This document shows, piece after piece, positions 1 to 64,000 of a stretch of 64,000 bases of DNA. Every line of letters starts with the position of its first letter. Within the stretch, counting starts at the first letter, position 1. The position numbers and the translations under genes are program-made. The notes beneath the pieces are model-generated. The model made no database searches, was not told the DNA's origin, and saw nothing but the letters and a program-made list of their open reading frames with translations. The stretch is from Myxococcales bacterium. GTDB taxonomy: Bacteria; Myxococcota_A; Polyangia; Polyangiales; DASUME01. The stretch spans positions 8,832,001 to 8,896,000 of the forward strand of contig JASGJH010000001.1 of assembly GCA_047601445.1 (NCBI GenBank), given 5' to 3'.

Positions 1-124
1 GCGTCGCACGGCGTGCATACCATCGGGCGCTATGGTGGTTGGACCTATTGTTCCATCGAAGATAACGTGATCGAGGCGCGCGCTCTCGCACCGAGCTTGT
101 GATCTCGGCGCGCACCGCGCTTGC

Positions 125-910
125 TCAACCCGACGAACGCGAGGCCTGCAGCAGCGCAGGCGTGTTGAGTCGGAAGCGCCCCGCGTGCTCCAGCGCGCGG
201 CGCACGCGATCGGGCGCCGTGCGGCCCTTGGCGCGCATGCCTGCCATGTGCAGCATGCCCGCATGCACCTGAGCCACGGTTTGGTTCAAATCGATGGGCT
301 GATTCGAGGGGGATCGCGCACCTTCGCTGACGAGCCGCGACCCGAGAACGGCGGCCTCTCGGGCCAATACCTGGACCTCTTGCGGGCCGTCTTTGAGCCA
401 CTCGCCGAGTCTGATGTCCCGCATCAGGCCCAGCGCGTTCACGCTCAGGATGAAGGCATATTTGTCGACGATGGCCTGCTCCAGCGCCGCCATGTCGGGT
501 AGCCGATCGACCGCGAAGCCCAGGCTTTCGTGCAGGGCCTGCGCGAGTTCTGCGAACTGTCCATAAACGGGGGTGCTGCGGGCCACCAGGAGCGGCTCAC
601 CTTTCTTCTTCAGCAGCCACGGCACCATCACCGTCGCGCGCTCTGAAAAGCGCTGCCATAGCGAGGGAAAGAGCTCGTTCTGCAGCAAGATGATCGAGTC
701 GAGGCGCGGCTTCGGTAAGCTCTCGAGCGCAGGCTCGAGGTCTGCTTCGCCGACGGCTACGAGCAGTGGCGTATCCAGTGGGATCCCCTGCAGTGCGACC
801 TCTGGACGTGCGGCGCGCGTAACGGGGATGACACGCATGCCGCGCTTGAGGGCCGCGGTCGCGTAGAGTTGTCCGAGCTCGCCGATTCCCATCACGATCA
901 AATCGTGCAT
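125..910 (-). CDS. Rossmann-like protein (ketopantoate-reductase-like N-terminus), function unknown
   Basis: Starts MHDLIVMGIGELG (GxGxxG dinucleotide-binding motif). Start re-placed at ATG 910, 6 nt downstream of a TACAAT -10 box. Confidence 0.6.
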   Translation of the reverse strand: MHDLIVMGIGELGQLYATAALKRGMRVIPVTRAARPEVALQGIPLDTPLLVAVGEADLEPALESLPKPRLDSIILLQNELFPSLWQRFSERATVMVPWLLKKKGEPLLVARSTPVYGQFAELAQALHESLGFAVDRLPDMAALEQAIVDKYAFILSVNALGLMRDIRLGEWLKDGPQEVQVLAREAAVLGSRLVSEGARSPSNQPIDLNQTVAQVHAGMLHMAGMRAKGRTAPDRVRRALEHAGRFRLNTPALLQASRSSG

Positions 911-1011
911 GTCGAGATTGTATCCAACGCCGACAAACCTGCAGCTCATGAGCCAGCGATAGGACGAAGTTGCGGCACACTGAGAAAGCGCTGCTACAGT
1001 CTGCGTAAGCC

Positions 1012-1653
1012 GTGATGACCCCTGACGATCACGACGAGCACCGAGCTGTGTTGTCCACAACCGGCGCGGTCGACGCCAAACGTTTGGCGGCGTTTCATCG
1101 CGGGCCCGAGGTGGCCCTGATGAGGCGCGTCGCTGCGGGCGTGCCCGAGGCCCAAGAGGAGCTGGCCGAGCGGTTGGTCATGCGCGTGCGGCGCGGTGCC
1201 CATGCGCTGATGCGCGGCTCCGCAGACGCCGACGACTCGGCCCAGTTGGCGCTCGTGGAGATCCTGCGGAGTGCCCACGATTATTCAGGAAAGTACACAG
1301 TCGAGCGCTGGGCCGATCGGATCGTGGGGCGCAGTGTGATCCGGTTCTCACGGGCCGTTCGGCGGCGCGCGGGGGCCTTCTCCACCATCAGCGTCGACGA
1401 TGAGTCCACGCTCGAGCGCTCGGATCGTCCGCCGCGCAACCTGGACGAGTGCCTGGGACGCTTGTCGGTGGCTGCTCGCGAAGCACTGCTCTTGCGACAC
1501 GCCTTTGGTCAATCGGTCGAAGAGATCGCCGAGTTGACCCAGGTCTCTCCCGACACCGTGCGCGACCGCTTGTTGCTCGCGCGCAAGGAATTTCGCCGCA
1601 TGGTCCTGGCCCGCCCGCGCGACGCCGCGCACGGCAAGGGAGACGTGTCATGA
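1012..1653 (+). CDS. ECF RNA polymerase sigma factor
   Basis: Region 2-like DADDSAQLALVEI...W and region 4 REALLLRHAFGQSVEEIAELTQVSPDTVRDRLLLAR. Confidence 0.85.
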   Translation: MMTPDDHDEHRAVLSTTGAVDAKRLAAFHRGPEVALMRRVAAGVPEAQEELAERLVMRVRRGAHALMRGSADADDSAQLALVEILRSAHDYSGKYTVERWADRIVGRSVIRFSRAVRRRAGAFSTISVDDESTLERSDRPPRNLDECLGRLSVAAREALLLRHAFGQSVEEIAELTQVSPDTVRDRLLLARKEFRRMVLARPRDAAHGKGDVS

Positions 1654-3128
1654 GCACGCTGACCGAACGCTGGGCGAGCCTGAGGGACCGCGAGGCGCTA
1701 GGTGACGTGCTGAGCCCGAGCGAACTCGCTGACGCAGGACGCATCGAGAGCCTGGATCCAGACGTGCAGACCTACGTGCACCAGATGCGCGAGCTCGAGA
1801 CCTATCTGGAGGGCAAGCGTGGTGAACACGCCACCGCGCCCGATCACCAGCTCGTGCTGCGCGCGCTCTCGGCCGTGCAGCTGGATGCGCCGAGCCCACG
1901 CGTGCGGGCCATCGATCACGATCGGGAGCTCGCGCGCGCCGCCGATCCAGAAGGGCCGGGTTGGATTCGTCTGCTGGCCACCGCGTTGAGTGTCGGGATG
2001 ACCGTGGCCGCGGCGCTCGCGCTCGTGCTCTACGAACCGCGTTCGGTACGACGCGCGGACACTGGGGCGAAGGCGCCAACGCCGGCGCAGACTGGCTCCG
2101 CGCCGGCAACGGCTCTTTCACCCAAGGTGGAGGCGCTGTTGCAGGTGCGCACGTCAGAACGTGGCGCGCGTTTGCGGCGTTCAGGTGAGGTGCTGGCCCC
2201 CGCAACGCTGCTCGGCCAGTCGGACAGCGTCAGCAGCGGCGACAAGGCTGGATGCTTCGTGGTCGAAGGTGAGCTCGAGTTCTGCCTCGCCGCAGGCTCC
2301 AGTGTGACGCTCAAGGTCTTGGCAGAGAACAACTTGGCGCTCGAGCTCGAGCGCGGGCATCTCTCCCTGCATGGACCGAGCAAGCGTGGCATTCGGCGTG
2401 TGACGGTGGATGCGCACGAGGTTCGCGTGGTCGCTGAATCCCCGGTCACGTTTGGCCTCGATCTCGGGGAGCCCGCAGCCCAGCTGGTCCGCGCGCGGGT
2501 CCTGCGCGGGCGCGTGAGGATGGTGGCCGCGGCCCAGAGCCTGGATGTGCCCGAGCTCAAGTCCGCAGTGTACCGCCGCGATGGACGTGTGCTCGATGTG
2601 GTCGACCTGTTGCCAGGGCCGGCGCAGCACGAATGGGATCTCGTGGGCACGGGCCGCCTGGGGGCGATGGTCGCGAGCATGATGTCGGGCGCGGGTGACC
2701 GTGCGCGCGGCGAGTCCGTGGCCATGCAAGAGCCGGTCGCCGAGCTCGAGCGCGCGCCGCGCGAGCTCATGCAGGACGCCTGGGAGTTGCTCAAGGAGGA
2801 GCGCTGGCAGGAGGCCGCCAACGTCTATCAGCGCATCGCGCGCGAGGCGCCTCACAGCGAGGAGTCCCATATCGTGCTCGTGCGTTTGGGCGACCTGCTC
2901 CTCGAGCGTCTCGCGGATCCGGTGCACGCGCTCTCGGCCTTCGATCGCTATTTGAGCGAGGGTGGGGGACCGTTGGCGGCCGAGGCGCGCCACGGGCGTA
3001 TCGCCGTATTTCGGCGCCTGGGACGCGTGGATGACGAGCGCGCCGCCATCGAAGAGTTCCTGCGCTTTCACGAGAAGAGCACCGAAGCTCCCCAGCTGCA
3101 GGCGCGCCTCAGGGTGCTCGCTCCCTAG
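1650..3128 (+). CDS. Putative anti-sigma factor: TM helix, FecR-like domain, C-terminal TPR
   Basis: ATGA overlap with the sigma gene stop; TM LSVGMTVAAALALVLY; FecR-like LELERGHL...VLRGRV; TPR-like helical C-terminus. Confidence 0.75.
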   Translation: MSTLTERWASLRDREALGDVLSPSELADAGRIESLDPDVQTYVHQMRELETYLEGKRGEHATAPDHQLVLRALSAVQLDAPSPRVRAIDHDRELARAADPEGPGWIRLLATALSVGMTVAAALALVLYEPRSVRRADTGAKAPTPAQTGSAPATALSPKVEALLQVRTSERGARLRRSGEVLAPATLLGQSDSVSSGDKAGCFVVEGELEFCLAAGSSVTLKVLAENNLALELERGHLSLHGPSKRGIRRVTVDAHEVRVVAESPVTFGLDLGEPAAQLVRARVLRGRVRMVAAAQSLDVPELKSAVYRRDGRVLDVVDLLPGPAQHEWDLVGTGRLGAMVASMMSGAGDRARGESVAMQEPVAELERAPRELMQDAWELLKEERWQEAANVYQRIAREAPHSEESHIVLVRLGDLLLERLADPVHALSAFDRYLSEGGGPLAAEARHGRIAVFRRLGRVDDERAAIEEFLRFHEKSTEAPQLQARLRVLAP

Positions 3129-3131
3129 TCC

Positions 3132-3665
3132 TTGAGCGGCTTGCTCCGATACGAGCGCGATGCTCTGCTCTTCGGCGTGGCACGCAGAGCACTTTTCGAT
3201 CGCTTACCGCGGGGAGCTCTCCCCATCCTGAAGGAAGTCGCGCGTCACTTGTTGCGGCGCCCCGTGGTGGGCATCGCCGCAGTCGCGCGTCGGCACGATG
3301 GACACATCCTGTTGGTGAAGCGGGGTGACACCGGCACCTGGGGATTGCCCGGCGGCACCATGGAGTGGGGCGAACCGGCGCGCACGAGTCTGACGCGCGA
3401 GCTGCGGGAGGAGGCAGGGGCCACCGTGCTCCGCACCGGTCGTCTGGTGGGGGTCTTTACGGCGCCGGAGCGGGACGACCGCATGCACGGCGTCACCATC
3501 GTGGTCGAAGCGGAGGTTGCCCCCGAGCTGAGTGGTCCCGAGAACCCCATCGAGATTCACGAAGCCAGGTTCTTCCCGCCCGACGCCTTGCCGCATCCCC
3601 TGGCGTTCACGGGCGACGACATGGTGAAGCAGGCGCTCGCGGGAGGCCCTGCCTACTGGGAATGA
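3132..3665 (+). CDS. NUDIX hydrolase
   Basis: Nudix box GGTMEWGEPARTSLTRELREEAG. Confidence 0.9.
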   Translation: MSGLLRYERDALLFGVARRALFDRLPRGALPILKEVARHLLRRPVVGIAAVARRHDGHILLVKRGDTGTWGLPGGTMEWGEPARTSLTRELREEAGATVLRTGRLVGVFTAPERDDRMHGVTIVVEAEVAPELSGPENPIEIHEARFFPPDALPHPLAFTGDDMVKQALAGGPAYWE

Positions 3666-3679
3666 AGGAGGGGCTGTCG

Positions 3680-4414
3680 ATGCGCATCGGATCACGTTTC
3701 TGCGGGCCGCCCGCGAGTGGCAATGGGGGCTACACGGCGGGTTGCGTGGCGCGCCTGATCCAGGGCCCCGCCGAGGTCACGTTGCGTGCTCCGCCGCCGC
3801 TCGACACGGAGCTCACGCTCGAGTCGCGCGACGGCGGCGCGGTGTTGCTGGGGCCCGATGGAGGTCTCATCGCGGAGGGCAAGCCCACGACGTTGGAGCT
3901 CGTGCTGCCGGCCAGCGTCGGTTGGGACGAAGCGCGAGCTGCCACCGCGCACTACGTGGGCTTTCGCGAGCATCCCTATCCGGGTTGCTTCGTGTGCGGC
4001 CCACGACGTCCTGCGGGTATCGCTCCCGGCCTGGGCTTGTACCCCGGGGCAGTCCGCAGCCCGTCGGGGCAAGCCGTGGTCGCCGCGCCGTTTCGACCGC
4101 CAGCCGATCTGGCGGACGACCAGGGCCTGCTGAAGCCCGAGTTCGTGTGGGCCGCGCTCGATTGCCCGTCGTGGTTCGGCCACGCGGCGTACCTCGAGCA
4201 CGTACCCAAGATCCTGCTGGGGCGCCTGGCCGTCCACATCGCCCGGCGCCCTCGGGCAGAGGGCGCGAGCGCGGTCGGGGAGGCATGCGTCGTGATGGGT
4301 TGGAGCCTCGGTCAGGAGGGGCGCCGTATTACATGCGCCTCAGCGCTATATGACGAGCGGGGCGACTGCCTGGCCTGGGGCAAGGCGGTCTGGGTCGAGC
4401 TCAAATCCGCGTGA
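3680..4414 (+). CDS. Double hotdog-fold (thioesterase-like) protein
   Basis: RFCGPPASGNGGY, CFVCG and VWAALDCP motifs; GGAGG RBS before ATG 3680. Confidence 0.65.
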   Translation: MRIGSRFCGPPASGNGGYTAGCVARLIQGPAEVTLRAPPPLDTELTLESRDGGAVLLGPDGGLIAEGKPTTLELVLPASVGWDEARAATAHYVGFREHPYPGCFVCGPRRPAGIAPGLGLYPGAVRSPSGQAVVAAPFRPPADLADDQGLLKPEFVWAALDCPSWFGHAAYLEHVPKILLGRLAVHIARRPRAEGASAVGEACVVMGWSLGQEGRRITCASALYDERGDCLAWGKAVWVELKSA

Positions 4415-4607
4415 AGGCTTCGAAGCGGGTCTCGCTGGGGCGAGAGGGGCGCGGGGCCCTTCCACCCGGGTTCCGCCGGCGCTCGATCCAGTCGCGGGTA
4501 GCATCCCTAAGTGCGGTGAACAGCTGAGGAATCATCCAGAACGCCAGGAAGGCGAACAGGCACAGGGTGTAAGCGTAGAACAGGGCGAAGTCCAAGTTGA
4601 ACGTCAT
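4401..4607 (-). CDS. Small (68 aa) single-pass membrane protein
   Basis: AAGGAG RBS upstream; hydrophobic N-terminus FALFYAYTLCLFAFLAFWMI followed by a basic tail. Confidence 0.55.
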   Translation of the reverse strand: MTFNLDFALFYAYTLCLFAFLAFWMIPQLFTALRDATRDWIERRRNPGGRAPRPSRPSETRFEAFTRI

Positions 4608-4911
4608 GGGGACTCTCCTTTACGCGACGCAATGCGTCATTGGGGGGTACAGGAACGCGCTCACGGCAACCGCAGCAGACACAGGGAGTGATGACTCGTT
4701 GGGGACCTGGGCTAGGGCTACGTCAGCGAACTGATTACGATGTAATACCGGCTTGAGACAGGCGCAAGCCCCTGTAGGGAAAAAGTTCATCGTCGGTGTG
4801 GAGATTCACCGAGGCTGCACCGAAGGCACGGCGCCGCATGCCGGGCGCGACGATGAGCTCAGGGCTCGGTTCGTGCGGGCGTCGACGCGAGGAGGGGGGC
4901 CGCGCGGGGAG

Positions 4912-5784
4912 TCAGATGGACTCGATGCGCACGGCAGCGCCGAACGAGCGGGCGGCGTAGCCGAGGAATGTGTACCGGCACCGGGTTTCCTCGACGAACT
5001 CGAAGAACGCCTTGTACTCGTGTTCCTCGTAGCTCGGGTAGTTGAAGAACTCGTCGAAGAGAATCACCGAGCCCTTCACGAGACGTGGTCGCAACGCGTT
5101 CAAGACGAACTTGGCCGAGGAGTACAGGTCGCTGTCGATGTGGACGAAGGCGGCGGGGGCCGCGACCTGATCGAGAAAAGGCAGCAGAGTCTGGTCGAAC
5201 CAGCCGACGTGCAGCCGAACGTTCTCGCCTACTTGAGGCAGGGCGCCCGCCGTGGAGAACGCGCCCTTGCCACAGTCGCGCCAGCTCTCGGGGAGTCCTT
5301 CGAAGGAGTCGAAGCCGTGTACCTCGCGATCGGGTACGAGGGAGGAAATGATGTTGATGGTGCCGCCGTGATAGACGCCGAACTCTGCGAAAAAGCCGTC
5401 CAACGCGCGGGCCTCTTCGACACAGCGCTTCAGCAGTTCCACCGGAGTCGCATAGGCAGGTGCGTCCGGGCAGTGACGTAGCGCGAACTCCGCGGACGCA
5501 CGGGTGGCGAGCTCGTACTTGGTGCGCTCGATGTCTCCGACGCGAAGCGCCGCGTAGTCATTGGCGTGAGCGTCGTCGTAAGGACGCACGTTCGCTGCGT
5601 GCCAGAGCTTGCGCTGCATATCGGGTGACGAAAGGACTCGATGCACTTCGCCCGTGACGTCGGGGGAGGGCACGGCCTTGCGAACCACATCGGCGATGGC
5701 GCCCTGGACCTTGGGGTGCTTGAGGACCTTGACGGCGAGCTTGGTGAGGCGTCGCTCGATGAAGCTGGACATTCTTGCGACCAT
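4912..5784 (-). CDS. TylF/MycF-family class I SAM-dependent O-methyltransferase
   Basis: EFGVYHGG, GFDSFEGLPE, HIDSDLYSS and FDEFFNYP motifs. Confidence 0.85.
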   Translation of the reverse strand: MVARMSSFIERRLTKLAVKVLKHPKVQGAIADVVRKAVPSPDVTGEVHRVLSSPDMQRKLWHAANVRPYDDAHANDYAALRVGDIERTKYELATRASAEFALRHCPDAPAYATPVELLKRCVEEARALDGFFAEFGVYHGGTINIISSLVPDREVHGFDSFEGLPESWRDCGKGAFSTAGALPQVGENVRLHVGWFDQTLLPFLDQVAAPAAFVHIDSDLYSSAKFVLNALRPRLVKGSVILFDEFFNYPSYEEHEYKAFFEFVEETRCRYTFLGYAARSFGAAVRIESI

Positions 5785-5918
5785 TGCGGCGAGCGGGAAC
5801 GTCGGCTTCGGGCGCAGCTATTCCTGTAGGTCCGGGTTAAGGGCGCACCATCTGAAGGTCGGCAGTCACATGCGCGGCCAAGGTGCACCAGGCCGCCGGA
5901 CGACCTGCGCGTGGGAGC

Positions 5919-7826
5919 TCAAGGAGCGCTGGGAGCAGGCGTGGGGGCGACTGGAGCAACCGGGGGCACAGGCGTGGGGGCGACTGGGGCAACCGGGGGC
6001 ACTGGTGCAGGCGCAGACGGAGGCTCGGGCGCTGCCGTGACCGGAGGCGCAGGCGGGGCGGGGGCTGCGGGCGCGGGCTCTGAGGGCGCGGGCTCAGCAG
6101 GCGTGGGCGTAGTCGCGGGCGGCGTCGATGGGTCGCTGGGCGTCGGCACGGCCGCGGGCGCCGCGTCCGTGGGTGCGGCTGCGGGAGTCTCGCTAGCCGG
6201 CGCTGGCGGCGCGGCGGGAGCAGCTGGAGCGGCAGCTTCGGGCGCAGCGGGCACCACCGGTGCGGGCTCAGCTTGCGCTGCGGGCTGGGGCAACGTGCTC
6301 ATCGCCGGCGCGGATGCGGGCGCGCGCGCTTGCATCTCATCGAACTTCCAACGCAAACCCAGACCGATGAAGTTCGCCTCCATCACGTACTTGCCGTTGC
6401 CGATGGCGGGACGATCGCCGGGCGCGTAGTGATGCGGGTCATTGTCCTGGGGCAACGGCTTGATGGCAGCGGGCAAGAGGACCGCGCTGTTGTTCACGTT
6501 GCGGTTCTGCATGAACATGTGCCCGTAGCTGGCATCGAGGAAGACGCGCGAGGAGATCTCCACGCTCGCACCAAGGCTCAGCAGAAACTTCTGCGTGTCC
6601 AGCGCGGCCGGGCTCAGGTTGCGGTCGGAGAACGCACTCGACTCGTACATCAAGCCGGCCAACACCTTGGCGCCGCGTCCACGCCACTTCTTCTTGACGT
6701 CGTAGCTGCCGCCCACCGCGATGGCCCAGGTGTCGCGCATGTTGCGCGCCAGCGAGACGCTCTGGGCTTTCACGTCGCCAATGCTCGGTACATCGTGGGC
6801 GACGACGTCCTTGGGCGTGACGCGGATGGACTGTTGCTGCGCCCAGTGTTCCCAGGTGCCAGCCACCTCCACGCGCGCTTCCTTGAGCGGCCTGAACTCG
6901 GCGCCGAGGCGCACGATGGTGGGCAGCACCACGGACATGTCCGCCTTGAGATCTTTGCTGCCCTTCGGGCCCTGTAGCTGGACGTTATCGAAGATCGCTT
7001 GGTCGGGCAGCCTGATGTCGAACTGGGCTTCTCCCGAGACCTTGGTGCGCAGCTGGACCGACGCGCCGAGGCGTACGTGATCGAGGTCGAGGTTGGCGCC
7101 GAGCACGGCGGTGGCCGTGTACACCGGCCCTAGCAGGAACTTGGTGCGACCTTCCCACTCCTTGGCTTCGGGCTGCTGGCAGAACGCGTAGTCACAGGCG
7201 CTGACCGCCACCTCGCCGCCGAGCTGCGCGGCTGTCAGGTAGAGCGCGCCGCCGAACGAGAGCCGGTCGGTGGCTTGATAGGCGGCGCCGAGCGCGAGCG
7301 AGCCGATGAAGGAGCCATTACCGTTGAGCACGGAGTAGCGCTGAGGAGCGCGATCTCCGTTGGGGAGCTGAGAGGGCCAGCTGGACGCATAGGCCGGGGG
7401 AATGATGAGGCCCACGCCGAAGCCGAGCTTCTTGAACCCGAGGTTGTCGCTGAAGGCGATGGTCGGGATGGGCACGGGCAACGAGTTGCCGTTCACGGTG
7501 GGCTCGTAGGTGCCGTTGTCGAGCTTGCGAGTGAACTCCGTCTGCACCATCGGGAGCACGAAATCCACGAGCAGCTGCCGCTTGCTCTCGACGAGTCCTG
7601 CGGGGTTGTACCAGAGCGCTTGCGGGTTGCGTGAACCCGCCACCGTGGCACCGCCTTGGGCGGCCGACTCGGCACCGCGCGGGAAAAGGTAGAGGCCGCC
7701 GGCATGGGCCTTTCGTGGAAGGCCGCCTAAAAGCAGAACGAGCGCTGCGAGGAGAACCACGCGCGCTCCGGTCGCGCGCCACTGCCATGCCAAGAAAGCC
7801 GTCACAAAACCTCGGGTGCCCGGCAC
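5919..7826 (-). CDS. FadL/OmpP1-family outer-membrane transporter with Pro/Ala-rich C-terminal tail (start uncertain)
   Basis: Signal peptide ending AHA|GG; hatch motif ALWYNPAGL; amphipathic beta strands; barrel ends GLGLRWKF, followed by a ~140-aa PA-rich tail. Confidence 0.8.
   Translation of the reverse strand: MPGTRGFVTAFLAWQWRATGARVVLLAALVLLLGGLPRKAHAGGLYLFPRGAESAAQGGATVAGSRNPQALWYNPAGLVESKRQLLVDFVLPMVQTEFTRKLDNGTYEPTVNGNSLPVPIPTIAFSDNLGFKKLGFGVGLIIPPAYASSWPSQLPNGDRAPQRYSVLNGNGSFIGSLALGAAYQATDRLSFGGALYLTAAQLGGEVAVSACDYAFCQQPEAKEWEGRTKFLLGPVYTATAVLGANLDLDHVRLGASVQLRTKVSGEAQFDIRLPDQAIFDNVQLQGPKGSKDLKADMSVVLPTIVRLGAEFRPLKEARVEVAGTWEHWAQQQSIRVTPKDVVAHDVPSIGDVKAQSVSLARNMRDTWAIAVGGSYDVKKKWRGRGAKVLAGLMYESSAFSDRNLSPAALDTQKFLLSLGASVEISSRVFLDASYGHMFMQNRNVNNSAVLLPAAIKPLPQDNDPHHYAPGDRPAIGNGKYVMEANFIGLGLRWKFDEMQARAPASAPAMSTLPQPAAQAEPAPVVPAAPEAAAPAAPAAPPAPASETPAAAPTDAAPAAVPTPSDPSTPPATTPTPAEPAPSEPAPAAPAPPAPPVTAAPEPPSAPAPVPPVAPVAPTPVPPVAPVAPTPAPSAP
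5936..6001. repeat. 33-bp tandem duplication (2 copies, 1 mismatch) within the PA-rich tail
   Basis: CAGGCGTGGGGGCGACTGGRGCAACCGGGGGCA at 5936-5968 and 5969-6001. Confidence 0.85.
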
Positions 7827-7843
7827 TTTATGTGCAAAACGCA

Positions 7844-7898
7844 GCGATTGGAAGCCGGCGATTGGAAGCTGGCGCTTGGAAGCGGGCCATGGGAAGCG
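7844..7898. repeat. Degenerate 14-bp tandem repeat (about 4 copies), intergenic
   Basis: GCGATTGGAAGCCG / GCGATTGGAAGCTG / GCGCTTGGAAGCGG / GCCATGGGAAGCG. Confidence 0.75.
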
Positions 7899-8013
7899 GC
7901 GTGGGAGCGCAGGAGCATCGCGCGAGGTGGTTGCTGGACGGCGATCCGGGGTGACCGCGCTGTCGTCGTGGGCGCAACGGCTCCCCGGGATAGCCTGAGG
8001 CTAGACTCTCGAG

Positions 8014-9549
8014 ATGCGTCTCGCCGAGCTCGCCCAGGTCTCAAGTGCGGTAGCCCAGGCCTCAAAGCGCAGCGAAAAAGTGGCCCTCCTCGCAACTTGC
8101 TTGCGGGCCGAGCCCGCCGGGGACCGCTGCTTGCGCGCGCTGTATCTCGCGGGTCAGCTCCCGCAGGCCAAGCTGGGCGTGGGGCCGGCCCAAATCTTCG
8201 CCCTCGCGAGTGCGCCCGCGGAGAGCCCGAGCCTCGAGCTGACTGAGGTCGACCAATCCTTGACCGAGCTTGCCGCAGCGCGCGGTCCGGGCGTGGGCGA
8301 GCGGCGCACAGGGCTCTTGGGCAGGTTGTGGCAGGCTGCGACCACTGATGAGCAGCGCTTCTTGAGGCATCTCTTGTTGGGCGAGCTGCGTCAGGGGGCA
8401 CTCGAGGCACTGGTGCTGGAGGCGGTCGCGCGAGCCACCGGCGTGTCCATCGACAGTCTGCGGCGGGCGCACATGTTCTCCGGTCAGCTCGCACCGGTGG
8501 TCGAGGCGGCGTTCGACGCAGGGGAGACGGGTCTCGCACGCTTCGGGCTCACGCTGTTTCGTCCGGTGCTGCCCATGCTCGCCGAACCCGCGGAAGATCT
8601 CGGGCAAGCGCTGGCGCAGCTCGGTCGCGCGGTGCTCGAGTTCAAGCTCGACGGAGCGCGCATCCAGGTTCACAAGGCCGAGGGCGAAGTTCGGGTGTAC
8701 TCGCGCAGCGGTCAGGACGTGAGCGCAGCGGTGCCCGAGATCGGCGAGTTCATGCGGACGCTTCCGAGCCGCGAGCTGGTACTCGACGGCGAGGTCATCG
8801 CGCTGCGTGGTGATGGTCGCCCGCTGCCTTTTCAGGAGACCATGCGCCGGTTCGGTCGCAAGCTCGATGTCCCGGAGCTACGCGCGAGCCTGCCATTGAC
8901 GCCATTTTTCTTCGATTGTTTGCGACACGACGGCCAGACCTTGCTCGATGCGTCCACGCTCGAGCGCGGCGACGTGCTGGTCGCGGCGGTGCCGGCGAGC
9001 GCGCGCATGCCACGTCTGGTCACGGATGACTTGGCGCAGGCCGAGGCGTTTCTCGAGAGCGCCTTGAGCGCGGGACACGAGGGCATCATGGCCAAGTCCA
9101 CGAGCGCCCCGTACCTGGCCGGGCGACGCGGGCAGAGCTGGCTGAAGATCAAGTCCGTGCATACCCTCGACTTGGTGGTGCTCGCGGCCGAATGGGGGAG
9201 CGGAAGACGTCGCGGCTTCTTGAGTAATCTGCACCTCGGCGCGCGCGACCCGGAGAGCGGCGGCTTCGTGATGCTCGGCAAGACCTTCAAGGGACTCACC
9301 GACGTCATGCTCGAGAGCCAGACGCGGGAGCTCTTGGCCCGCGAGCTGAGCCGCGACGCTTACACGGTGTACGTCAAGCCGGAGCTCGTGGTGGAGATCG
9401 CCTTCAACGACGTCCAGACCAGCCCGCAGTACCCGGGTGGGGTGGCCCTGCGCTTCGCCCGCGTGAAGCGCTATCGCCCCGACAAGATCGCGGGCGATGC
9501 CGACACCATCGAGCAGGTCCGAGCGCTCCATCACGCCGCACGAAAGTGA
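8014..9549 (+). CDS. lig: ATP-dependent DNA ligase (LigB-like)
   Basis: Motif I EFKLDG, LDGEV, FFFDCL, EGIMAK, WLKIK, OB-fold ALRFARVKRYRPDK. Confidence 0.95.
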   Translation: MRLAELAQVSSAVAQASKRSEKVALLATCLRAEPAGDRCLRALYLAGQLPQAKLGVGPAQIFALASAPAESPSLELTEVDQSLTELAAARGPGVGERRTGLLGRLWQAATTDEQRFLRHLLLGELRQGALEALVLEAVARATGVSIDSLRRAHMFSGQLAPVVEAAFDAGETGLARFGLTLFRPVLPMLAEPAEDLGQALAQLGRAVLEFKLDGARIQVHKAEGEVRVYSRSGQDVSAAVPEIGEFMRTLPSRELVLDGEVIALRGDGRPLPFQETMRRFGRKLDVPELRASLPLTPFFFDCLRHDGQTLLDASTLERGDVLVAAVPASARMPRLVTDDLAQAEAFLESALSAGHEGIMAKSTSAPYLAGRRGQSWLKIKSVHTLDLVVLAAEWGSGRRRGFLSNLHLGARDPESGGFVMLGKTFKGLTDVMLESQTRELLARELSRDAYTVYVKPELVVEIAFNDVQTSPQYPGGVALRFARVKRYRPDKIAGDADTIEQVRALHHAARK

Positions 9550-9648
9550 GCGGCGCGTGGACCCGGACGGTGCGCGTGCCGGACGCGCGCGTCTAGGGAG
9601 CCACGACGCGCTTGGCTCGGGGCCCCGCGGTCCGTACACTGCGCCCCG

Positions 9649-10698
9649 ATGTTGCCCCGGCGCTGTGTGGTCCTCGTCAACGCTGACTTCGAGTCTCGTC
9701 GCGCCGAACTCGAGGCAGACGGTCCACGTGGCTACGAAGCCGACGCCGCTGTGCTCGACACCGCCCGCGAGGTGCGCGCGGCCATCGCCGGTCTCGGCAT
9801 CGAGGTCGAAGAGCTGCGGGTCACCACCAGCCTGCGCGGGATACCCGGCAAGCTGCGCGCCCTCGGAGCCGAGGTCGTGTTCAACTTGGTCGAGTCCATC
9901 GACAACGATTACGGACGTGAATGGCAGGTCCCCGAGCTGCTCGAACGCCACGGTTTCGCCTACACGGGCAACGGAGTCACGCCGCTCAGGCTGTGTCGCG
10001 CGAAGGACCAGGCACGCAAGGTCTTGTTGGCGGCCGACGTGCGCCTGGCGCGCGGCATCGTGGTGCGCGACGCGCAGTTCAAGACCTCGGCGAAGCTCGG
10101 CTTCCCCGCCTTCGTCAAGCCGGCCCGCGTGGATGGTTCCATCGGCATCGACGCTGAATCGGTGGTCCGCGACGTGGCACAGCTCAAGGCACGCGTGGAG
10201 AAGTTGATGAACGCGCAGCTGCCCGGGCCGTTCCTGGTGGAGGAGTTCTTGCCCGGCAAGGAGATCAACGTCTCGATCTTCCCGAGTCCGGGGCCCACGG
10301 GGCATGTCGTGCCCACCGAGATCGATTTCTCGCCCGTGCCGGCTCACTTGCCGCGCTTCATCACCTACGACAGCAAGTGGAACCCCGAGAGTCCGGAGTA
10401 CGCCTCCAAGTCCGTGCCCGCCCAGCTCTCCCCCGCGCTGCGCACCGAAGTCGAGTCGTTGGCGCGGCGCGCTTTCTCGGCGCTCGGCGGCAGCGCCTAC
10501 GGGCGCGTGGACATGCGACTCGACACGGAGGGCCGGCCCTGCGTGATCGACGTCAATCCCAACAACGACATCCATCCCGACGCAGGCCTCGTGACCGCCG
10601 CCAAGTCGATCGGGCTGAGCTATCCCCAGTTGATTGCCCAGGTGCTCGAACGCGCGCTTGAGGTGAAAGAGGTGAAACATGTTCGTGCGTCCCATTGA
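9649..10698 (+). CDS. D-alanine--D-alanine ligase-like ATP-grasp enzyme
   Basis: VFNLVES, FVKPARVDGSIGI, LVEEFLPGKEINV, YGRVDMR, IDVNPN. Confidence 0.85.
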   Translation: MLPRRCVVLVNADFESRRAELEADGPRGYEADAAVLDTAREVRAAIAGLGIEVEELRVTTSLRGIPGKLRALGAEVVFNLVESIDNDYGREWQVPELLERHGFAYTGNGVTPLRLCRAKDQARKVLLAADVRLARGIVVRDAQFKTSAKLGFPAFVKPARVDGSIGIDAESVVRDVAQLKARVEKLMNAQLPGPFLVEEFLPGKEINVSIFPSPGPTGHVVPTEIDFSPVPAHLPRFITYDSKWNPESPEYASKSVPAQLSPALRTEVESLARRAFSALGGSAYGRVDMRLDTEGRPCVIDVNPNNDIHPDAGLVTAAKSIGLSYPQLIAQVLERALEVKEVKHVRASH

Positions 10699-11161
10699 GA
10701 CGGCGGATGCCCCTGGACTCTCGGCGCTGCTGCGACAGATCGAACAGTTCAAGCCCGACGAGGTCACGGTCGCCGAGGAGCTGATCGAGGCCTCGATCCG
10801 CGATCCCCGAGGGACCGGTTACGAGACTCTGGTGGCTTTGGACGAGCAGGCCGGCCAGGAGCGCGTGGTGGGCTACGTCTGCTTCGGGCCCACGCCGATG
10901 ACCGCGGCCACCTGGGACCTCTACTGGATCGCGGTATCGCCCGCGCTGCAGGGCAAGGGCCTGGGAAAGCGCCTCTATGCGAGCTTCGCCGACGCCATTC
11001 GTGCGCGCGGCGGACGCCAGGTGCGCATCGAGACGTCGTCCCAGGAGATTTACGCGGCGACCGGCGGTTTTTACGAGCGACTGGGCTTCGAGCTGGCCGG
11101 CAAGCTGCGGGATTTTTACGCGGTTGGGGACGACTTGTTGATCTTCTATCGGGTGATCTGA
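10679..11161 (+). CDS. GNAT N-acetyltransferase
   Basis: LYWIAVSPALQGKGLG (motif A) and FYERLGF; overlaps the ligase gene. Confidence 0.9.
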   Translation: MFVRPIETADAPGLSALLRQIEQFKPDEVTVAEELIEASIRDPRGTGYETLVALDEQAGQERVVGYVCFGPTPMTAATWDLYWIAVSPALQGKGLGKRLYASFADAIRARGGRQVRIETSSQEIYAATGGFYERLGFELAGKLRDFYAVGDDLLIFYRVI

Positions 11162-11366
11162 GCGTGCGGCTGTAACGGAAGCGGCCGTGACGGCTACTGG
11201 ATAGGGGGCGTTTTATGCGTGCTTCCTTACAGGAACGGCGCGGATCGACGAAGTTGGAAACACTTGGGCCGCCGGGCGGTGTTCTGGCGAGAGCGTCTTT
11301 GACGGACTAGGTTCTGAACCCGAGCGCGGCGCCACGTCTCCTGGCCGCCCACTAGAGTGAACAATC

Positions 11367-12089
11367 ATGGCAGATGCCGGCGCAAATCGTTCCCTCGGCT
11401 CCGAGAGCAGTCGACCCCCGGCCTCCGAAGGGGCGCGAGCGGCCTCGGAGGGGGGCCCCCGGCCCGCATCAAGGGTCGAGCTGCCCGAGGGCCCTCGACC
11501 ACGTAGAGGAGCACCCGAGCAGACCCGGGCGCGCCTGATTCAAACCGCCGCCCAGACCTTCAACGAAGTGCCCTACTGGGAGACCGACTCGAACCAGATC
11601 GCCAAGGCGGCCGGTTACTCCACGGGCACTTTCTACCGGCACTTCAAGGACAAGCGCGAGATCTTCATCGCCGCCTACCGCGAATGGGTCGCCGAGGAGT
11701 GGGCCAGCATCGAGTCACAGGTCGCTCCGGGCCAGTCGCCTGGCGAAAGCATCGATCGCGCGGCGGATGCACTCATCGAGCACCATCGGCGTTGGCGCGT
11801 GTTCCGAGGCAACTTGCGGGCGCTGGTCACCTACGACGAGGAGCTGCGCGAGCTCACCCACACCCTGCGTCGCGAGACGCTGGAGAAGATGAGCATGTTG
11901 CGCGCCCGTCAGGGACCTCCCGGCGAGCGCAGCCTCGAGAGCGACGCCATCCACGCCATGATGTTCGAACGCGTGTGCGACGGCATCGCGGACGGCGATT
12001 TCAAGTCGCTGGGCTGCTCGGTCGACGTGGCGCAGGCCGAGTTCCGGCGGATGATGCGCCAATATCTGCTCGACGGGTTGTTCGGCTGA
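11367..12089 (+). CDS. TetR/AcrR-family transcriptional regulator
   Basis: HTH IAKAAGYSTGTFYRHFKDKREI. Confidence 0.9.
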   Translation: MADAGANRSLGSESSRPPASEGARAASEGGPRPASRVELPEGPRPRRGAPEQTRARLIQTAAQTFNEVPYWETDSNQIAKAAGYSTGTFYRHFKDKREIFIAAYREWVAEEWASIESQVAPGQSPGESIDRAADALIEHHRRWRVFRGNLRALVTYDEELRELTHTLRRETLEKMSMLRARQGPPGERSLESDAIHAMMFERVCDGIADGDFKSLGCSVDVAQAEFRRMMRQYLLDGLFG

Positions 12090-12147
12090 GCTTCGGCGTT
12101 CATCTTCCGGGCGGCGCACAGCGCCTGGCCCTCGAGAAGGAACGCAC

Positions 12148-14184
<2,037 letters not shown>

Positions 14185-14196
14185 GCGGCGGGGGGG

Positions 14197-15342
14197 TCAC
14201 GCTGTGCCCTCACGCGGCTCGGCCCGGGTGGAGTCGGCGAACGAGCCGTGCGACGTCAGCTCCAGCGAGCCGATGCGTTGGGCGAAGGCTAGGCTGGGCG
14301 CTTCGATGGTCTTGTAGAACACCCAGGCGCCCGCGATGCAGGCGCACGTCACGATGATCAGCCAAAAGGCCTCGAGCCAGGGGGTACCGCGGCCCGTGAA
14401 CATGTAGCCGAGGCGGAAGCCCGCGCCGGACAGCGGGTTGTGCACAAGGTAGAGGCTGTAGGAGATGGCGCCGAGCAACTGGAAGGGGCGTGCGCTCAAC
14501 CAGCTCCGCAACTTGCCCAGCAGTCCGACTGCCAGCACGACCGCACCGGTCAGCGTCCCCACGGCGAGCGGGATGCTTTCGGAGTGAATCGCGGCGCCGC
14601 TGAGCACGGCCAGGTCGAACACGGCCGCGACGGTCGGCACGTAGTCGCCCAGTGTGGCGCGTGTGACCGCGCGCCACACCAACACGCCGGACAAGAACAA
14701 GTGCCAGTGGCCGAAGAAAAGCCCCGGCGTCTGAAAGGGCGCCGCCTCGAGGGCCCACAAGTTGGCCAACAACACGCTGGGCCACAGCACGAAGTCGAGG
14801 GCGCGCTCCTTGTCCATGCGCTCCGCGAGGCGAGTCACCAGCACCATCAGCAGGGCAAAGGCCAGGTAGAACTGAATCTCCACACACAGCGTCCAGTAGG
14901 TGTCGGCGATGAAGTCGGTCTGCATGAGCCCTGGCAAGTAGGCTGCGTGCAACATGAGGTCGCGGGCCGAAGGGGGCGAGAACATGGCTCCACCGACGAA
15001 CTTGGCAGACAGGGCCGCGAACATCACCACGAGCAGGATGGACGCCCAGTAGGGCGGATCGAGGCGGACGGTCCGGCGCAGTAGAAAGAAGCCCGCCGCG
15101 CGTGGGGTCACTTGCTGCGGGATCAGCGCGTTCGCGATGACGAAGCCGCTGATCACGAAGAACACGAACACGCCGCTATTGCCGTGCTCGAACACCCAGC
15201 GGACGCCTGCGGGCAAGAGAGCCGAGAGCGACGTGACGTGATGGCCCGCGCGTGCGTGAAACAGGACCACCATCAGCGCAGCGAGGCCGCGCAGCCCATC
15301 GATGAACCGATAGTGGGTCGTCCCGGGGGATTCGTTCGCCAT
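14197..15342 (-). CDS. Acyltransferase family 3 (OafA-like) membrane protein
   Basis: IDGLRGLAALMVVLFH, FFVISGF, RRTVRLDPPY, WTLCVEIQFY, ISYSLYLVH. Confidence 0.92.
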   Translation of the reverse strand: MANESPGTTHYRFIDGLRGLAALMVVLFHARAGHHVTSLSALLPAGVRWVFEHGNSGVFVFFVISGFVIANALIPQQVTPRAAGFFLLRRTVRLDPPYWASILLVVMFAALSAKFVGGAMFSPPSARDLMLHAAYLPGLMQTDFIADTYWTLCVEIQFYLAFALLMVLVTRLAERMDKERALDFVLWPSVLLANLWALEAAPFQTPGLFFGHWHLFLSGVLVWRAVTRATLGDYVPTVAAVFDLAVLSGAAIHSESIPLAVGTLTGAVVLAVGLLGKLRSWLSARPFQLLGAISYSLYLVHNPLSGAGFRLGYMFTGRGTPWLEAFWLIIVTCACIAGAWVFYKTIEAPSLAFAQRIGSLELTSHGSFADSTRAEPREGTA

Positions 15343-15502
15343 CGTGTCCCCAATCTGGGCGGCGCCGACTAACAAGCCGTCCAGACGACACAACTGCAAG
15401 GTTCAGGCCGCCAAATGTGGCGCGTTGGCGTGCGTGAGGCGCGAAAAGGACCGACGCCCGTCTACTTGCGTTCGCTGCAAATCCAGCCGAGAACGCTCTC
15501 GC

Positions 15503-16906
15503 TCAGCGCCCTTTGGCAACGCCGGGCATGCGATACACGAAGGCCAAGACCGTGCGCAGATAGTGATCGGACCCGTCCTTGGGCAGCACGATACCGCCCG
15601 CGGGATCGGAGCCGAAGTCGAACACGTAGCGTCGGAAGTCGACTCCCAGGCGGATGCCGAAGACCTCCTTGATGTACGTGCCGATGCCGAACGCGAACTC
15701 GAAGGCGTGGCTGGAGAGATTGGGCGCGTAGGCGTTGGAGCCGATCTCGCCGGTGTTGAGCAAGTACAGATAGGCCGCGGCCACGTCGATGCTCAGCCAA
15801 TCGACGAAATCGATGCCGGTGCCCACGCCGAAGCGCAGGGCGCTGTAGGTGACTCCGGGCTGCCTCGCTGCCCGAGGCAAGTCGGCCTGGAACACTTGCC
15901 GCACGTAGCCGACGCGAAAGCGCGGTTCGAAGATCTCGAGCGGCAGGCGATAGAGCGCCCCCGCGGAGAACTCGTAGGCAGTGGTCGAGTACTCTTTGCC
16001 CATCCATCGCGACTTGAGCCCCATGGAGTAGTCGACGTCAGCCTCGAGACCGAAGTCCGACAAATAGTCGCCGCGCTTGTGGGCTCCGGGAAACCAGCGC
16101 ACGCCGGCCGCCAGGTTCACGGCAGGACTGCCGGCCGTGTTCTCGTAGCCACTCAGGTCCGTCGCGGAGTCGTCGTAGCTGAGCTTGCGCCACATCAAGC
16201 GCGGGCCGCCCCAGACGATCAGCGCGGGGTGCTTGGCAGACTTGCCGGACGCGGGGACCTTGGGTTCGTCGGCGTCGACGCGCGCCTCGACGCTGCGCTC
16301 TTCATCTTCTTCTGACTCTTCGTCGTGGCCCACAGGGCTTGCGCCCGCAGCCGGGCTCTTCTTGGGAGTCGTTGCATCGCGCGTCGCCTGTGGCGCACTC
16401 TCGGCCGGCTTGCTCGGCGCTGAGGTGCCTTCGACCGCGCTGCCCAGGGCCGTCCAGAAGTTGTCCCGAATGCTCGAGAGCTGCTTCGGCGATTTGCGGG
16501 TCCAGGTTTCCTCACCTGCCGCGAGGCCCGTGCTCGCGTCGCGCACGCGCACGTTGGCCTTCACCTTGCCCTTCGCCTTCGACACGGTGCCCTCGATGAA
16601 CGCGCTCGCGCCGAGCTCCGCCCCCACGCGCTGGTAGCTCTCCGAGCTACCCCATTCGACGCCGAGCTTTTGGCGCGCCGCTTCGGCCTCCTTGCTCGAG
16701 ACGACCTCCACCTCGCTGCGCTCTTTCAACGCGCTTACCACGTGGCCGCGCACAGCCGAAGCCTGCGGCCCGCGAAACTCCAGGACCACCACGCGCTTGC
16801 TTTGCGCAGCGGCGTCGCTCGCATTCGACAGCATCAAGAAGAGGCTCACGACAGCAAGCAGCCAGGTGCGGCCGGTGTGTACGAATTGGCCACACGGCCA
16901 CGACAT
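15503..16906 (-). CDS. Secreted/outer-membrane protein: N-terminal alpha/beta domain, acidic linker, C-terminal beta-barrel
   Basis: Signal peptide (LLAVVSLFLMLSNASDAAA|Q) after ATG 16906 with GAGGAGG RBS; C-terminal alternating beta strands rich in Y/F/G. Confidence 0.65.
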   Translation of the reverse strand: MSWPCGQFVHTGRTWLLAVVSLFLMLSNASDAAAQSKRVVVLEFRGPQASAVRGHVVSALKERSEVEVVSSKEAEAARQKLGVEWGSSESYQRVGAELGASAFIEGTVSKAKGKVKANVRVRDASTGLAAGEETWTRKSPKQLSSIRDNFWTALGSAVEGTSAPSKPAESAPQATRDATTPKKSPAAGASPVGHDEESEEDEERSVEARVDADEPKVPASGKSAKHPALIVWGGPRLMWRKLSYDDSATDLSGYENTAGSPAVNLAAGVRWFPGAHKRGDYLSDFGLEADVDYSMGLKSRWMGKEYSTTAYEFSAGALYRLPLEIFEPRFRVGYVRQVFQADLPRAARQPGVTYSALRFGVGTGIDFVDWLSIDVAAAYLYLLNTGEIGSNAYAPNLSSHAFEFAFGIGTYIKEVFGIRLGVDFRRYVFDFGSDPAGGIVLPKDGSDHYLRTVLAFVYRMPGVAKGR

Positions 16907-17010
16907 GACTCTCACCCGGTTCCTCCTCGAGCGACACCCGACACGGATGACGTGCCCACTATATCGACGATGGAGCCTGAGCGATCCCCTAAATGTCCGT
17001 TGGAACGAGC

Positions 17011-19512
17011 TTATGGCAAAAGTCCGCGCGGCCCCGACAGGGTCACAACGGCGGCCAGCGCGAAGGAGGCGAGGGCGCATGGGGTGATGATCGGGGCCAC
17101 CGGCTTGTCGCGCAGCACGCGCAAGCTCGGCAGCGTCCACACGACCACGTGGGCCGCGTGGCCGAGCGCTTCCGGCAGCTCCGCGCGTCGCAGCAACAGC
17201 GCGACCAGCCACGTCGTGAGCAGCAGGCCCGCCACCGCCAGCGAGAAGCGGGCCGCTCCGCGATTGACGCGCGCGTAGTGGAGCGGCAGCCGATCGGGCG
17301 CCACCAGCGTGAGTCCGGCGAGGGCGTACACGAAGGGCAGCACCGGAGCCATGTAGAGGGGCTCCTTGGCGATGGGAATCGAGAGCGGGATCAGCGCGAG
17401 TACGGCCGCGAATGTGGCCGCACCGAAGGCCCGTCGCGATACGTTCATGCGCCTGGTCAACGCTGGCATGCCGAGACACAGCGGGATGAGCAGCGCTCCG
17501 TGATCGCGCAGCAGCCACGCGAGGTAGTCCCAGGAGGAGGGCGCGGGGGCGGTCGGCGTTTGGCTGAGCTTGGCAGCGGTGACGCCGCGTCCGCTGAACA
17601 GGCCGAAGTACACGGATTCGATCCACGCGCTCAGATCTTCGCGGGCCACCAGCGACACGTAGATGAGATGGCTCGCACCACCGAGTGCGCAGCCCAAACC
17701 ATACAGCGCCGCCGCGCGCGCCCAACGCGAGCGCTCCACGTGGCCGCCTTCGTAGGCGCGCACCACCAGGTAAGCCAGACCGCCGCCGAGTGCGGGCAGG
17801 ATCAGCCACATCTTCGTGGCGAAGCCGAGGCCGGTGGCGAGTCCCGCCAGCGCGGCCAGCAGCAGACGATGCTTACCCTCCGAGCGTACCAGTAGCGCGA
17901 AGCCCAGGGCCCCCAGGGCCGCCACCAGGGGCTCGAACTCGAGCAGCGCGAACTGGGCGACCAGCCAAGGGGCGCTCGCCGCGATCAGCACGGTGGCGCT
18001 GGCCGCGCCGCGGTCGAGCGGACGCACGCCCATCAAACAGGCCCCCAGGCAGAGCGCGAACACCAGCCCGGGCAAGAAATCCATCCCGTGGCTGCCGAGC
18101 TGCGCGAAGGTCGCGAGCAGCAGCGGAAAGACGGGCGTGTTGCCCACCGCGGGGAGCGCGTCGCGTTGCCAGTCGAGCGGACGTTCGCGGGTCACCGAGG
18201 GATGTACGAAGCCCTCCACGCCCTGCACGATGTGGTCCGCCATGATGCCGTTGACGATCTCGTCCGCCGTGCGCGCGCTGTGAGGCGCCAAATTGACGAT
18301 CCAGACCAGCGCCGCGCCGAGGCCCACCGCCAGCCAGCCCGTCGCGAGCGAAGGACGTATCGTGGTCGTGGTGATCTGCGGTGCCGAGTCGGTGGAACTC
18401 TCGGCTCGCGCTGGCGCCTTGGGCGCGAAGGCCAGGTACTTGGCGCCGAAGAAGTTCACGAAGGTGGCGATCGCGATGCCGATCACGCTGAGCAGCAAGT
18501 AGCCGGGGCCTCGATCGAGCGCGGTCAGCGCCATCAGCACGTGGATCGTCAACATGCGTAGCGTGAGACCGATCAGGTTCGCGCCCAGGTAGTTGACGTA
18601 GCTGGCGACCAGCGGCACGTCGCGACCGTGCTCGAAGCTGTAGCGGCGGTTGATGGCGAAGTTGAAGCTGACTGCGACCGCGAAGCCGAACACCTGACAG
18701 AGCCGCGTATCCATCGCGAAGTGCTGCTTGAGCGTGGCGACCACCGACAGGTCCACGAACACACCGAGCACGCCGACCAGACAGAACTTGATCAGCTCGA
18801 TCAGCGCCGGGAAGCGGAACTTGTAGAGCTTGTAGAGGTGCTCGAGATACTGACCGAGCACGCGCAGGCTCTGCTTGCTCTCACCGGTGCGCCGATCGGT
18901 GAACACGATGGGCACCTCGGCGAGGCGCGCGGGCCGCGCCTTGACCACGGCCTCGAGCACGATCTTCCAGCCCACCGGGTCGAGCTTGAGCCGGCTCACT
19001 AGCTCGCGACGAATCGCCATGAAACCCGTGGTGGGATCGGTCATGGAGGTGAGCCCCACCGCCAGCGACGCTGCCGCACGCGACTTGAACTGCGAGAACA
19101 ACGGCCAGTCTTTGCTGCCGCCGCCCGTGACGTGCCGGCTGCCGACCACGATCTCGGCCTTATCCGCCAGGATCATGCGCACCATCTCCGGCAGCGCCTC
19201 CGGTGGGTGACTGCCATCGGCGTCCATCACCACGCACACGCTGGCCTGGGACGAGGCGAAGCCCGCGATGACCGCCTTGGCGAGGCCCCGGTCCTGGGTG
19301 CGCCGGATGACCCGCACCGGGTACGTTTGTCCCAGCTGTGCCGCGATGTCGGCGGTGCCGTCCGGGGAGGCGTCGTCGACCACCACGACCTCGCCGCGCA
19401 GACCGGCCTCGGCCAGGGCGCGAGCGATTTCGGGGATCAAGGGAGGGAGCGAGGCGGCTTCGTTATACGTGGGTAGGACAACAGATACGTCCAGTGGCTG
19501 CGCTTCGCCCAT
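17011..19512 (-). CDS. Fusion of polyprenol-phosphate glycosyltransferase (GT2, Dpm1/GtrB-like), GtrA flippase-like domain and GT-C/ArnT-like membrane transferase
   Basis: SVVLPTYNE, VVDDASPDGT and MDADGSHPP (GT2); IKFCLVGVLG...NFAINRRYSF (GtrA); DE motif plus multiple TMs with GLGFATK (GT-C-like). Confidence 0.8.
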   Translation of the reverse strand: MGEAQPLDVSVVLPTYNEAASLPPLIPEIARALAEAGLRGEVVVVDDASPDGTADIAAQLGQTYPVRVIRRTQDRGLAKAVIAGFASSQASVCVVMDADGSHPPEALPEMVRMILADKAEIVVGSRHVTGGGSKDWPLFSQFKSRAAASLAVGLTSMTDPTTGFMAIRRELVSRLKLDPVGWKIVLEAVVKARPARLAEVPIVFTDRRTGESKQSLRVLGQYLEHLYKLYKFRFPALIELIKFCLVGVLGVFVDLSVVATLKQHFAMDTRLCQVFGFAVAVSFNFAINRRYSFEHGRDVPLVASYVNYLGANLIGLTLRMLTIHVLMALTALDRGPGYLLLSVIGIAIATFVNFFGAKYLAFAPKAPARAESSTDSAPQITTTTIRPSLATGWLAVGLGAALVWIVNLAPHSARTADEIVNGIMADHIVQGVEGFVHPSVTRERPLDWQRDALPAVGNTPVFPLLLATFAQLGSHGMDFLPGLVFALCLGACLMGVRPLDRGAASATVLIAASAPWLVAQFALLEFEPLVAALGALGFALLVRSEGKHRLLLAALAGLATGLGFATKMWLILPALGGGLAYLVVRAYEGGHVERSRWARAAALYGLGCALGGASHLIYVSLVAREDLSAWIESVYFGLFSGRGVTAAKLSQTPTAPAPSSWDYLAWLLRDHGALLIPLCLGMPALTRRMNVSRRAFGAATFAAVLALIPLSIPIAKEPLYMAPVLPFVYALAGLTLVAPDRLPLHYARVNRGAARFSLAVAGLLLTTWLVALLLRRAELPEALGHAAHVVVWTLPSLRVLRDKPVAPIITPCALASFALAAVVTLSGPRGLLP

Positions 19513-19728
19513 GACGGCCGCTTCCTAGCATGCCCCCACCAGAAGTAGGTCGGCTGGCTCGCCCGTGTGACCTGCTTGCGGCGGCAACCGGGTGCGAGGG
19601 GCCGAAGAGTGGGTGCATGGACCACCCCGCTTTGGGCCGCCCAGGTAGGGTGCTGCCGGCGCAGGCCCACAAAAATCGCGCTTCGGATCGCAACCGCTGG
19701 GGATCGGTGTATTTTTTAAGGCGAGTCG

Positions 19729-20997
19729 ATGAGTTCGGAGTCCCGAAGCAATCGTGATTGGTTGGTGCACGCGGCCGCCCTTGTGGTGGTGCTCGGGGCC
19801 CTCAAGCTGGCCACTCCGCTGGTCGTGCCGATCCTGCTCGCGGCCTTCCTGGCGATCGTCACCGGCCCGCTGATGTTCTGGCTCATCCGCAAGGGCGTTC
19901 AGCGCTACGTGGCCGTCGGCCTCGCGCTCTCGGCGGACATCGCCTTCTTCGGTTTGATGGCGGCCTTCACGGCCCGTGGCCTCAACGCCCTGGTCTCCGC
20001 CATGCCGCGCTATCAGGAGCGCGTCTCGGTGTTGCGTGTGGAGGCTTCCAACTGGCTGACGGTGCAGGGCCTACCCGACCTCGGCCATCTCTTGCCGCGC
20101 GCGATCCGTGAGCAGGATACGGGGCCTCTCTTCGCGTCGGCGCTGACCGAGGTCGCGCACGCGCTGTCGTCGCTGGTGTTGGTGCTGTTCATCGTGGCGT
20201 TCCTGCTGGTCGAGATGCTCGGCATCGAAGACAAGCTGCGCCTGATCTTCAAGCACCCGGAGATCGGCATCGAGCAGTTCCGCCGCGCGGCTGCGCACGT
20301 CCAGCGCTACATCGTCGTGAAGACGGGGGCCAACCTGTTCACCGGCTTGCTGGTGTGGCTGTGGCTGGCGGCTTTCCGCGTGGACTTCGCGCTGCTCTGG
20401 GGCGTCTTCGCGGCCATGCTGGGGTACATCCCGACCGTGGGCAGCGTGATGGTGGGCGTGCCGGTGGTGGCCGTGACGCTGCTCCAGTACGGCTTCGGTA
20501 CGACGCTGGTGGTCGGCACCGGATACATCCTGATCAACGCGGCCATCGCTGCGCTGCTCGAGCCGCGCGTGTTCGGACATGCGCTCGGGCTGTCGCCCCT
20601 CGTGGTCTTCGTGTCCATGGTTTGCTGGGGCTGGTTGTGGGGACCGGTTGGCGCCGTGCTCTCGGTGCCGCTCACGGTGGTGGTCAAGATCGTGCTCGCG
20701 TATGTCGAGGGGTACGAGTGGCTGGCGCGCATGTTGGGGCCTGTCTCTGCGACCTCCGTTGGCGTGGGCACGCCCAGCATTCCGCCAGGCGTGCTTAGCC
20801 TGCCGCCGGGCGTGGTCAGCGCAGCGGCCGGCATCTCGCTCGGCAATCATCCGGAGCGCAGCAGCTCGGCCAGCCTGGCGCCCGTGGTGTTGCCCTCGGC
20901 GCCCGCCATGCCAGCCATCATCTCGGGCGTGGGCCCGATCGTGCCCGGCGCCCCGGCGCTGATCGGCCACGGCAGCCCCGAAGACGAACTCGAGTGA
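19729..20997 (+). CDS. AI-2E family transporter
   Basis: YIVVKT, GYIPTVGS, LEPRVFGHALGLSP, WGWLWGPVGAVLSVPL. Confidence 0.9.
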   Translation: MSSESRSNRDWLVHAAALVVVLGALKLATPLVVPILLAAFLAIVTGPLMFWLIRKGVQRYVAVGLALSADIAFFGLMAAFTARGLNALVSAMPRYQERVSVLRVEASNWLTVQGLPDLGHLLPRAIREQDTGPLFASALTEVAHALSSLVLVLFIVAFLLVEMLGIEDKLRLIFKHPEIGIEQFRRAAAHVQRYIVVKTGANLFTGLLVWLWLAAFRVDFALLWGVFAAMLGYIPTVGSVMVGVPVVAVTLLQYGFGTTLVVGTGYILINAAIAALLEPRVFGHALGLSPLVVFVSMVCWGWLWGPVGAVLSVPLTVVVKIVLAYVEGYEWLARMLGPVSATSVGVGTPSIPPGVLSLPPGVVSAAAGISLGNHPERSSSASLAPVVLPSAPAMPAIISGVGPIVPGAPALIGHGSPEDELE

Positions 20998-21024
20998 TTG
21001 CGGGGAGGGCGCGCGCCCGCCCGC

Positions 21025-22179
21025 TCAGTCCTCGGATTCACCTGAGCGCTTGAACGGCGTGCTCTCGCGGAGCATGTCCATCTGCGCTCGCACGTAGGGC
21101 TCTTCGCGCAGCACGAAGTCCGCGATGGCGCGCTGCAACCCCGGGTGCACCGCCCAGTGTGCCGAGTAGCAGGGGCGCGGAAGATAGCCGCGCTTGATCT
21201 TGTGCTCGCCCTGGGCTCCGGCTTCGAAGTGGGTCACGCCCCGCGCGAGACCCCACTCGAGCGGCAGGTAGTAGCAGAGCTCGAAGTGCAACATAGGGTG
21301 CTCGCGGCGCGCGCCCCAGTAGCGACCATAGAGGTGCTTTCCCTTGTGGAAGAAGAGCGCCCCGGCGACGGCTTCCGTGCCGTCGTGGGCGAGCGTGGCA
21401 TAGGCGTGCGGGTTGTGCGGCAGCCCATCGAAGAAGGCCTGCGTGAGGTATGCCTCCGAGCCGTGGTTGTCGATGGTGGAGTTGTAGAACTCCCACAGCG
21501 CCGCGATGTCGCGTTCGGGCAACTCGGCCACCTTGCGCATCGAGAGATCGAGCCCGAGCTCGTGAGCCCGCGCGCGCTCTTTGCGCACTTGCTTACGCGA
21601 GGCATTGCGCAGGCTGTTCGCGAAGTCCTGGAAGGTGTGCAGCTCGCCCTGATGGTCGAGGTGGTACTGCTGGCTCAGGCGGGGCGCGAAGCCGAGCTCG
21701 GCGGCCAGCGTGCGCTCTTCCTCGGTGCAAAACAGGATGTGCAGCGACGAGGCTCGCAGCTCACGGGTCGCCACGCGTGCGGCCTCCAGCAGCTCTCGTA
21801 CGATCTCGGCGCGCGGGTGGGCGGGATGGCTGAGCAAGCGCCGACCGCCTGCTGGCGTGAGCGGCACCGCACTGACGAGCTTGGGGTAGTACGAGAGCCC
21901 TGCGCCCATGGCGGCTTGGGCCCAGCCGAAGTCGAAGATGAACTCACCATACGAGTGGTGCTTGAGGTAGAGCGGCAGCGCGCCCACCAGCTCGCCCGCG
22001 TGCTTGAGCAGCACGTGGCAAGGCACCCAGCCCGTGGCACGCGGGCCAACGCTGCGGCTCGTCTCGAGCAACGCGAGGAAGCCGTGTTCGGTGAAGGGGT
22101 TATCGGGCTCGACGAGCGCGTCCCAGGCTCGTGCGTCCACGTGGGCCAGGGAGGGGGCGATCTCGACGTCGTAGGCCAC
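21025..22179 (-). CDS. FemAB-like GNAT-fold protein (peptidoglycan biosynthesis/recognition family)
   Basis: YLKHHSYGEFIFDFGWA, YYPKLVSAVPLTP, LYGRYWG, LHFELCYY, EAGAQGEHK. Confidence 0.9.
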   Translation of the reverse strand: MAYDVEIAPSLAHVDARAWDALVEPDNPFTEHGFLALLETSRSVGPRATGWVPCHVLLKHAGELVGALPLYLKHHSYGEFIFDFGWAQAAMGAGLSYYPKLVSAVPLTPAGGRRLLSHPAHPRAEIVRELLEAARVATRELRASSLHILFCTEEERTLAAELGFAPRLSQQYHLDHQGELHTFQDFANSLRNASRKQVRKERARAHELGLDLSMRKVAELPERDIAALWEFYNSTIDNHGSEAYLTQAFFDGLPHNPHAYATLAHDGTEAVAGALFFHKGKHLYGRYWGARREHPMLHFELCYYLPLEWGLARGVTHFEAGAQGEHKIKRGYLPRPCYSAHWAVHPGLQRAIADFVLREEPYVRAQMDMLRESTPFKRSGESED

Positions 22180-22250
22180 GGGGCAAGTGTAGCCTCGCGG
22201 AGGGCGCAGGTCAGGAACCGCTCAGGGGTGGCCGAAACGCGATAAACAAG

Positions 22251-22342
22251 GCACTTCGTGAGCGTAGCGAACCTCGCGGTGGGGTGGGTCCCCGGCGCGC
22301 TTTGCCGCGCTGGGCAGGGAGGTCGCGTGACCTCCCCGTGAA
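22251..22342 (+). repeat. Dispersed structured intergenic repeat (REP/MITE-like), copy 1
   Basis: TTCGTGAGCGTAGCGAACCTCGCGGTGGGGTGGG...GGGAGGTCGCGTGACCTCCCCGTGAA; homologous to copies at 42050, 47734 and 52182. Confidence 0.9.
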
Positions 22343-22346
22343 ATGG

Positions 22347-22931
22347 TCAGGAGCCGTTCGGGGGGCGGAAGGCCTTGCCGCGGTAGTAGCGCAGCTCCTC
22401 GATACTCTCGCGGATGTCGTCGAGGGCGCGGTGGGAGTTCTTCTTGCTGGGCAGCGTCACATCGGTGTACCAGCGCTTGACCAGCTCCTTCACCGTGCTC
22501 ACGTCGATCGTGCGGTAGTGCAGCCACGCGCTCAGGTCCGGCATGTACTTGTCGATGAAGCGCCGATCGTGGCTCACCGAGCTGCCGCACAGGGGCGACT
22601 GTCCCTTGTTCGTCAGGCGCCGCAGGTAGTCCAGCGTGCGCAGCTCCGCCTCGCGCAGCGTGATGGGCGAGGCCTTGACCGCCGCTGTCAGTCCGCTCTG
22701 ACCGTGATGGCGGGTGCACCAATCGTCCATGGCGTCGAGCACCGCGTCGGGCTGGCTGACCACCAGGTCGATCCCTTCGCCCTGTTCCACGAGCTCAGCG
22801 TCCGTCACGATGCACGCGACTTCGAGGATCACGCACTTCTCGGGATCCAACCCGCTCATCTCCAGATCGATCCAGATCAACGGGGGATGGTTCGAGCGTA
22901 CTGGCTCTGTCTCACTCATCGTCTGCTCCAA
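22347..22931 (-). CDS. orn: Oligoribonuclease
   Basis: LIWIDLEMSGLD, DRRFIDKYMP, HYRTIDVSTVKEL, HRALDDIRESIEELRYY. Confidence 0.96.
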   Translation of the reverse strand: MEQTMSETEPVRSNHPPLIWIDLEMSGLDPEKCVILEVACIVTDAELVEQGEGIDLVVSQPDAVLDAMDDWCTRHHGQSGLTAAVKASPITLREAELRTLDYLRRLTNKGQSPLCGSSVSHDRRFIDKYMPDLSAWLHYRTIDVSTVKELVKRWYTDVTLPSKKNSHRALDDIRESIEELRYYRGKAFRPPNGS

Positions 22932-22965
22932 TTGGGCCTATGGTAAGCGCGTTGGTTCGCGGCGT

Positions 22966-23937
22966 TCAAGGTTCACGCCACAGGGCGTCGTACAGCATCT
23001 CGGTGGTGTCGAGGATGCTAGGGCCCGGATCCTCGAGAAACTGCATGGGTAGCTCGATGATCTTGCCGGCGCCCTGGCAGGGCTTGAGGCCGGCCAGGCC
23101 CGCGTGTCGGCAGATCACGGCGCCCATATTGGTCTGCGTCACGATGACTTCGGGATCGAGACTCAGGATGCGCTCGTTGATCAGCTCGGGCCAGCCATCG
23201 AGCCCGGCCTCGGCCGCCGCGTCGCTCAGCCCCGCGTACTCCAGGATCTCGTGGTAGCTGGTGCGAGCGGCGCCGCCGTACATGCGATCGCCGTAGATGC
23301 TGATGTAGATGGCGCGCGGACGGGGCTTGCCGGCGCGGTCGGAGGCCACGCGTTCGAGGCGCTCGCGGAGGTGCCGCGCGTACTGCTCCGCCCGCTCGGG
23401 CGCGCCGATGAGATAGCCAATGGCACGGATGTTCGGCAGCAGCGTCTGCAGGCCTTGCATGTGGCCTAGATCGAACACAGGGATGCCGTGTTCACGCAGG
23501 TGTGCCACGTAGCCCGGGTCGACCAGGTTGTTGACCAGCAACAGATCCGGCTTGAGCTTGAGCACCGTCTCGACGGGCGCGCGCGATGCCAGCTGTTCCT
23601 TGCCGGCCAGGCGGTGCGCGATCACGGACTGCGTGGCGCCGTGGCTGGTGAACGCGACGATGCGCGTGGGCTCGCACAGGTCGGAGAGCACACGGTCGGC
23701 GATCATGGTCTGCGAGGCGATGCGCTCGTAGTGCTTGAGGGGCACGGCGACGCCGTGGGCATCGCGCAGCACCTGGCTGCCGTCGGGCAAGGTCTCGGGC
23801 TTGATGTGAGGGTCTAGCTCGATTGTGAGCTTCGCATCGGGCATACCGCGCCCGGTGCTCATCGACCCTCCGTAGATGGCGAGCGCGAGTGCGGCGGCGA
23901 AGCCAGCGCCATTGAGCAGGTCGAGTCCGCGCTTCAC
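22966..23937 (-). CDS. Cobalamin/iron-siderophore ABC substrate-binding protein (BtuF-like)
   Basis: ETVLKLKPDLLL, ERILSLDPEVIV and DPGP (Peripla_BP_2-like); in operon with ATPase and permease. Confidence 0.8.
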   Translation of the reverse strand: MKRGLDLLNGAGFAAALALAIYGGSMSTGRGMPDAKLTIELDPHIKPETLPDGSQVLRDAHGVAVPLKHYERIASQTMIADRVLSDLCEPTRIVAFTSHGATQSVIAHRLAGKEQLASRAPVETVLKLKPDLLLVNNLVDPGYVAHLREHGIPVFDLGHMQGLQTLLPNIRAIGYLIGAPERAEQYARHLRERLERVASDRAGKPRPRAIYISIYGDRMYGGAARTSYHEILEYAGLSDAAAEAGLDGWPELINERILSLDPEVIVTQTNMGAVICRHAGLAGLKPCQGAGKIIELPMQFLEDPGPSILDTTEMLYDALWREP

Positions 23938-24707
23938 GAGGACGCCTCCGGCAGACGAAAGCCGAGGCCACCGCCGAACACCATGTCCACGCCATACAGC
24001 GCCCGCACGCGTTCGGGCGTAATGATGTCTTGCGCGGGGCCGTGTGCGATGAGCTCGCCGCTCTTGATCAAGGCCACCTCATCCGCGTAGGTGAGCGCTT
24101 CGTCCAGGTGGTGCAATACCACCACCACGCAGCGACCCTGGCCTGCCAGCGCCCGCAACAGGACGCACAGGCGCAGCGCGTGCTCGACATCCAGCGACGC
24201 CGTGGGTTCGTCGAGCAGCAGCGTGCGCGCACCCGTGGCCAGCGCGCGCGCGATCATCACGCGCTTCTGCTCTCCGAAACTCAGCTCCGTGAATGGGCGC
24301 GCCGCCAGTCCCTGAGTGTCGGTCTCGGTCAGCGCTTCGTCGATGGCCGCCTCGTCTGCCGGGCCGAGCCGCGCGACGCTGCTGCGGTGTGCGTAGCGTC
24401 CCTGGGCCACCACGCTGCGCACGGGCATGGCCACGCGCAACAAGGAATTTTGAGGCACGAAGCTGACGAGCTTGGCGCGTTCGCGCGGCTCGATGGTGGC
24501 TGCGGGAACGCCGTGCAAGAGCACTTGTCCGCGACCGTCGAGGATGCCCGCGACGGCGCGCAGCAGGCTGCTCTTACCGGCTCCGTTGGGGCCGAGGATG
24601 GCGGTGACCTGGCCGGACTCGGCGCGCAACGAAACGCGCTTGAGCACCTCGCGCTGGCCGAGTTGCACGCTCAGCTCGCGCACCTCGAGCGCCGCGGGCT
24701 CAGACAT
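23934..24707 (-). CDS. ABC transporter ATP-binding protein (BtuD/FecE-like)
   Basis: GPNGAGKSS, LSFGEQKRV, LLLDEPTASLD. Confidence 0.92.
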   Translation of the reverse strand: MSEPAALEVRELSVQLGQREVLKRVSLRAESGQVTAILGPNGAGKSSLLRAVAGILDGRGQVLLHGVPAATIEPRERAKLVSFVPQNSLLRVAMPVRSVVAQGRYAHRSSVARLGPADEAAIDEALTETDTQGLAARPFTELSFGEQKRVMIARALATGARTLLLDEPTASLDVEHALRLCVLLRALAGQGRCVVVVLHHLDEALTYADEVALIKSGELIAHGPAQDIITPERVRALYGVDMVFGGGLGFRLPEASS

Positions 24708-25689
24708 AGATGCCTTCCTTGCGCGAACGCAGGAGCAGCCAGAGGAACAAGGGCGCCCCGAACAAGCCGGTCACCACGCCCAGTGGGATCTCGGTGCGCG
24801 AAGGAATCACACGGGTGAGCACGTCGCAGGCGAGCAAGAACACGCCGCCACCGAGGGCCGCTGCCGGCACCAGGATGCGATGGGACACGCCGACGAAGCG
24901 CCGCAGGGCGTGCGGTACGACCAGCCCCACGAAGCCCACGTTGCCTCCCACCGACACGGCGCCGGCCGTGAGCAACGCCGTCCACACGATGCACCAGCGA
25001 CGCGTGCGCGCCACATCGAGGCCGAGTACTTGGGCCTCGTCTTCGCCCGACAGCAGCAGATCGAGCGGCCGTGCCCAGAACATGGCGGCGGCGGTGCCGA
25101 TCGCTACGATCGGCGCGATCATGGCGGCTTGGCGCAGGCCCGTTCCAGAGACCGTGCCCAGCGCGAAGGCGATCACAGCGCGGCCCACCTCCCAGCTCTC
25201 TTGGGCCAAGCTGGTCACGAACGAGCCCAGGCTCAGGAACAAGTTCGAGAGCAGAAAGCCTGCCAGCAACAGGACCACGATGCTTGGCGTGGCACGCGCG
25301 ATGGCCAGTAGGATCAGGAGCGCCGCGAAGGCGCCCAGCAGGCAACCGAAGGGGAGGATCATCTCGGGCTCGAGCCCGTGCAGTTCACCGCGGATCAGGA
25401 GCGCCTGAAAGACGAGCAGGCAGACCTTGCCAGCGAAGGTCGCACCGGCCGAGGTGCCGAGGATGTCGGTGCTCGCCAGCGGGTTGCGAAAGAGGCCCTG
25501 AGCGATCACGCCCGAGACGGCGAGCGCGGCTCCGGCCAGGTAGGCCACGGCCCCACGGGCCAGGCGTAGGCGGAGGAGGGTATCGACCAGGCTTGGATCA
25601 TCGAGGGTGGTCGCCCCCGCAAACAAGCTCCCCACGAACAGGCAGGCGCTCGCCACGAGCAGCAGGACGAGCACCACGCTGGGACGCAT
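24700..25689 (-). CDS. ABC permease, FecCD/BtuC family
   Basis: QGLFRNPLAS..ILGTSAGA, GEDEAQVLGL, GFVGLVVPH, EIPLGVVTGLFGAPLFL. Confidence 0.93.
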   Translation of the reverse strand: MRPSVVLVLLLVASACLFVGSLFAGATTLDDPSLVDTLLRLRLARGAVAYLAGAALAVSGVIAQGLFRNPLASTDILGTSAGATFAGKVCLLVFQALLIRGELHGLEPEMILPFGCLLGAFAALLILLAIARATPSIVVLLLAGFLLSNLFLSLGSFVTSLAQESWEVGRAVIAFALGTVSGTGLRQAAMIAPIVAIGTAAAMFWARPLDLLLSGEDEAQVLGLDVARTRRWCIVWTALLTAGAVSVGGNVGFVGLVVPHALRRFVGVSHRILVPAAALGGGVFLLACDVLTRVIPSRTEIPLGVVTGLFGAPLFLWLLLRSRKEGIYV

Positions 25690-25856
25690 CGGCCGGTGGT
25701 AGCACGAAGATCACACACTTACCGCAGCGCGGGCTGACGGTCGGAGGAGCGTGAGCTATCGACCCAGAGCGGTTACTAGACAACCCCGACCTTGGGTTAT
25801 CTGTGTGCCAGGAAGGCGCGAAGGGACGCTGAATTCCGCGCCGTCGTGGGCTGGGC

Positions 25857-27767
25857 GTGGCAGGCTTGGCTCGAATCGATCGCCGCGAGGGAAGGTTTCC
25901 GAGGGCCTTTCGTACGCTCCGAGGACGCAGCAATTGCTGCGTCGAGTCGTATCGTCGTGCTTGTTCGCGCGTTGGTTCGCGCGCCGGTGTACTTGGGGGG
26001 GCCCTGGTGTTGCCGTGGCTTTCGAATGCGGGCGCGTTCGCCGTGGGAGTCCTGGGGGGGGGCCTGGTGGCGACCATGCTCGGCCTCGCGGGGCTGCGGC
26101 TGGCACGCCGGCGCGTGCGAGCCCCGCGGGTGGTCGCTTCCGACGAATCCGCTGACAGGTCCGAGCTGCGCTTGCGGCGCGGGGGCCTGCTCGAGCAGGG
26201 CCTGCGGAGCCATGCGCGCTATCGGGCGGTGGTGGAAGCCTCGTCGTCGTTGCTTTGGGTGGTCGATGCCACCGGCTCCATCAAAGAAGGTGGGCTGGCT
26301 TTCAAACGGCTCACGGGGGTCGATCCCGGGGCGGTGAATCCGCTCGGCTGGGTGGACGCGGTGCACGAGCTCGATCGACCGCGCTTCTTGAGCGAGTGGG
26401 GCGTCGGCGTCGAGAGTGGGCGCCCGTTCGACGGCGAGATTCGCATGCTGAACCTCGCCCACGGCCATTACCGCACGAGCTGGTTTCGGGCGGTGCCGGT
26501 GCGAGACGAACAGGGCGTGCTTCAGGAGTGGGTGCTGACGCTGCTCGATATCGAGGATAAGCGTCAGAGCGAGCGTGAGCGGCGCGAGATCGAGCGGCGC
26601 GCGCAGGAAGCGCAGCGCATGGAGAGCCTCGGCGTGCTCGCGGGCGGTGTCGCCCATGACTTCAACAATCTGTTGGTCGGCGTGATGGGACATGCCGAGT
26701 GGTTGTCACGTCGCATCGAGGCGGCCTCTCCGCTGCAGGATAATCTGCAGCGCATCGTGACGGCGGCGGAGCGGGCGGCTCAACTTTGCAAGCAGATGCT
26801 CGCGTTCGCCGGACGTGGGCGCTTCCTGGTGGAGCCGTGTAGCGTATCGGCGATCGCCAAGGAGATGCAGAGCAGCCTCGTGACGCTGGCGCCCCAGGGC
26901 ACGCGGGTGCTGGTGCAGGCGCAGCCGAACCTCGCACCGGTGGAGGCCGATCCCACCGAGCTGAAGCAGGTCTTGTTGAGCTTGGTGACCAATTCTGCCG
27001 AGGCCTTCGAGGGCTGCCCCGGGGGCACCATCACGGTGGTCACGGGTTCGCGCTTTTTCACTTCCACCGAGCTGATGCGGACCAAGTTGGGCGCGCGCTG
27101 CGTGGAGGGTGAGTACGTGTTCCTCGAGGTGCGGGACGACGGTCCGGGCATCCCGGCCGATGTCTTGCCGCGCATCTTCGACCCGTTCTTCTCCACCAAA
27201 TTCATGGGACGTGGCCTGAGCCTGGCGGCGGTGCTCGGCATCGCGCGTAGCCACCGCGGCACCGTCGACGTGACCTCCGCGCCAGGCGAAGGGACCTGCG
27301 TGCGCATGATGCTACCCGCGCTCCTGGCAGGCTCCTTCGCGACGCGCACGCCGCCGCCGGCCAGCCGCAGCGCCAAGGGCACGGTGCTGGTGGTGGACGA
27401 CGATGTCGAAGTACGCGAGCTGGCGCGGCTCACGCTCGAGGACGTGGGCGTGCGTGTGTTGGTGGCCTGCAATGGCGACGAGGCCATCGAAGTGTTCACC
27501 GAGATGCACGCTGCCATCGACTTGGTGCTGCTCGATCTCACCATGCCCGGCACCGACAGCGCGAGCACGCTGCGCGCCTTGCGCGGGTTGAAGCCCGAGA
27601 TCTGCGTGGTGCTCTCGAGCGGCTACCTGCCGGGTGACGCCATCGAGCGCATCGGCGCGTCGGGCGTCGATGGCTTCGTGCAGAAGCCGTGGCGCCCGAG
27701 CGATTTGGTCGACAAGCTATCGGGGCTGCTCGTCCGACGGCCCTCCGGACGCTTCAGGGTCGCCTGA
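25857..27767 (+). CDS. Hybrid PAS sensor histidine kinase with receiver domain (true start probably downstream)
   Basis: PAS/PAC; H-box AHDFNNLL; DDGPGI; FDPFFSTKFMGRGL; receiver VLVVDDD...LLDLTMP...KPW. Confidence 0.92.
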   Translation: MAGLARIDRREGRFPRAFRTLRGRSNCCVESYRRACSRVGSRAGVLGGALVLPWLSNAGAFAVGVLGGGLVATMLGLAGLRLARRRVRAPRVVASDESADRSELRLRRGGLLEQGLRSHARYRAVVEASSSLLWVVDATGSIKEGGLAFKRLTGVDPGAVNPLGWVDAVHELDRPRFLSEWGVGVESGRPFDGEIRMLNLAHGHYRTSWFRAVPVRDEQGVLQEWVLTLLDIEDKRQSERERREIERRAQEAQRMESLGVLAGGVAHDFNNLLVGVMGHAEWLSRRIEAASPLQDNLQRIVTAAERAAQLCKQMLAFAGRGRFLVEPCSVSAIAKEMQSSLVTLAPQGTRVLVQAQPNLAPVEADPTELKQVLLSLVTNSAEAFEGCPGGTITVVTGSRFFTSTELMRTKLGARCVEGEYVFLEVRDDGPGIPADVLPRIFDPFFSTKFMGRGLSLAAVLGIARSHRGTVDVTSAPGEGTCVRMMLPALLAGSFATRTPPPASRSAKGTVLVVDDDVEVRELARLTLEDVGVRVLVACNGDEAIEVFTEMHAAIDLVLLDLTMPGTDSASTLRALRGLKPEICVVLSSGYLPGDAIERIGASGVDGFVQKPWRPSDLVDKLSGLLVRRPSGRFRVA

Positions 27768-27788
27768 GCACAGTGGTCCGGCGGAAGC

Positions 27789-28421
27789 TCAGGAGGCCTC
27801 GCTGTCTTCGCCAATCCGGTGATCCACCAGGCGCTTCACGCTGGCGGGAATGCCGACGGCCACGCAGCGCTCCGGGACGTCCGAGAGCACGACTGCATTG
27901 GCGCCGATGACCGCGTGATCACCGATGCGCACGCCGCCGAGGATCTTGGCGCCCGGGCCCACGTCGACGTGGCCGCCGAGTTGGGGCAGTCCCGGCTTGG
28001 GGCCGGTACCGATGGTGACCTGCTGGAACAGAATGCAGTTCGGTCCGAGGCGAGCGTCAGGGTGGAGCACCACGCCGTTCGGGTGAGGCAGCACGAGTCC
28101 GCCAGCGATTTGGCTGTTCAAGGGCACGTCGGAGCCGCACACCGCGGACCAGAAGCGATGACGCAGCACCGCGAGCTTGCCCTGTGTGAAGGCCAGCATG
28201 CCCACGCCGTGTCGAGCTCGCTGATAGTCGCGCATGGCCCGCAGTACCTGGCGTGAGGGCTGCCAGCTCCAGGGCTTGCAGCCTTCGCGCTTCCAGTCGG
28301 GCTCGAGTGCAGACACCTCCGCATGGGGCGCGGCCGCAGTCCGAGGCTCGACATTCGCCTGGGCAAGCAGTGCTTCCCCAAGCTGTCGGAGCTTCTTCAT
28401 CTGGGGGTGAGGGTCGCCCAT
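27789..28421 (-). CDS. Serine O-acetyltransferase-like hexapeptide-repeat acetyltransferase
   Basis: LPHPNGVV, QQVTIG, GAKILGGVRIGDHAVIGANAVVLSDVP, VGIPA. Confidence 0.85.
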   Translation of the reverse strand: MGDPHPQMKKLRQLGEALLAQANVEPRTAAAPHAEVSALEPDWKREGCKPWSWQPSRQVLRAMRDYQRARHGVGMLAFTQGKLAVLRHRFWSAVCGSDVPLNSQIAGGLVLPHPNGVVLHPDARLGPNCILFQQVTIGTGPKPGLPQLGGHVDVGPGAKILGGVRIGDHAVIGANAVVLSDVPERCVAVGIPASVKRLVDHRIGEDSEAS

Positions 28422-28617
28422 GTAGGAACCGTGACACCGTCGCGAGCGCACCGGCAACCGCCGTGAAGCGAGTGAAGTCACGTTGTTTTCACGGACGCAC
28501 TGGGTCGCGCGCGAGAGCGCCGTGGGGCGGTGCAAGTCGCTACGTGCGCGCGAGGCGGCCGCATTTTTGCCTCGGCCTCGGCGCACGCTTTGCGACAGGA
28601 GAGTGTGCCGGCCGTGA

Positions 28618-29295
28618 TTAGTCGCCGAGCCTGCCCACGTAGATCACGTGGCGCGGTCCACCGCCGCGGTTGCGCACGACTTCGGTGCGGAAACCAGCTT
28701 GTTGCATGCGGCGCTCGAACGAAGGCTCGGGGTCCTCGCCCCATACTACGTAGCTGCCGCGCGCCTTGAGCGAGCGCGCCGTGGCTTCCAAGATGCTCTT
28801 GCCGTAGAGAGGATCGTGCTCCGCGTGACGCCCCTGGGTCGGTCCTAGATACAGGTCGAGGATCACTGCGTCGAAGCGCTCGTGCACTCCGCTCGCGGCT
28901 TTTCGGATCACGTCGGTGACGTCGCCGATCACGACGTTCACACGCGCGTCCTCCAGCGCTGCACCGCTGACTTCGCGCAAGGGCCCGCGACCCCAAGTCG
29001 CCACCACCGGGTTCAGCTCGGCCACCGTTACGGAGGCGCGCTTGGGCAAGGCATCGAGTGCGGCGCGCAAGGTGAACCCTAGACCGAGCCCGCCGATCAA
29101 TACGCGAGGGGCAGGGAGCTGCTTCGCGCGCTCACAACCGAGCTCGGCGATCATCGACTCCGAGCGATGGATGATGCTGCTCATCAACACCCGCCCCGAA
29201 ACCGAGATCATGAAGTCGCGCGCATCGCGCTGACGCAACTCGAGCGGCCCCTCCGGGGTGTCCACACGTTCGATGAGCTTCCAAGGCCGTGGCAT
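28618..29295 (-). CDS. Spermidine-synthase-like SAM-dependent protein
   Basis: RVLIGGLGLGFTL, VAELNP, FDAVILD; start at ATG 29295 (MPRPWKLI). Confidence 0.8.
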   Translation of the reverse strand: MPRPWKLIERVDTPEGPLELRQRDARDFMISVSGRVLMSSIIHRSESMIAELGCERAKQLPAPRVLIGGLGLGFTLRAALDALPKRASVTVAELNPVVATWGRGPLREVSGAALEDARVNVVIGDVTDVIRKAASGVHERFDAVILDLYLGPTQGRHAEHDPLYGKSILEATARSLKARGSYVVWGEDPEPSFERRMQQAGFRTEVVRNRGGGPRHVIYVGRLGD

Positions 29296-29338
29296 GCGAA
29301 GCCGGTGTTGCCACGCCATCGACACGAGGGAAAGCCGT

Positions 29339-29560
29339 AGCCGAGGCGGTGGCCGAGGCATTGGCAGGGGCCGAGGCGGTGGCCGTGACCGTGGCGGAGA
29401 CGGTGTTGGTGGCCGGAGACCGTGGCCGGAACCCCCGCCCGATCCTGTCGCGGTGTCGGTCGCGGCCCTAGCCACGACCACTGCCACGGTCACGACCGCT
29501 GCCACCAACACCGTCTCCGGCCACTGCCACTGCCACCGCCACGCTCTCCGCCACGGCGTC
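29339..29560. repeat. Low-complexity hexamer-based inverted-repeat region
   Basis: G-rich (GGCCGT/GGCGGT) half followed by C-rich half; perfect inverted pairs 29396-29413/29501-29518 (18 bp) and 29384-29395/29483-29494 (12 bp). Confidence 0.75.
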
Positions 29561-29626
29561 CGATCCCCGGTCCCGCCACGGTGTCGATTTGACTCGGTCT
29601 GCGTTGGCTCGCATGCTCGGCGCGAT

Positions 29627-29807
29627 TTTGGGACAGTGGTGCCTGTTTCTAGGGCCACTGGTCGAGCAAGCACTGCTCGATAAGGGAAGCCGGTCGAACA
29701 CCGGCGCGGACCCGCCACGGTAGAGGGCTGAATCCTCCGCGAGATGCCACTGGCGAAAGCTGGGAAGGCGCGGAGGCTAGGGCCCTGAGCCCGGAAACCT
29801 ACCCAAA
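29627..29807 (+). ncRNA. Cobalamin (B12) riboswitch
   Basis: AGGGAA (29683), CCGGT..ACCGG stem, CCCGCCACGGTA, GCCACTG (29746), GGGAAGG (29762), GAGCCCGGAAACCT (29787); lies directly upstream of a TonB-dependent receptor. Confidence 0.92.
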
Positions 29808-29834
29808 CATCGTCGTGACTCCTGTGCCTCGGGG

Positions 29835-31994
29835 ATGGCAAGGGAGGACGCCGCGCGCCCCCGCGTGGAGTCCGTTCTGCGCCTGCCCGAGGCCACTCTA
29901 GCGATGCTGGGTGGTTCTTTGACGTGGTGTCGGACAACGTTGGAAGTGGCTGGTGGCAAGCGCCTCGCGCTGGCCATGTTCGCGCTCGCGTTGCTGCACA
30001 GCCGTGCCTCGCTTGCGCAGTCCAGCGAGGACGGTGCCGATCACTACGGCGCCAGCGCCCGCGTCGCTCGTCCGGTAGCCGCCCGCAACGAAGAAGACGC
30101 GACCGCCGCTGCGACCACCGTGGATCTCGAGAAACGTCCCATGGCGCTCGAGACCTTCCGCGACGTCTTCCCCGAGGTCCCCGGGGCCATGGCGCTGGCC
30201 TCGGGCGGCTACGGCTCGTTCCAGAGTGTGTCGCTCCGTGGCACCGATCAGGCGCAGACCGTCTGGTTGCTCGGTGACGTGCCGCTCAACGGACCTGACA
30301 GCGGCGCCTTCGACATGTCGCTCTTGCCGCTGCCGCAGTTCTCGCGGCTCGAGGTGTACCGCAGCGGAGCCCCCGTGTGGTTCGGCCAGGGCAGCATCGG
30401 TGGCGTGATCCGCGTGGTGCCCCGCGAGGCCGAAGGCACGGGTGTCAGCGCTCAGGCGGGGGCGGGTTCCTTCGGCCGCTACGAGGCGCGCGCGAACAGC
30501 TACGTGTCGAGCTTCGGTCGGCGGCCGATCTCACTCTACAGTGGGATCCAGGTCACCAGCGCCAAGAACGACTTTCTCTACTACGACGACAACAGCACGC
30601 GCTTCGTCAAGGACGACGACGTCGAGCGCCGCCTCAAGAACGCCCAACTGCTCGACGGCACCGGTCTCTTGCATCTGCGCACGAAGCTCGCAGCGGGTCA
30701 CATGGACCTGATCGTCTACGGCCTCGGTCGCACCGGCGGTGTTCCCGGCGCGGGCGGGCGCGACAGCAACGCGACCAAGACGCGCCGTGAGCTACGCCGA
30801 GGGCTGCTGTCGCTGGCATACACCCAGGAGAGCAAGCGCCACGCGCGACGTCACTACCGCCTGCAGGCGCTGGGGAGTGCGCAGGGCGAGCAGCGCGAGC
30901 TCGACGATCCTTTCGCCGAGCTTTCGCTAGGTGGTCCGCGCGCGCTCGAGCAGAACCTGGCGCGCTTGACCGGTCGCTTGGCGGGCTCGTTCGACCTCAC
31001 GCGTGTCATCGAGGCCACGCTGATCGGGAACTACACCTTCGATCGCTTTCGGGACGACGACGCGATCCAGGCATCACCGCTTGGACCCTCCACGCGCCAC
31101 ACGCAGGCTGCGGTCGGCGAGCTGCGCCTGCACGGCCGCGTGCTGGGCTTGCGCGCCGAGCTGCGTGGCTCCGTGCGCGCCGAGTTCAGTCAGACGGCGC
31201 TCTCGTTGATCCGCGTCAAGACACGTACCCACGAAGAGTCCACGCTGCGCAACCAGACCTATCGCCTGGCAGGCTTGATCGAACCCTGGGCTGGCCTCAC
31301 CGTGCGCAGCTCGGTCGGCACGGGCCGGCGCCTACCTTCGATGCTCGAGCTGTTCGGTGACGGCGTGAACATCGTGCCGAACCCGGACCTGTTGCCCGAG
31401 AGCGGGACCTACGCCGACGCCGGCCTGGTGTACAGCGGCACCCTCGGCAAGATGTGCATGGTGCTCGAGGCCAACGGCTTCTGGAATCGGGTCGACGACA
31501 AGATCGTCCAGGTCTCCAACAGCTTCAAGACGATGGCTACCAACGCGGGCAATGCAGAAGCAATCGGCAGCGAGCTCGGAGCGGAGTTGTCATACCTGCG
31601 CAACCTGCGGCTCGTGACCGCCGCGACCTTCATGGACACCAGCAACAAGCTGGACCGCCCCGGCGCCGTGCCGCGCCAGCTGCCGCGCCAACCCAAGGCT
31701 CGCGCTTACGCTCGGCTCGAGGCGTCCACCTTCTTTTCGAGTGCACTCGAGCGCCTGACTGTGTTCGGCACCGTGGAGTACGTGTCCACTTTCTATTACA
31801 GCATCGCCAACGACGTGCCGCGCTCTCCGCTCACCAAGGTCGGGCTCGGGGCCGCGCTCGGCTTCCTCGAAGACCGCGTCGAACTTCAGGTGCGCGTGTC
31901 CGATCTGCTCGATGCACGTGGCCAGGATTATCAGCGCCTGCCGTTGCCGGGGCGCTTTATTGGATTTCTACTCAGTGTGAAAGAGGAGTCGTGA
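29835..31994 (+). CDS. btuB: TonB-dependent receptor, BtuB-like (start uncertain)
   Basis: Plug motifs VPG...SLRG...DVPLN...LEVYRSG...IGGVI; barrel NPDLLPESG; PLPGR near the C-terminus; under a B12 riboswitch. Confidence 0.8.
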   Translation: MAREDAARPRVESVLRLPEATLAMLGGSLTWCRTTLEVAGGKRLALAMFALALLHSRASLAQSSEDGADHYGASARVARPVAARNEEDATAAATTVDLEKRPMALETFRDVFPEVPGAMALASGGYGSFQSVSLRGTDQAQTVWLLGDVPLNGPDSGAFDMSLLPLPQFSRLEVYRSGAPVWFGQGSIGGVIRVVPREAEGTGVSAQAGAGSFGRYEARANSYVSSFGRRPISLYSGIQVTSAKNDFLYYDDNSTRFVKDDDVERRLKNAQLLDGTGLLHLRTKLAAGHMDLIVYGLGRTGGVPGAGGRDSNATKTRRELRRGLLSLAYTQESKRHARRHYRLQALGSAQGEQRELDDPFAELSLGGPRALEQNLARLTGRLAGSFDLTRVIEATLIGNYTFDRFRDDDAIQASPLGPSTRHTQAAVGELRLHGRVLGLRAELRGSVRAEFSQTALSLIRVKTRTHEESTLRNQTYRLAGLIEPWAGLTVRSSVGTGRRLPSMLELFGDGVNIVPNPDLLPESGTYADAGLVYSGTLGKMCMVLEANGFWNRVDDKIVQVSNSFKTMATNAGNAEAIGSELGAELSYLRNLRLVTAATFMDTSNKLDRPGAVPRQLPRQPKARAYARLEASTFFSSALERLTVFGTVEYVSTFYYSIANDVPRSPLTKVGLGAALGFLEDRVELQVRVSDLLDARGQDYQRLPLPGRFIGFLLSVKEES

Positions 31995-33265
31995 TGAACA
32001 AGTCGCTCATTCTATGGTCCAGTGCTGCCCTGCTCTCGCTCGCGGCCTGCAACGATGAGGCCCAAGAGGGCATCCCGCTGCTCAGCGGCAAGCCGGCGTT
32101 CGCAGTGCAGCTCTCGAACTTCAACGACTCCGCCGGCGTCGCCCTGATCGATGGCGAAGGCAAGCTGCTCGAGGCGAAGTATCTCTCGTCGGGCAGCGCC
32201 CTGCCTGGCTTGAACGCCGCGATCCCGAGCGACATCGCGTTGCCCTCCACGCCCTGCGGCGAGGGCGACACCCTGACGTTGCTCGCGCGCTTGATGGGCG
32301 ACTTCGTGCTGCAGGTGAACCTCGACGACAGCTCCGTGATCGACCAGTTCCGTACCCAGACGTCCACTGGCGACACGGCCTACTCCAGCAACCCTCAGGA
32401 TCTCTTGTGCCTTGGCGACGGCCGCGCCGTCGTCAGCCGCCTCGGACACAACGAGGGCGCGGCGCCCACCGACCTCGACCGCGGCGACGACCTCGTGGTG
32501 GTGGACCTCGCGAAGGGCCAGCTCCTCTCGCGCATCGACCTCGGCGCCTACCAGGGCCAGGTCACCGCGACCGACTACGACACCAACGCCGAAGTCGTCG
32601 AGACCACCTTCGCCAGCCCCGGCAGCATCGTCGCGGTCGGACCCAAGCACGCCATCGTCGGTCTCTCGCGCCTCAGCGCCAACTTCAACGCCAACACCGT
32701 GGGCCAGGTGGCGCTGCTCGATCTCGACGCGCTGACCACCAAGCCGTTCGCGATCGACGGCCTCGCGAACTGCGGCTCCGTGTATCGCGTGCCGGGTCGC
32801 GACGACGCCGCAATCGTGCAGTGCGCCGGCGCCTACTACGGTAACCCCGACAACTCCGGCCTGGCCCTGGTCTCGGTGACCAATGGCGAAGCCAAGGTCG
32901 AGAACGTGTTCAAGGTGGCCCTCGAAGGCGTGTCGTTGAGCAGCTCGCCCACGCCCCTCGGCGGCACCCGCGTGATCGCCACCACCGCCAACTTCGCCAA
33001 GAAGCCCGACGGCACGCGTACCGCCGACAAGGCCTACGTGGTCGACCTCAAGGACGGCAGCTACCAGGAGCTCTTCACCGCTTCCACCGCGGGCGACATC
33101 GGTTCTGGATCCGTTCGCGCCGATACGGGCCTCGTGCTGGTGCCCGATCTCAGCGCCGGTATCCGCGTGTTCGAGCTCAAGGATGACCAGCTGACGGCGA
33201 AGGACTCGCTGCCCATCGATCCGGTCGTGCCGGCCCGCAACATCCGCCCGCTGTACGCGTTCTGA
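31994..33265 (+). CDS. Lipoprotein, probable beta-propeller, co-regulated with the B12 receptor
   Basis: Lipobox LAAC; TGATG coupling to the receptor gene; repeated beta-blade-like segments (NPQD, LVVVDL, VALLDL, YVVDL). Confidence 0.7.
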   Translation: MNKSLILWSSAALLSLAACNDEAQEGIPLLSGKPAFAVQLSNFNDSAGVALIDGEGKLLEAKYLSSGSALPGLNAAIPSDIALPSTPCGEGDTLTLLARLMGDFVLQVNLDDSSVIDQFRTQTSTGDTAYSSNPQDLLCLGDGRAVVSRLGHNEGAAPTDLDRGDDLVVVDLAKGQLLSRIDLGAYQGQVTATDYDTNAEVVETTFASPGSIVAVGPKHAIVGLSRLSANFNANTVGQVALLDLDALTTKPFAIDGLANCGSVYRVPGRDDAAIVQCAGAYYGNPDNSGLALVSVTNGEAKVENVFKVALEGVSLSSSPTPLGGTRVIATTANFAKKPDGTRTADKAYVVDLKDGSYQELFTASTAGDIGSGSVRADTGLVLVPDLSAGIRVFELKDDQLTAKDSLPIDPVVPARNIRPLYAF

Positions 33266-33300
33266 GCGCCCCTCGCGGCGGCGGTCTCGAGCAGCGCGGC

Positions 33301-34785
33301 TCAGAACGCGAAGTCGAGATAGCCGCCGAGCGCGAGGATGCGCAGGTTGTAGGTACCGTTGCCGAGGTCGTAGTCCGAGCTCGCCACGCGCCGCTCGAGG
33401 ATGGTCTGTAGCTGTCCGTCGAGCAGAATGCGCACGTTGTCCGTGAGACGTTGCGATAGGCCGAGCGCCGCGTGCACACGCGTGCCGTCGGGCGACGCCA
33501 TGTCGATGGTGCTATCGGGACTGGCTCCGGTCTCGATGCCGAGCATCCCCCAGACCGCCAGCTCCTCCGAGACCAGGTAGCGCAATCGTGTACGCACGCC
33601 GTAGGTGTCGCGCCAGGCGCGCGCCAGCTTGAGGCCAGTCGACGAGGGCAAACCGAGCATGGGCTGCGCCAGCGAGGGCGACTTGATGCGAACGTCGAAG
33701 TTGTCCACCGAGGACCAGCCCGTGTAGCTGCCTTCGAGGCTCACGTTGACCTGCCGCTCATCGCCCATCTGCTCGCCGAACCCGTAGCGAATGCCGTAGC
33801 GCACCGTGCGCGGCAGCGTGAAGGCAAGCGACGCTTTGCCCTTCACCAGAGCCGGATACTTGAGGCCCTGGCTCTGCAGATCCTGGGTGAAGAATGGATC
33901 GTCCATGTCGAGCGTGAAGTCGCCCCGGAACGTCATCTTGGTGGTGTGCTCGTAGCTCGCCGCCAGCCACAAATCCTTGAGTGGCTGAGCGGTGATACCC
34001 GCGCTGAACGTGAAGCCGTTCGCCACGCCGTTCTTGAAGTGGAAGGGCCGCGCCATGGTGTCGAGCTCGCGTACACCGGGATCGGCGTTGGGACCGAAGC
34101 TGTTGCTCTGGCCGATGGGCGGGCGGGCGAGCGCGTCACCCAGGTCGCTCAAGGTCGCCAGGTCCTGGGTCTTGGCCAGGTCCGCATATCCCATCACGTA
34201 GGAGACGCCGAGACCGATGGAGAGCTCTTCGATAGGCTGATAAGCGATGGTCGGCGTGAACTGGCCTGCCGCGATGAAGGCGTCGGTGAGCTGGAAGCGC
34301 TGCGGACCGTTCTTGGGCAAGTGCAGCATTGCCGCGTAGGGTACGTAGATGCCCAGGCCCACGACCAGCGGCAGATCCCCGAGCTGGGTCGATCCGAAGA
34401 TGCTCGGCACGAGTCCCACGGGTCGATCGCTCACCTCGCGCTCTTTGCCGCGCTTCTTGGGATCCACCAGGCTCGGGTCGATGGGCAGGGCGAAGTCGAG
34501 GGAGTCGCTGTACTGGTAGGTTGCGAAGCGCTCGCGCTGATAGCTCAGTTTGCCGATCAGGATGTTGCCACCGCCGATCACGCGGGTGCCCTTCACGAAG
34601 CCGATGCCCGCCGGGTTCTGTGCGAGTACCGAGGGATCCGTGGTGGTCGTGACGCCGGTGCTGCTCGGCCCCACGCTCGGCGCGGCAAAGCCCGAGGCTT
34701 GGACCTTTTGGAGCGGGCCCGTGAGTGTGAACGCACCCACGGAGAGGGCCGCCAAAATGCTCTTGAGTGAACGCAAACGAACCAC
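33301..34785 (-). CDS. FadL/OmpP1-family outer-membrane transporter
   Basis: Signal peptide ..VQA|SG; hatch motif QNPAGI; GLGIYVPY; terminal beta-signal GYLDFAF. Confidence 0.85.
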   Translation of the reverse strand: MVRLRSLKSILAALSVGAFTLTGPLQKVQASGFAAPSVGPSSTGVTTTTDPSVLAQNPAGIGFVKGTRVIGGGNILIGKLSYQRERFATYQYSDSLDFALPIDPSLVDPKKRGKEREVSDRPVGLVPSIFGSTQLGDLPLVVGLGIYVPYAAMLHLPKNGPQRFQLTDAFIAAGQFTPTIAYQPIEELSIGLGVSYVMGYADLAKTQDLATLSDLGDALARPPIGQSNSFGPNADPGVRELDTMARPFHFKNGVANGFTFSAGITAQPLKDLWLAASYEHTTKMTFRGDFTLDMDDPFFTQDLQSQGLKYPALVKGKASLAFTLPRTVRYGIRYGFGEQMGDERQVNVSLEGSYTGWSSVDNFDVRIKSPSLAQPMLGLPSSTGLKLARAWRDTYGVRTRLRYLVSEELAVWGMLGIETGASPDSTIDMASPDGTRVHAALGLSQRLTDNVRILLDGQLQTILERRVASSDYDLGNGTYNLRILALGGYLDFAF

Positions 34786-34788
34786 CCT

Positions 34789-36531
34789 TCAGCGCACGCG
34801 TGTGATGGTGAGATGCCTTCGATTGGGGCTCGGCTTGCCACCGGCCGTCAGCTTGAACACGGCGCCGGCATCGTCGCTCATGTAGAGCTCCGGATGGTCG
34901 TCGAGCCGCACTTTCTCGTGGTCGGTGTCGCCGTCGAGCGGCAACAGCGAGCTCACCTTGTTGGTGAGCGCGGCGTCGCTGAAGAAGCCGATCTGCGTGT
35001 AGTTGTAGGGGCGCACGGGTTGCCCCTGGTCGTCCACGGCGATGTCGTCCTGATTCACGAAGAACAACCAATCCCCCTGGAGGCTCGCCAGATTGCTGGG
35101 GCTGCTACGGTAGTAGTAGAAGTCCGCCGCGCCCTCGGTGGTGTCGATGATCTCCTCGGCGATATCGAGCAGCGAGTACGGGTTCTGCTGCAGGTTTTGT
35201 CGCATGAGCTGCTCGAGCGTGGCGGTGTCGGTGCCCACCGGGATGTTCTCGAGCTTGAACTCGACGTTGGCAGTGCCTTCGGGCAGGTTGCCGTCGTGCA
35301 AACGCACCTGAGCGATCTCGAGCAGCATGTCCCAGACGTACGAGGACGGCGGCGGCGAACCGAGACCACCTTGCACGGAGATGGTCTGCCATCCCTTCTC
35401 GACCACGGCTTTGAAGATGGGATCGTTCTTGCCGGGCGACGTGTAGCTGACCTCGCTAGAAAGGTCCGAGAAGGCGCGCTGCGCGGCACCGATGAGTACG
35501 CGCTCCAGGGTCCAGGGCGGGAGCTCCCAGGCAGGGGAAGAGCCGATGCCGGTGGGGACGGGCGTGCGACCGCCCTCTACGAAGCCGTCCGACTCCACGA
35601 TGCGGAACGAGAGCTGGTCGATCTTCGGGATGCCCTCCACCAGGCCCTCCACGCGCAACCAGTTGGGATCGTCGAAGTCGAACAGTGCCTTGATCTGACT
35701 GCGCACCGAGTTGACGCTCGTGTCGGAGCCGTTGGTCAGGTCGATGCCCTTGTAGGGCAAGGCGTTCGCGTTGGCGCGCACCGTGATCGCAAAATCGTCG
35801 GTGAGTACGCTGGCACGGGTCTGACCCGCCACGAAGCCCGGATGGGTGACGCCGTTCTTTTCATACGGTCCGAAGCGCTCCCCGAGGCTCACGAAGTCGC
35901 TGGCGACGTCACCCAAGGTGACCGGGATGGCGCCCTGGGCGACCGGGTACATGCCGTCGGGATGCTCCTCGGTGATGGGGCCGGCACGCATGCGCGTGTT
36001 CGGGTGCGTCATGATCACTTGGTCGAGCACCGTCTGAGCCACGATGCGGTCGGACAGGAAGGGATCTTCCACGTTGATATGGAACAGATCCGCCAACACC
36101 TGTTCGGGGGCCACGCCGAGTAGCGGCGCCAGATCGATCAAGCGTTCGATGTCGGTTCCCGTGAGCACCGCGGTGTCGGGTGTCATCGTGAGCAAGGCCT
36201 GCATATTCCGCTCCGCTTGGCCGAGCGTGTTGGGATCGAGGGCGCGGATCGCAGCCAGCGAGTTGTCGAGCAGCTGCGGTGAGCTAGCGCCGCTCGAGAG
36301 ATCCAGATCGAGCAGCCACAGGCGCTCCTGGGCGTCCTTGGGTAGCGCCAAGATGTCGGCGCGGGTCAGGCGCTTCTCGAAGTTGCTCACGTCGAAGCGC
36401 AAGAAGCGCAGCTCCACCTCGCGCGTCTCGCTGACGCCGATCTTGGTAGGCTCGGGGCTCAGCACTGGATCGGGACCTGAGCAAGCACTCAGACCCAACA
36501 CGAACCAGCTCACGGTCAGGGCGCGTCTCAC
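34789..36531 (-). CDS. Lipoprotein of unknown function (paralog 3, core domain only)
   Basis: Lipobox LSAC; shares MTPDTA, HPGF, WDMLLEIAQVRLHD, GFFSDAALT and HEKV motifs with the two upstream genes. Confidence 0.75.
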   Translation of the reverse strand: MRRALTVSWFVLGLSACSGPDPVLSPEPTKIGVSETREVELRFLRFDVSNFEKRLTRADILALPKDAQERLWLLDLDLSSGASSPQLLDNSLAAIRALDPNTLGQAERNMQALLTMTPDTAVLTGTDIERLIDLAPLLGVAPEQVLADLFHINVEDPFLSDRIVAQTVLDQVIMTHPNTRMRAGPITEEHPDGMYPVAQGAIPVTLGDVASDFVSLGERFGPYEKNGVTHPGFVAGQTRASVLTDDFAITVRANANALPYKGIDLTNGSDTSVNSVRSQIKALFDFDDPNWLRVEGLVEGIPKIDQLSFRIVESDGFVEGGRTPVPTGIGSSPAWELPPWTLERVLIGAAQRAFSDLSSEVSYTSPGKNDPIFKAVVEKGWQTISVQGGLGSPPPSSYVWDMLLEIAQVRLHDGNLPEGTANVEFKLENIPVGTDTATLEQLMRQNLQQNPYSLLDIAEEIIDTTEGAADFYYYRSSPSNLASLQGDWLFFVNQDDIAVDDQGQPVRPYNYTQIGFFSDAALTNKVSSLLPLDGDTDHEKVRLDDHPELYMSDDAGAVFKLTAGGKPSPNRRHLTITRVR

Positions 36532-39164
36532 TGCAACACTCCCGCGGGACTCACCTGCACACCGACGCGGTTGCCGTCGCGCTGCACGATCTCAATCTGG
36601 AACGGTTCACCCTTTTCGTCCGCCGCGTAGTACTTGGCCCCCACGGTGGCGGGCACCTTCTCGTGCGTGGAGTCGTTTGCGCCGCCCAGCGGAGCGAGCG
36701 TGGAGACCTTCTGCGTGAGCGCGGCATCGCCGAAGAAGCCCGGCGTGGGGTAGGCGTAGGCGCCTTCGCTGTCGCCCGCGGCGCGGAACAGGAGCACACC
36801 GTCTGCGCCATCCACCGGCTCGTAGAAGAAGTCTGCGCTCGACGCGGCCAAGCCGAGATCGCCCACGAACAGCTCGGAGAGCTTGGTCTCCTGCTCGGCC
36901 AATCGTGGGCGAAGCTTCTCCACGAGCTGGTCGGCCGTGAGGCCGATCGACAGGTCGTTGAGCGTGAAGGCCATGTCGGCCATGCCCTCGGCCACACCAT
37001 TATCGTGCAGGCGCACCTGGGCGACCTCCATCAGCAGATCCCACGCGTAGATATCGGGCGGCACGTTGCCGATGTTGCCCGCAGTCTCCACGTGCACCCA
37101 ACCGTGGTCCCAGCCGATCACCGCAGCGTCCTTAATGGAGCCCGCGTCGTAGTGGAGCTCGTGCTTGTAGCTGGTGTTGGCATAGGCATCGAAGAACATG
37201 CGGTAGCCGATTTCCACCGTGGCGTGCTCGAAGAACCAGGGACTCACGGCGTAGCCCTGGCTATTGCCGCGATAGAACCCTGGATGCGCCGCGTCCGGAC
37301 TCGCGTACCGGTTGGTGCCGCCTTTGAGCATGGCGCCTGGCGCTTCCTTGAGGCGGATGCGCAGGTTGACCGTGGGCTCGTCCTTCAGGCCCACCACGGA
37401 GAACTGGTCCTCGAGCACGTTGAAGTCCAGCACGCGATCGCCGTTGAGCAGGAAGAAGAAGTCCTTGCTCGAGCGACTCAAGTCGACCGCATCGTACTGC
37501 ACCAGGTTCGAGTGCACGGGCAGCGAGAGCAAGAAGCCCGACTCGAGCACCTCCGAGTAGCTCTGGCCGTCCAAGAAGCCCGGGTGCGCACCAGCGGGGC
37601 CGAAGCGCGGGGCCAGCGTGGTCAGGTTCTGCAGCACGTCGTACAGGCTGATGTCGATGACGTAGGCGCCGTTCGCGTCCTGCTGGATGTTCGGATGGGT
37701 GCCGATCAACTTCTCGGTCAGCACGTCTGCCGCGACGTCCGGGTCGACGATGAAATCCGTGATACCCCTGCCGAGCAGCTGCGAGAGGATGCGCGGCGAG
37801 GGCAGACCGACCGCATTGGCCACGTTGAGGAGATCCTCGATGGACGTGCCGCTCAAGTCCGCCGTGTCGGGCGTCATGTTCAGGATGCGCTGCAAGTTCT
37901 TCTCGGCGCTGCCCCAAGCGGAGGTGTCCACGCCGAAGCGCTCGGGCTCGCGAATGCGCTCCAGCGCCTGTTTGATCGACGGCTTGAGGTCCACCTGCAC
38001 CACCGACAGGCTCTTCTGGTCCGCTTCGTCGAGCAGGTCCTCCAGGTTGAAGCGATCCATCTCGATCTGGGTCTCGCCGGCGTTGCGGCGCGGCTCACCC
38101 AGCCACAGCATGCGCTGGCGAGTCAGCGAGAGATCCACACGGTTCTCGTTGCCCGCTCGATCGCGCGCTACCACCTCGAAGGCGTTGATGCCCTGGGCCA
38201 GGAGCAAGTTGGCCTTCCACGGAGAGAGCGCACCCAGCTCGAGCAGCGCGCCATCGGCCGCCTGGATCTCGACCTGTTCGATGCCACTCGGATCACTGGC
38301 CGTGCCCTCGACCTCCAAAGAAGCGGCGGTCGTCTCGCGCGCACTGGAGGTGACTTCGAGCAGGGGCGGGGTGCTGTCCTGGGTTACCACGAACTGCGCC
38401 ATCGTGCTGCGCTGGTCGGGGTCGCGCGCCTCCACCTCGATGGTGTTCTCCACGTTCTCGGCCAGCGTGAGCGGCAGCGCGAAGGCTCCGTTGGCATCGA
38501 GTTGGGGCGACATGCGAGGGCCGTCCGCGAGGCCCAGAAACACCTCGGCGCCCGCGATCTTGCCGCTGCTGGTGGAGACTTGTCCCGTGACGCAGACCTG
38601 CTTCACCGAGGTGACCGCATCGCGCAGCTCGCTGGTCTCGCTACAGGGATTGCCGCGGTCCACCGCCGCCTGGGAGGGCCTGCGCACGCTGATCCTCAGG
38701 CCCGGCGCCTCACCGCGGTACTCGAGGGCGTAGACGAGCCGGCGCACCCGGGTCTGGTCCTCGGTCTCGACGCGGATCAAGAGGCGGTTGGTGCCATGCG
38801 TGAGCGGGACCTTGAGCCGGAAACGCTGGTCGGGTCCGGGTTCGCCTTCCGAGGCTGCGGGCCGCATGTCCACCGCTTGATCCACGCCGGTGGCGTCCTT
38901 CTCGAGGCGTCCGATGAACACACGCAGCGGCAACCGCGGCTCGGCTTCGGAGTAGGCCGCCACCACGAACTCCGGCACCGCGCCCTCGAAGGTCTCGGAC
39001 AGCTTCGGATGCTCCACCCAGGCATAGAGCCCACCTTCTTCGGTGGGGGTAGAGAGCGAAGTCGGATCACCGTAGTCCCGCGGTGTGAACTCCGAGGCAC
39101 AACCTTGAACTCCCGACACCAGATACGCGCCGAGGAGCAGACGCCACCAAGCCGAACCCATCAC
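36528..39164 (-). CDS. Lipoprotein of unknown function (paralog 2), Ig-like repeats plus core domain
   Basis: Lipobox VQGC; Ig-like DSTPPLLEV...GTASD...ARDRAGN; shared core domain. Confidence 0.75.
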   Translation of the reverse strand: MMGSAWWRLLLGAYLVSGVQGCASEFTPRDYGDPTSLSTPTEEGGLYAWVEHPKLSETFEGAVPEFVVAAYSEAEPRLPLRVFIGRLEKDATGVDQAVDMRPAASEGEPGPDQRFRLKVPLTHGTNRLLIRVETEDQTRVRRLVYALEYRGEAPGLRISVRRPSQAAVDRGNPCSETSELRDAVTSVKQVCVTGQVSTSSGKIAGAEVFLGLADGPRMSPQLDANGAFALPLTLAENVENTIEVEARDPDQRSTMAQFVVTQDSTPPLLEVTSSARETTAASLEVEGTASDPSGIEQVEIQAADGALLELGALSPWKANLLLAQGINAFEVVARDRAGNENRVDLSLTRQRMLWLGEPRRNAGETQIEMDRFNLEDLLDEADQKSLSVVQVDLKPSIKQALERIREPERFGVDTSAWGSAEKNLQRILNMTPDTADLSGTSIEDLLNVANAVGLPSPRILSQLLGRGITDFIVDPDVAADVLTEKLIGTHPNIQQDANGAYVIDISLYDVLQNLTTLAPRFGPAGAHPGFLDGQSYSEVLESGFLLSLPVHSNLVQYDAVDLSRSSKDFFFLLNGDRVLDFNVLEDQFSVVGLKDEPTVNLRIRLKEAPGAMLKGGTNRYASPDAAHPGFYRGNSQGYAVSPWFFEHATVEIGYRMFFDAYANTSYKHELHYDAGSIKDAAVIGWDHGWVHVETAGNIGNVPPDIYAWDLLMEVAQVRLHDNGVAEGMADMAFTLNDLSIGLTADQLVEKLRPRLAEQETKLSELFVGDLGLAASSADFFYEPVDGADGVLLFRAAGDSEGAYAYPTPGFFGDAALTQKVSTLAPLGGANDSTHEKVPATVGAKYYAADEKGEPFQIEIVQRDGNRVGVQVSPAGVLQ

Positions 39165-41924
39165 TGCACCTTCTTGGACGCGTAGACGCGGATCTCGGTG
39201 GGATCGGCCTCGGCTACGAAGCGCAATCGGTACACCTGGTTGAGATCGTCACGCATGTAGACCGTGGTTTCGCCGGTGGCCAGGCTGAGCTTCTCGTGCG
39301 CGCTGTCGCCGGAGGTCCCGGCGGCGGTGTTGCTGAGCTTGGTGCCCAGGGTTTCGTCGGCGAAGAAGCCGGGCTTCGTGTAGTTGTAGACGCCGCTCGG
39401 CAGCGGATCACCGGCCGCGGCGAAGAACAAGTACGGCTTACTGTCCGCGCCGCGCTTGTAGTAGAAGTCCACCGCGCCGTTGTTCTTCTTGTAGTCGCCG
39501 AGCAGCTTGTCGCTGAGCACGTTGCGCTGCTTCTGCAGCTCGTCGGCGGTGGCGTCGCGGATTTGCGCGGCGGTGAGGCCGACCGGGATGTTGTAGAGCG
39601 TGAAGGCCACGTCGGCAGCACCTTCGGCGATGGTGGTGTTGCCGATATGGTGCAGCGCGTTCTGACCGATACCGAGGATCAGCTCCCAGACGTACTGAGG
39701 GTCGGGCGGATTGCCCAGGCCGGCAACGGAGTAGAACTTGGTCCAGCCCGCTGGATCGGTGCCTTGTCCCACGCTGATGTCAGCCGCCCTGTCGATAAGG
39801 AGCCACGAGTACTTGTTGTAGGTCCGCAGGTTCGCGTACTCGACGAGGGCGGCGCCCGTCAGCAGGTACTCGAGCTGCCACTTGGGCGTGCTCCACACGT
39901 AGGGGAGCGGCTTGGGCTGGCTCGGAGAGTTGTTGGTCATGCACGCGTTGCCCTCGCAGGACGGCACGAGCGCGTCGTTCTCGAGGACCTTCATCTTGAG
40001 GTTGACGGTGGGCGCGGCGGTGAGGCCCTGGATGTCGAACTTGCTGGCGTTCTTGAAGTCGAACTCGAGCACGTCATCGCGGGTCGCACCCGTGGTGTCC
40101 ACCACCAGCGCGATGTAGTCCTTGCCCGGTCGCGTGCCGTCGCCCGACAGGTCGATGCCGTCGAACCACTTGAGGTTGGAGGTCGCTACCAGGGTCATCT
40201 TGAAGTTGGGACCGAACACCACCGAGGTGGTCTGGAAGCTCGGGTCCAGGACGCCGGGGTGCCCACCGGAAGGGCCCAAGAGCGCTGGCAATGTCTTTAG
40301 ATCGTTCATCGCATCGTAGAGCGTGATCGGGATCTTGGCGCCGGGGAGGATCGCAGGATGACTCTGCATCCAGTACTGCTGCAGGGACGAGACCACCGAG
40401 TTGGTGGTGATGATCTCGCGCGTCTTGGGGATCGCAAGCACATCGGCCAGGATCTGGTTGAAGCCGCCGCCGAGGCCCAGCAGGTTCGCGAGCCCTTCGA
40501 GCTCGCCCACGCTGCTGCCCGCCACCATCGCGTTGGCAGGGGTCATGGTCAACAGACGCACGAAGCTGTACTCAGGCGTGTTCTTCCAGTTCGAGCCGTA
40601 GCTCTGGCCCAGAGAAGTGACGGTGCAGTCGTGTTGAGGATCCTTGTTGTCCTGCGTCCACTTCGTGCCACAGCTGGCCTTGATGTTGTTCACCGAGGTT
40701 TGAAGCAAGGTCGTCGTGTCGAGCTGCAATACGCGGATGTCCTTCTGCACGTCGGCCGCGATCACCTCGTTGACGCCCTCCTTGTCGAGGTCGAAGTGCA
40801 GCGTGGGCGGCGCGGTGTCTTCGCGCAGGCGCAGCGGGATGGCGACCTCGTCCGTCCAGGCCGGCTGGAAGGTGTTGAGTACGTGCACGTCGACGCCCGT
40901 GGCGAGGCCGCTCAGGTCGATGGCGCGCACCTCGATTCTGAAGTGGGCCCGGCTTGATCGGTAGGTCCACGTGCCAGGTTTGAAAGCCGTCGTCCGTCTC
41001 GGCGACCACGTACTCGCTCCAGGTGAGCTCGCCCGTGGCGTCCTTGGGGATGCCCACGCGCGCCTTCACCTCGCGCAAGCCCACCGCGTCCGATGCCGTG
41101 CCGGTCACCGTGACGACCGCGGTCGCGATCGTGCTGGCTTCGGCCGGAGCGCTCACGCTCAGCATGGGCGGATCGCGATCGACCTCCGCACGACCGGTCA
41201 GAGTGATGCTGGCCTGGCCCTCGTGTCCGGCGGCGTCGCGCGCGATGAAGGTCAGGACGTTGCTCTCACCAGGCAACAGCGGCACCAGACGCGACCAGCT
41301 GGCGAAGAAGTTGTCCGTCTCGACGAAGCGCTCCTTGAGCAGCTCTCCGTTGCGCAGCACGTCCATCGAGATCACGGCGCGATCGTCCGTCGCCGTACCG
41401 CTCACCAGCACCAGCGCGTGCAAGGGCGCGCTGCCGTCGGGCGGAGCCAACACTTGGACCACGGGCGTGGCATCGTCGGCGCTGTTGCCGGGACCAATCA
41501 AAGCGATGCGATCAGGGTTGCTCTTCTGCTGCGCGACGTCGCGTGCTTCGGCCTCCACGAAGAACATGCCGCCCGGGACCTGACTCTCGATCCACCAGTG
41601 CCGGAAGTTGTCGTCAGTGTTCGCGAGGAGTGCCACGTTGGGGCCCACCTTCACGAACACGCTCGCCACGCCGAGGTCGTCGCTGCTGGTGCCCTCGATG
41701 CGCAGCGGGCTGGTCACGGAGGCACCGGTAGTCGGCGTGGTGATGTGGACCGTCGGCAATGCGTCCTGCGGGCCGGTTGCCGCATCGCTGTGCGGGCCGG
41801 CATCGGAAATCCCGATTCCACCGTCTGGCCGTAGTACCGGCCCTTCCAATTCGACGGCTGCGCACCCGCCAGCGAGGACAAGGGCGGCAAGAGCGGGTGA
41901 AAAGGGGGGGCGCGAGCGGGTCAC
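39161..41924 (-). CDS. Lipoprotein of unknown function (paralog 1), 3 Ig-like repeats plus core domain; interrupted by a 1-nt insertion near 40937-40950
   Basis: Lipobox AGGC; three Ig-like repeats (GTSSDD, GTATDD, GTASDA). Removing one base joins ...LPIKPG to IEVRAIDLSG... and gives ~920 aa. Confidence 0.7.
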
Positions 41925-42049
41925 GTGACGCTCCGGTGGCTAAGGACAAGCAACGGAAGGTTTCGGGCCCACTATATCCAAGCTCTTGCGCCGGCGGAAA
42001 GCACGGCTGCGTGTGAACAAGGCGCGCACAAGTAATGGTCGGAGGGCGT

Positions 42050-42137
42050 TTCGTGAGCGTAGCGAACCTCGTGGTGGGGTGGGTCCCCGCGCGGCTTTGC
42101 CGCGCGGGGCGGGGAGGGCGCGTGCCCTCCCCGTGAA
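42050..42137 (+). repeat. Dispersed structured intergenic repeat, copy 2
   Basis: Homologous to 22251-22342; terminal hairpin variant GGGGAGGGC-GCGT-GCCCTCCCC. Confidence 0.9.
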
Positions 42138-42293
42138 GTCAAAGCGGGCCGAGCCCTGCTTTCGCTATCGAGCCTGCGGCGGAAAGGTGCTATCCCCTGC
42201 GCCAGCACCTTCGGGCCCAGGGCCCTGGGTCAGGTCGCAGGGGTCGCAAGCACAGAGCTCAGGGCCCATCTGAATCGGAAGAAGGAGACGGCA

Positions 42294-42680
42294 ATGGCGA
42301 AGTTTCTGTCGGACGAGTGGTTTGCCAAAGTGCAGCAGATCACCGAAGAGATGGGCGATATCGAGATCCCCGGACCCCTCAAGGATTTGACCCTCAATCT
42401 CACCGTCACGCTGGCCGACGGTACCGAGAAGAAGGTCAACATGAGCGGCGGTCAGTTCGGCCAGGGCCACAAGGCCGGGGCCCCTGTAACCGTGCTTCTA
42501 CCTGCCGATATCGCGAAGAAGATCTTTGTGGATGCCGATCAGCAGGCCGGTATGCAGGCCTTCATGAGCGGTCAGATGCGCGTCGAGGGCGACGTGACGA
42601 AGCTCATGGTCCTGCAGACCGTGCAGCCCAGCGACGACCTCAAGGACCTGATGGCGGACATCCGCGATCAGACCGACTGA
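42294..42680 (+). CDS. SCP2 sterol/lipid-carrier domain protein
   Basis: FLSDEW start and MQAFMSGQMRVEGDVTKLM signature; AAGGAG RBS. Confidence 0.85.
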   Translation: MAKFLSDEWFAKVQQITEEMGDIEIPGPLKDLTLNLTVTLADGTEKKVNMSGGQFGQGHKAGAPVTVLLPADIAKKIFVDADQQAGMQAFMSGQMRVEGDVTKLMVLQTVQPSDDLKDLMADIRDQTD

Positions 42681-42705
42681 GCCGACGCACCCCAGGCCCA
42701 CGAGC

Positions 42706-42737
42706 GACGCCCACCCTAGCGGTGGGCGTTCGTGTTT
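42706..42737 (+). terminator. Putative intrinsic terminator after the SCP2 gene
   Basis: GACGCCCACC-CTAGC-GGTGGGCGTT stem-loop followed by CGTGTTT (weak U-tract). Confidence 0.5.
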
Positions 42738-42856
42738 AAGCCTCCTCTGGGCTTGCAGCTCGTGAGCGCTCGCCCACGGACGCAGGGCAACGCGGCTGCA
42801 TGGGGCACCACCCACGGCGGTCGTGCGGGCGGCTATGCTGGGCGCAGGAGGCTGCG

Positions 42857-43912
42857 ATGGACCTGGAACCACAAGCGTTGGCCGATCGACTTGGCGTGTC
42901 GCGCGCCGCCGTCGAGCTCTATCTCGACAGCCAGGTCGTCGACCTGCACATCGACACGTTCATCTGGCAGCGCTTGTTCGGCTACGACCTCACCAAGCAG
43001 CACGGCACGGGCCCTCTCGGAGCGCGCTTCTTCGGTCAGGCCGATCTGCCGCGCGTATTGGAAGCTGGTCTGGCCGGGGCGCTCTGGATCGTCACGACCA
43101 ATCCTCTGCGAGGGCGGCTCGGCAAGCGTGACGCTGCGCTCGCCAACATCGCGCGTCTGCGCGCCTTGTTGGACCAATCTCCACGGGCAGCCGTGGTCGC
43201 GGGGCTGGCCGAATATCGGGCCGCACGGGCGGCGGGCAAACACGCCGCGTTCATCGGTATCCAGGGCGGGAACGCGCTCGAGTTCGAGCTCGAGGACTTC
43301 GACCGGCCAGAGCTCGCGCAGCTGAGCCTGATCACGCTGCTTCACTTCACGCGCTCCCGCATCGGTGCGCCGGCCTTGCCGCGTGCGCTGGCCTGGGGCG
43401 ATCAGCGCCTTACCGCCTTCGGCCGTGACTACGTTCGCAAGCTCAATCAGCGCCGCATCCTGGTGGACCTTGCACATTTGAGCCGGGATGGTTTCTGGGA
43501 CGCCCTCGAAATCCACGACAAGACCCTGCCGCCCACGGTGAGTCATGCCGGCTGCGATGCCGTGTACCCGCATTTTCGTAACCTCACGGATCCACAGCTC
43601 AAGGCCATCGCGGATCACGGAGGCGTCATCGGCATCATGTTCCAGGCGCAGTTTCTCGGGCCTTCCACCTGGGCGGGCAAGATCGAATGGGTTGCCGACC
43701 ACATCCTGCACGCGGTGCGCGTCGTGGGCGCGGAGCACGTCGCGCTCGGTAGCGACTTCGACGGAGCCATCGTGCCGCCGCCTGCGCTCTCCACCGTCTT
43801 GCACCTGCCACGTCTGGTGGACTTGCTGCTCTCTCGCGGGCTCCCTGAGCCAGCGGTGCGGCAAATCCTCGGGCTCAGCTTTCTGCAGATGCTGGAGCGG
43901 ATCCGGCCCTGA
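42857..43912 (+). CDS. Membrane dipeptidase (peptidase M19 family)
   Basis: VDLHID, VDLAH, SHAG, RNLTD, LGSDFDG; AGGAGG RBS. Confidence 0.9.
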   Translation: MDLEPQALADRLGVSRAAVELYLDSQVVDLHIDTFIWQRLFGYDLTKQHGTGPLGARFFGQADLPRVLEAGLAGALWIVTTNPLRGRLGKRDAALANIARLRALLDQSPRAAVVAGLAEYRAARAAGKHAAFIGIQGGNALEFELEDFDRPELAQLSLITLLHFTRSRIGAPALPRALAWGDQRLTAFGRDYVRKLNQRRILVDLAHLSRDGFWDALEIHDKTLPPTVSHAGCDAVYPHFRNLTDPQLKAIADHGGVIGIMFQAQFLGPSTWAGKIEWVADHILHAVRVVGAEHVALGSDFDGAIVPPPALSTVLHLPRLVDLLLSRGLPEPAVRQILGLSFLQMLERIRP

Positions 43913-43926
43913 GGCGAGGCACGTCT

Positions 43927-45123
43927 CTAAGGCGTCGCGGCCAGTGCCGCACAACGGCCCGCCACGTGTTGCGCGTGCACCCCGTCCGGATAGCGCGCCA
44001 GGTAGCGATTGCGCGCGCTCTCGCACGCCCGGCGATCCCCGAGCGCCTCGTGAGCCAGAACCAGGCGCGCCAGCGCGTCCTCGGCGAAGGCCCGGCGCGC
44101 ATCGAGTCTGAGCGCGCGCTCGAGGGCCTCGGCGCCACCCCTGAGGTCGCCCAGCGAGTCCATGCGGATGCGGCCGAGCTCGAACGAGGAGAAGGCAGCG
44201 CGTCGGTCCTTGGGGTAGTCGTTCACCAGCTCGGCGTAGATCTCCGCGGCTTCGCGCAGTCGACCCAGTCGGCGCGCGGCGTTGCCCTGCTCGAAGAGGA
44301 GCAGCGCCGCAGCCTCCTGTTGAGCCCGCGCCTGCTCGCGCTCGCGCGCTTCGGCGGCGCGTGCACGCCGCCGCGCGCGCTTGCTCAGCTTGCGCGCGCC
44401 CGTCCCGCTCCCCTCCCGCGCGCTGTCGACCGCGTCGCCTTCGTCCGCGTTCACATCGCCGTCCACATCGCCCGCGAGCTGGCCCACGTGGTCGTCGAGT
44501 TGCTCGAGCACCGGCTCGGCAGCCACCTGCGGCTCCGCCACGAACGTCGACCAGTGTTCGCCCTCCGAGAGCTGCACCGCCGTGGCGCCCCTGCGATGCA
44601 CCTCGACCGAGCCCTCTTCCACGTCGACGCGGATCTTCTCGCCCCCGGCGCTCGGGCTGCGACGCACGCGGAACTGCGTGCCTGTCACCCGCACCTCCAC
44701 CTCACCGAGCTCCACGCTGAAGCGACGCGACCGTCGCTTGGCCACGTCGAAGCGCGCGCTGCCGGTGCGGATGCTGAGCTTCACCGCCCCCGGCTGGCTG
44801 CTCAAGAGCTCCACTTCCGAGCGCGGCTCGAGCTCGATCAGCGTGCCCTCGGCGAGGCTAAAGTTCACCGGCGCATCGTCGCTCGTGACGAGCGCACCGG
44901 CCCACACGGACGGCGTCTCGGTGCGGGCGCTCGGCCACAGCCACAGACCGGCCACGGCGCACGCGGCGAGCACGACGCCTCCCCAACGCAGCGCGCGCAG
45001 GGCCTGGGCGCGTCGCGCTCCGTGCAGCCCCTCGGCGATGCGATCCCACTGGGCATCCAGGCGGCCCTTGCGCTGTTCGGGAACCACGTAGCTGGCGTGG
45101 TTCTTGGGGACCTCGTGGTTCAT
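43927..45123 (-). CDS. FecR-domain/TPR putative anti-sigma factor
   Basis: TM helix; FecR GSARFDV...VRVTGTQFRV...VEEGSVEV; C-terminal TPR; ATGA overlap with the sigma gene. Confidence 0.85.
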   Translation of the reverse strand: MNHEVPKNHASYVVPEQRKGRLDAQWDRIAEGLHGARRAQALRALRWGGVVLAACAVAGLWLWPSARTETPSVWAGALVTSDDAPVNFSLAEGTLIELEPRSEVELLSSQPGAVKLSIRTGSARFDVAKRRSRRFSVELGEVEVRVTGTQFRVRRSPSAGGEKIRVDVEEGSVEVHRRGATAVQLSEGEHWSTFVAEPQVAAEPVLEQLDDHVGQLAGDVDGDVNADEGDAVDSAREGSGTGARKLSKRARRRARAAEAREREQARAQQEAAALLLFEQGNAARRLGRLREAAEIYAELVNDYPKDRRAAFSSFELGRIRMDSLGDLRGGAEALERALRLDARRAFAEDALARLVLAHEALGDRRACESARNRYLARYPDGVHAQHVAGRCAALAATP

Positions 45124-45761
45124 GGGCCCGGCTCCCGCGCGCTCGGCGTCGCCACCGCGAGCACGCGCTCGGCGGCCGCCAGGCGCCGCTTCACGGTCGA
45201 GAGCGAGATGCCCAGGGTCTCGGCCGTCTCCGGCAGGCTCATGCCTTCCACACGGTGGAGCACGAGCGAGAGCCGCACCTCGTGGTGCATCGCATCGAGA
45301 CACGAATAGATGCGGGAGAGCTCGGCGCGCGCGTCCGGTGGCGCATCGCTCGAGAGCACCACATCGGGATCGATGGGGGTGCTGCGCCGGATTCCGAGCC
45401 GATTGAGCAGGGCCCGCCGGCGCAGGCGCTTGCTCGCCGTACGCACCACGATGGAACCCAGCCAGGACGCGAAGGCTTGCGGGTTCTCCAGGCGATGCAG
45501 GTTCTTGAGGGCCTCGAGGAAGCTATCCTGGACCAGATCGTCGACCTCGGAGTCGCGCCCCAGCACCCGGAAGGCCAACCCGTTGACCATGCGGGCATAG
45601 CGCCGGAACAGCGCTTCCTGAGCCCACGCTTCGCCTTGCCGAGCTGCGCCCACCAAGGCGGCGTCGGTTGGACCGGGGTTGCCTCCGGGCAAGCTCTTGA
45701 GGGCGCGCACCACGTGAGTTTGTACCACTGGCGGCCGGCGCCGGTTCACGGAGGGCCCCAA
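45120..45761 (-). CDS. ECF RNA polymerase sigma factor
   Basis: DDLVQDSF, FASWL, LVLHRVEGMSLPETAETLGISLSTVKRRL. Confidence 0.9.
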   Translation of the reverse strand: MGPSVNRRRPPVVQTHVVRALKSLPGGNPGPTDAALVGAARQGEAWAQEALFRRYARMVNGLAFRVLGRDSEVDDLVQDSFLEALKNLHRLENPQAFASWLGSIVVRTASKRLRRRALLNRLGIRRSTPIDPDVVLSSDAPPDARAELSRIYSCLDAMHHEVRLSLVLHRVEGMSLPETAETLGISLSTVKRRLAAAERVLAVATPSAREPGP

Positions 45762-45859
45762 AGCGAGCGCTTTCGAGCCCCCTTGCGCGCAGGATGTAGG
45801 AGGAATGTCTGCTTTTCACGCCCGAGGCGAGCGCAGCGCTCACGCTGTAACCCGGCGGC

Positions 45860-46402
45860 CTACTTGGACAAAGCCACCGGCTGAATCTCGACGTCGCAGT
45901 TGAGCTCGTCGCACAGCACTTCGAGCTCGGTGCGCAGTCGCTTGACCTGCACGGTCGCCGGCACCGTCATCAGCAGGTCCATGCTGAACAGGGGCGCACC
46001 GGTCTCGGGACGCGGATGGGAGCGCGTCTCGAGCTCCTCCACGTTGATCGCGTGTCGCTGCAACAGGTCCGTGATGCGGTGCACCAAGCCCGGTTGGTCC
46101 ATGGCGTAGGTGCGCAGGCGATAGGGCACGCCCACGGTGGTCGGCCACTTGTCCTCTTGCGCGGTGTTGCCGCGGAAGGTGAGGGCGAGCCCCAGGCTCT
46201 CGGCCACGTTGAGCAGCTTTTCCTGCACGACCTCGACGGTACGCTCCGGGACCTCGGCCAGAAGAATGACCGCGAATTGACCGCGCAGGTTGACCATGCG
46301 CGAGTCGGCCACGTTGACGCCTGCCTCGAACAGCGGTGCTGTCAGTTTTCCGATGAGACCGGGGCGATCGGGCCCCACAGCGGTGATCACGAGCTCTTGC
46401 AT
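45860..46402 (-). CDS. gcvR: GcvR-like double-ACT-domain protein
   Basis: VITAVGPDRPGL, DSRM, MDQPGLVHRIT, INVEELET. Confidence 0.8.
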   Translation of the reverse strand: MQELVITAVGPDRPGLIGKLTAPLFEAGVNVADSRMVNLRGQFAVILLAEVPERTVEVVQEKLLNVAESLGLALTFRGNTAQEDKWPTTVGVPYRLRTYAMDQPGLVHRITDLLQRHAINVEELETRSHPRPETGAPLFSMDLLMTVPATVQVKRLRTELEVLCDELNCDVEIQPVALSK

Positions 46403-46444
46403 CGGTCCCACTATAACAACCCGTGCGCTAGCGGGCTGAGCAAC

Positions 46445-46948
46445 CTACGGGTCCGGCAACATCTTGGGCACCTTGGGTCTACGCGCCCCCGAGTCCTGCG
46501 CGTCGAGTGGGGTCCAGCTCTGGTCGCTTTCCAGCCGGTAGCTGCCGAGGAATCGATGCGGGGGCTGCCCGCCCCAATCCGCGGGGGCCAGCAAGGACCA
46601 GTACCGCACCTCGTCTCCATCGACATGAGGGCGCGCGTAGAGGTGGTAGGTCTTGCCCGGGTGCCGCACGAAGCGGGCCTCCGCACGGTGCAGCTCGGCG
46701 TTGACGCGTGCCTGCTCGAGCAAGCGCTCGGCCTGACTTCGCAGCGCGGCCATCTGCTCGGCGATCAGTCGGAGCTGAGCGTCCGTGGTGGAAGCAATGA
46801 AGGCATCTGCGTGTTCGATCTCGCGCGCCACATCGACCAGTGACACGGGGCCAGCCAGTCGGCTCAAAGCGTAGGGCGCCGCGCGACCGGGGCCCGCGAA
46901 GGGCCGCTGCTGCGTACCCCGTTCGGGGGCCTGTTCGTCATCGCTCAT
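46445..46948 (-). CDS. DUF2452-like protein
   Basis: IAEQM...A...GKTYHLY...SLLAPADWG...FLGSYRLESDQSW pattern. Confidence 0.7.
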   Translation of the reverse strand: MSDDEQAPERGTQQRPFAGPGRAAPYALSRLAGPVSLVDVAREIEHADAFIASTTDAQLRLIAEQMAALRSQAERLLEQARVNAELHRAEARFVRHPGKTYHLYARPHVDGDEVRYWSLLAPADWGGQPPHRFLGSYRLESDQSWTPLDAQDSGARRPKVPKMLPDP

Positions 46949-47032
46949 GGGGCTCGATCTGTAGCAGAATCTGGGGTGTCTCCTCGCTACCCCCCCTCTT
47001 GCGTCGCCCAGGCCACGGCTTAAGTTCCAACC

Positions 47033-47731
47033 ATGTACTTCGACCCGATGTATCTCCTGTTCCTGGCCCCCGGCATGCTGCTGAGCCTGTGGGCTAGCTT
47101 CAAGGTGAAGTCCGCGTTCCGCCACTACAGCCAGGTGCCGGCGCAGAGCGGGCTTTCTGGCGCCCAGGCGGCCCGCGAGCTGCTGCGTCAGAAGGGCATC
47201 AACGACGTGACCGTCGAAGAGGTGCAGGGCTTTCTGTCGGATCACTACGATCCCTGGCACAAGGTGCTGAGGCTCTCGCCGGATGTCTTTCACGGTCGCT
47301 CGCTCGCTGCGCTTGGTGTCGCGGCTCATGAGGCCGGTCACGCCATCCAGCACGCCACGGACTATGCGGCGCTCAAGTTCCGCTCCCTGATCGTGAAGCC
47401 TGCGCAGATCGGCTCCAACATCGGCGGCTACTTGTGCATGTTCGGCATCATGCTGGCTTCCACCAAGATGGTCTGGGCAGGCGTCATCCTGTTCAGCGCC
47501 TTCGTGATCTTCACGCTCATCACGCTGCCGGTGGAGTTCAACGCCAGTAGTCGCGCCGTGCAGGTGCTGGAGTCCAGTGGGATGATCACGCGCTCCGAAG
47601 TCGACGGCACGCGCGCCGTGTTGAACGCCGCCGCCATGACCTACGTGGCGGGCGCCATCGCCGCCATCATGCAGCTGCTCTACTTCTTGATCCGCGCGGG
47701 CATCATCGGCGGTGGCCGCCGCGACGACTGA
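47033..47731 (+). CDS. Putative neutral zinc metallopeptidase (YugP-like)
   Basis: LSDHYDP, AAHEAGHAIQH (HExxH), TLPVEFNASSRA, AAAMTYVA. Confidence 0.92.
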   Translation: MYFDPMYLLFLAPGMLLSLWASFKVKSAFRHYSQVPAQSGLSGAQAARELLRQKGINDVTVEEVQGFLSDHYDPWHKVLRLSPDVFHGRSLAALGVAAHEAGHAIQHATDYAALKFRSLIVKPAQIGSNIGGYLCMFGIMLASTKMVWAGVILFSAFVIFTLITLPVEFNASSRAVQVLESSGMITRSEVDGTRAVLNAAAMTYVAGAIAAIMQLLYFLIRAGIIGGGRRDD

Positions 47732-47733
47732 AG

Positions 47734-47778
47734 GCGAACCTCGCGACGGGCGGGGAGGTCCCGTGACCTCCCCGAGAA
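47734..47778 (+). repeat. Dispersed structured repeat, truncated copy 3 (between convergent genes)
   Basis: GCGAACCTCGCG joined to ACGGGCGGGGAGGTC-CCGT-GACCTCCCCG. Confidence 0.8.
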
Positions 47779-47779
47779 T

Positions 47780-48625
47780 TCACCGCGGTTCGAGCTCGAT
47801 TTCCATGCCCTCATAGGCGGCACGGGCGCTCGGGAACAGCTTGCGGGTACGGTCGGTCTTGTCCGCCACGTCCTGGTCGTTCTGATCGGGATCGTGGTGG
47901 AAGAGCAAGAGCTCGCCGACGCCAGCGTCACGCGCCAGGGCGGCGCCCACCTCGAAGGTGGAGTGGCCCCAACCGACGCGCGGGACTCCGTCCTTTTTGC
48001 CCGTGTACTCCTCGGGCGTGTACATGCAGTCGTAGATCAGCAGATCTGCACCGCGGGTGAGCTCGAGGATGGCCGGCGGCTGCGGGCCGTCGGGCTCGTG
48101 GTCGGTCAGGTACACGACGGCGCGGCCTCCGTGCTCGACCCGGTAGGCCAGCACGCCGCCAGGATGGTTGCCCGAGGCACAGCGCACCCGGATGCCAGGG
48201 CCGGGCTCGACCACCGCGCCGGAGCTCAGGTCGTGGAACCGAAGGCTGGCCGGGAGCTGGTCCAGTCGCACCGGAAAGCTTGGGCTCTCCATTTGCCCGA
48301 CCATGGCGCTCTCCACGCGGCCGGCGACCTGATCGCCACCGTACATGTGGATCGTGTTGCCTGGCACGAAGGCGGGCCCGAAGAAGGGGAACCCCTGGAT
48401 GTGGTCCCAGTGGACGTGGCTGAAGAACAGGTGGAGCTCGAGCGGCATCTCCTTGGCAATGGCCTTGCCCAGAAGACGCAGACCCGTGCCGCCGTCGAAC
48501 ACCAGCAGGGACTTGCCGCAGCGGATCTCGACACAGCTCGTGTTGCCGCCGATGCCCGCGGTAGAGGTACCCGGCACAGGGACGCTCCCCCGTACTCCCC
48601 AGAACTTGACGCGGATGCCCGCCAA
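47780..48625 (-). CDS. MBL-fold metallo-hydrolase
   Basis: FWGVRGS, GGNTSC, DGGTG, SHVHWDHIQG, WGHS, FHHDP. Confidence 0.92.
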   Translation of the reverse strand: MAGIRVKFWGVRGSVPVPGTSTAGIGGNTSCVEIRCGKSLLVFDGGTGLRLLGKAIAKEMPLELHLFFSHVHWDHIQGFPFFGPAFVPGNTIHMYGGDQVAGRVESAMVGQMESPSFPVRLDQLPASLRFHDLSSGAVVEPGPGIRVRCASGNHPGGVLAYRVEHGGRAVVYLTDHEPDGPQPPAILELTRGADLLIYDCMYTPEEYTGKKDGVPRVGWGHSTFEVGAALARDAGVGELLLFHHDPDQNDQDVADKTDRTRKLFPSARAAYEGMEIELEPR

Positions 48626-48763
48626 CCCAAGCCTCCCTAATCAGCCTGCTCGGAAATACGGTACAGGGGTTTGCCCAAGTTCGTCAAACGAACCGCCCCT
48701 TCCCGAGGGGCTCGGGCGCACCGACCGGTGCTCGACCCTCGCTCACCCACCTGCCGGCGCAGG

Positions 48764-49096
48764 TCATTCGGAGCGGACGTCCATGACGCAGCGCTCGAGC
48801 AGTTTGGCTTGCCCTTCGTCGAGGGCGAGGAACTCGAGACCCGCCTCGAACTGGGCGAAGTCGTCCTGGAGGGGACGCACCCAGGCCACCCGCACCGGGA
48901 CGGTCAGCGAGCCGCCATCGGGCAGGAAGAGCTCGATCTCGAGGCGCTTGCCCACCGTGAGTGAGTCATCGGTCAGGATGCGTACCCCGCCCAGGCTGAG
49001 GTCGCGGGCGGGGCTGCGTGGTCCGAACAGGCGCGCGGGGCGGTAGTACACCGGCACACTGAGGCGCGGAAAGCGTCTGCGTTCGTCGGCCCCCAT
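48764..49096 (-). CDS. PilZ-domain protein
   Basis: ERRRFPR (RxxxR) and DLSLGG (DxSxGG). Confidence 0.9.
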   Translation of the reverse strand: MGADERRRFPRLSVPVYYRPARLFGPRSPARDLSLGGVRILTDDSLTVGKRLEIELFLPDGGSLTVPVRVAWVRPLQDDFAQFEAGLEFLALDEGQAKLLERCVMDVRSE

Positions 49097-49132
49097 GTTT
49101 CCAGAAGTAGAACACGAGACAAGCTGCGTTCG

Positions 49133-50935
49133 CTACCAGCGTCGTCCCGAGCGCAAGAGGACCTCTGCGCTGTCTGCGTCTACGGGTGGGGAAAACAGGT
49201 ACCCCTGCGCGCCTTCGCAGCCGAGCTCTCGCAAGCGCGCTAGCTGCGCTTCGGTTTCCACGCCCTCGGCGATGGCGGGTAGCCCGAGTGCCTTCGACAG
49301 GGTGAGGATGGTGCGCACGATCTCGGCTTGCTGCGAGTCGTCCGTAAGGTGCCGCACGAACGTGAGATCGATCTTCAGGCCGTCGACGCGCGCGCGATGC
49401 AAGTAGCTCAACGACGAGTAACCCGTGCCGAAGTCGTCCAGGCAAACACCCACCCCGCGATCGCGCAGCTCGGTCACCAGGCGCCTTCCGTCTTCGGCCT
49501 CGTCGAGCAACAACGACTCGGTGACTTCGAGCGCCAGACACTGGGGCGCTACGCCGGTGCGATCGAGCGCTTGCACGATGCGCTGAAGGAGCTCTTTGTC
49601 CTCGCGTAGCTGCCGGGTGGAGAGGTTCACGTTGATGCGCAGGGGGCGCTCGCTGGGGACCTGATCCTGCCACTTCTTGAGCTGCGTCAGCGACTCGAAC
49701 AGGATCCAAGCACCGAGCTCGCTGATCAGCCCCGTGTCTTCCGCGAGTGGGATGAAGCTGAGCGGCGACACGAAGCCCAGGGTGGGATGGCGCCAGCGCG
49801 CCAGGGCCTCGAAGCCGGTGATGCTGCCCGTCGCGAGGTCGATCATCGGCTGGTAGTGCACCGTGAGTTGGCCGCGCTCCACGGCCCCGCGCAGGGAGCG
49901 CTCCATGGACGTGCGCTCCACGGCCTTGTCATGCATGTCCGGGTCGAACAGCACCGGCCGGCCCTGGCTCTCCGACTTGCTTTCTCGCGCCGCTTCGCGT
50001 GCTCGGCGCAGGATCTCGTGCGCATCGAACAGGGAGCCATCGCCCAGCACCAGGCCGATGCTTGGGCCCTTCATGAGCTCGCTCCCGCTGGTGGGCATGG
50101 GCGCGAGCAGAGCGCGGCGGATGCGTTCACCCACCGCGAGCGCGTCGGCACTTGCATCGGCGTCCTCCAGCAGGAGCGCGAACTCGTCACTGCCAACTCG
50201 CGCGACGGTGTCGCCCGGGCGCACCGAGCTCTCGAGTCGCGTCGCCACCGACAGCAGCAGCTGGTCGCCGATGCTGCGGCCCAGGCGCTGATTGATGGCC
50301 GTGAAGTCGGCCAAATCCACGAACATCACCGCGAAGCGACGGCTCGGGTTGCGGCCTGCGCGGGCCACCGCGTGGATCACACGGTCGAGGAATAGTCTGG
50401 CGTTGGGGAGGCCGGTCAGGGCGTCGCGGAAAGCCGGCTGCAGGCCACTCTCCACGGGTCCTGGCTGGCTGCTCAGATCGGTCCACCACCCCAGCACCCG
50501 GCCGGCCGGCGAGCTATCGACCGTGTCCCGCCGCGCGTGCACCGACACCCAGCGAAACGAGCCGTCCTCGTGCCTCAAGCGATGCACGCATTCCACCCGC
50601 TCCGTGCGCCCCGCCAAATGGGTATCGAGCAGCTCTCTCAGCGCCCCCAAGTCCTCCTGGTGAACGCGTGCGAACCACGCCTCGGAGGGGCACGGGTTGG
50701 GCGCGCCAGCCAGCAACGGCTGGCTGGCGGGGGTGTAGCGCAGGCGGTCGTTCTCGAGCTCCCACACCCAGGGTCCACTGCCCTCGCGCTGCAGGGGATG
50801 CCGCAGATGCTCTTCGAGGGCGAGCTCCGCCCGGGCCGTGCGGCGGGCGAACAGGCTGGCCAGGATGCCCAGTAGGATTAGCGCCAGCCCGCCACAAGCG
50901 ACCCAGATCACTCCGCCCCCATCGCCCATTCCCAC
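49133..50935 (-). CDS. Membrane-anchored PAS-GGDEF-EAL protein
   Basis: TM; PAS (WFARVHQED); DALTGLPN...ARVGSDEF; FEALARW, EVTES, LDDFGTGYSSL, AEGVET. Confidence 0.93.
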   Translation of the reverse strand: MGMGDGGGVIWVACGGLALILLGILASLFARRTARAELALEEHLRHPLQREGSGPWVWELENDRLRYTPASQPLLAGAPNPCPSEAWFARVHQEDLGALRELLDTHLAGRTERVECVHRLRHEDGSFRWVSVHARRDTVDSSPAGRVLGWWTDLSSQPGPVESGLQPAFRDALTGLPNARLFLDRVIHAVARAGRNPSRRFAVMFVDLADFTAINQRLGRSIGDQLLLSVATRLESSVRPGDTVARVGSDEFALLLEDADASADALAVGERIRRALLAPMPTSGSELMKGPSIGLVLGDGSLFDAHEILRRAREAARESKSESQGRPVLFDPDMHDKAVERTSMERSLRGAVERGQLTVHYQPMIDLATGSITGFEALARWRHPTLGFVSPLSFIPLAEDTGLISELGAWILFESLTQLKKWQDQVPSERPLRINVNLSTRQLREDKELLQRIVQALDRTGVAPQCLALEVTESLLLDEAEDGRRLVTELRDRGVGVCLDDFGTGYSSLSYLHRARVDGLKIDLTFVRHLTDDSQQAEIVRTILTLSKALGLPAIAEGVETEAQLARLRELGCEGAQGYLFSPPVDADSAEVLLRSGRRW

Positions 50936-50988
50936 CGATCATACGCCCCCTGGCGCCGGAGGGTAACCGACTTAGATTTGGGAACGGT

Positions 50989-51657
50989 ATGCGGCGTAGC
51001 GAAAAAGCGGAGCGAATCCGCCTCCAGCTCGACGAGCTGTTCCCCGAGGTGCCGATCCCCCTCGATCATCGCGATCCCTTCACGCTGCTCGTGGCGGTGG
51101 TGCTCTCGGCCCAGACCACCGACGCCCGTGTGAACTTGGTTACTCCTGCGCTGTTTGCCCGTGCTCCCACGCCCGAGGCCATGAGCCATCTGAGCGTCGC
51201 GCAGATCCTGGCGTTCATCCGCACCTGCGGGCTGGCCCCATCCAAGGCCAAGAACCTGTTGGCGCTCTCGCAACTCTTGCTGGAGCGTCACGCGGGAGAG
51301 GTGCCGAGGACCTTCGAGGAGCTCGAGGCGTTGCCCGGGGTCGGACACAAGACGGCGAGCGTGGTGATGTCCCAGGCCTTCGGCGTGCCTGCCTTCCCCA
51401 TCGACACGCACATCCATCGGCTCGCCGAGCGCTGGGGGCTCTCGGACGGCAGCAACGTCGTGAAGACGGAGCGGGATCTCAAGGCGCTCTACGCCGCGGA
51501 GCATTGGAACAAGCTGCACCTGCAGTTCATCTACTTCGGGCGCAGCTATTGCCCCGCCCTGCGCCACGACGCGGTCCGCTGTCCTGTCTGCAGCTGGGCC
51601 GCCCCCTCGCGTCGGCGCGGCGCAGCGAGCAAGCGGCGAGTTGCCGACCGCGCGTGA
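50989..51657 (+). CDS. nth: Endonuclease III
   Basis: LVAVVLSAQTTD, HhH LPGVGHKTA, PIDTHIHR. Confidence 0.93.
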   Translation: MRRSEKAERIRLQLDELFPEVPIPLDHRDPFTLLVAVVLSAQTTDARVNLVTPALFARAPTPEAMSHLSVAQILAFIRTCGLAPSKAKNLLALSQLLLERHAGEVPRTFEELEALPGVGHKTASVVMSQAFGVPAFPIDTHIHRLAERWGLSDGSNVVKTERDLKALYAAEHWNKLHLQFIYFGRSYCPALRHDAVRCPVCSWAAPSRRRGAASKRRVADRA

Positions 51658-51715
51658 GCCGCGCTACATGGTGCGAAGCCAGCGCGAAGCGCGCGTTGGA
51701 ATTGGAGAGCGACAC

Positions 51716-52156
51716 ATGGCAACGCTACGTGAAATGGTGGCCGACCCCGGCAAGAGGCAGCAGGTCGTGGACGACGCCATCAAGGTCATCGACGCGGAGG
51801 TCTCCGACAAGGGAGGGCTCGGGGGCATGGCCATCAAGGCGGCCTACTCGATGGCGAAGGGAGTCGCGCCCGGCATCATCCAGAAGGTGCTGAACAACAT
51901 GCTCGACGACCTGCTCGGCGCGCTGCAGCCCTACTTCGACGAGTCCAAGGCCAAGAAAGCCGACTTCAAGAATCACGTGGTGGCCAAGGGATCCGACGTC
52001 GCCAACTCGCTCTTGGCGGTCACCGACGCCCGCGCCTCCAGGGCCTCTGGCGGGGCGCTCAAGAAGGGCTATGAGAAGTTGCGCCCGACGGCCCAGAAGC
52101 ACGTGGAGCAGGCCTTGCCGCGGCTGGCCGATCTCGTCACCAAGCACGCCAACTGA
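51716..52156 (+). CDS. Conserved hypothetical protein (DUF6918-like)
   Basis: DAEVSDKGGLGGMAIKAAY...LLAVTDAR...YEKLRP.A..HVEQALPRL; GGAG RBS. Confidence 0.65.
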   Translation: MATLREMVADPGKRQQVVDDAIKVIDAEVSDKGGLGGMAIKAAYSMAKGVAPGIIQKVLNNMLDDLLGALQPYFDESKAKKADFKNHVVAKGSDVANSLLAVTDARASRASGGALKKGYEKLRPTAQKHVEQALPRLADLVTKHAN

Positions 52157-52181
52157 GGCGCTGCCACGAGCCTGCCGGAGT

Positions 52182-52391
52182 GCACTTCGTGAGCGAAGCG
52201 AAACTCGCGCAGGGACCCGGCGCTGTGAGCGAAAGCGAACCTCGCGGTGGGGTGGGACCCGGCGCAGCTTCGCTGCGACGGGCGGGGAGGTCGCGTGACC
52301 TCCCCGTGCAACAGCTGCGACGGGCGGGGAGGTCGCGTGACCTCCCCGTGCAACAGCTGCGACGGCGGGGAGGTCGCGTGACCTCCCCGTG
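52182..52391 (+). repeat. Dispersed structured repeat, copy 4, with the terminal hairpin triplicated at 42-bp period
   Basis: Units start at 52272, 52314 and 52356 (GCTGCGACGGGCGGGGAGGTCGCGTGACCTCCCCGTG); identical linkers. Confidence 0.92.
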
Positions 52392-52392
52392 A

Positions 52393-52965
52393 CTAAGTCC
52401 AGTCGAGTACGTAGGTGAGCACGTTGTTGTGCATCCACGGGCGCTCTTCGAGGCGCACGGACGGTGCCTTGCCACCCGCGCTCTCCACCACCTCGAGTGA
52501 CCAGCCCATGATGTTGTGCCCCACGCAGGCCGACATATCCGGGAAGCCCGCCAGGTGAATCCGCGCGCCCTTGCGCTCCGGGTTCGCCTCATCTGCGGGC
52601 AACTCGGTCACGGTGATCTCGCCGAAGTTGAAGAGCTCGCGCCAGCGACTGCCCATGTTGTGCAGGGACTCGAGGGGCTTGCCCGGGAGGAACACGCGCT
52701 CGGGTTGCTCGTTGATCAGCGCGCGCGCCGAGGCGCGTCCCATGTTCTGCGCAGCCGCCTCGCTGCCGTCGAACACATAGCGATGCACGATTTGCAGGAG
52801 GCTCTCGAAGACCTGCAGCGAGTACCAGGTAGTCGGAGACACCCGTTTGCGCATCAGGTCCTGTTCCCAGGGGCCGAACTCCGGCAATTGATGGGTGCGT
52901 CGGTGGGCTCGCAATAGCCGCACCACGCCCACCAGATTCGTCCCCCGGACCAGCCGCTCCTTCAT
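52393..52965 (-). CDS. Hypothetical protein (myxobacterial DUF2378/V4R-like ligand-binding fold, tentative)
   Basis: VRGT..., WY, MGRASA, FNFG, GW...VES.GG pattern and terminal W; family call is weak. Confidence 0.5.
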   Translation of the reverse strand: MKERLVRGTNLVGVVRLLRAHRRTHQLPEFGPWEQDLMRKRVSPTTWYSLQVFESLLQIVHRYVFDGSEAAAQNMGRASARALINEQPERVFLPGKPLESLHNMGSRWRELFNFGEITVTELPADEANPERKGARIHLAGFPDMSACVGHNIMGWSLEVVESAGGKAPSVRLEERPWMHNNVLTYVLDWT

Positions 52966-52997
52966 CGTGCGCTCATATCATGCGAAAGGCAGCCTGC

Positions 52998-54254
52998 TCA
53001 ACTCGACGACCCCGCGTGCGCGGGCAGGTTCGGGCCGAGCGAGAAGCGCCGCTCCTCGAGGCCGTAGGCCTTGGGGTTCAGCTCCAGCACCGTGTGCAGC
53101 GGGATGCTCACGTGCGGAATCTCCTCGGGTTCTCGGCCCAGAAGATAGCCGTAGATGGCTCGTAGCACCGCTTGATGGCTGATCACCAGCACTGGGCGTT
53201 GCTGGCGCTCCAGCTCGAGCACGACCGGTTCCACCCGTTGGATCACGTCCATGTAGCTCTCGCCGCGTGGGTAGCGATAGCCGAGCTTGTCGCGCGCGCG
53301 CGCTTTCCAGTCGTCGGGGAAGTGCTCCTTGATCTCCTGGTACGTCATGCCGTCGCAGACGCCCGCTTCGATTTCGTTGAGCGCTCGCCACTGCAAGGTC
53401 TGGCGGCCCAGGATCTCGGCGGTCTCGTGGGTTCGCACCAGCGTGCTCGTCCACACCTCCACGCGGCCGTGGGGCGCGATGCGCTCGTCGTAGAAGAGCT
53501 TGAGGTTCTTGGCGTACTCGCGGCCGAGCTCGGAAAGCTGCGTGTTGCCACCGATGCGTTCCACCACGTTGAACTCGGCTTGACCGTGACGGGTGAGCCA
53601 GATGGGGCGCGGCACGTTGTGCAGGTTCACCAGGAACGACACCAGGCGCGAGGGCAGATAGCCCGTGATCTGGTTGACGATCACCTGTCGGCCCACGTCG
53701 ATCAGTTTGATGTAGCTGCCTTCGCTCTCGTCCACCGGCTGGTAGACCTTGGCGTAGTGCTCGATGCGGGCGCGGAAGTCGGCCACCGCCAGATCCGGAT
53801 CGATGCCGGCGTAGTCGGGCGAGTCGAGCTTGGTGGCGCGCACGTTGGCTTCCACGGTGGCTTCGTCGCACAACGACTCCACGAAGATGACGTTCATGCC
53901 TTCGCGCTCGCAGCGCTCCTGGATCAGGCGTCGGCGCTCGCGCGTGCTGTTGGTGGCGTCGTAGATGGCGACCTCGCCGCCGCGCTGGAACCAGCTCACC
54001 ATGTCGTCGAGGGCCATCAGCGCCACGCGGGTACGCTCGCGCACGCCCTCGGGGTTGAGCGGATCGAAGAAGTCGTGGCTGCGCTGGCTGCCCAGGTGCT
54101 CGCGCCGATAGTTGCCCACGTTGAAGAGGCGGGTCGGGTGCCCGAGCCAGTTGAGGTAGCGCGTGATCTTGCGCGCCACGTAGGTCTTGCCGCGAGCCGG
54201 CAGGCCCACCATCACGATGGCGTGGGTGGGGTTGTCGCCGTGAAGGACTGCCAT
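52998..54254 (-). CDS. Bifunctional 6-phosphofructo-2-kinase/fructose-2,6-bisphosphatase (PFKFB-like)
   Basis: VMVGLPARGKT, FNVGNYRR, DATNSTRERR, SPDY; His-phosphatase RHG, LNEIEAGVCDGMTY, YRYPRGESY, ELERQ, SHQAVLR. Confidence 0.93.
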   Translation of the reverse strand: MAVLHGDNPTHAIVMVGLPARGKTYVARKITRYLNWLGHPTRLFNVGNYRREHLGSQRSHDFFDPLNPEGVRERTRVALMALDDMVSWFQRGGEVAIYDATNSTRERRRLIQERCEREGMNVIFVESLCDEATVEANVRATKLDSPDYAGIDPDLAVADFRARIEHYAKVYQPVDESEGSYIKLIDVGRQVIVNQITGYLPSRLVSFLVNLHNVPRPIWLTRHGQAEFNVVERIGGNTQLSELGREYAKNLKLFYDERIAPHGRVEVWTSTLVRTHETAEILGRQTLQWRALNEIEAGVCDGMTYQEIKEHFPDDWKARARDKLGYRYPRGESYMDVIQRVEPVVLELERQQRPVLVISHQAVLRAIYGYLLGREPEEIPHVSIPLHTVLELNPKAYGLEERRFSLGPNLPAHAGSSS

Positions 54255-54403
54255 GCTCGAAGGATAGGAGGGAGAAACGCCGCGCGCACCTTGGGGGCGA
54301 GCGGGCGAGGGGGGCGTCGGAGTGAATCGGGTAGGGCGGTGTAACCATCGGCGTGACGCGGAACGGCTGACCTCGCACGATCCACGTCAGACGGCCCCTT
54401 CAA

Positions 54404-55441
54404 TCAAAGCCCTGCATGAGGCCGCTCGAGCGTCGAGAGGTGTTCGATCACGAGCTCGCCCATGCTGCGGCAGCGGCGAAAGCTCGCTAGCCCATAGTGC
54501 TCGGCCATCTCTTCGGCGAGCTGGTTCACATGCTCGGCCGGCGCAATGTCGTCCTGGGCCATCACCGACAGCAGATCCTCGAGCCGCCCGCCCGAGGACT
54601 TCACGCGGCGGCGGATCAAGGAGCGCTCCTCCAGCTGATACTGCCGCACCGTCTCGCGCGACATGCACTTGATGCCGAGGAAGATGATGGGATTGTTCTG
54701 CTTGAAGTACTGGGGCAAGTACACCTGGCGCTTGCCCTCGTAGCTCTGCTGGTCGAAGTCGATGGCCCGCAGGCGATAGGTGGTCTCCTCGAAGTCGGGC
54801 GTGATGTCGATCACGAAGTTGGCCGAGTGCATGTCGCCGAGCAGGCGCAAGAAACAGCGCTCGTTGAACTTCACGAACTCCTTCGCCAGGCGCACTTCGT
54901 CGAGGTGTCGGTCGCTCAAGTAGCTGCGGATGAACATGTTGCCCGGGATGCCCGAGATGTGCTCCTCCACCAGCGTGTCACGGTCGTATAGGAACGTGAT
55001 CACGTTCGGCGACAACATGTGCTCGAGTTCCAAACCATAGAGGCGCGAGGCATCGGCGCGCTTGACGTAAAAGTAGTCGAAGTTGTCGTTGAGCGTGTTG
55101 ACGATGCGGACCCGAAAGGGCTGCGTGTTGCCGTAGGTGCACAGGTCGACTCGATCGACCACCAGGTGCTCGAAAGCGTCGGTCTCGCCGCCCGTCTTCA
55201 TCTGGGCGTAGATCTGCATCAAGCCGTCGCGGACCTCGCGTTGATCTTGTGCCGAGTACAGCACGCTGACCCACAGCGTGTCGCGGCCCGCCTTGTCGTA
55301 GAGGGGGATGGCCTGCTCGTAGCGCAAGAGGTCGTCGTAGCGCACCGGGAGGCGCACGCTGCGGTCGTACTGGGTCAGGTACGCGGCGAAGGCGGGCCGG
55401 GCGGCATAGATGCGTTTCTTACGCGAAATCAGGTGGGGCAT
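54404..55441 (-). CDS. Conserved hypothetical protein with HipA/PI3K-like kinase motifs
   Basis: YVKR, LLGDMHSANF (DxHxxN) and AIDFDQ. Confidence 0.6.
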   Translation of the reverse strand: MPHLISRKKRIYAARPAFAAYLTQYDRSVRLPVRYDDLLRYEQAIPLYDKAGRDTLWVSVLYSAQDQREVRDGLMQIYAQMKTGGETDAFEHLVVDRVDLCTYGNTQPFRVRIVNTLNDNFDYFYVKRADASRLYGLELEHMLSPNVITFLYDRDTLVEEHISGIPGNMFIRSYLSDRHLDEVRLAKEFVKFNERCFLRLLGDMHSANFVIDITPDFEETTYRLRAIDFDQQSYEGKRQVYLPQYFKQNNPIIFLGIKCMSRETVRQYQLEERSLIRRRVKSSGGRLEDLLSVMAQDDIAPAEHVNQLAEEMAEHYGLASFRRCRSMGELVIEHLSTLERPHAGL

Positions 55442-55469
55442 GGCCAGCGGCTATGGTCTGATGACACGC

Positions 55470-55523
55470 GCGAGCGGGCAAGCCCCTCGCGACGGCCTGG
55501 GGCGAGCGGGCAAGCCCCTCGCG
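55470..55523. repeat. Direct repeat of a 22-bp palindromic unit
   Basis: GCGAGCGGGCAAGCCCCTCGCG at 55470-55491 and 55502-55523. Confidence 0.85.
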
Positions 55524-55551
55524 CCGCCGCGTGCCGCCCCGGGGGGACCCG

Positions 55552-56154
55552 CTACCAGCTCGTGTAGGGCAACTTGTGCCCCACCGTCTCGGCGGCCTGC
55601 TGTCCCTCGATGAGCTGCGCGATGGGGTCCCATTCGCCGCGCACCAGGGCGTCGCGCGCGCTCTGCTTGATGCTGCACGGGTAGCTCTTGCCGCCCGCAC
55701 GCACCTCGAGCTTCTCGAGATCCACGCTGATCTCGAGCTTGGGATCGCGCTCGATGGCGGCAGCCAACTCGGCGATCTCCGCGCGCTTGAGGCTCACGCA
55801 GGGGATGCCCAGCGTGGTGCTGTTGCCGAAGAAGATCTCGGCGAAGCTCTCCGCGACTACGGCGCGGAAGCCGGCCTTGTGGATCGACTGGGGCGCGTGC
55901 TCGCGCGAGCTGCCGCAGCCGAAGTTGCTGCCACTCAGGAGCACCTTGGCGCCCACGAAGCGGGCGTCGTTGAGCGCGTGCTGCTTGGGGGTTCCGTCAC
56001 GCTCGAAGCGTGCGTCGTAGAACAGCTGGCCGCCGAGCGCGTCGAAGGTGACGCACAACAGGAAGCGCGCGGGGATGATCTGGTCGGTGTCGATGTCGTC
56101 ACCCGCCACGTAGGCGCCGGTGCCGCTGACCTGCTTGATCTGTTCGAGTGCCAT
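55552..56154 (-). CDS. leuD: 3-isopropylmalate dehydratase small subunit
   Basis: DIDTDQIIPARFL, NFGCGSSREHA, SFAEIFFGN. Confidence 0.95.
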   Translation of the reverse strand: MALEQIKQVSGTGAYVAGDDIDTDQIIPARFLLCVTFDALGGQLFYDARFERDGTPKQHALNDARFVGAKVLLSGSNFGCGSSREHAPQSIHKAGFRAVVAESFAEIFFGNSTTLGIPCVSLKRAEIAELAAAIERDPKLEISVDLEKLEVRAGGKSYPCSIKQSARDALVRGEWDPIAQLIEGQQAAETVGHKLPYTSW

Positions 56155-56157
56155 GGC

Positions 56158-57585
56158 TCAGGCCTGTCCCTTCTGTTGCTCGATACCGAAGACCTCGCGG
56201 GCGTCGCTCAACTCTCCCCGGATCGCGGCTGCCGCCACCATCACCGGGCTCATCAACACCGTGCGACCGGTGGGGCTGCCCATGCGCCCCTTGAAGTTGC
56301 GGTTCGAAGAGCTCGCGCAGAGCTGGGTTCCCACCAGGCGGTCGGGGTTCATGCCGAGGCACATCGAGCAGCCAGGCTCGCGCCACTCGAAGCCTGCCGC
56401 CTTGAATACTTCGTGCAGACCCTCCTGCTCCGCGGCGGCCTTGACCACCTGCGAGCCCGGTACCACCAGCGCTTTCACGCCGGCCTTCACCTGCTTGCCC
56501 TTCACGAACTTGGCCACCTCGCGCAGATCGCTCAAGCGGCTGTTGGTGCAGCTGCCGATGAAGGTGACGTCGACCTTGGTGCCCTTGATGGGCGTGCCCG
56601 CGGAGAGCTGCATGTACTTGAGCGCATCCGCGATGCCCGCCCGCTCGTTCTCCGGGAAATGCTCGGGCGTCGGCACGGGCTCCTCGATGCTGATGACCTG
56701 ACCCGGGTTCACGCCCCAGGTGAGGCTCGGAGCGATCTCCTCGGCGCGATAGTGCACGTCGTCGTCGTAGACGGCGTCGGCGTCGGACGCGATGGACTTC
56801 CAGTACGCCACGGCGCGCTCCCAGTCCTTCTCCTTGGGCGCGTACGGACGGCCCTTGAGATAGGCGAACGTGATCTCGTCCGGGTTCACGTAGCCAACGC
56901 GCGCGCCGCCCTCGATGGACATGTTGCAGAGCGTCATGCGCTCGTCCATGGACATGCGCTCGATGGTGTCGCCGGCGTACTCATAGGCGAAACCGGTGCC
57001 GCCGTTCACGCCCAGCGTGCGGATCACGTGCAGGATGACGTCCTTGGCGTAGACGCCCGGTCCGAGCTTGCCGGTGACGCGGATGCGCCGGACCTTGAGC
57101 GGCGCCATGGCCAGCGTCTGCGTGCTGAGCACGTCGCGCACCTGGCTCGTGCCGATGCCGAAGGCCACCGCGCCCAGCGCGCCGTGGGTCGAGGTGTGGG
57201 AGTCGCCGCAGCAGATGGTCATGCCCGGTTGGGTCAAGCCCTGCTCGGGACCCACCACGTGCACGATGCCCTGCACGCCGCTGTGCTCGTCGAAGTACTT
57301 GATGCCGAACTGCTTGCAGCTCTCCGCCAGCGCCACGCTCATCTGCTCCGCCAAGTCGTCCTTGAACGGGCGCAGGCGCGTGTCGGTGGGGATGATGTGA
57401 TCGAGCGTGGCGAAGGTGCGCTCCGGATGGGCCACCTTGAGCCCGAGGTCGCGCATCATGCCGAAGGCCTGGGGCGTGGTGACCTCGTGGATCAGGTGCA
57501 GGCCGATGAAGAGCTGGGTCCGCCCGTCGGGCAGCGTGCGCACCGTGTGCGCGTCCCAAACCTTCTGAAACAGACTCTTGCCCAT
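56158..57585 (-). CDS. leuC: 3-isopropylmalate dehydratase large subunit
   Basis: [45 protein letters not shown]. Confidence 0.97.
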
Positions 57586-57683
57586 CCTTCGCCTCCGACG
57601 TCTCGACCGCTAACTCGGTCTCCGAACTCTTTTAGGTCGCAACGATCCATTTATCCAATGAAAGGTTTTTGTATATTCGATTC

Positions 57684-58613
57684 ATGGGATTGATAACTGC
57701 CGATTTGCGCGACGTTCGTTACTTCGCGGCCGTGGTGGAGCAGGGCTCACTGAGCCGAGCCGCCGATGTCCTCAAGGTCTCCCAGCCCACCTTGAGCCAC
57801 GCCATTGCCCGCCTGGAGGACAGCCTCGGCGGGGCAGTCTGGCGCCGCACGGGCAACCGGCGCGCTGGCGTGGTGCCCACCGAGCTCGGTCAGCGCGTGC
57901 TCGAGCGCGGGGGAAGGGCCCTGGCCGAGCTCGATGCCCTCTCCAAGGATGCGGCCCAGCTGCGCGGACTGGAGGCCGGGGAGCTGCGCGTGGGCTGCGT
58001 GCAGTCTCTGGCCTCCACCGTGTTGCCCGCCTGGGTGTCGCGCTTTTTGGAGGAGCACCCGGCCATCGTGCTCGAGCTGCCCCTGGTCACGTCCGAGTCG
58101 GCAGCGGGCCTGGTTCGGGACGGCAAGCTCGACGCGGCCCTGGTGGTCGGCCCGGCGCCGGCCGAGCCTCACTTGAAGCGGCTGCGCTGCGGCGAGCAAG
58201 AGCTGGTGCTGGTGGTGCGCTCGGACCATGCGCTGGCGCGGGACCGGGAGGTGGCGCTGGCGGAGCTGGCGGAGGAGCCCTTCGTGTTCGTGCCGGCGGG
58301 GACCTTCGCGGCCGTGGCCATCGAGGAGCTGTGCCGACGCGCTGGCTTCACGCCGAGGGTTCGCGCGCGCCTGGCGTCCATCAGTGGTCTGTGCGCGCTG
58401 GTGCGAGCCGGCGTGGGCATCACCATCCTGCCCGAGGGGTCGGTCTCCGCGGGTGAGCGTGACCTGGTGGAGATCAAGTTCGCGCGCGCCCAACCGCGGC
58501 GGGCGGTGCACCTGGTCTGGCGGGCGGACGTGCTCCCCAGCCCTGCTTTGAGCGCCTGGTTGAAGATGGGCAGCGAGCTCGTGGCGCCTGGCAAGCCCGA
58601 GCGGCGACGCTAG
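57684..58613 (+). CDS. LysR-family transcriptional regulator, divergent from leuC
   Basis: YFAAVVEQGSLSRAADVLKVSQPTLSHAIARLE; substrate-binding domain; AT-rich intergenic segment upstream. Confidence 0.95.
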   Translation: MGLITADLRDVRYFAAVVEQGSLSRAADVLKVSQPTLSHAIARLEDSLGGAVWRRTGNRRAGVVPTELGQRVLERGGRALAELDALSKDAAQLRGLEAGELRVGCVQSLASTVLPAWVSRFLEEHPAIVLELPLVTSESAAGLVRDGKLDAALVVGPAPAEPHLKRLRCGEQELVLVVRSDHALARDREVALAELAEEPFVFVPAGTFAAVAIEELCRRAGFTPRVRARLASISGLCALVRAGVGITILPEGSVSAGERDLVEIKFARAQPRRAVHLVWRADVLPSPALSAWLKMGSELVAPGKPERRR

Positions 58614-58633
58614 GAGCCCGAACTCGAACCGGA

Positions 58634-59629
58634 CTAACCCTTGAGCATGCCGCGCGCGTCGAAGTACGCGATGGCGTCGCTCAACGTCTCGGAGAACGGG
58701 CGGAAGCTCGCGCCAAGTTCGCGCGTCGCCTTGGCGTTGCTGAAGTATCCGGGCTTGAGCGCGTAGCTCATGTACTCACGGGTGACCTCCGGCTCCTTGC
58801 CCGCGCGCGTCGCAGCGAAGTTGATGCCCGAGAGGGCGGCCTGGGCCACGAAGCCGGGCACCCAGTGCGGCTTGGGCAGGTCGCGCCCCGAGGCCGCGAT
58901 GACGGCCTTGCTGAACTCCTCATTGTCCAGGTTGTGCCCGCTCGCCACGTAGACCTGGCCAGGCTTGCCCTTTTCCGCCGCCAGCACGTGCACGCGCGCT
59001 GCGTCCCGCACGTCGACGTAGCAGAAGCCGCCCGGGGTATAGGCGGGCGCGCGCCCTCGGCAGATGTTGATGATGAGCCTGCCCGAGGGAGTCGGCGTGA
59101 GATCTCCAGGGCCGAGCACGATGGCGGGGCACACCACGCGCACGTCGAGGCCCCAGTTCGCGAAATCGAGCGCCGTGAGTAGGCTCAAATGCTTGGTGCG
59201 GCTGTAGTGGAAGTTCAAATCCCAGGCTTCGTAGGGCGTGTTCTCGTCGGCCAGCTCGCCCTCCGCGGGGCGCCCTAACGCCACCACGCTCGCGGTGTAC
59301 ACGACCTTGCTCACGCCGGTGCGGCGCGCGGCCTCGAGCATGTTGAACGTGCCGCGCATGTTGACCTGATACATGGGGCTCGGGTCCGCCATGTAGTCCT
59401 TGTAGATGGCGGCGCAGTGGTACACGACGTCCATGCCCGTGCAGGCGTTCAGAGCGTCCTTGGGCGACAGCACGTTGCCTCGCAGCACCTCCACTTTGGC
59501 GCCTTCGAGATTGTCCAGGTGCTCGTTGGGGAGCGCGAGCACGCGGACCTCCGCCTCACGCGCCAGTAGCTCCTTCACGATGGCGCTGCCGAGAAAGCCA
59601 GCGCCGCCCGTCACCAATGCCTTGAGCAT
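58634..59629 (-). CDS. NAD-dependent epimerase/dehydratase (HpnA/dihydroflavonol-reductase-like)
   Basis: LVTGGAGFLG, HCAA, YSRTK (YxxxK), GPGDLTPTPSG, VDVRDAA. Confidence 0.9.
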   Translation of the reverse strand: MLKALVTGGAGFLGSAIVKELLAREAEVRVLALPNEHLDNLEGAKVEVLRGNVLSPKDALNACTGMDVVYHCAAIYKDYMADPSPMYQVNMRGTFNMLEAARRTGVSKVVYTASVVALGRPAEGELADENTPYEAWDLNFHYSRTKHLSLLTALDFANWGLDVRVVCPAIVLGPGDLTPTPSGRLIINICRGRAPAYTPGGFCYVDVRDAARVHVLAAEKGKPGQVYVASGHNLDNEEFSKAVIAASGRDLPKPHWVPGFVAQAALSGINFAATRAGKEPEVTREYMSYALKPGYFSNAKATRELGASFRPFSETLSDAIAYFDARGMLKG

Positions 59630-59836
59630 TCGAATCCCCGTCCTAGCGCGGCACAGCTCTCCGTCTGCGACGCGTCGATGCGACGGGCTCTGCGGACCCG
59701 CCAGGGGACCCATGCTTGGGCATGCCTCGCGGGATGGCAAGCCGAGAAGGCCGCGTTAGCGTGGCGCGTCAGCAAGCGGGTGCGGCGCGTCAGCGGGCTC
59801 TGCCGACGGGCTCGTGCGCCGCGTACGACGGGTTGC

Positions 59837-60592
59837 TCAGTAGGCGCCCCGCCCGGTGACCACGGCCGGGATCGTCTCCATCAAGATCTTGAGCTCCTCC
59901 ACCGGGCGCACCTTGTCGATGTACTCGATGTCGAGCGCGACCTGTTCGTCGAAGCTGAGGTTGCTGCGACCCCGTACCTGCCAGAGGCAGGTGAGACCCG
60001 GCTTGACCTCGAGGCGCCGCAGCGCGCGGTTGTCGTAGAGGGCCACTTCGCGCCACACCGGCGGGCGCGGCCCGATCAGGGTCATGTCCCCCTTGAGCAC
60101 GTTGAAGAGCTGCGGCAGCTCGTCGATAGAGAACTTGCGCAGCACACGTCCGACCGAGGTGATGCGGGGGTCGCGCACCATCTTGAACCGCACACCATCG
60201 ACCGCGTCCTGGTGCTGCTTCACGAGCTGGTCCTTGAGGGCGTCGGCGTTCACCACCATGGTGCGAAACTTCCACATGGTGAAGCGCTGCCCGCCGCGCC
60301 CGATGCGCTCCTGGCCGAAGAACAGGGGCCCCTTGCTGTTGAGGCGGATGGCGACCGCGGCGCACAGCAGCAGCGGCAGCAAGCACAGTAGGCCGAGGCT
60401 AGTGGCGGTCACGTCGACGGCCCTGCGAAGGCGAGGGCCCTGGGCGTCCCGCAGCAAGCCGGCTTCGAGCCGCACGCGCCGGGCCGTGCGCTGCCAGCTA
60501 CGCGGGGCGCGCACCTTTTGGATCGCAGCATCGCTGGGGCCCGTGAGGGCCGCGGGGGTACATGCGGAGGCCAGCAAGCGCTGTTGGGTCAT
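59837..60592 (-). CDS. Bacterial sugar transferase (polyprenyl-phosphate phosphoglycosyltransferase)
   Basis: KFRTM, DPRITSVGRVLRKFSIDELPQLFNVLKGDMTLIGPRP, KPGLT.LWQV. Confidence 0.93.
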   Translation of the reverse strand: MTQQRLLASACTPAALTGPSDAAIQKVRAPRSWQRTARRVRLEAGLLRDAQGPRLRRAVDVTATSLGLLCLLPLLLCAAVAIRLNSKGPLFFGQERIGRGGQRFTMWKFRTMVVNADALKDQLVKQHQDAVDGVRFKMVRDPRITSVGRVLRKFSIDELPQLFNVLKGDMTLIGPRPPVWREVALYDNRALRRLEVKPGLTCLWQVRGRSNLSFDEQVALDIEYIDKVRPVEELKILMETIPAVVTGRGAY

Positions 60593-60607
60593 GGTGCAAG
60601 TGCACAA

Positions 60608-60623
60608 AGCAAGCGAAATGCCA
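60608..60623 (-). promoter_or_regulatory. Putative sigma54 (-24/-12) promoter of the sugar transferase gene
   Basis: Minus strand reads TGGCATTTCGCTTGCT, with GG and GC at canonical spacing. Confidence 0.65.
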
Positions 60624-60812
60624 GGCCAAAAAGGCACATCCGCGCACCCTGTGTACCCATACTGTGTGCCCTGGCGCGCAAAATTATCGACTGACGGTGA
60701 CGCCTTCGTTCTCAATCGAGAGTGCGGCTGGCAACCCGCCTAGCCATGGCTGGCAACTCGTGTGGCCGCTCTCACGAACGTGAGCGTAACAACCCCGCAC
60801 TGTGACGAGGTG

Positions 60813-62049
60813 TTACGCCCCAGTGTTGCGCTTTGACGGGCGGTTGGATGTGCTCGCGCTGGAGGTGGTGCTGGCGACGCCGGACGCCATCGAACGTGTG
60901 GTCGAAGGGCCGGCGAGGGGCTCGCGCGCCTCCACGTTCACCATCACCCCACTGCGTTCGAGCTGAGGCGGAATCGAAACGATCACCCGATTACCGCCGG
61001 CGCGCTTGGCCGCGTAGGCCTCGGCATCGGCGCGCCGCAACAACGACGCCACGTCGTCATCGGCGCGAGCCATGGTCAAACCTACGCTCGCGGTGACGGG
61101 GGTTTGCGACCAACGCTCCTTGCCGACCCGTTCCACGGCCTGCACCACGCGCTCGGCCACCGGCAGGAAGCCGTCGACTGCCGAGATCGGGTAGCACTAC
61201 CACGAATTCGTCGCCGCCGTAGCGGGCCACCAGGTCCACGGCTCGCGTCTCATTCGTGAGCGCGTTGGCGATGTCCATCAAGAGCAGGTCGCCTGCATCG
61301 TGACCGAGCTCGTCGTTCACGCGCTTGAACCCGTCCAGGTCGATCATCATCACCCCGCAGCGGGCCCCCCGCGCCACCCGGTCGAGTTGTCGCCGGAGCT
61401 CGTTCAAGAGGTGGCGGCGATTGAACAGGCCAGTTAGCTCGTCCAAGTGGCTGAGCTCCGCGAGCCGCTGGTTCATGCGATCGAGGGCCAACATCTGGCG
61501 CAGAACGATGCTCGTGCTCATCAGCACGCTCATGGCCACCAGGGTGCCGCTGGCCACCAGCTGGGGCAAAGGCGGCAGGGGCTGCGGGCGGGCTGGCGCG
61601 TACTGAAAGAGGTTCAGCGCGCAGAGCAAGAGCAAGCCCACGTAGACCACCGAACCCAGGGCCGCCAGGCGCATCGAGACGCGGGAGCGCGACAGGGAAG
61701 ACGCCGCGTTCACGACCGGGATCAATAGATAGAGGAAGGGCACCACGCTGGAGGCCGCGCCGAGCAGGTACACCACGTAGGTCAGGAAGGCGATGTCGAC
61801 GATTCCCATGAAGAGACTGCGCCGATCGCCCGCGGCCCAGCTCTTGTGGATCATCCACTGAAAGATCAGCGCGATGACCAGGTTCAGGACGAACACCCCG
61901 TGGGTCTGGGTCATCCCCGGGAAGACGCTGTCCGCGAACGTGACCGCGGCCATGGCGAACGCCACGCGCACCAAGCCCGCACGGCGACTCGCGCTATGCC
62001 GGCGATCGATTCGACTGTGGGCGGCGGCAATCACGGCGGACAGGCTCAA
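60813..62049 (-). CDS. Membrane-bound diguanylate cyclase (GGDEF), split by a 1-nt insertion near 61180
   Basis: Multi-TM N-terminus; DELTGLFNRR, DLDGFKRVND, RYGGDEF; the C-terminal SVG...ADAEAYAAKRAGGNRV lies in another frame. Confidence 0.8.
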
Positions 62050-62231
62050 AACGGTCGAGAGTTCCCGCTGCGGCCAGCGGAGACAGGAGTGTACTTTGCT
62101 TGGCTGAACTACGCCCTAAGTGGCCTGGGCAGCAAGGCTACTGTGCAGTAAGGTTCTTTTTCTGTGCGCTCCTGTACGAGGCACGAGCAGCTGAGGCGCG
62201 TGCGCCGTGATCCAGGTTTCGTGAGCCCAGC

Positions 62232-63596
62232 ATGACCGAGCTTCGTTTCGTTTTGGGGACGTTGGAGTTGCGTGGGCTGTCACGCAATCAGATCGCGCTG
62301 CCCGAAGGGGTCAGCTGGGATCCGCGCTCCGAGTGCTACCGCGCAGAAGCCCGTTTGTACGCCGATTTGCTGCGGGTCCTGGTGCGCTCCGGGACGCCCT
62401 ACGAGGATCTGGCCCGCGCCTATGCGGAGCTGACAACTCCCGTTGTCGTGGCGCGCGAACCGCGGCCCTATCAGCGCGAGGCCCTCACGGCTTGGGAGCA
62501 GGCGCGCAGCGCGGGAATCGTAGTGCTGCCCACAGGTGCCGGAAAGTCGCAGTTGGGCGTGATGGCGATCGAAAAAAAGCGCCGCAGTACCCTCGTCGTG
62601 GCGCCGACCCTCGACCTCGTACGCCAGTGGTACGACCTGCTCAGAACGAGCTTTGGAACCGAGGTCGGTATCGTCGGCGGGGGCGAACACCGGGTCTTGC
62701 CGCTCACCGTAACCACCTACGATTCCGCGTATCTGCACATGGAGAACCTGGGCAACCGGTTCGGCTTCGTGATCTTCGACGAGTGCCACCACTTGCCGAG
62801 CGAGAGCTACGCCATGGCGGCGCGCCAGTGCCTGGCCCCCTTCCGCCTCGGGCTGAGCGCTACCCCCGAGCGCGCCGACGGTCGCGAGGAGCTCCTGCGC
62901 GGCCTGGTGGGCAACACGGTGTACCGCCGAGAGATCGTCGAGATGAGCGGCGAGTATCTGGCCGAGTACGAGACCGAGCGACTGGCAGTTTCCTTCTCGC
63001 CGGAGGAGCGCGCCGAATACGAAGCCGAGCGAGCGATCTACCTGGCCTTCGTGCGGGCCCAGGGCATCCAGATGGGATCACCGCAGGGCTGGGGCGAGTT
63101 CATCATGCGCTCCTCGCGCAGCGAGCAGGGGCGGCGCGCGATGCGGGGCTACCGACGCCAGCGTGAGCTGATGTTCGCGGCGCCGGCCAAGCTCGACTAT
63201 GTGGAGGAGCTGTTGCACCAGCACCGCCGGGAGCGCTCCATCGTGTTCACCCAGGACAACGCCACGGCCTACGCCATCTCGCGACGCCTGCTGATCCCGG
63301 CCATCACGCACCAGACCAAGGTGAGCGAACGCAGCGAGATCCTCACGCGGCTGAACGGCGGGGTGTACTCGGCGGTGGTGACCTCCAAGGTCCTGAACGA
63401 AGGCGTGGACGTGCCCTCGGCCAGCGTGGCCATCGTGGTTTCGGGCAGCGGCTCGGTGCGCGAGCATGTCCAGCGGCTGGGCCGCATCCTGCGCAAGCAG
63501 GGCGACAAGCGCGCCATCCTCTACGAGCTCATCACGGCCAACACCGGGGAAGCCTTCACCAGCGAACGCCGGCGGGAACACAGTGCTTACCGCTGA
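62232..63596 (+). CDS. Superfamily II DEAD/DEAH helicase (XPB/Rad25-like)
   Basis: RPYQREA, LPTGAGKS, DECHH, LSATPER, VLNEGVDVP, QRLGRILR. Confidence 0.92.
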   Translation: MTELRFVLGTLELRGLSRNQIALPEGVSWDPRSECYRAEARLYADLLRVLVRSGTPYEDLARAYAELTTPVVVAREPRPYQREALTAWEQARSAGIVVLPTGAGKSQLGVMAIEKKRRSTLVVAPTLDLVRQWYDLLRTSFGTEVGIVGGGEHRVLPLTVTTYDSAYLHMENLGNRFGFVIFDECHHLPSESYAMAARQCLAPFRLGLSATPERADGREELLRGLVGNTVYRREIVEMSGEYLAEYETERLAVSFSPEERAEYEAERAIYLAFVRAQGIQMGSPQGWGEFIMRSSRSEQGRRAMRGYRRQRELMFAAPAKLDYVEELLHQHRRERSIVFTQDNATAYAISRRLLIPAITHQTKVSERSEILTRLNGGVYSAVVTSKVLNEGVDVPSASVAIVVSGSGSVREHVQRLGRILRKQGDKRAILYELITANTGEAFTSERRREHSAYR

Positions 63597-64000
63597 CCTG
63601 GTGCGCACCCGAAAGAAGGGCGGGGAGCTCTTCGTCACCGAGCTCAGCGACAAGCTGCGGCCGCGCGCGCTCGAGCTCGCGCAGGACTACGTGGCGTTGG
63701 CCGAGGCCCACGTGGGGGCGAGCCGCGCCGAACTCGAGGAGGCCTGGGAGGGGGTCAAGGTCGGCGCCAGTGAGCGGAAGCTGGCGCTCGGACTGTGCAA
63801 GCTGGTGGAAGACCGCGTGCAGTTCGACGTGCAGAGCGAGCTCGATCCGCGCCTTCTGCGCAGCGAGGTGTTCGAAGCGGCCGCCGCCGAGCGCGCGGCC
63901 GTGAGCGACGACGGGAGCTTCGACCGCTCGGCGTTCTTGGCAGGGCAAGCTGCCCAGCGCGGGCTCACGCCAGAGCAGCTGGAGCGCGCGCTCTACGCCG
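63583..64000 (+). CDS. DUF790-family (Bax1-like) putative endonuclease, 5' part (runs off the window)
   Basis: GTG 63583 overlaps the helicase end; translates to MLTADLVRTRKKGGEL...KLALGLCKLVEDR...LERALYA; open to the window end and absent from the ORF track. Confidence 0.75.
   Translation, partial: MLTADLVRTRKKGGELFVTELSDKLRPRALELAQDYVALAEAHVGASRAELEEAWEGVKVGASERKLALGLCKLVEDRVQFDVQSELDPRLLRSEVFEAAAAERAAVSDDGSFDRSAFLAGQAAQRGLTPEQLERALYA

Follow-up and report, generated by a model that had tools for sequence, protein, structure and literature searches.

Why should a FadL-type outer-membrane barrel be encoded together with three large, mutually related lipoproteins? The question is raised by four tightly coupled genes in the window analyzed here, a 64,000-nucleotide stretch of the Myxococcales contig JASGJH010000001.1, where an initial annotation had seen a lipid-handling system made of the lipoproteins, the barrel, and a divergently transcribed SCP2 carrier. 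FadL channels are mostly treated as stand-alone pores, and the partnered cases, VolA and BamG-BamH, involve a single partner in the accessible accounts. At this locus and in its relatives, one barrel and two or three specialized lipoproteins form a conserved, self-contained module. The module is ancient, has a fixed set of two or three paralogous subunits, and is patchily distributed over several classes of Myxococcota; its barrel subfamily was never found without these subunits in the sampled genomes. New here are the strict co-occurrence of the components, the A, B, and C subtypes, a HmuY-like head, the transport-type features of the barrel, weak support for a complex, and the rejection of SCP2.

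Layout of the locus and the interrupted gene A

The minus-strand genes (Table 1) are coupled by two GTGA overlaps and one 3-nt gap. Their order and spacing are as first annotated, but gene A is split: as sequenced, it falls into one open reading frame of 450 aa (41924-40572), which ends in an out-of-frame tail, and another of 589 aa (40930-39161). The annotated lengths of B and C stand, whereas the ~920 aa given for A is a read-through value. The break is due to one extra A relative to the related loci L064 and L065, and the GC3 signal changes frame near 40940. Conservation is similar in the two halves (70% and 68% to L064), the gene is open across this point in seven of seven same-genus loci examined, and none of the 27 well-matched genes checked elsewhere in the assembly (259 queries) is split; the frameshift is therefore either an assembly error, which would be rare here, or an inactivation that occurred very recently. 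Neither a match to a sigma-70 promoter nor an excess of terminators was found.

A lipobox-like cysteine can be read off the sequence of each lipoprotein. The N-terminal Ig-like regions, annotated as three repeats, at least one, and none, were borne out by a Pfam scan, which identified three stretches of Big_7 in A and a single clear Ig-like domain in B but nothing of the kind in C. In gene B, an N-terminal part of ~340 aa with at least one such domain precedes the shared domain.

Table 1. Features of the lipoprotein-barrel locus, in window coordinates.
Feature	Position	Strand	Description
Gene A	39161..41924	-	A-type lipoprotein, Cys21, three Ig-like repeats and shared domain
Frameshift in gene A	40936..40937	-	AA versus single A in relatives L064 and L065
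Gene B	39164-36528 (36528..39164)	-	B-type lipoprotein, 878 aa, Cys22
Gene C	36531-34789 (34789..36531)	-	580-aa lipoprotein, Cys17, shared domain only
FadL-family (PF03349) barrel gene	34785-33301 (33301..34785)	-	494 aa
SCP2-like gene	42294-42680	+	Divergent to the cluster; probably an incidental neighbor

A conserved, self-contained module of one barrel and paralogous lipoproteins

The shared domain is colinear in A, B, and C, which are 29-31% identical to one another (blastp E 1e-40 to 1e-56); the motifs listed in the initial annotation were recovered, and the 9.5-Mb genome holds no further copies. The annotation could assign the domain to no family, and the searches agree, since Pfam, NCBIfam, and PDB sequences gave no match. 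The NCBI label 'acetyltransferase' carried by some homologs is unsupported, with no Pfam or NCBIfam profile match behind it. A literature search, with supplementary files and most subscription papers outside its scope, returned no description of these lipoproteins. The family is real and undescribed. A profile of 99 diverse copies, searched against 1.8 billion proteins, retrieved 330 clusters at 50% identity (the best 150 were inspected). Of 401 genomes sampled across the phylum, 31 contain the domain, in a scan that scored two to three candidates per genome. Among the best 80 of 103 hits, a search of 185,579 species yielded at least 75 loci labeled Polyangiales, Nannocystis, Enhygromyxa, Chondromyces, Bradymonadia, and other Myxococcota; a few carry vague labels given by the submitter. 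At E 0.001, no longer or fused forms appeared, which is weak evidence, and long forms do exist, as in the 1,302-aa protein P0268, for which a search for genomic context found none.

A tree of 202 copies (FastTree, midpoint root) resolves A-, B-, and C-type clades, each running across lineages; the paralogs are ancient and subfunctionalized. The complete loci among 79 comprise 35 of A-C, 18 of A-B-C, and 7 of A-C-C type, the remainder being fragments. A- and C-types make up the core, which some lineages supplement with a B-type or a second C-type. B-type paralogs occur only in A-B-C loci; the Ig stalks are also found in these loci and are absent from the A-C and A-C-C members scanned (selected members of the 99-sequence alignment). 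A lipobox heuristic finds the cysteine in 91 of 102 C, 67 of 75 A, and 21 of 25 B sequences. Position +2 after this cysteine is never Lys and is Asp in only four A-types, which, under the lipoprotein sorting rules given in the accessible part of PMC3222651, points to a probable location at the outer membrane.

Merging 109 genomic loci by shared sequence left 79, and in 70 of these the barrel gene adjoins the lipoprotein genes in the same orientation (44 downstream, 26 upstream); eight of the others end at contig edges, and one has its barrel 7.6 kb away. Likewise, 52 of 68 metagenomic loci, counted without de-duplication, have an adjacent barrel, and the other 16 end at contig edges. The link persists through a change of gene order, although the relatives counted are not independent. 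A barrel-subfamily profile matches 30 of the 401 genomes, all within the 31 that have the shared domain; the one domain-positive genome without a match is fragmented, and its cluster begins at a contig edge. Because the profile was built from cluster-adjacent barrels, the informative part is the absence of the subfamily from the 370 sampled genomes that lack the domain. These observations support the lipoproteins and the FadL-family barrel as one conserved unit, and the suggested link of the homologs to FadL genes holds.

The unit does not extend to SCP2. The divergent gene is present, matching PF02036 exactly at the cut-off (21.3 bits, E 3.5e-4, residues 50-110), but its position is not conserved. 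With the window protein as the tblastn query, which can miss distant SCP2 genes, SCP2 lies near the cluster in 3 of 109 genomic loci and in none of the 68 metagenomic ones; within the genus, it occurs in nine of nine genomes and beside the cluster in two of the eight that have one. SCP2 is rejected as a component, and the gene is probably a chance neighbor. The flanking genes are heterogeneous (110 scanned), and at E 1e-8, a threshold too strict for distant SCP2 genes, they include no recurring BamA, T9SS, TonB, heme, or inner-membrane partner genes. An obligatory link to sterol synthesis was rejected as well, with a sterol cyclase in 7 of 31 domain-positive genomes versus 39 of 370 others, counted at a 600-bit line chosen here (one genome passes the curated cut-off). 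Since the SCP2 linkage fails, the flanks vary, and sterol cyclase is this infrequent, the unit comprises the lipoproteins and the barrel only.

Barrel, lipoprotein domains, and a proposed mechanism

The identification of the last gene as a FadL-family barrel is secure, with a PF03349 match of 101 bits (cut-off 29.7, E 6e-29). The mature N-terminus, its signal cleavage site taken from conservation without a predictor, aligns in register with residue 1 of E. coli FadL. The NPA hatch motif is kept, its N and P invariant in 50 of 50 sequences, and the barrel has an N-terminal plug of ~40 residues and long loops in register with FadL. At the position aligned with the S3 kink, the barrel has a near-invariant Pro, a conserved Tyr, and Ala instead of the usual Gly, a substitution tolerated in CymD according to the accessible part of PMC7728783. 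Conservation is higher in the predicted outer loops than in the strands, a pattern expected if a fixed partner or a substrate binds outside the cell.

Structure prediction of the barrel with C gave a score of 0.48 against 0.00 for the best control, and the runs shared at least 92% of their contacts, with a partner pLDDT of at least 80. In the calibration, the mark is passed by 116 of 157 solved pairs and by 2 of 215 mismatches, but among those scoring 0.60 or under there are only 18 solved pairs and both mismatches, so 0.48 is rated weak. Added to the prior from gene linkage, this prediction modestly raises the odds that C touches the barrel, a contact that the modeling supports weakly. The complex with FadL envisaged by the initial annotation thus gains a weak prediction for C, the lipoprotein that the modeling covered.

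Fold comparison of the predicted gene C model distinguishes two domains: a HmuY-like beta domain at about residues 33-46, 260-274, and 467-580, all-beta in fold like HmuY, and an alpha/beta middle domain at residues 58-468. Bacteroidota proteins of the HmuY family or similar to HmuY occupy the first six places among the fold matches. As in HmuY-HmuR and in SusCD-type lid-plus-barrel systems, this beta domain belongs to a lipoprotein genetically tied to an outer-membrane transporter; here, however, the barrel is FadL-type and not TonB-dependent, and the HmuY-like domain is trimmed and carries an insertion of ~410 aa of unmatched fold. Foldseek, ESM Atlas (a poor model, pLDDT 0.33), phage searches, and a realignment of this middle domain returned nothing usable, which does not in itself prove a new fold, and no internal repeat was detected between the two helical insertions. 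The Lipocone four-helix cone, which bears His, Glu, and Asp on helices 2-4 in the accessible description (PMC12419801), gave no Pfam match and is absent from the fold-match list, and here the invariant His residues are part of His-Pro turns. The middle domain is a good target for a new fold.

Our leading, still tentative, reading is of a self-contained outer-membrane module in which one dedicated FadL-type channel is served by two or three non-interchangeable lipoproteins that form a capture lid for a hydrophobic ligand. The short-tethered C subunit would dock on the barrel, presumably at the cell surface on the conserved outer loops, while A and B, where they carry Ig-like stalks, would extend outward on them. 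The middle domain may bind the ligand, a lipid or similar compound from prey or the environment, and pass it to the barrel, which, like FadL, would release it sideways into the outer membrane. The whole would be a multi-subunit capture lid on an energy-independent lipid channel.

A more elaborate and unlikely version makes the assembly a heteromeric, lipid-anchored extraction machine, whose two or three paralogous tube-like (TULIP-related) subunits would be joined via their HmuY-like heads, reach out on Ig stalks, and draw lipids out of prey or foreign membranes into the dedicated barrel. TULIP proteins (BPI/Takeout/SMP, ERMES, and TipA of Bdellovibrio), as far as the accessible accounts describe them, may resemble the subunits in their long antiparallel amphipathic strands, a terminal helix around them, and chain ends at one head, and ERMES also in combining several paralogous subunits with a barrel (PMC5507252, PMC6791001, bioRxiv 10.1101/2025.09.09.675085). 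If true, bacteria would have a counterpart of ERMES at their surface, built on a domain of new or heavily remodeled fold, and an energy-independent channel would for the first time be seen to carry a utilisome-like assembly.

Alternative readings and known relatives

Ig-like stalks are typical of adhesins, and the barrel might carry no substrate at all, acting as a scaffold or anchor that holds or displays a lipoprotein complex at the surface, for example in adhesion or cell contact; we consider this fairly unlikely. The strict 1:1 linkage and the conserved loops would suit a protein-protein role, and the NCBIfam BamG profile NF053685 matches the barrel weakly (16 bits, E 0.0047), far below its cut-off of 250. 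In Bacteroidota, according to the accessible parts of PMC12578637 and PMC12611786, FadL-family barrels do bind a surface lipoprotein or cargo through outer loops, as BamG does with BamH, and PorV shuttles proteins; the same sources describe for BamG an N-terminal extension that passes through the lateral opening and marks it as non-transporting, BamA binding, and lipoprotein-binding loops that are reportedly not conserved. By contrast, the barrel here, aligned to E. coli FadL, lacks such an extension (~10-12 residues), its loops are conserved, no BamA or T9SS gene recurs in the flanks, and half of the loci, those of A-C type, have no Ig stalks.

VolA of Vibrio cholerae offers another precedent, a surface lipoprotein whose gene is co-transcribed with a FadL-family barrel and which is proposed to feed the channel (PMC3656444, in its accessible part). 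On this model, the lipoproteins would represent a novel type of hydrolase at the cell surface, dependent on His/Asp or a metal, that frees fatty acids or other lipids for FadL to take up; this is rather improbable. H176, D208, and H230 do not vary in any of the 99 sequences; E313, E343, W400, Q408, H412, and E418 are near-invariant; and the pairs 343-418, 408-418, and 412-418 covary, all of which favors this reading. VolA, however, is a single lysophospholipase, whereas the module has two or three paralogous subunits with an unrelated domain that gave no hydrolase match by sequence or fold. Co-encoding with FadL is shared, but no lipase domain with a nucleophile motif was found, and G-x-S-x-G is absent from the consensus of the 99 sequences. 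Because the invariant residues are kept in all three paralog types and this motif is missing, a structural or metal/head-group-binding role, which the His-Pro turns would also suit, appears more likely than a classical lipase site. That lipids are fed to FadL, which the capture lid and the VolA-like hydrolase have in common, is on balance probable.

It is quite improbable that the lipoproteins are periplasmic, with Ig stalks spanning the periplasm, and unload the barrel or export lipid through it in the manner of the TULIP tubes and barrel of ERMES: the conserved loops are predicted to be extracellular, no inner-membrane partner recurs among the neighbors, and b3-b4, one of the three strand pairings that a TULIP meander needs, was not detected. 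Heme or metal uptake is very improbable despite the HmuY-like fold matches, a weak collinear hhalign match to myxobacterial PF14064 domains (P 0.0015, probability 17%), and H538, conserved in 82-89% of sequences, given that only 121 of 182 HmuY residues align (a third do not), the global profile alignment is gapped where HmuY-like proteins carry their aromatic hairpin, PF14064 has no match in the genome, TonB and heme genes do not recur in the flanks, and FadL barrels are not TonB-energized.

The module would work in the manner of VolA-FadL or of a lid-plus-barrel pair, but on the features tested, it is not a member of the VolA, BamG, or HmuY families; it represents a multi-subunit form of the lipoprotein-FadL arrangement, with a putative substrate and mechanism. 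A myxobacterial parallel is MXAN_7039-FadL (MXAN_7040) of Myxococcus xanthus, where a lipoprotein gene likewise lies directly upstream of FadL (PMC3222651, PMC4048283, bioRxiv 10.64898/2026.08.28.747804, in their accessible parts). That system, compared by the description of MXAN_7039 only, has one lipoprotein in place of a paralog set. MXAN7040, a FadL other than the barrel of the module, is co-transcribed with a lipoprotein gene (bioRxiv 10.64898/2026.08.28.747804) and is needed for fatty-acid uptake (PMC4048283), as the accessible texts report, an analogy that points indirectly to transport by FadL within myxobacteria. Four lipoproteins of ~1,200-1,290 aa precede other FadL genes in the present genome and are unrelated to the shared domain. 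A transcriptome study argues, in its accessible part, that a so far unknown uptake route must exist during predation (PMC9548883), and the capture-lid reading offers a testable route to the uptake of prey or environmental lipids by myxobacteria. Cultured hosts of the module, among the best 80 of 103 hits, are Nannocystis spp. and Chondromyces apiculatus.

Lipoprotein-FadL pairs in the genome

The PF03349 family is greatly expanded within the single genome that holds the window (G000), with about 14 FadL-like genes genome-wide, from 16 PF03349 matches; the window contains a second FadL-like barrel. On contig C1, four additional FadL-like barrels each lie immediately behind a gene for a predicted lipoprotein of 1,214-1,289 residues. 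These lipoproteins have no Pfam match and no relation to the ~550-residue domain shared by paralogs A, B, and C, and the four pairs look like a second, expanded lipoprotein-FadL module. This module is possibly of the type of MXAN_7039-7040 in Myxococcus xanthus, in which a lipoprotein gene lies directly upstream of a FadL gene.

Features by position
Feature	Location	Strand	Remark
Second FadL-like barrel	window 5919-7826	-	long Pro/Ala-rich tail C-terminal to barrel
FecCD-type ABC transporter with binding protein	window 22966-25689	-	
TonB-dependent receptor, then lipoprotein	window 29835-33265	+	lipoprotein without assigned family
Lipoprotein-FadL pair L157	G000:C1 near 4298407		
Lipoprotein-FadL pair L158	G000:C1 near 7286231		
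Lipoprotein-FadL pair L161	G000:C1 near 8618360		
Lipoprotein-FadL pair L162	G000:C1 near 1415414		
Oxidosqualene-cyclase-like gene	G000:C1:4800353-4802227		
Single paralog in several ORFs	L104:7060-12301		
Single paralog in several ORFs	L087:3281-5081		
Single paralog in several ORFs	L134:7827-10582		

Cluster surroundings and variant members

The FecCD-type ABC and TonB-receptor gene sets converge on the cluster and look like cobalamin or iron uptake systems; their synteny is partial and confined to the two closest relatives. The dedicated barrel is present in two copies in each of two sampled genomes, G106 and G116, and in G106 the genes run barrel-A-C on one contig and A-B-C-barrel on another. 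The paralogs broken into several ORFs reflect either assembly error or decay. In the distant homolog P0268 (1,302 residues), large Cys- and Asp-rich insertions interrupt the shared domain; a search for its gene neighbourhood came up empty.

Possible sterol synthesis and candidate lipid-binding proteins

The oxidosqualene-cyclase-like gene scores 710 bits, under the curated cut-off, and its presence suggests that the organism may make sterols. Open frames of ~1,000-1,500 residues that weakly match BPI/LBP (PF01273) occur in 21 of 151 Myxococcota genomes (L221-L250), frequently as multiple copies per genome, and are candidate bacterial TULIP proteins. Tandem HmuY-like domains, two or three per protein, are found in Myxococcota proteins L172-L178 and L192.

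Follow-up and report, generated by a model that had tools for sequence, protein, structure and literature searches.

The closest described systems are the animal 6-phosphofructo-2-kinase/fructose-2,6-bisphosphatases (PFK-2/FBPase-2), the bifunctional enzymes PFKFB1-4, represented by structures of human PFKFB3 (2axn/6ibz), PFKFB2 (5htk/5hr5), the rat testis enzyme (1bif) and the human liver enzyme (1k6m). Their N-terminal region (about 25-40 aa in animal chains, by alignment offsets) and C-terminal tail carry regulatory phosphorylation sites. A second type, the F2KP-type enzymes of plants, stramenopiles and Rhodelphis, such as those of Phytophthora ramorum (P0162), Cantina (P0276), Rhodelphis (P0124) and Stylosanthes (P0125), has an N-terminal CBM (AMPK1_CBM/CBM20) and long N-terminal extensions, reaching 586-751 aa in total. 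Control by fructose-2,6-bisphosphate (Fru-2,6-P2) is still called eukaryote-specific in PMC12873801, and is described as absent from bacteria except one Desulfovibrio (PMC9721465). Our literature searches, in which phrases containing '2,6' were not searchable as written, returned nothing on bacterial or myxobacterial PFKFB, including that of Sorangium, and no assay or Fru-2,6-P2 measurement for any bacterial member. Here we describe a PFK-2/FBPase-2 gene in a 64,000-nucleotide stretch (the window) of the chromosome of a Myxococcales bacterium (Table 1). A conserved synthase/hydrolase of this kind, under purifying selection, spans a bacterial phylum, contrary to the eukaryote-only descriptions.

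Table 1. Features of the PFK-2/FBPase-2 gene and its product (window coordinates; residue numbers are those of the encoded protein)
Feature	Position	Strand	Details
PFK-2/FBPase-2 gene	52998..54254	-	single ORF, ATG start, 418 aa
6PF2K kinase domain, residues 10-214	53613..54227	-	Pfam PF01591, 258.5 bits (cut-off 27), E 5.6e-77
FBPase-2 (histidine phosphatase) domain, residues 218-400	53055..53603	-	His_Phos_1 PF00300, 133.2 bits (cut-off 21.7), E 1.2e-38
Kinase-site positions: Walker A G17-T24; F6P/ATP R50, R51, R74, D99, T101, R107, K142, R163, Y167	53613..54227	-	PFKFB3 alignment
Phosphatase-site positions: R222-H223-G224, E294, H360, R274, Y305, R319, K323, Y334, R365	53055..53603	-	alignment
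-10-like hexamer TATCCT, candidate leaderless promoter	54261..54266	-	6 nt upstream of ATG

Pfam analysis revealed that the 6PF2K domain is fused N-terminally to the histidine-phosphatase domain in one chain, which is also the domain content and order of PFKFB1-4. The sequence-only reading had described a complete two-domain protein with a set of PFKFB-like motifs, and every one of them was found in the translation: GLPARGKT (17-24), FNVGNYRR (44-51), DATNSTRERR (99-108) and SPDY (145-148) on the kinase side, and RHG (222-224), LNEIEAGVC (292-300), YRYPRGESY (326-334), ELERQ (347-351) and HQAVLR (360-365) on the phosphatase side. The best solved relative is human PFKFB3 (E 1.3e-120 over residues 8-401). 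PFKFB3, PFKFB2 and the rat testis and human liver enzymes all match in one collinear stretch (residues 8-405, E 1.3e-120 to 1.2e-118, 45-49% identity), and the bisphosphatase domain structures 1c7z and 1fbt match the C-terminal half (E 2e-57). The AF2 model of the 418-aa protein (pLDDT 92.2, pTM 0.90) superposed on PFKFB3 and PFKFB2 in Foldseek with TM 0.92-0.93 and rmsd 1.4-3.5 Å, and ranks 1-26 were all PFKFB chains (TMq 0.90-0.93). The bacterial histidine phosphatases PhoE (1h2e), PspA (4ij5) and CobC (6nru) share the fold and RHG chemistry of the C-terminal half, but are only 21-27% identical to it (E 1e-7 to 1e-12) and lack both the kinase domain and the Fru-2,6-P2 pocket residues. Judged from its sequence and modelled fold, the protein is thus confirmed as a full-length homologue of the eukaryote-type bifunctional PFK-2/FBPase-2, its similarity being far beyond chance.

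The Pfam domain limits leave only 9 residues at the N-terminus and 18 at the C-terminus, so that, unlike the animal enzymes, the protein is without their N-terminal region and C-terminal tail. AMPK1_CBM, which is present in P0124, P0130, P0136, P0140, P0150, P0162 and P0276, is absent from it, and neither regulatory tails nor a CBM were found on this bifunctional enzyme. Unlike the F2KP-type enzymes, whose core is 46-55% identical, the bacterial PFK-2/FBPase-2 proteins consist of the core only (about 390-430 aa). For the myxobacterial protein, a dimer interface through the kinase domains, as in the animal enzymes, is tentatively predicted: the homodimer scored 0.56 against 0.00 for the best of three controls, a prediction that possibly reflects memory since like complexes have been solved. 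Among solved structures, 20 of 30 same-chain pairs and 1 of 23 single-chain proteins attained this mark. Separate runs gave at least 55% contact agreement and a partner pLDDT of at least 84, placing the predicted interface at kinase-domain residues 189-210.

Alignment with PFKFB3 revealed that the Walker A motif, the F6P-binding arginines, the RHG histidine, the glutamate and the second histidine are shared with the animal enzymes. K23, T24, R50, R51, R74 and D99 correspond to PFKFB3 K47, T48, R74, R75, R98 and D124, and T101, R107, K142, R163 and Y167 to T126, R132, K168, R189 and Y193; the roles of these kinase-site positions we take to be those given in the PFKFB structure literature. Among 108 bacterial rows, 22 of the 26 catalytic and substrate positions are invariant, the variable ones being R74 (83 R, 25 L), T24 (98 T, 10 S), R107 (107 R, 1 Q) and Q361 (100 Q, 5 R, 3 N). 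Kinase-site positions are kept in 83-108 of the 108 rows, while every row retains R222, H223, E294, H360, R274, Y305, R319, K323, Y334 and R365. Arg274, which occupies the position of Ser302 in PFKFB3, distinguishes the protein from that isozyme and leads us, by comparison with isozyme data, to expect substantial phosphatase activity. Comparison with five genus orthologue rows gave dN/dS values of 0.04-0.23, indicating purifying selection over the whole length; orthologue rows L009 and L015 gave identical values and are treated elsewhere as one distinct orthologue.

The gene is native to its chromosome. Its GC-rich codon usage, likened to that of its neighbours in the sequence-only reading, was verified (GC 0.659 and GC3 0.895, with GC3 at 0.86-0.93 for five genes beside it), the GC of the whole window being 0.65-0.71. 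Since proteins of protists, fungi and animals are 49-59% identical to its product, it might be thought a eukaryotic fragment mis-joined into a bacterial contig, the chimera that the earlier reading had named as its own refutation. This explanation is hardly credible and was excluded on checking: the host genome is a single Polyangiales-type chromosome of 9,502,601 bases (9.50 Mb) in one contig, the same flanking genes occur in four related assemblies, where the downstream order gene-DUF6918-nth recurs (4/80 related loci), the complete chromosomes of Sorangium and Minicystis carry orthologues, the GC3 matches that of the neighbouring genes, and the gene has neither introns nor eukaryotic-type extensions. 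No conserved operon partner was found, the neighbours being common to only 2-4 of the 80 related loci, all of them near relatives. A second family seemingly present in 80/80 loci was rejected, as it proved to be shadow ORFs antisense to the PFKFB gene, merged with Sorangium Ser/Thr kinase ORFs. None of 72,556 plasmid records had a match spanning at least 80% of the protein.

The sequence-only reading had called bacterial homologues rare, which did not hold. The family was found in 28/61 genomes of the order, in 82/401 genomes sampled across the phylum and, among species-representative genomes, in no fewer than 570 confirmed stretches, and NCBI already names the Sorangium, Sandaracinus, Minicystis and Byssovorax relatives 6-phosphofructo-2-kinase/fructose-2,6-bisphosphatase. 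The 418-aa protein therefore belongs to a bacterial family already known and annotated, whose spread in Myxococcota is wide and vertical-looking. The annotated homologues of Sorangium cellulosum So ce56 (L026), Sandaracinus amylolyticus (P0052), Minicystis rosea (L041) and Chondromyces apiculatus (L068) are 57-60% identical, have the same length class and architecture, and fall in the same clan in every tree; they differ in genomic neighbourhood, with no shared neighbours in 76/80 loci. Among 30 looked up of the best 150 50%-identity representatives, 15 had a eukaryotic source or name and one was from Myxococcota. The named neighbours of the divergent, bacterial-looking P0186 are all Myxococcota, and the top ESM Atlas cluster is from Myxococcota, followed by fungal and chordate PFKFB.

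The family was not found in 319/401 sampled genomes of the phylum, which indicates that it is dispensable for many relatives, and none of 14 well-known control genomes carries it. Such patchiness is what a neutral, functionless relic of transfer from a eukaryote could leave, yet that explanation is very improbable: it is contradicted by the dN/dS values, by stops in none of the 82 over-cut-off matches, by near-constant presence in some families (26/26 in f38 and 8/9 in f1), and by the native codon composition and conserved active sites.

Candidate targets for Fru-2,6-P2 were sought among the FBPases and PFKs of the host. The genome encodes a single class I FBPase of 346 aa, at 7700641-7701681 on the + strand of the contig, which scores 495 bits with NF006778 (cut-off 368) and matches the E. 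coli FBPase 2gq1 at E 1.7e-111; a class II FBPase (GlpX) was not found in it. Its only two PF00365 genes encode single-domain proteins (347 and 400 aa), each scoring above the NF002872 cut-off for the bacterial ATP-PFK subfamily. Unlike animals, the host is thus without a two-lobed PFK-1, whose duplicated half would hold the Fru-2,6-P2 allosteric site; according to PMC12873801, the allosteric sites of eukaryotic PFK are formed by this duplicated half. Since both host PFKs are single-domain, PFK activation in the eukaryotic style is less likely. F26BP is a competitive active-site inhibitor of mammalian and Leishmania class I FBPases (PMC5639204), and the literature searched contained no account of whether a bacterial class I FBPase responds to Fru-2,6-P2. 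Class I FBPase occurs in 27/28 PFKFB-positive and 27/33 PFKFB-negative genomes of the order (54/61 overall) and a PFK homologue in 61/61, so that neither separates carriers from non-carriers.

Based on these data, the gene probably encodes a working core-only PFK-2/FBPase-2, with Fru-2,6-P2 acting most likely on the class I FBPase. The N-terminal P-loop kinase domain would phosphorylate fructose-6-phosphate at O-2 with ATP as donor, and the C-terminal histidine-phosphatase domain would convert Fru-2,6-P2 back to F6P via a phospho-His223 intermediate, the protein most likely forming a head-to-head homodimer via its kinase domains, like animal PFKFBs. Competitive inhibition at the active site of the only class I fructose-1,6-bisphosphatase of the genome is the most likely effect of Fru-2,6-P2, which would then serve as a brake on gluconeogenesis. 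As phosphorylation-site tails and an N-terminal CBM are missing, the balance of kinase and phosphatase would have to depend on metabolites or on expression.

It is unlikely, though less so than the relic, that the enzyme is effectively monofunctional or shifted in specificity in vivo, for instance acting chiefly as a phosphatase on sugar bisphosphates or as a kinase/phosphatase on a different phosphosugar, and that Fru-2,6-P2 is not a regulator. A fungal member of the family (P0129) is named plain fructose-2,6-bisphosphatase by its source, and the absence of regulatory tails, of conserved partner genes and of the eukaryote-style PFK target would fit such an enzyme. What speaks against it is that the F6P/ATP positions of the kinase and the positions of the phosphatase are kept across the 108 bacterial rows, with purifying selection over the whole length. 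We presume that losing one activity usually shows as loss of catalytic or substrate residues, as in yeast Pfk26 and Fbp26, and this counts against monofunctionality. The preferred reading, a bacterial Fru-2,6-P2 system run by a bifunctional enzyme, would be directly testable in culturable myxobacteria, given the conservation of the synthase/hydrolase across the phylum.

In unrooted trees, the Myxococcota copies all group in a single clan that lies among eukaryotic ones. The tree constrained to this clan lay 73.5 log-likelihood units above the free quick search (p-AU 0.979), and the stem of the clan is short (0.069). The nearest eukaryotic clans in both FastTree and IQ-TREE include the CBM-bearing F2KP-type enzymes of plants, stramenopiles and Rhodelphis. 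The phylogeny with eukaryotic and bacterial homologues that the sequence-only reading had proposed as a check thus gave, in unrooted form, a single Myxococcota clan. Entry into or exit from Myxococcota through a single inter-domain event is the best explanation. Named eukaryotic rows cover Amoebozoa, Opisthokonta, Archaeplastida, stramenopiles, Rhizaria, Discoba, Breviatea and ancyromonads, a breadth that points to presence in LECA. Two rootings were tried and set aside. Minimum root-to-tip variance placed the best roots on long terminal branches and ranked the bacterial stem 219/239, which is uninformative, the branches of the bacteria just being short. When four bacterial histidine phosphatases served as outgroup for the phosphatase domain, they joined individual long eukaryotic rows (supports 3-87), a long-branch pattern from which no rooting conclusion was drawn.

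Invention of PFK-2/FBPase-2 and Fru-2,6-P2 signalling in the Myxococcota lineage, with passage to a proto-eukaryote, is conceivable but doubtful. A root on the short Myxococcota stem would make the Myxococcota clan sister to all eukaryotes; the bare core would be the bacterial form, and tails and CBMs would be eukaryotic additions. If so, the enzyme would be one of the Myxococcota-derived genes counted among LECA ancestries in phylogenomic papers of 2026, not one taken from a eukaryote. PMC13468126 and bioRxiv 10.64898/2026.05.08.723234 propose Myxococcota as a major source of genes for the earliest eukaryotes, and PFK-2/FBPase-2 is unmentioned in the main texts of both and in four supplementary files of PMC13468126. 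A rooted phylogeny of the family would therefore bear on the source of a hallmark eukaryotic regulatory circuit.

The sequence-only reading had also given the gene its own leaderless-type promoter, a claim that was upheld in part. No Shine-Dalgarno-like run precedes the ATG, a scan for the sigma-70 consensus returned 0 sites, and the -10-like hexamer beside the start was not seen in the Sorangium loci. TANNNT nevertheless lies 6-8 nt before the ATG in 5/5 distinct genus-level orthologues, the rest of whose upstream DNA is unalignable, and among 102 distinct loci it occurs 5-9 nt upstream of a candidate start in 23, against 0-12 at six control offsets. A leaderless-type start is thus plausible from the pattern of the upstream DNA.

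Every motif that the sequence-only reading had listed for a complete, eukaryote-type two-domain PFK-2/FBPase-2 (PFKFB) was present in the 418-aa translation, in which Pfam recognized 6PF2K (E 5.6e-77, residues 10-214) followed by His_Phos_1 (E 1.2e-38, residues 218-400); NCBIfam, which holds no specific model for the PFKFB family, returned sub-threshold histidine-phosphatase families only. Among all solved structures the top matches were human PFKFB3, PFKFB2, and the rat testis and human liver enzymes (E 1.3e-120 to 1.2e-118), each aligned in a single stretch over residues 8-405. The AlphaFold2 model (54-row alignment; mean pLDDT 92.2, pTM 0.90) retrieved PFKFB chains at Foldseek ranks 1-26 (TM 0.90-0.93, rmsd 1.4-3.5 Å). 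Twenty-six positions, whose roles we take to be those of the PFKFB structural literature, were transferred from PFKFB3 by sequence alignment and scored in 108 bacterial rows. Of these, 22 are invariant; they include, in the kinase domain, the Walker A Lys as well as D99, K142, R163 and Y167, and in the phosphatase domain R222-H223-G224, E294, H360, R274, R319, K323 and R365. The variation at T24 (98 T/10 S), R74 (83 R/25 L), R107 (107 R/1 Q) and Q361 (100 Q/5 R/3 N) is conservative or resembles alignment shifts. Arg274 aligns with a Ser of PFKFB3, and by analogy with the animal isozymes substantial bisphosphatase activity is predicted. Unlike the animal isozymes, with their N- and C-terminal regions, the bacterial protein is a bare core, and it lacks the AMPK1_CBM module carried by seven related eukaryote-type proteins. 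Two-copy structure prediction favoured a homodimer through kinase-domain residues 189-210 (contact agreement between runs at least 55%, pLDDT at least 84), scoring 0.56 against 0.00 for the best of three controls. A score this high is obtained for 20 of 30 proteins with a solved homo-pair and for 1 of 23 solved as a single chain; PFKFB dimers are already solved, so the predictor may have reproduced known structures. Compared with five genus-level orthologue rows, which all begin with M(A/T)VLHGDN and are 418 aa long, dN/dS (Nei-Gojobori) was 0.04, 0.15, 0.15, 0.12 and 0.23, two rows (loci L009 and L015) giving identical values. The gene encodes a real and intact PFK-2/FBPase-2 that is under selection and probably active; the literature searched yielded no assay of a bacterial PFK-2/FBPase-2.

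The window occupies 8.83-8.90 Mb of one 9,502,601-base contig in a genome that is 98.7% complete and carries a single copy of PF01591. The PFKFB gene (GC 0.659) has a GC3 of 0.895, bearing out the claim that its GC-rich codon usage matches that of its neighbours (0.86-0.93 in five genes), and no compositional step was seen across the window. Its closest named relatives are Polyangiales/Polyangiaceae records. The downstream order of the 190-aa gene, DUF6918 gene and nth was found again in 4 of 80 related loci, with the first two still paired, and the upstream 345-aa gene in 2 of 80; loci sharing neighbours are all close relatives (81-93% protein identity). The sequence-only reading had allowed for a chimeric contig, which is excluded by the single long contig, the native composition and the flanking genes shared with close relatives. 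For the 345-aa ORF, neither Pfam nor NCBIfam gave a match, even at a threshold of E 1. Allowing one mismatch, the genome has 96 occurrences of the 22-nt palindrome of the tandem array (58 exact) versus 0 for a reversed control; they are often arrayed at a spacing of 42 or about 100-107 nt and resemble a family of REP-like elements in intergenic DNA.

Coordinates of the PFKFB gene, its neighbours and related features
Feature	Location	Strand	Remarks
PFK-2/FBPase-2 ORF	window 52998-54254	-	ATG start, 418 aa, single ORF
345-aa ORF	window 54404-55441	-	directly upstream of PFKFB gene; same position in related loci, E 1e-195 to 1e-218
190-aa ORF	window 52393-52965	-	faint DUF2378 match only, E 0.04
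Tandem array	window 52272-52391		2.9 copies of 42-nt unit, 22-nt palindrome in each; between convergent 190-aa and DUF6918 genes
DUF6918 protein	window 51641-52156	+	E 2.1e-48; adjoins 190-aa ORF
347-aa PFK	L011:1366-2409; G000:C1 (contig of the window) about 5.918 Mb	-	GGNGS, ASTIDND
Sorangium loci with PFKFB gene and divergent kinase-like ORF	about 3890-5263 of each of L020-L034	-	PFKFB gene about 44-57 kb from chromosome-record start
FBPase/PFK cluster, family f22	G051:C1 8065901-8070775
FBPase/PFK cluster, family f22	G030:C65 942-6854
FBPase/PFK cluster, family f22	G043:C101 24733-37452

The ATG lacks a preceding Shine-Dalgarno-like run; the hexamer TATCCT ends 6 nt before it. A TANNNT ends 6-8 nt before the ATG in all five distinct genus orthologues (TATCCT, TATTCT, TAGACT, TATAGT and TATGCT), the remaining upstream DNA of which is unalignable; among 102 distinct loci, 23 have TANNNT ending 5-9 nt before a candidate start, with 12, 5, 4, 3, 4 and 0 at six control offsets. 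A leaderless-type start is plausible from these sequence patterns. The earlier proposal that the gene has its own leaderless-type promoter agrees with this motif and the missing Shine-Dalgarno run, but a consensus sigma-70 scan yielded zero sites.

Passages of the literature place Fru-2,6-P2 (F26BP) in almost all eukaryotes and not in bacteria except Desulfovibrio desulfuricans (PMC9721465, citing Rider 2004), and call PFK regulation by it apparently eukaryote-specific (PMC12873801, citing Michels & Rigden 2006). Of 8,000 candidates scored in a word-indexed protein collection, 5,679 matched at E ≤ 0.001; the best 120 of these were all about 390-450 aa, and the named ones (Polyangiaceae, Sorangium, Sandaracinus, Minicystis, Byssovorax or Myxococcota) bear the NCBI name 6-phosphofructo-2-kinase/fructose-2,6-bisphosphatase. 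The PFKFB family exceeded the Pfam cut-off in 28/61 genomes of the same order and 82/401 sampled across the phylum; families f38 (26/26) and f36 (8/9) were near-saturated at E ≤ 0.001, and f35 (3/34) and f41 (0/12) had weak P-loop matches only. A one-genome-per-species scan gave at least 599 pattern matches, at least 570 of them confirmed by tblastn; among the best 80 are 14 complete chromosomes of Sorangium as well as Minicystis rosea and Chondromyces apiculatus. No full-length copy was found in 72,556 plasmid records. These counts make the statement that bacterial homologs are rare wrong for Myxococcota, in which the family is widespread and already annotated, the window's gene adding one member. 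Six of the best 80 loci (L015, L038, L058, L067, L085 and L086) have record titles of Pseudomonadota, Burkholderiales, Rhodobacterales or Enterobacteriaceae; their PFKFBs are 56-83% identical to the window's, as in the Polyangia records listed around them, and the titles may be generic or belong to mis-binned contigs. In the Sorangium loci a Ser/Thr-protein-kinase-like ORF lies divergently 0.5-0.7 kb upstream of the PFKFB gene, a lead because phosphorylation controls the animal PFKFBs, though these genomes encode very many kinases of this type.

Myxococcota are counted as one of the chief bacterial ancestries behind the genes of LECA in the main texts of a Nature paper of 2026 (PMC13468126) and a 2026 preprint (bioRxiv 10.64898/2026.05.08.723234); PFK-2/FBPase-2 is absent from these texts and from four supplementary files of the former. 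Searched without a profile, 1.84 billion representatives clustered at 50% identity gave 1,283 matches at E ≤ 1e-30. Among 30 of the best 150 looked up, one was from Myxococcota and 15 had a eukaryotic name or source (Phytophthora, Cantina, Rhodelphis, Stylosanthes, Pygsuia, Ploeotia, Dermamoeba, Reticulomyxa, an MMETSP transcript, Acytostelium, Andalucia, Nutomonas, Sodiomyces, duck PFKFB3 and one EukProt entry). For the trees, which left out Desulfobacterota homologues, 31 rows from Myxococcota genomes of 15 families were added, and 49 of 270 proteins and 2 of 110 loci (query coverage <88%) and 14 near-duplicate rows were removed. In the FastTree tree of 135 rows the bacterial ones all fell within a single region, adjoining stramenopile and Archaeplastida CBM-bearing forms. 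An IQ-TREE quick search (LG+C20+F+G4 PMSF; 121 rows and 406 columns) united 29 of the 30 bacterial genome rows and the protein P0186 in one clan (SH-aLRT 94), the remaining row being weakly attached elsewhere; the clan fell inside a group without resolved order with the Amoebozoa, stramenopile-CBM and Archaeplastida-CBM clans. When the 31 bacterial rows were constrained to stay together, the log-likelihood of the tree was 73.5 units above that of the free search (p-AU 0.979). One bacterial clan, and with it one inter-domain event, fits these data. The phylogeny proposed earlier thus yielded a single Myxococcota clan, but direction needs a root, on which two rooting attempts were both uninformative.

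Two PFK-family genes in the window's genome, of 347 and 400 aa, are each single-domain and above the cut-off of NF002872, the bacterial ATP-PFK subfamily. The 400-aa paralogue has GGDGS and PKTIDND; we take these motif positions to affect catalysis and the choice between ATP and PPi, so that sequence does not decide which phosphoryl donor either PFK uses. The extra allosteric sites of eukaryotic PFK-1 are ascribed to duplication in a passage of PMC12873801, a route unavailable to single-domain PFKs. A single class I FBPase is encoded in the genome, with the E. coli enzyme as its closest match (E 1.7e-111) and mammalian FBPase at about E 1e-93; class II GlpX was not found there. F26BP is described in part of PMC5639204 as a competitive active-site inhibitor of the class I FBPases of mammals and Leishmania, and by analogy this inhibition could extend to a bacterial enzyme of the class. 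Among genomes of the order, class I FBPase occurs in 27 of the 28 positive for PFKFB and also in 27 of the 33 negative for it, and PFK homologues in 61 of 61; the predicted co-occurrence with PFKFB is observed, yet has no discriminating power. Clustering of class I FBPase and PFK genes, not seen in the window's genome, was observed in three genomes of family f22, where the two lie 4-12 kb apart on one contig.
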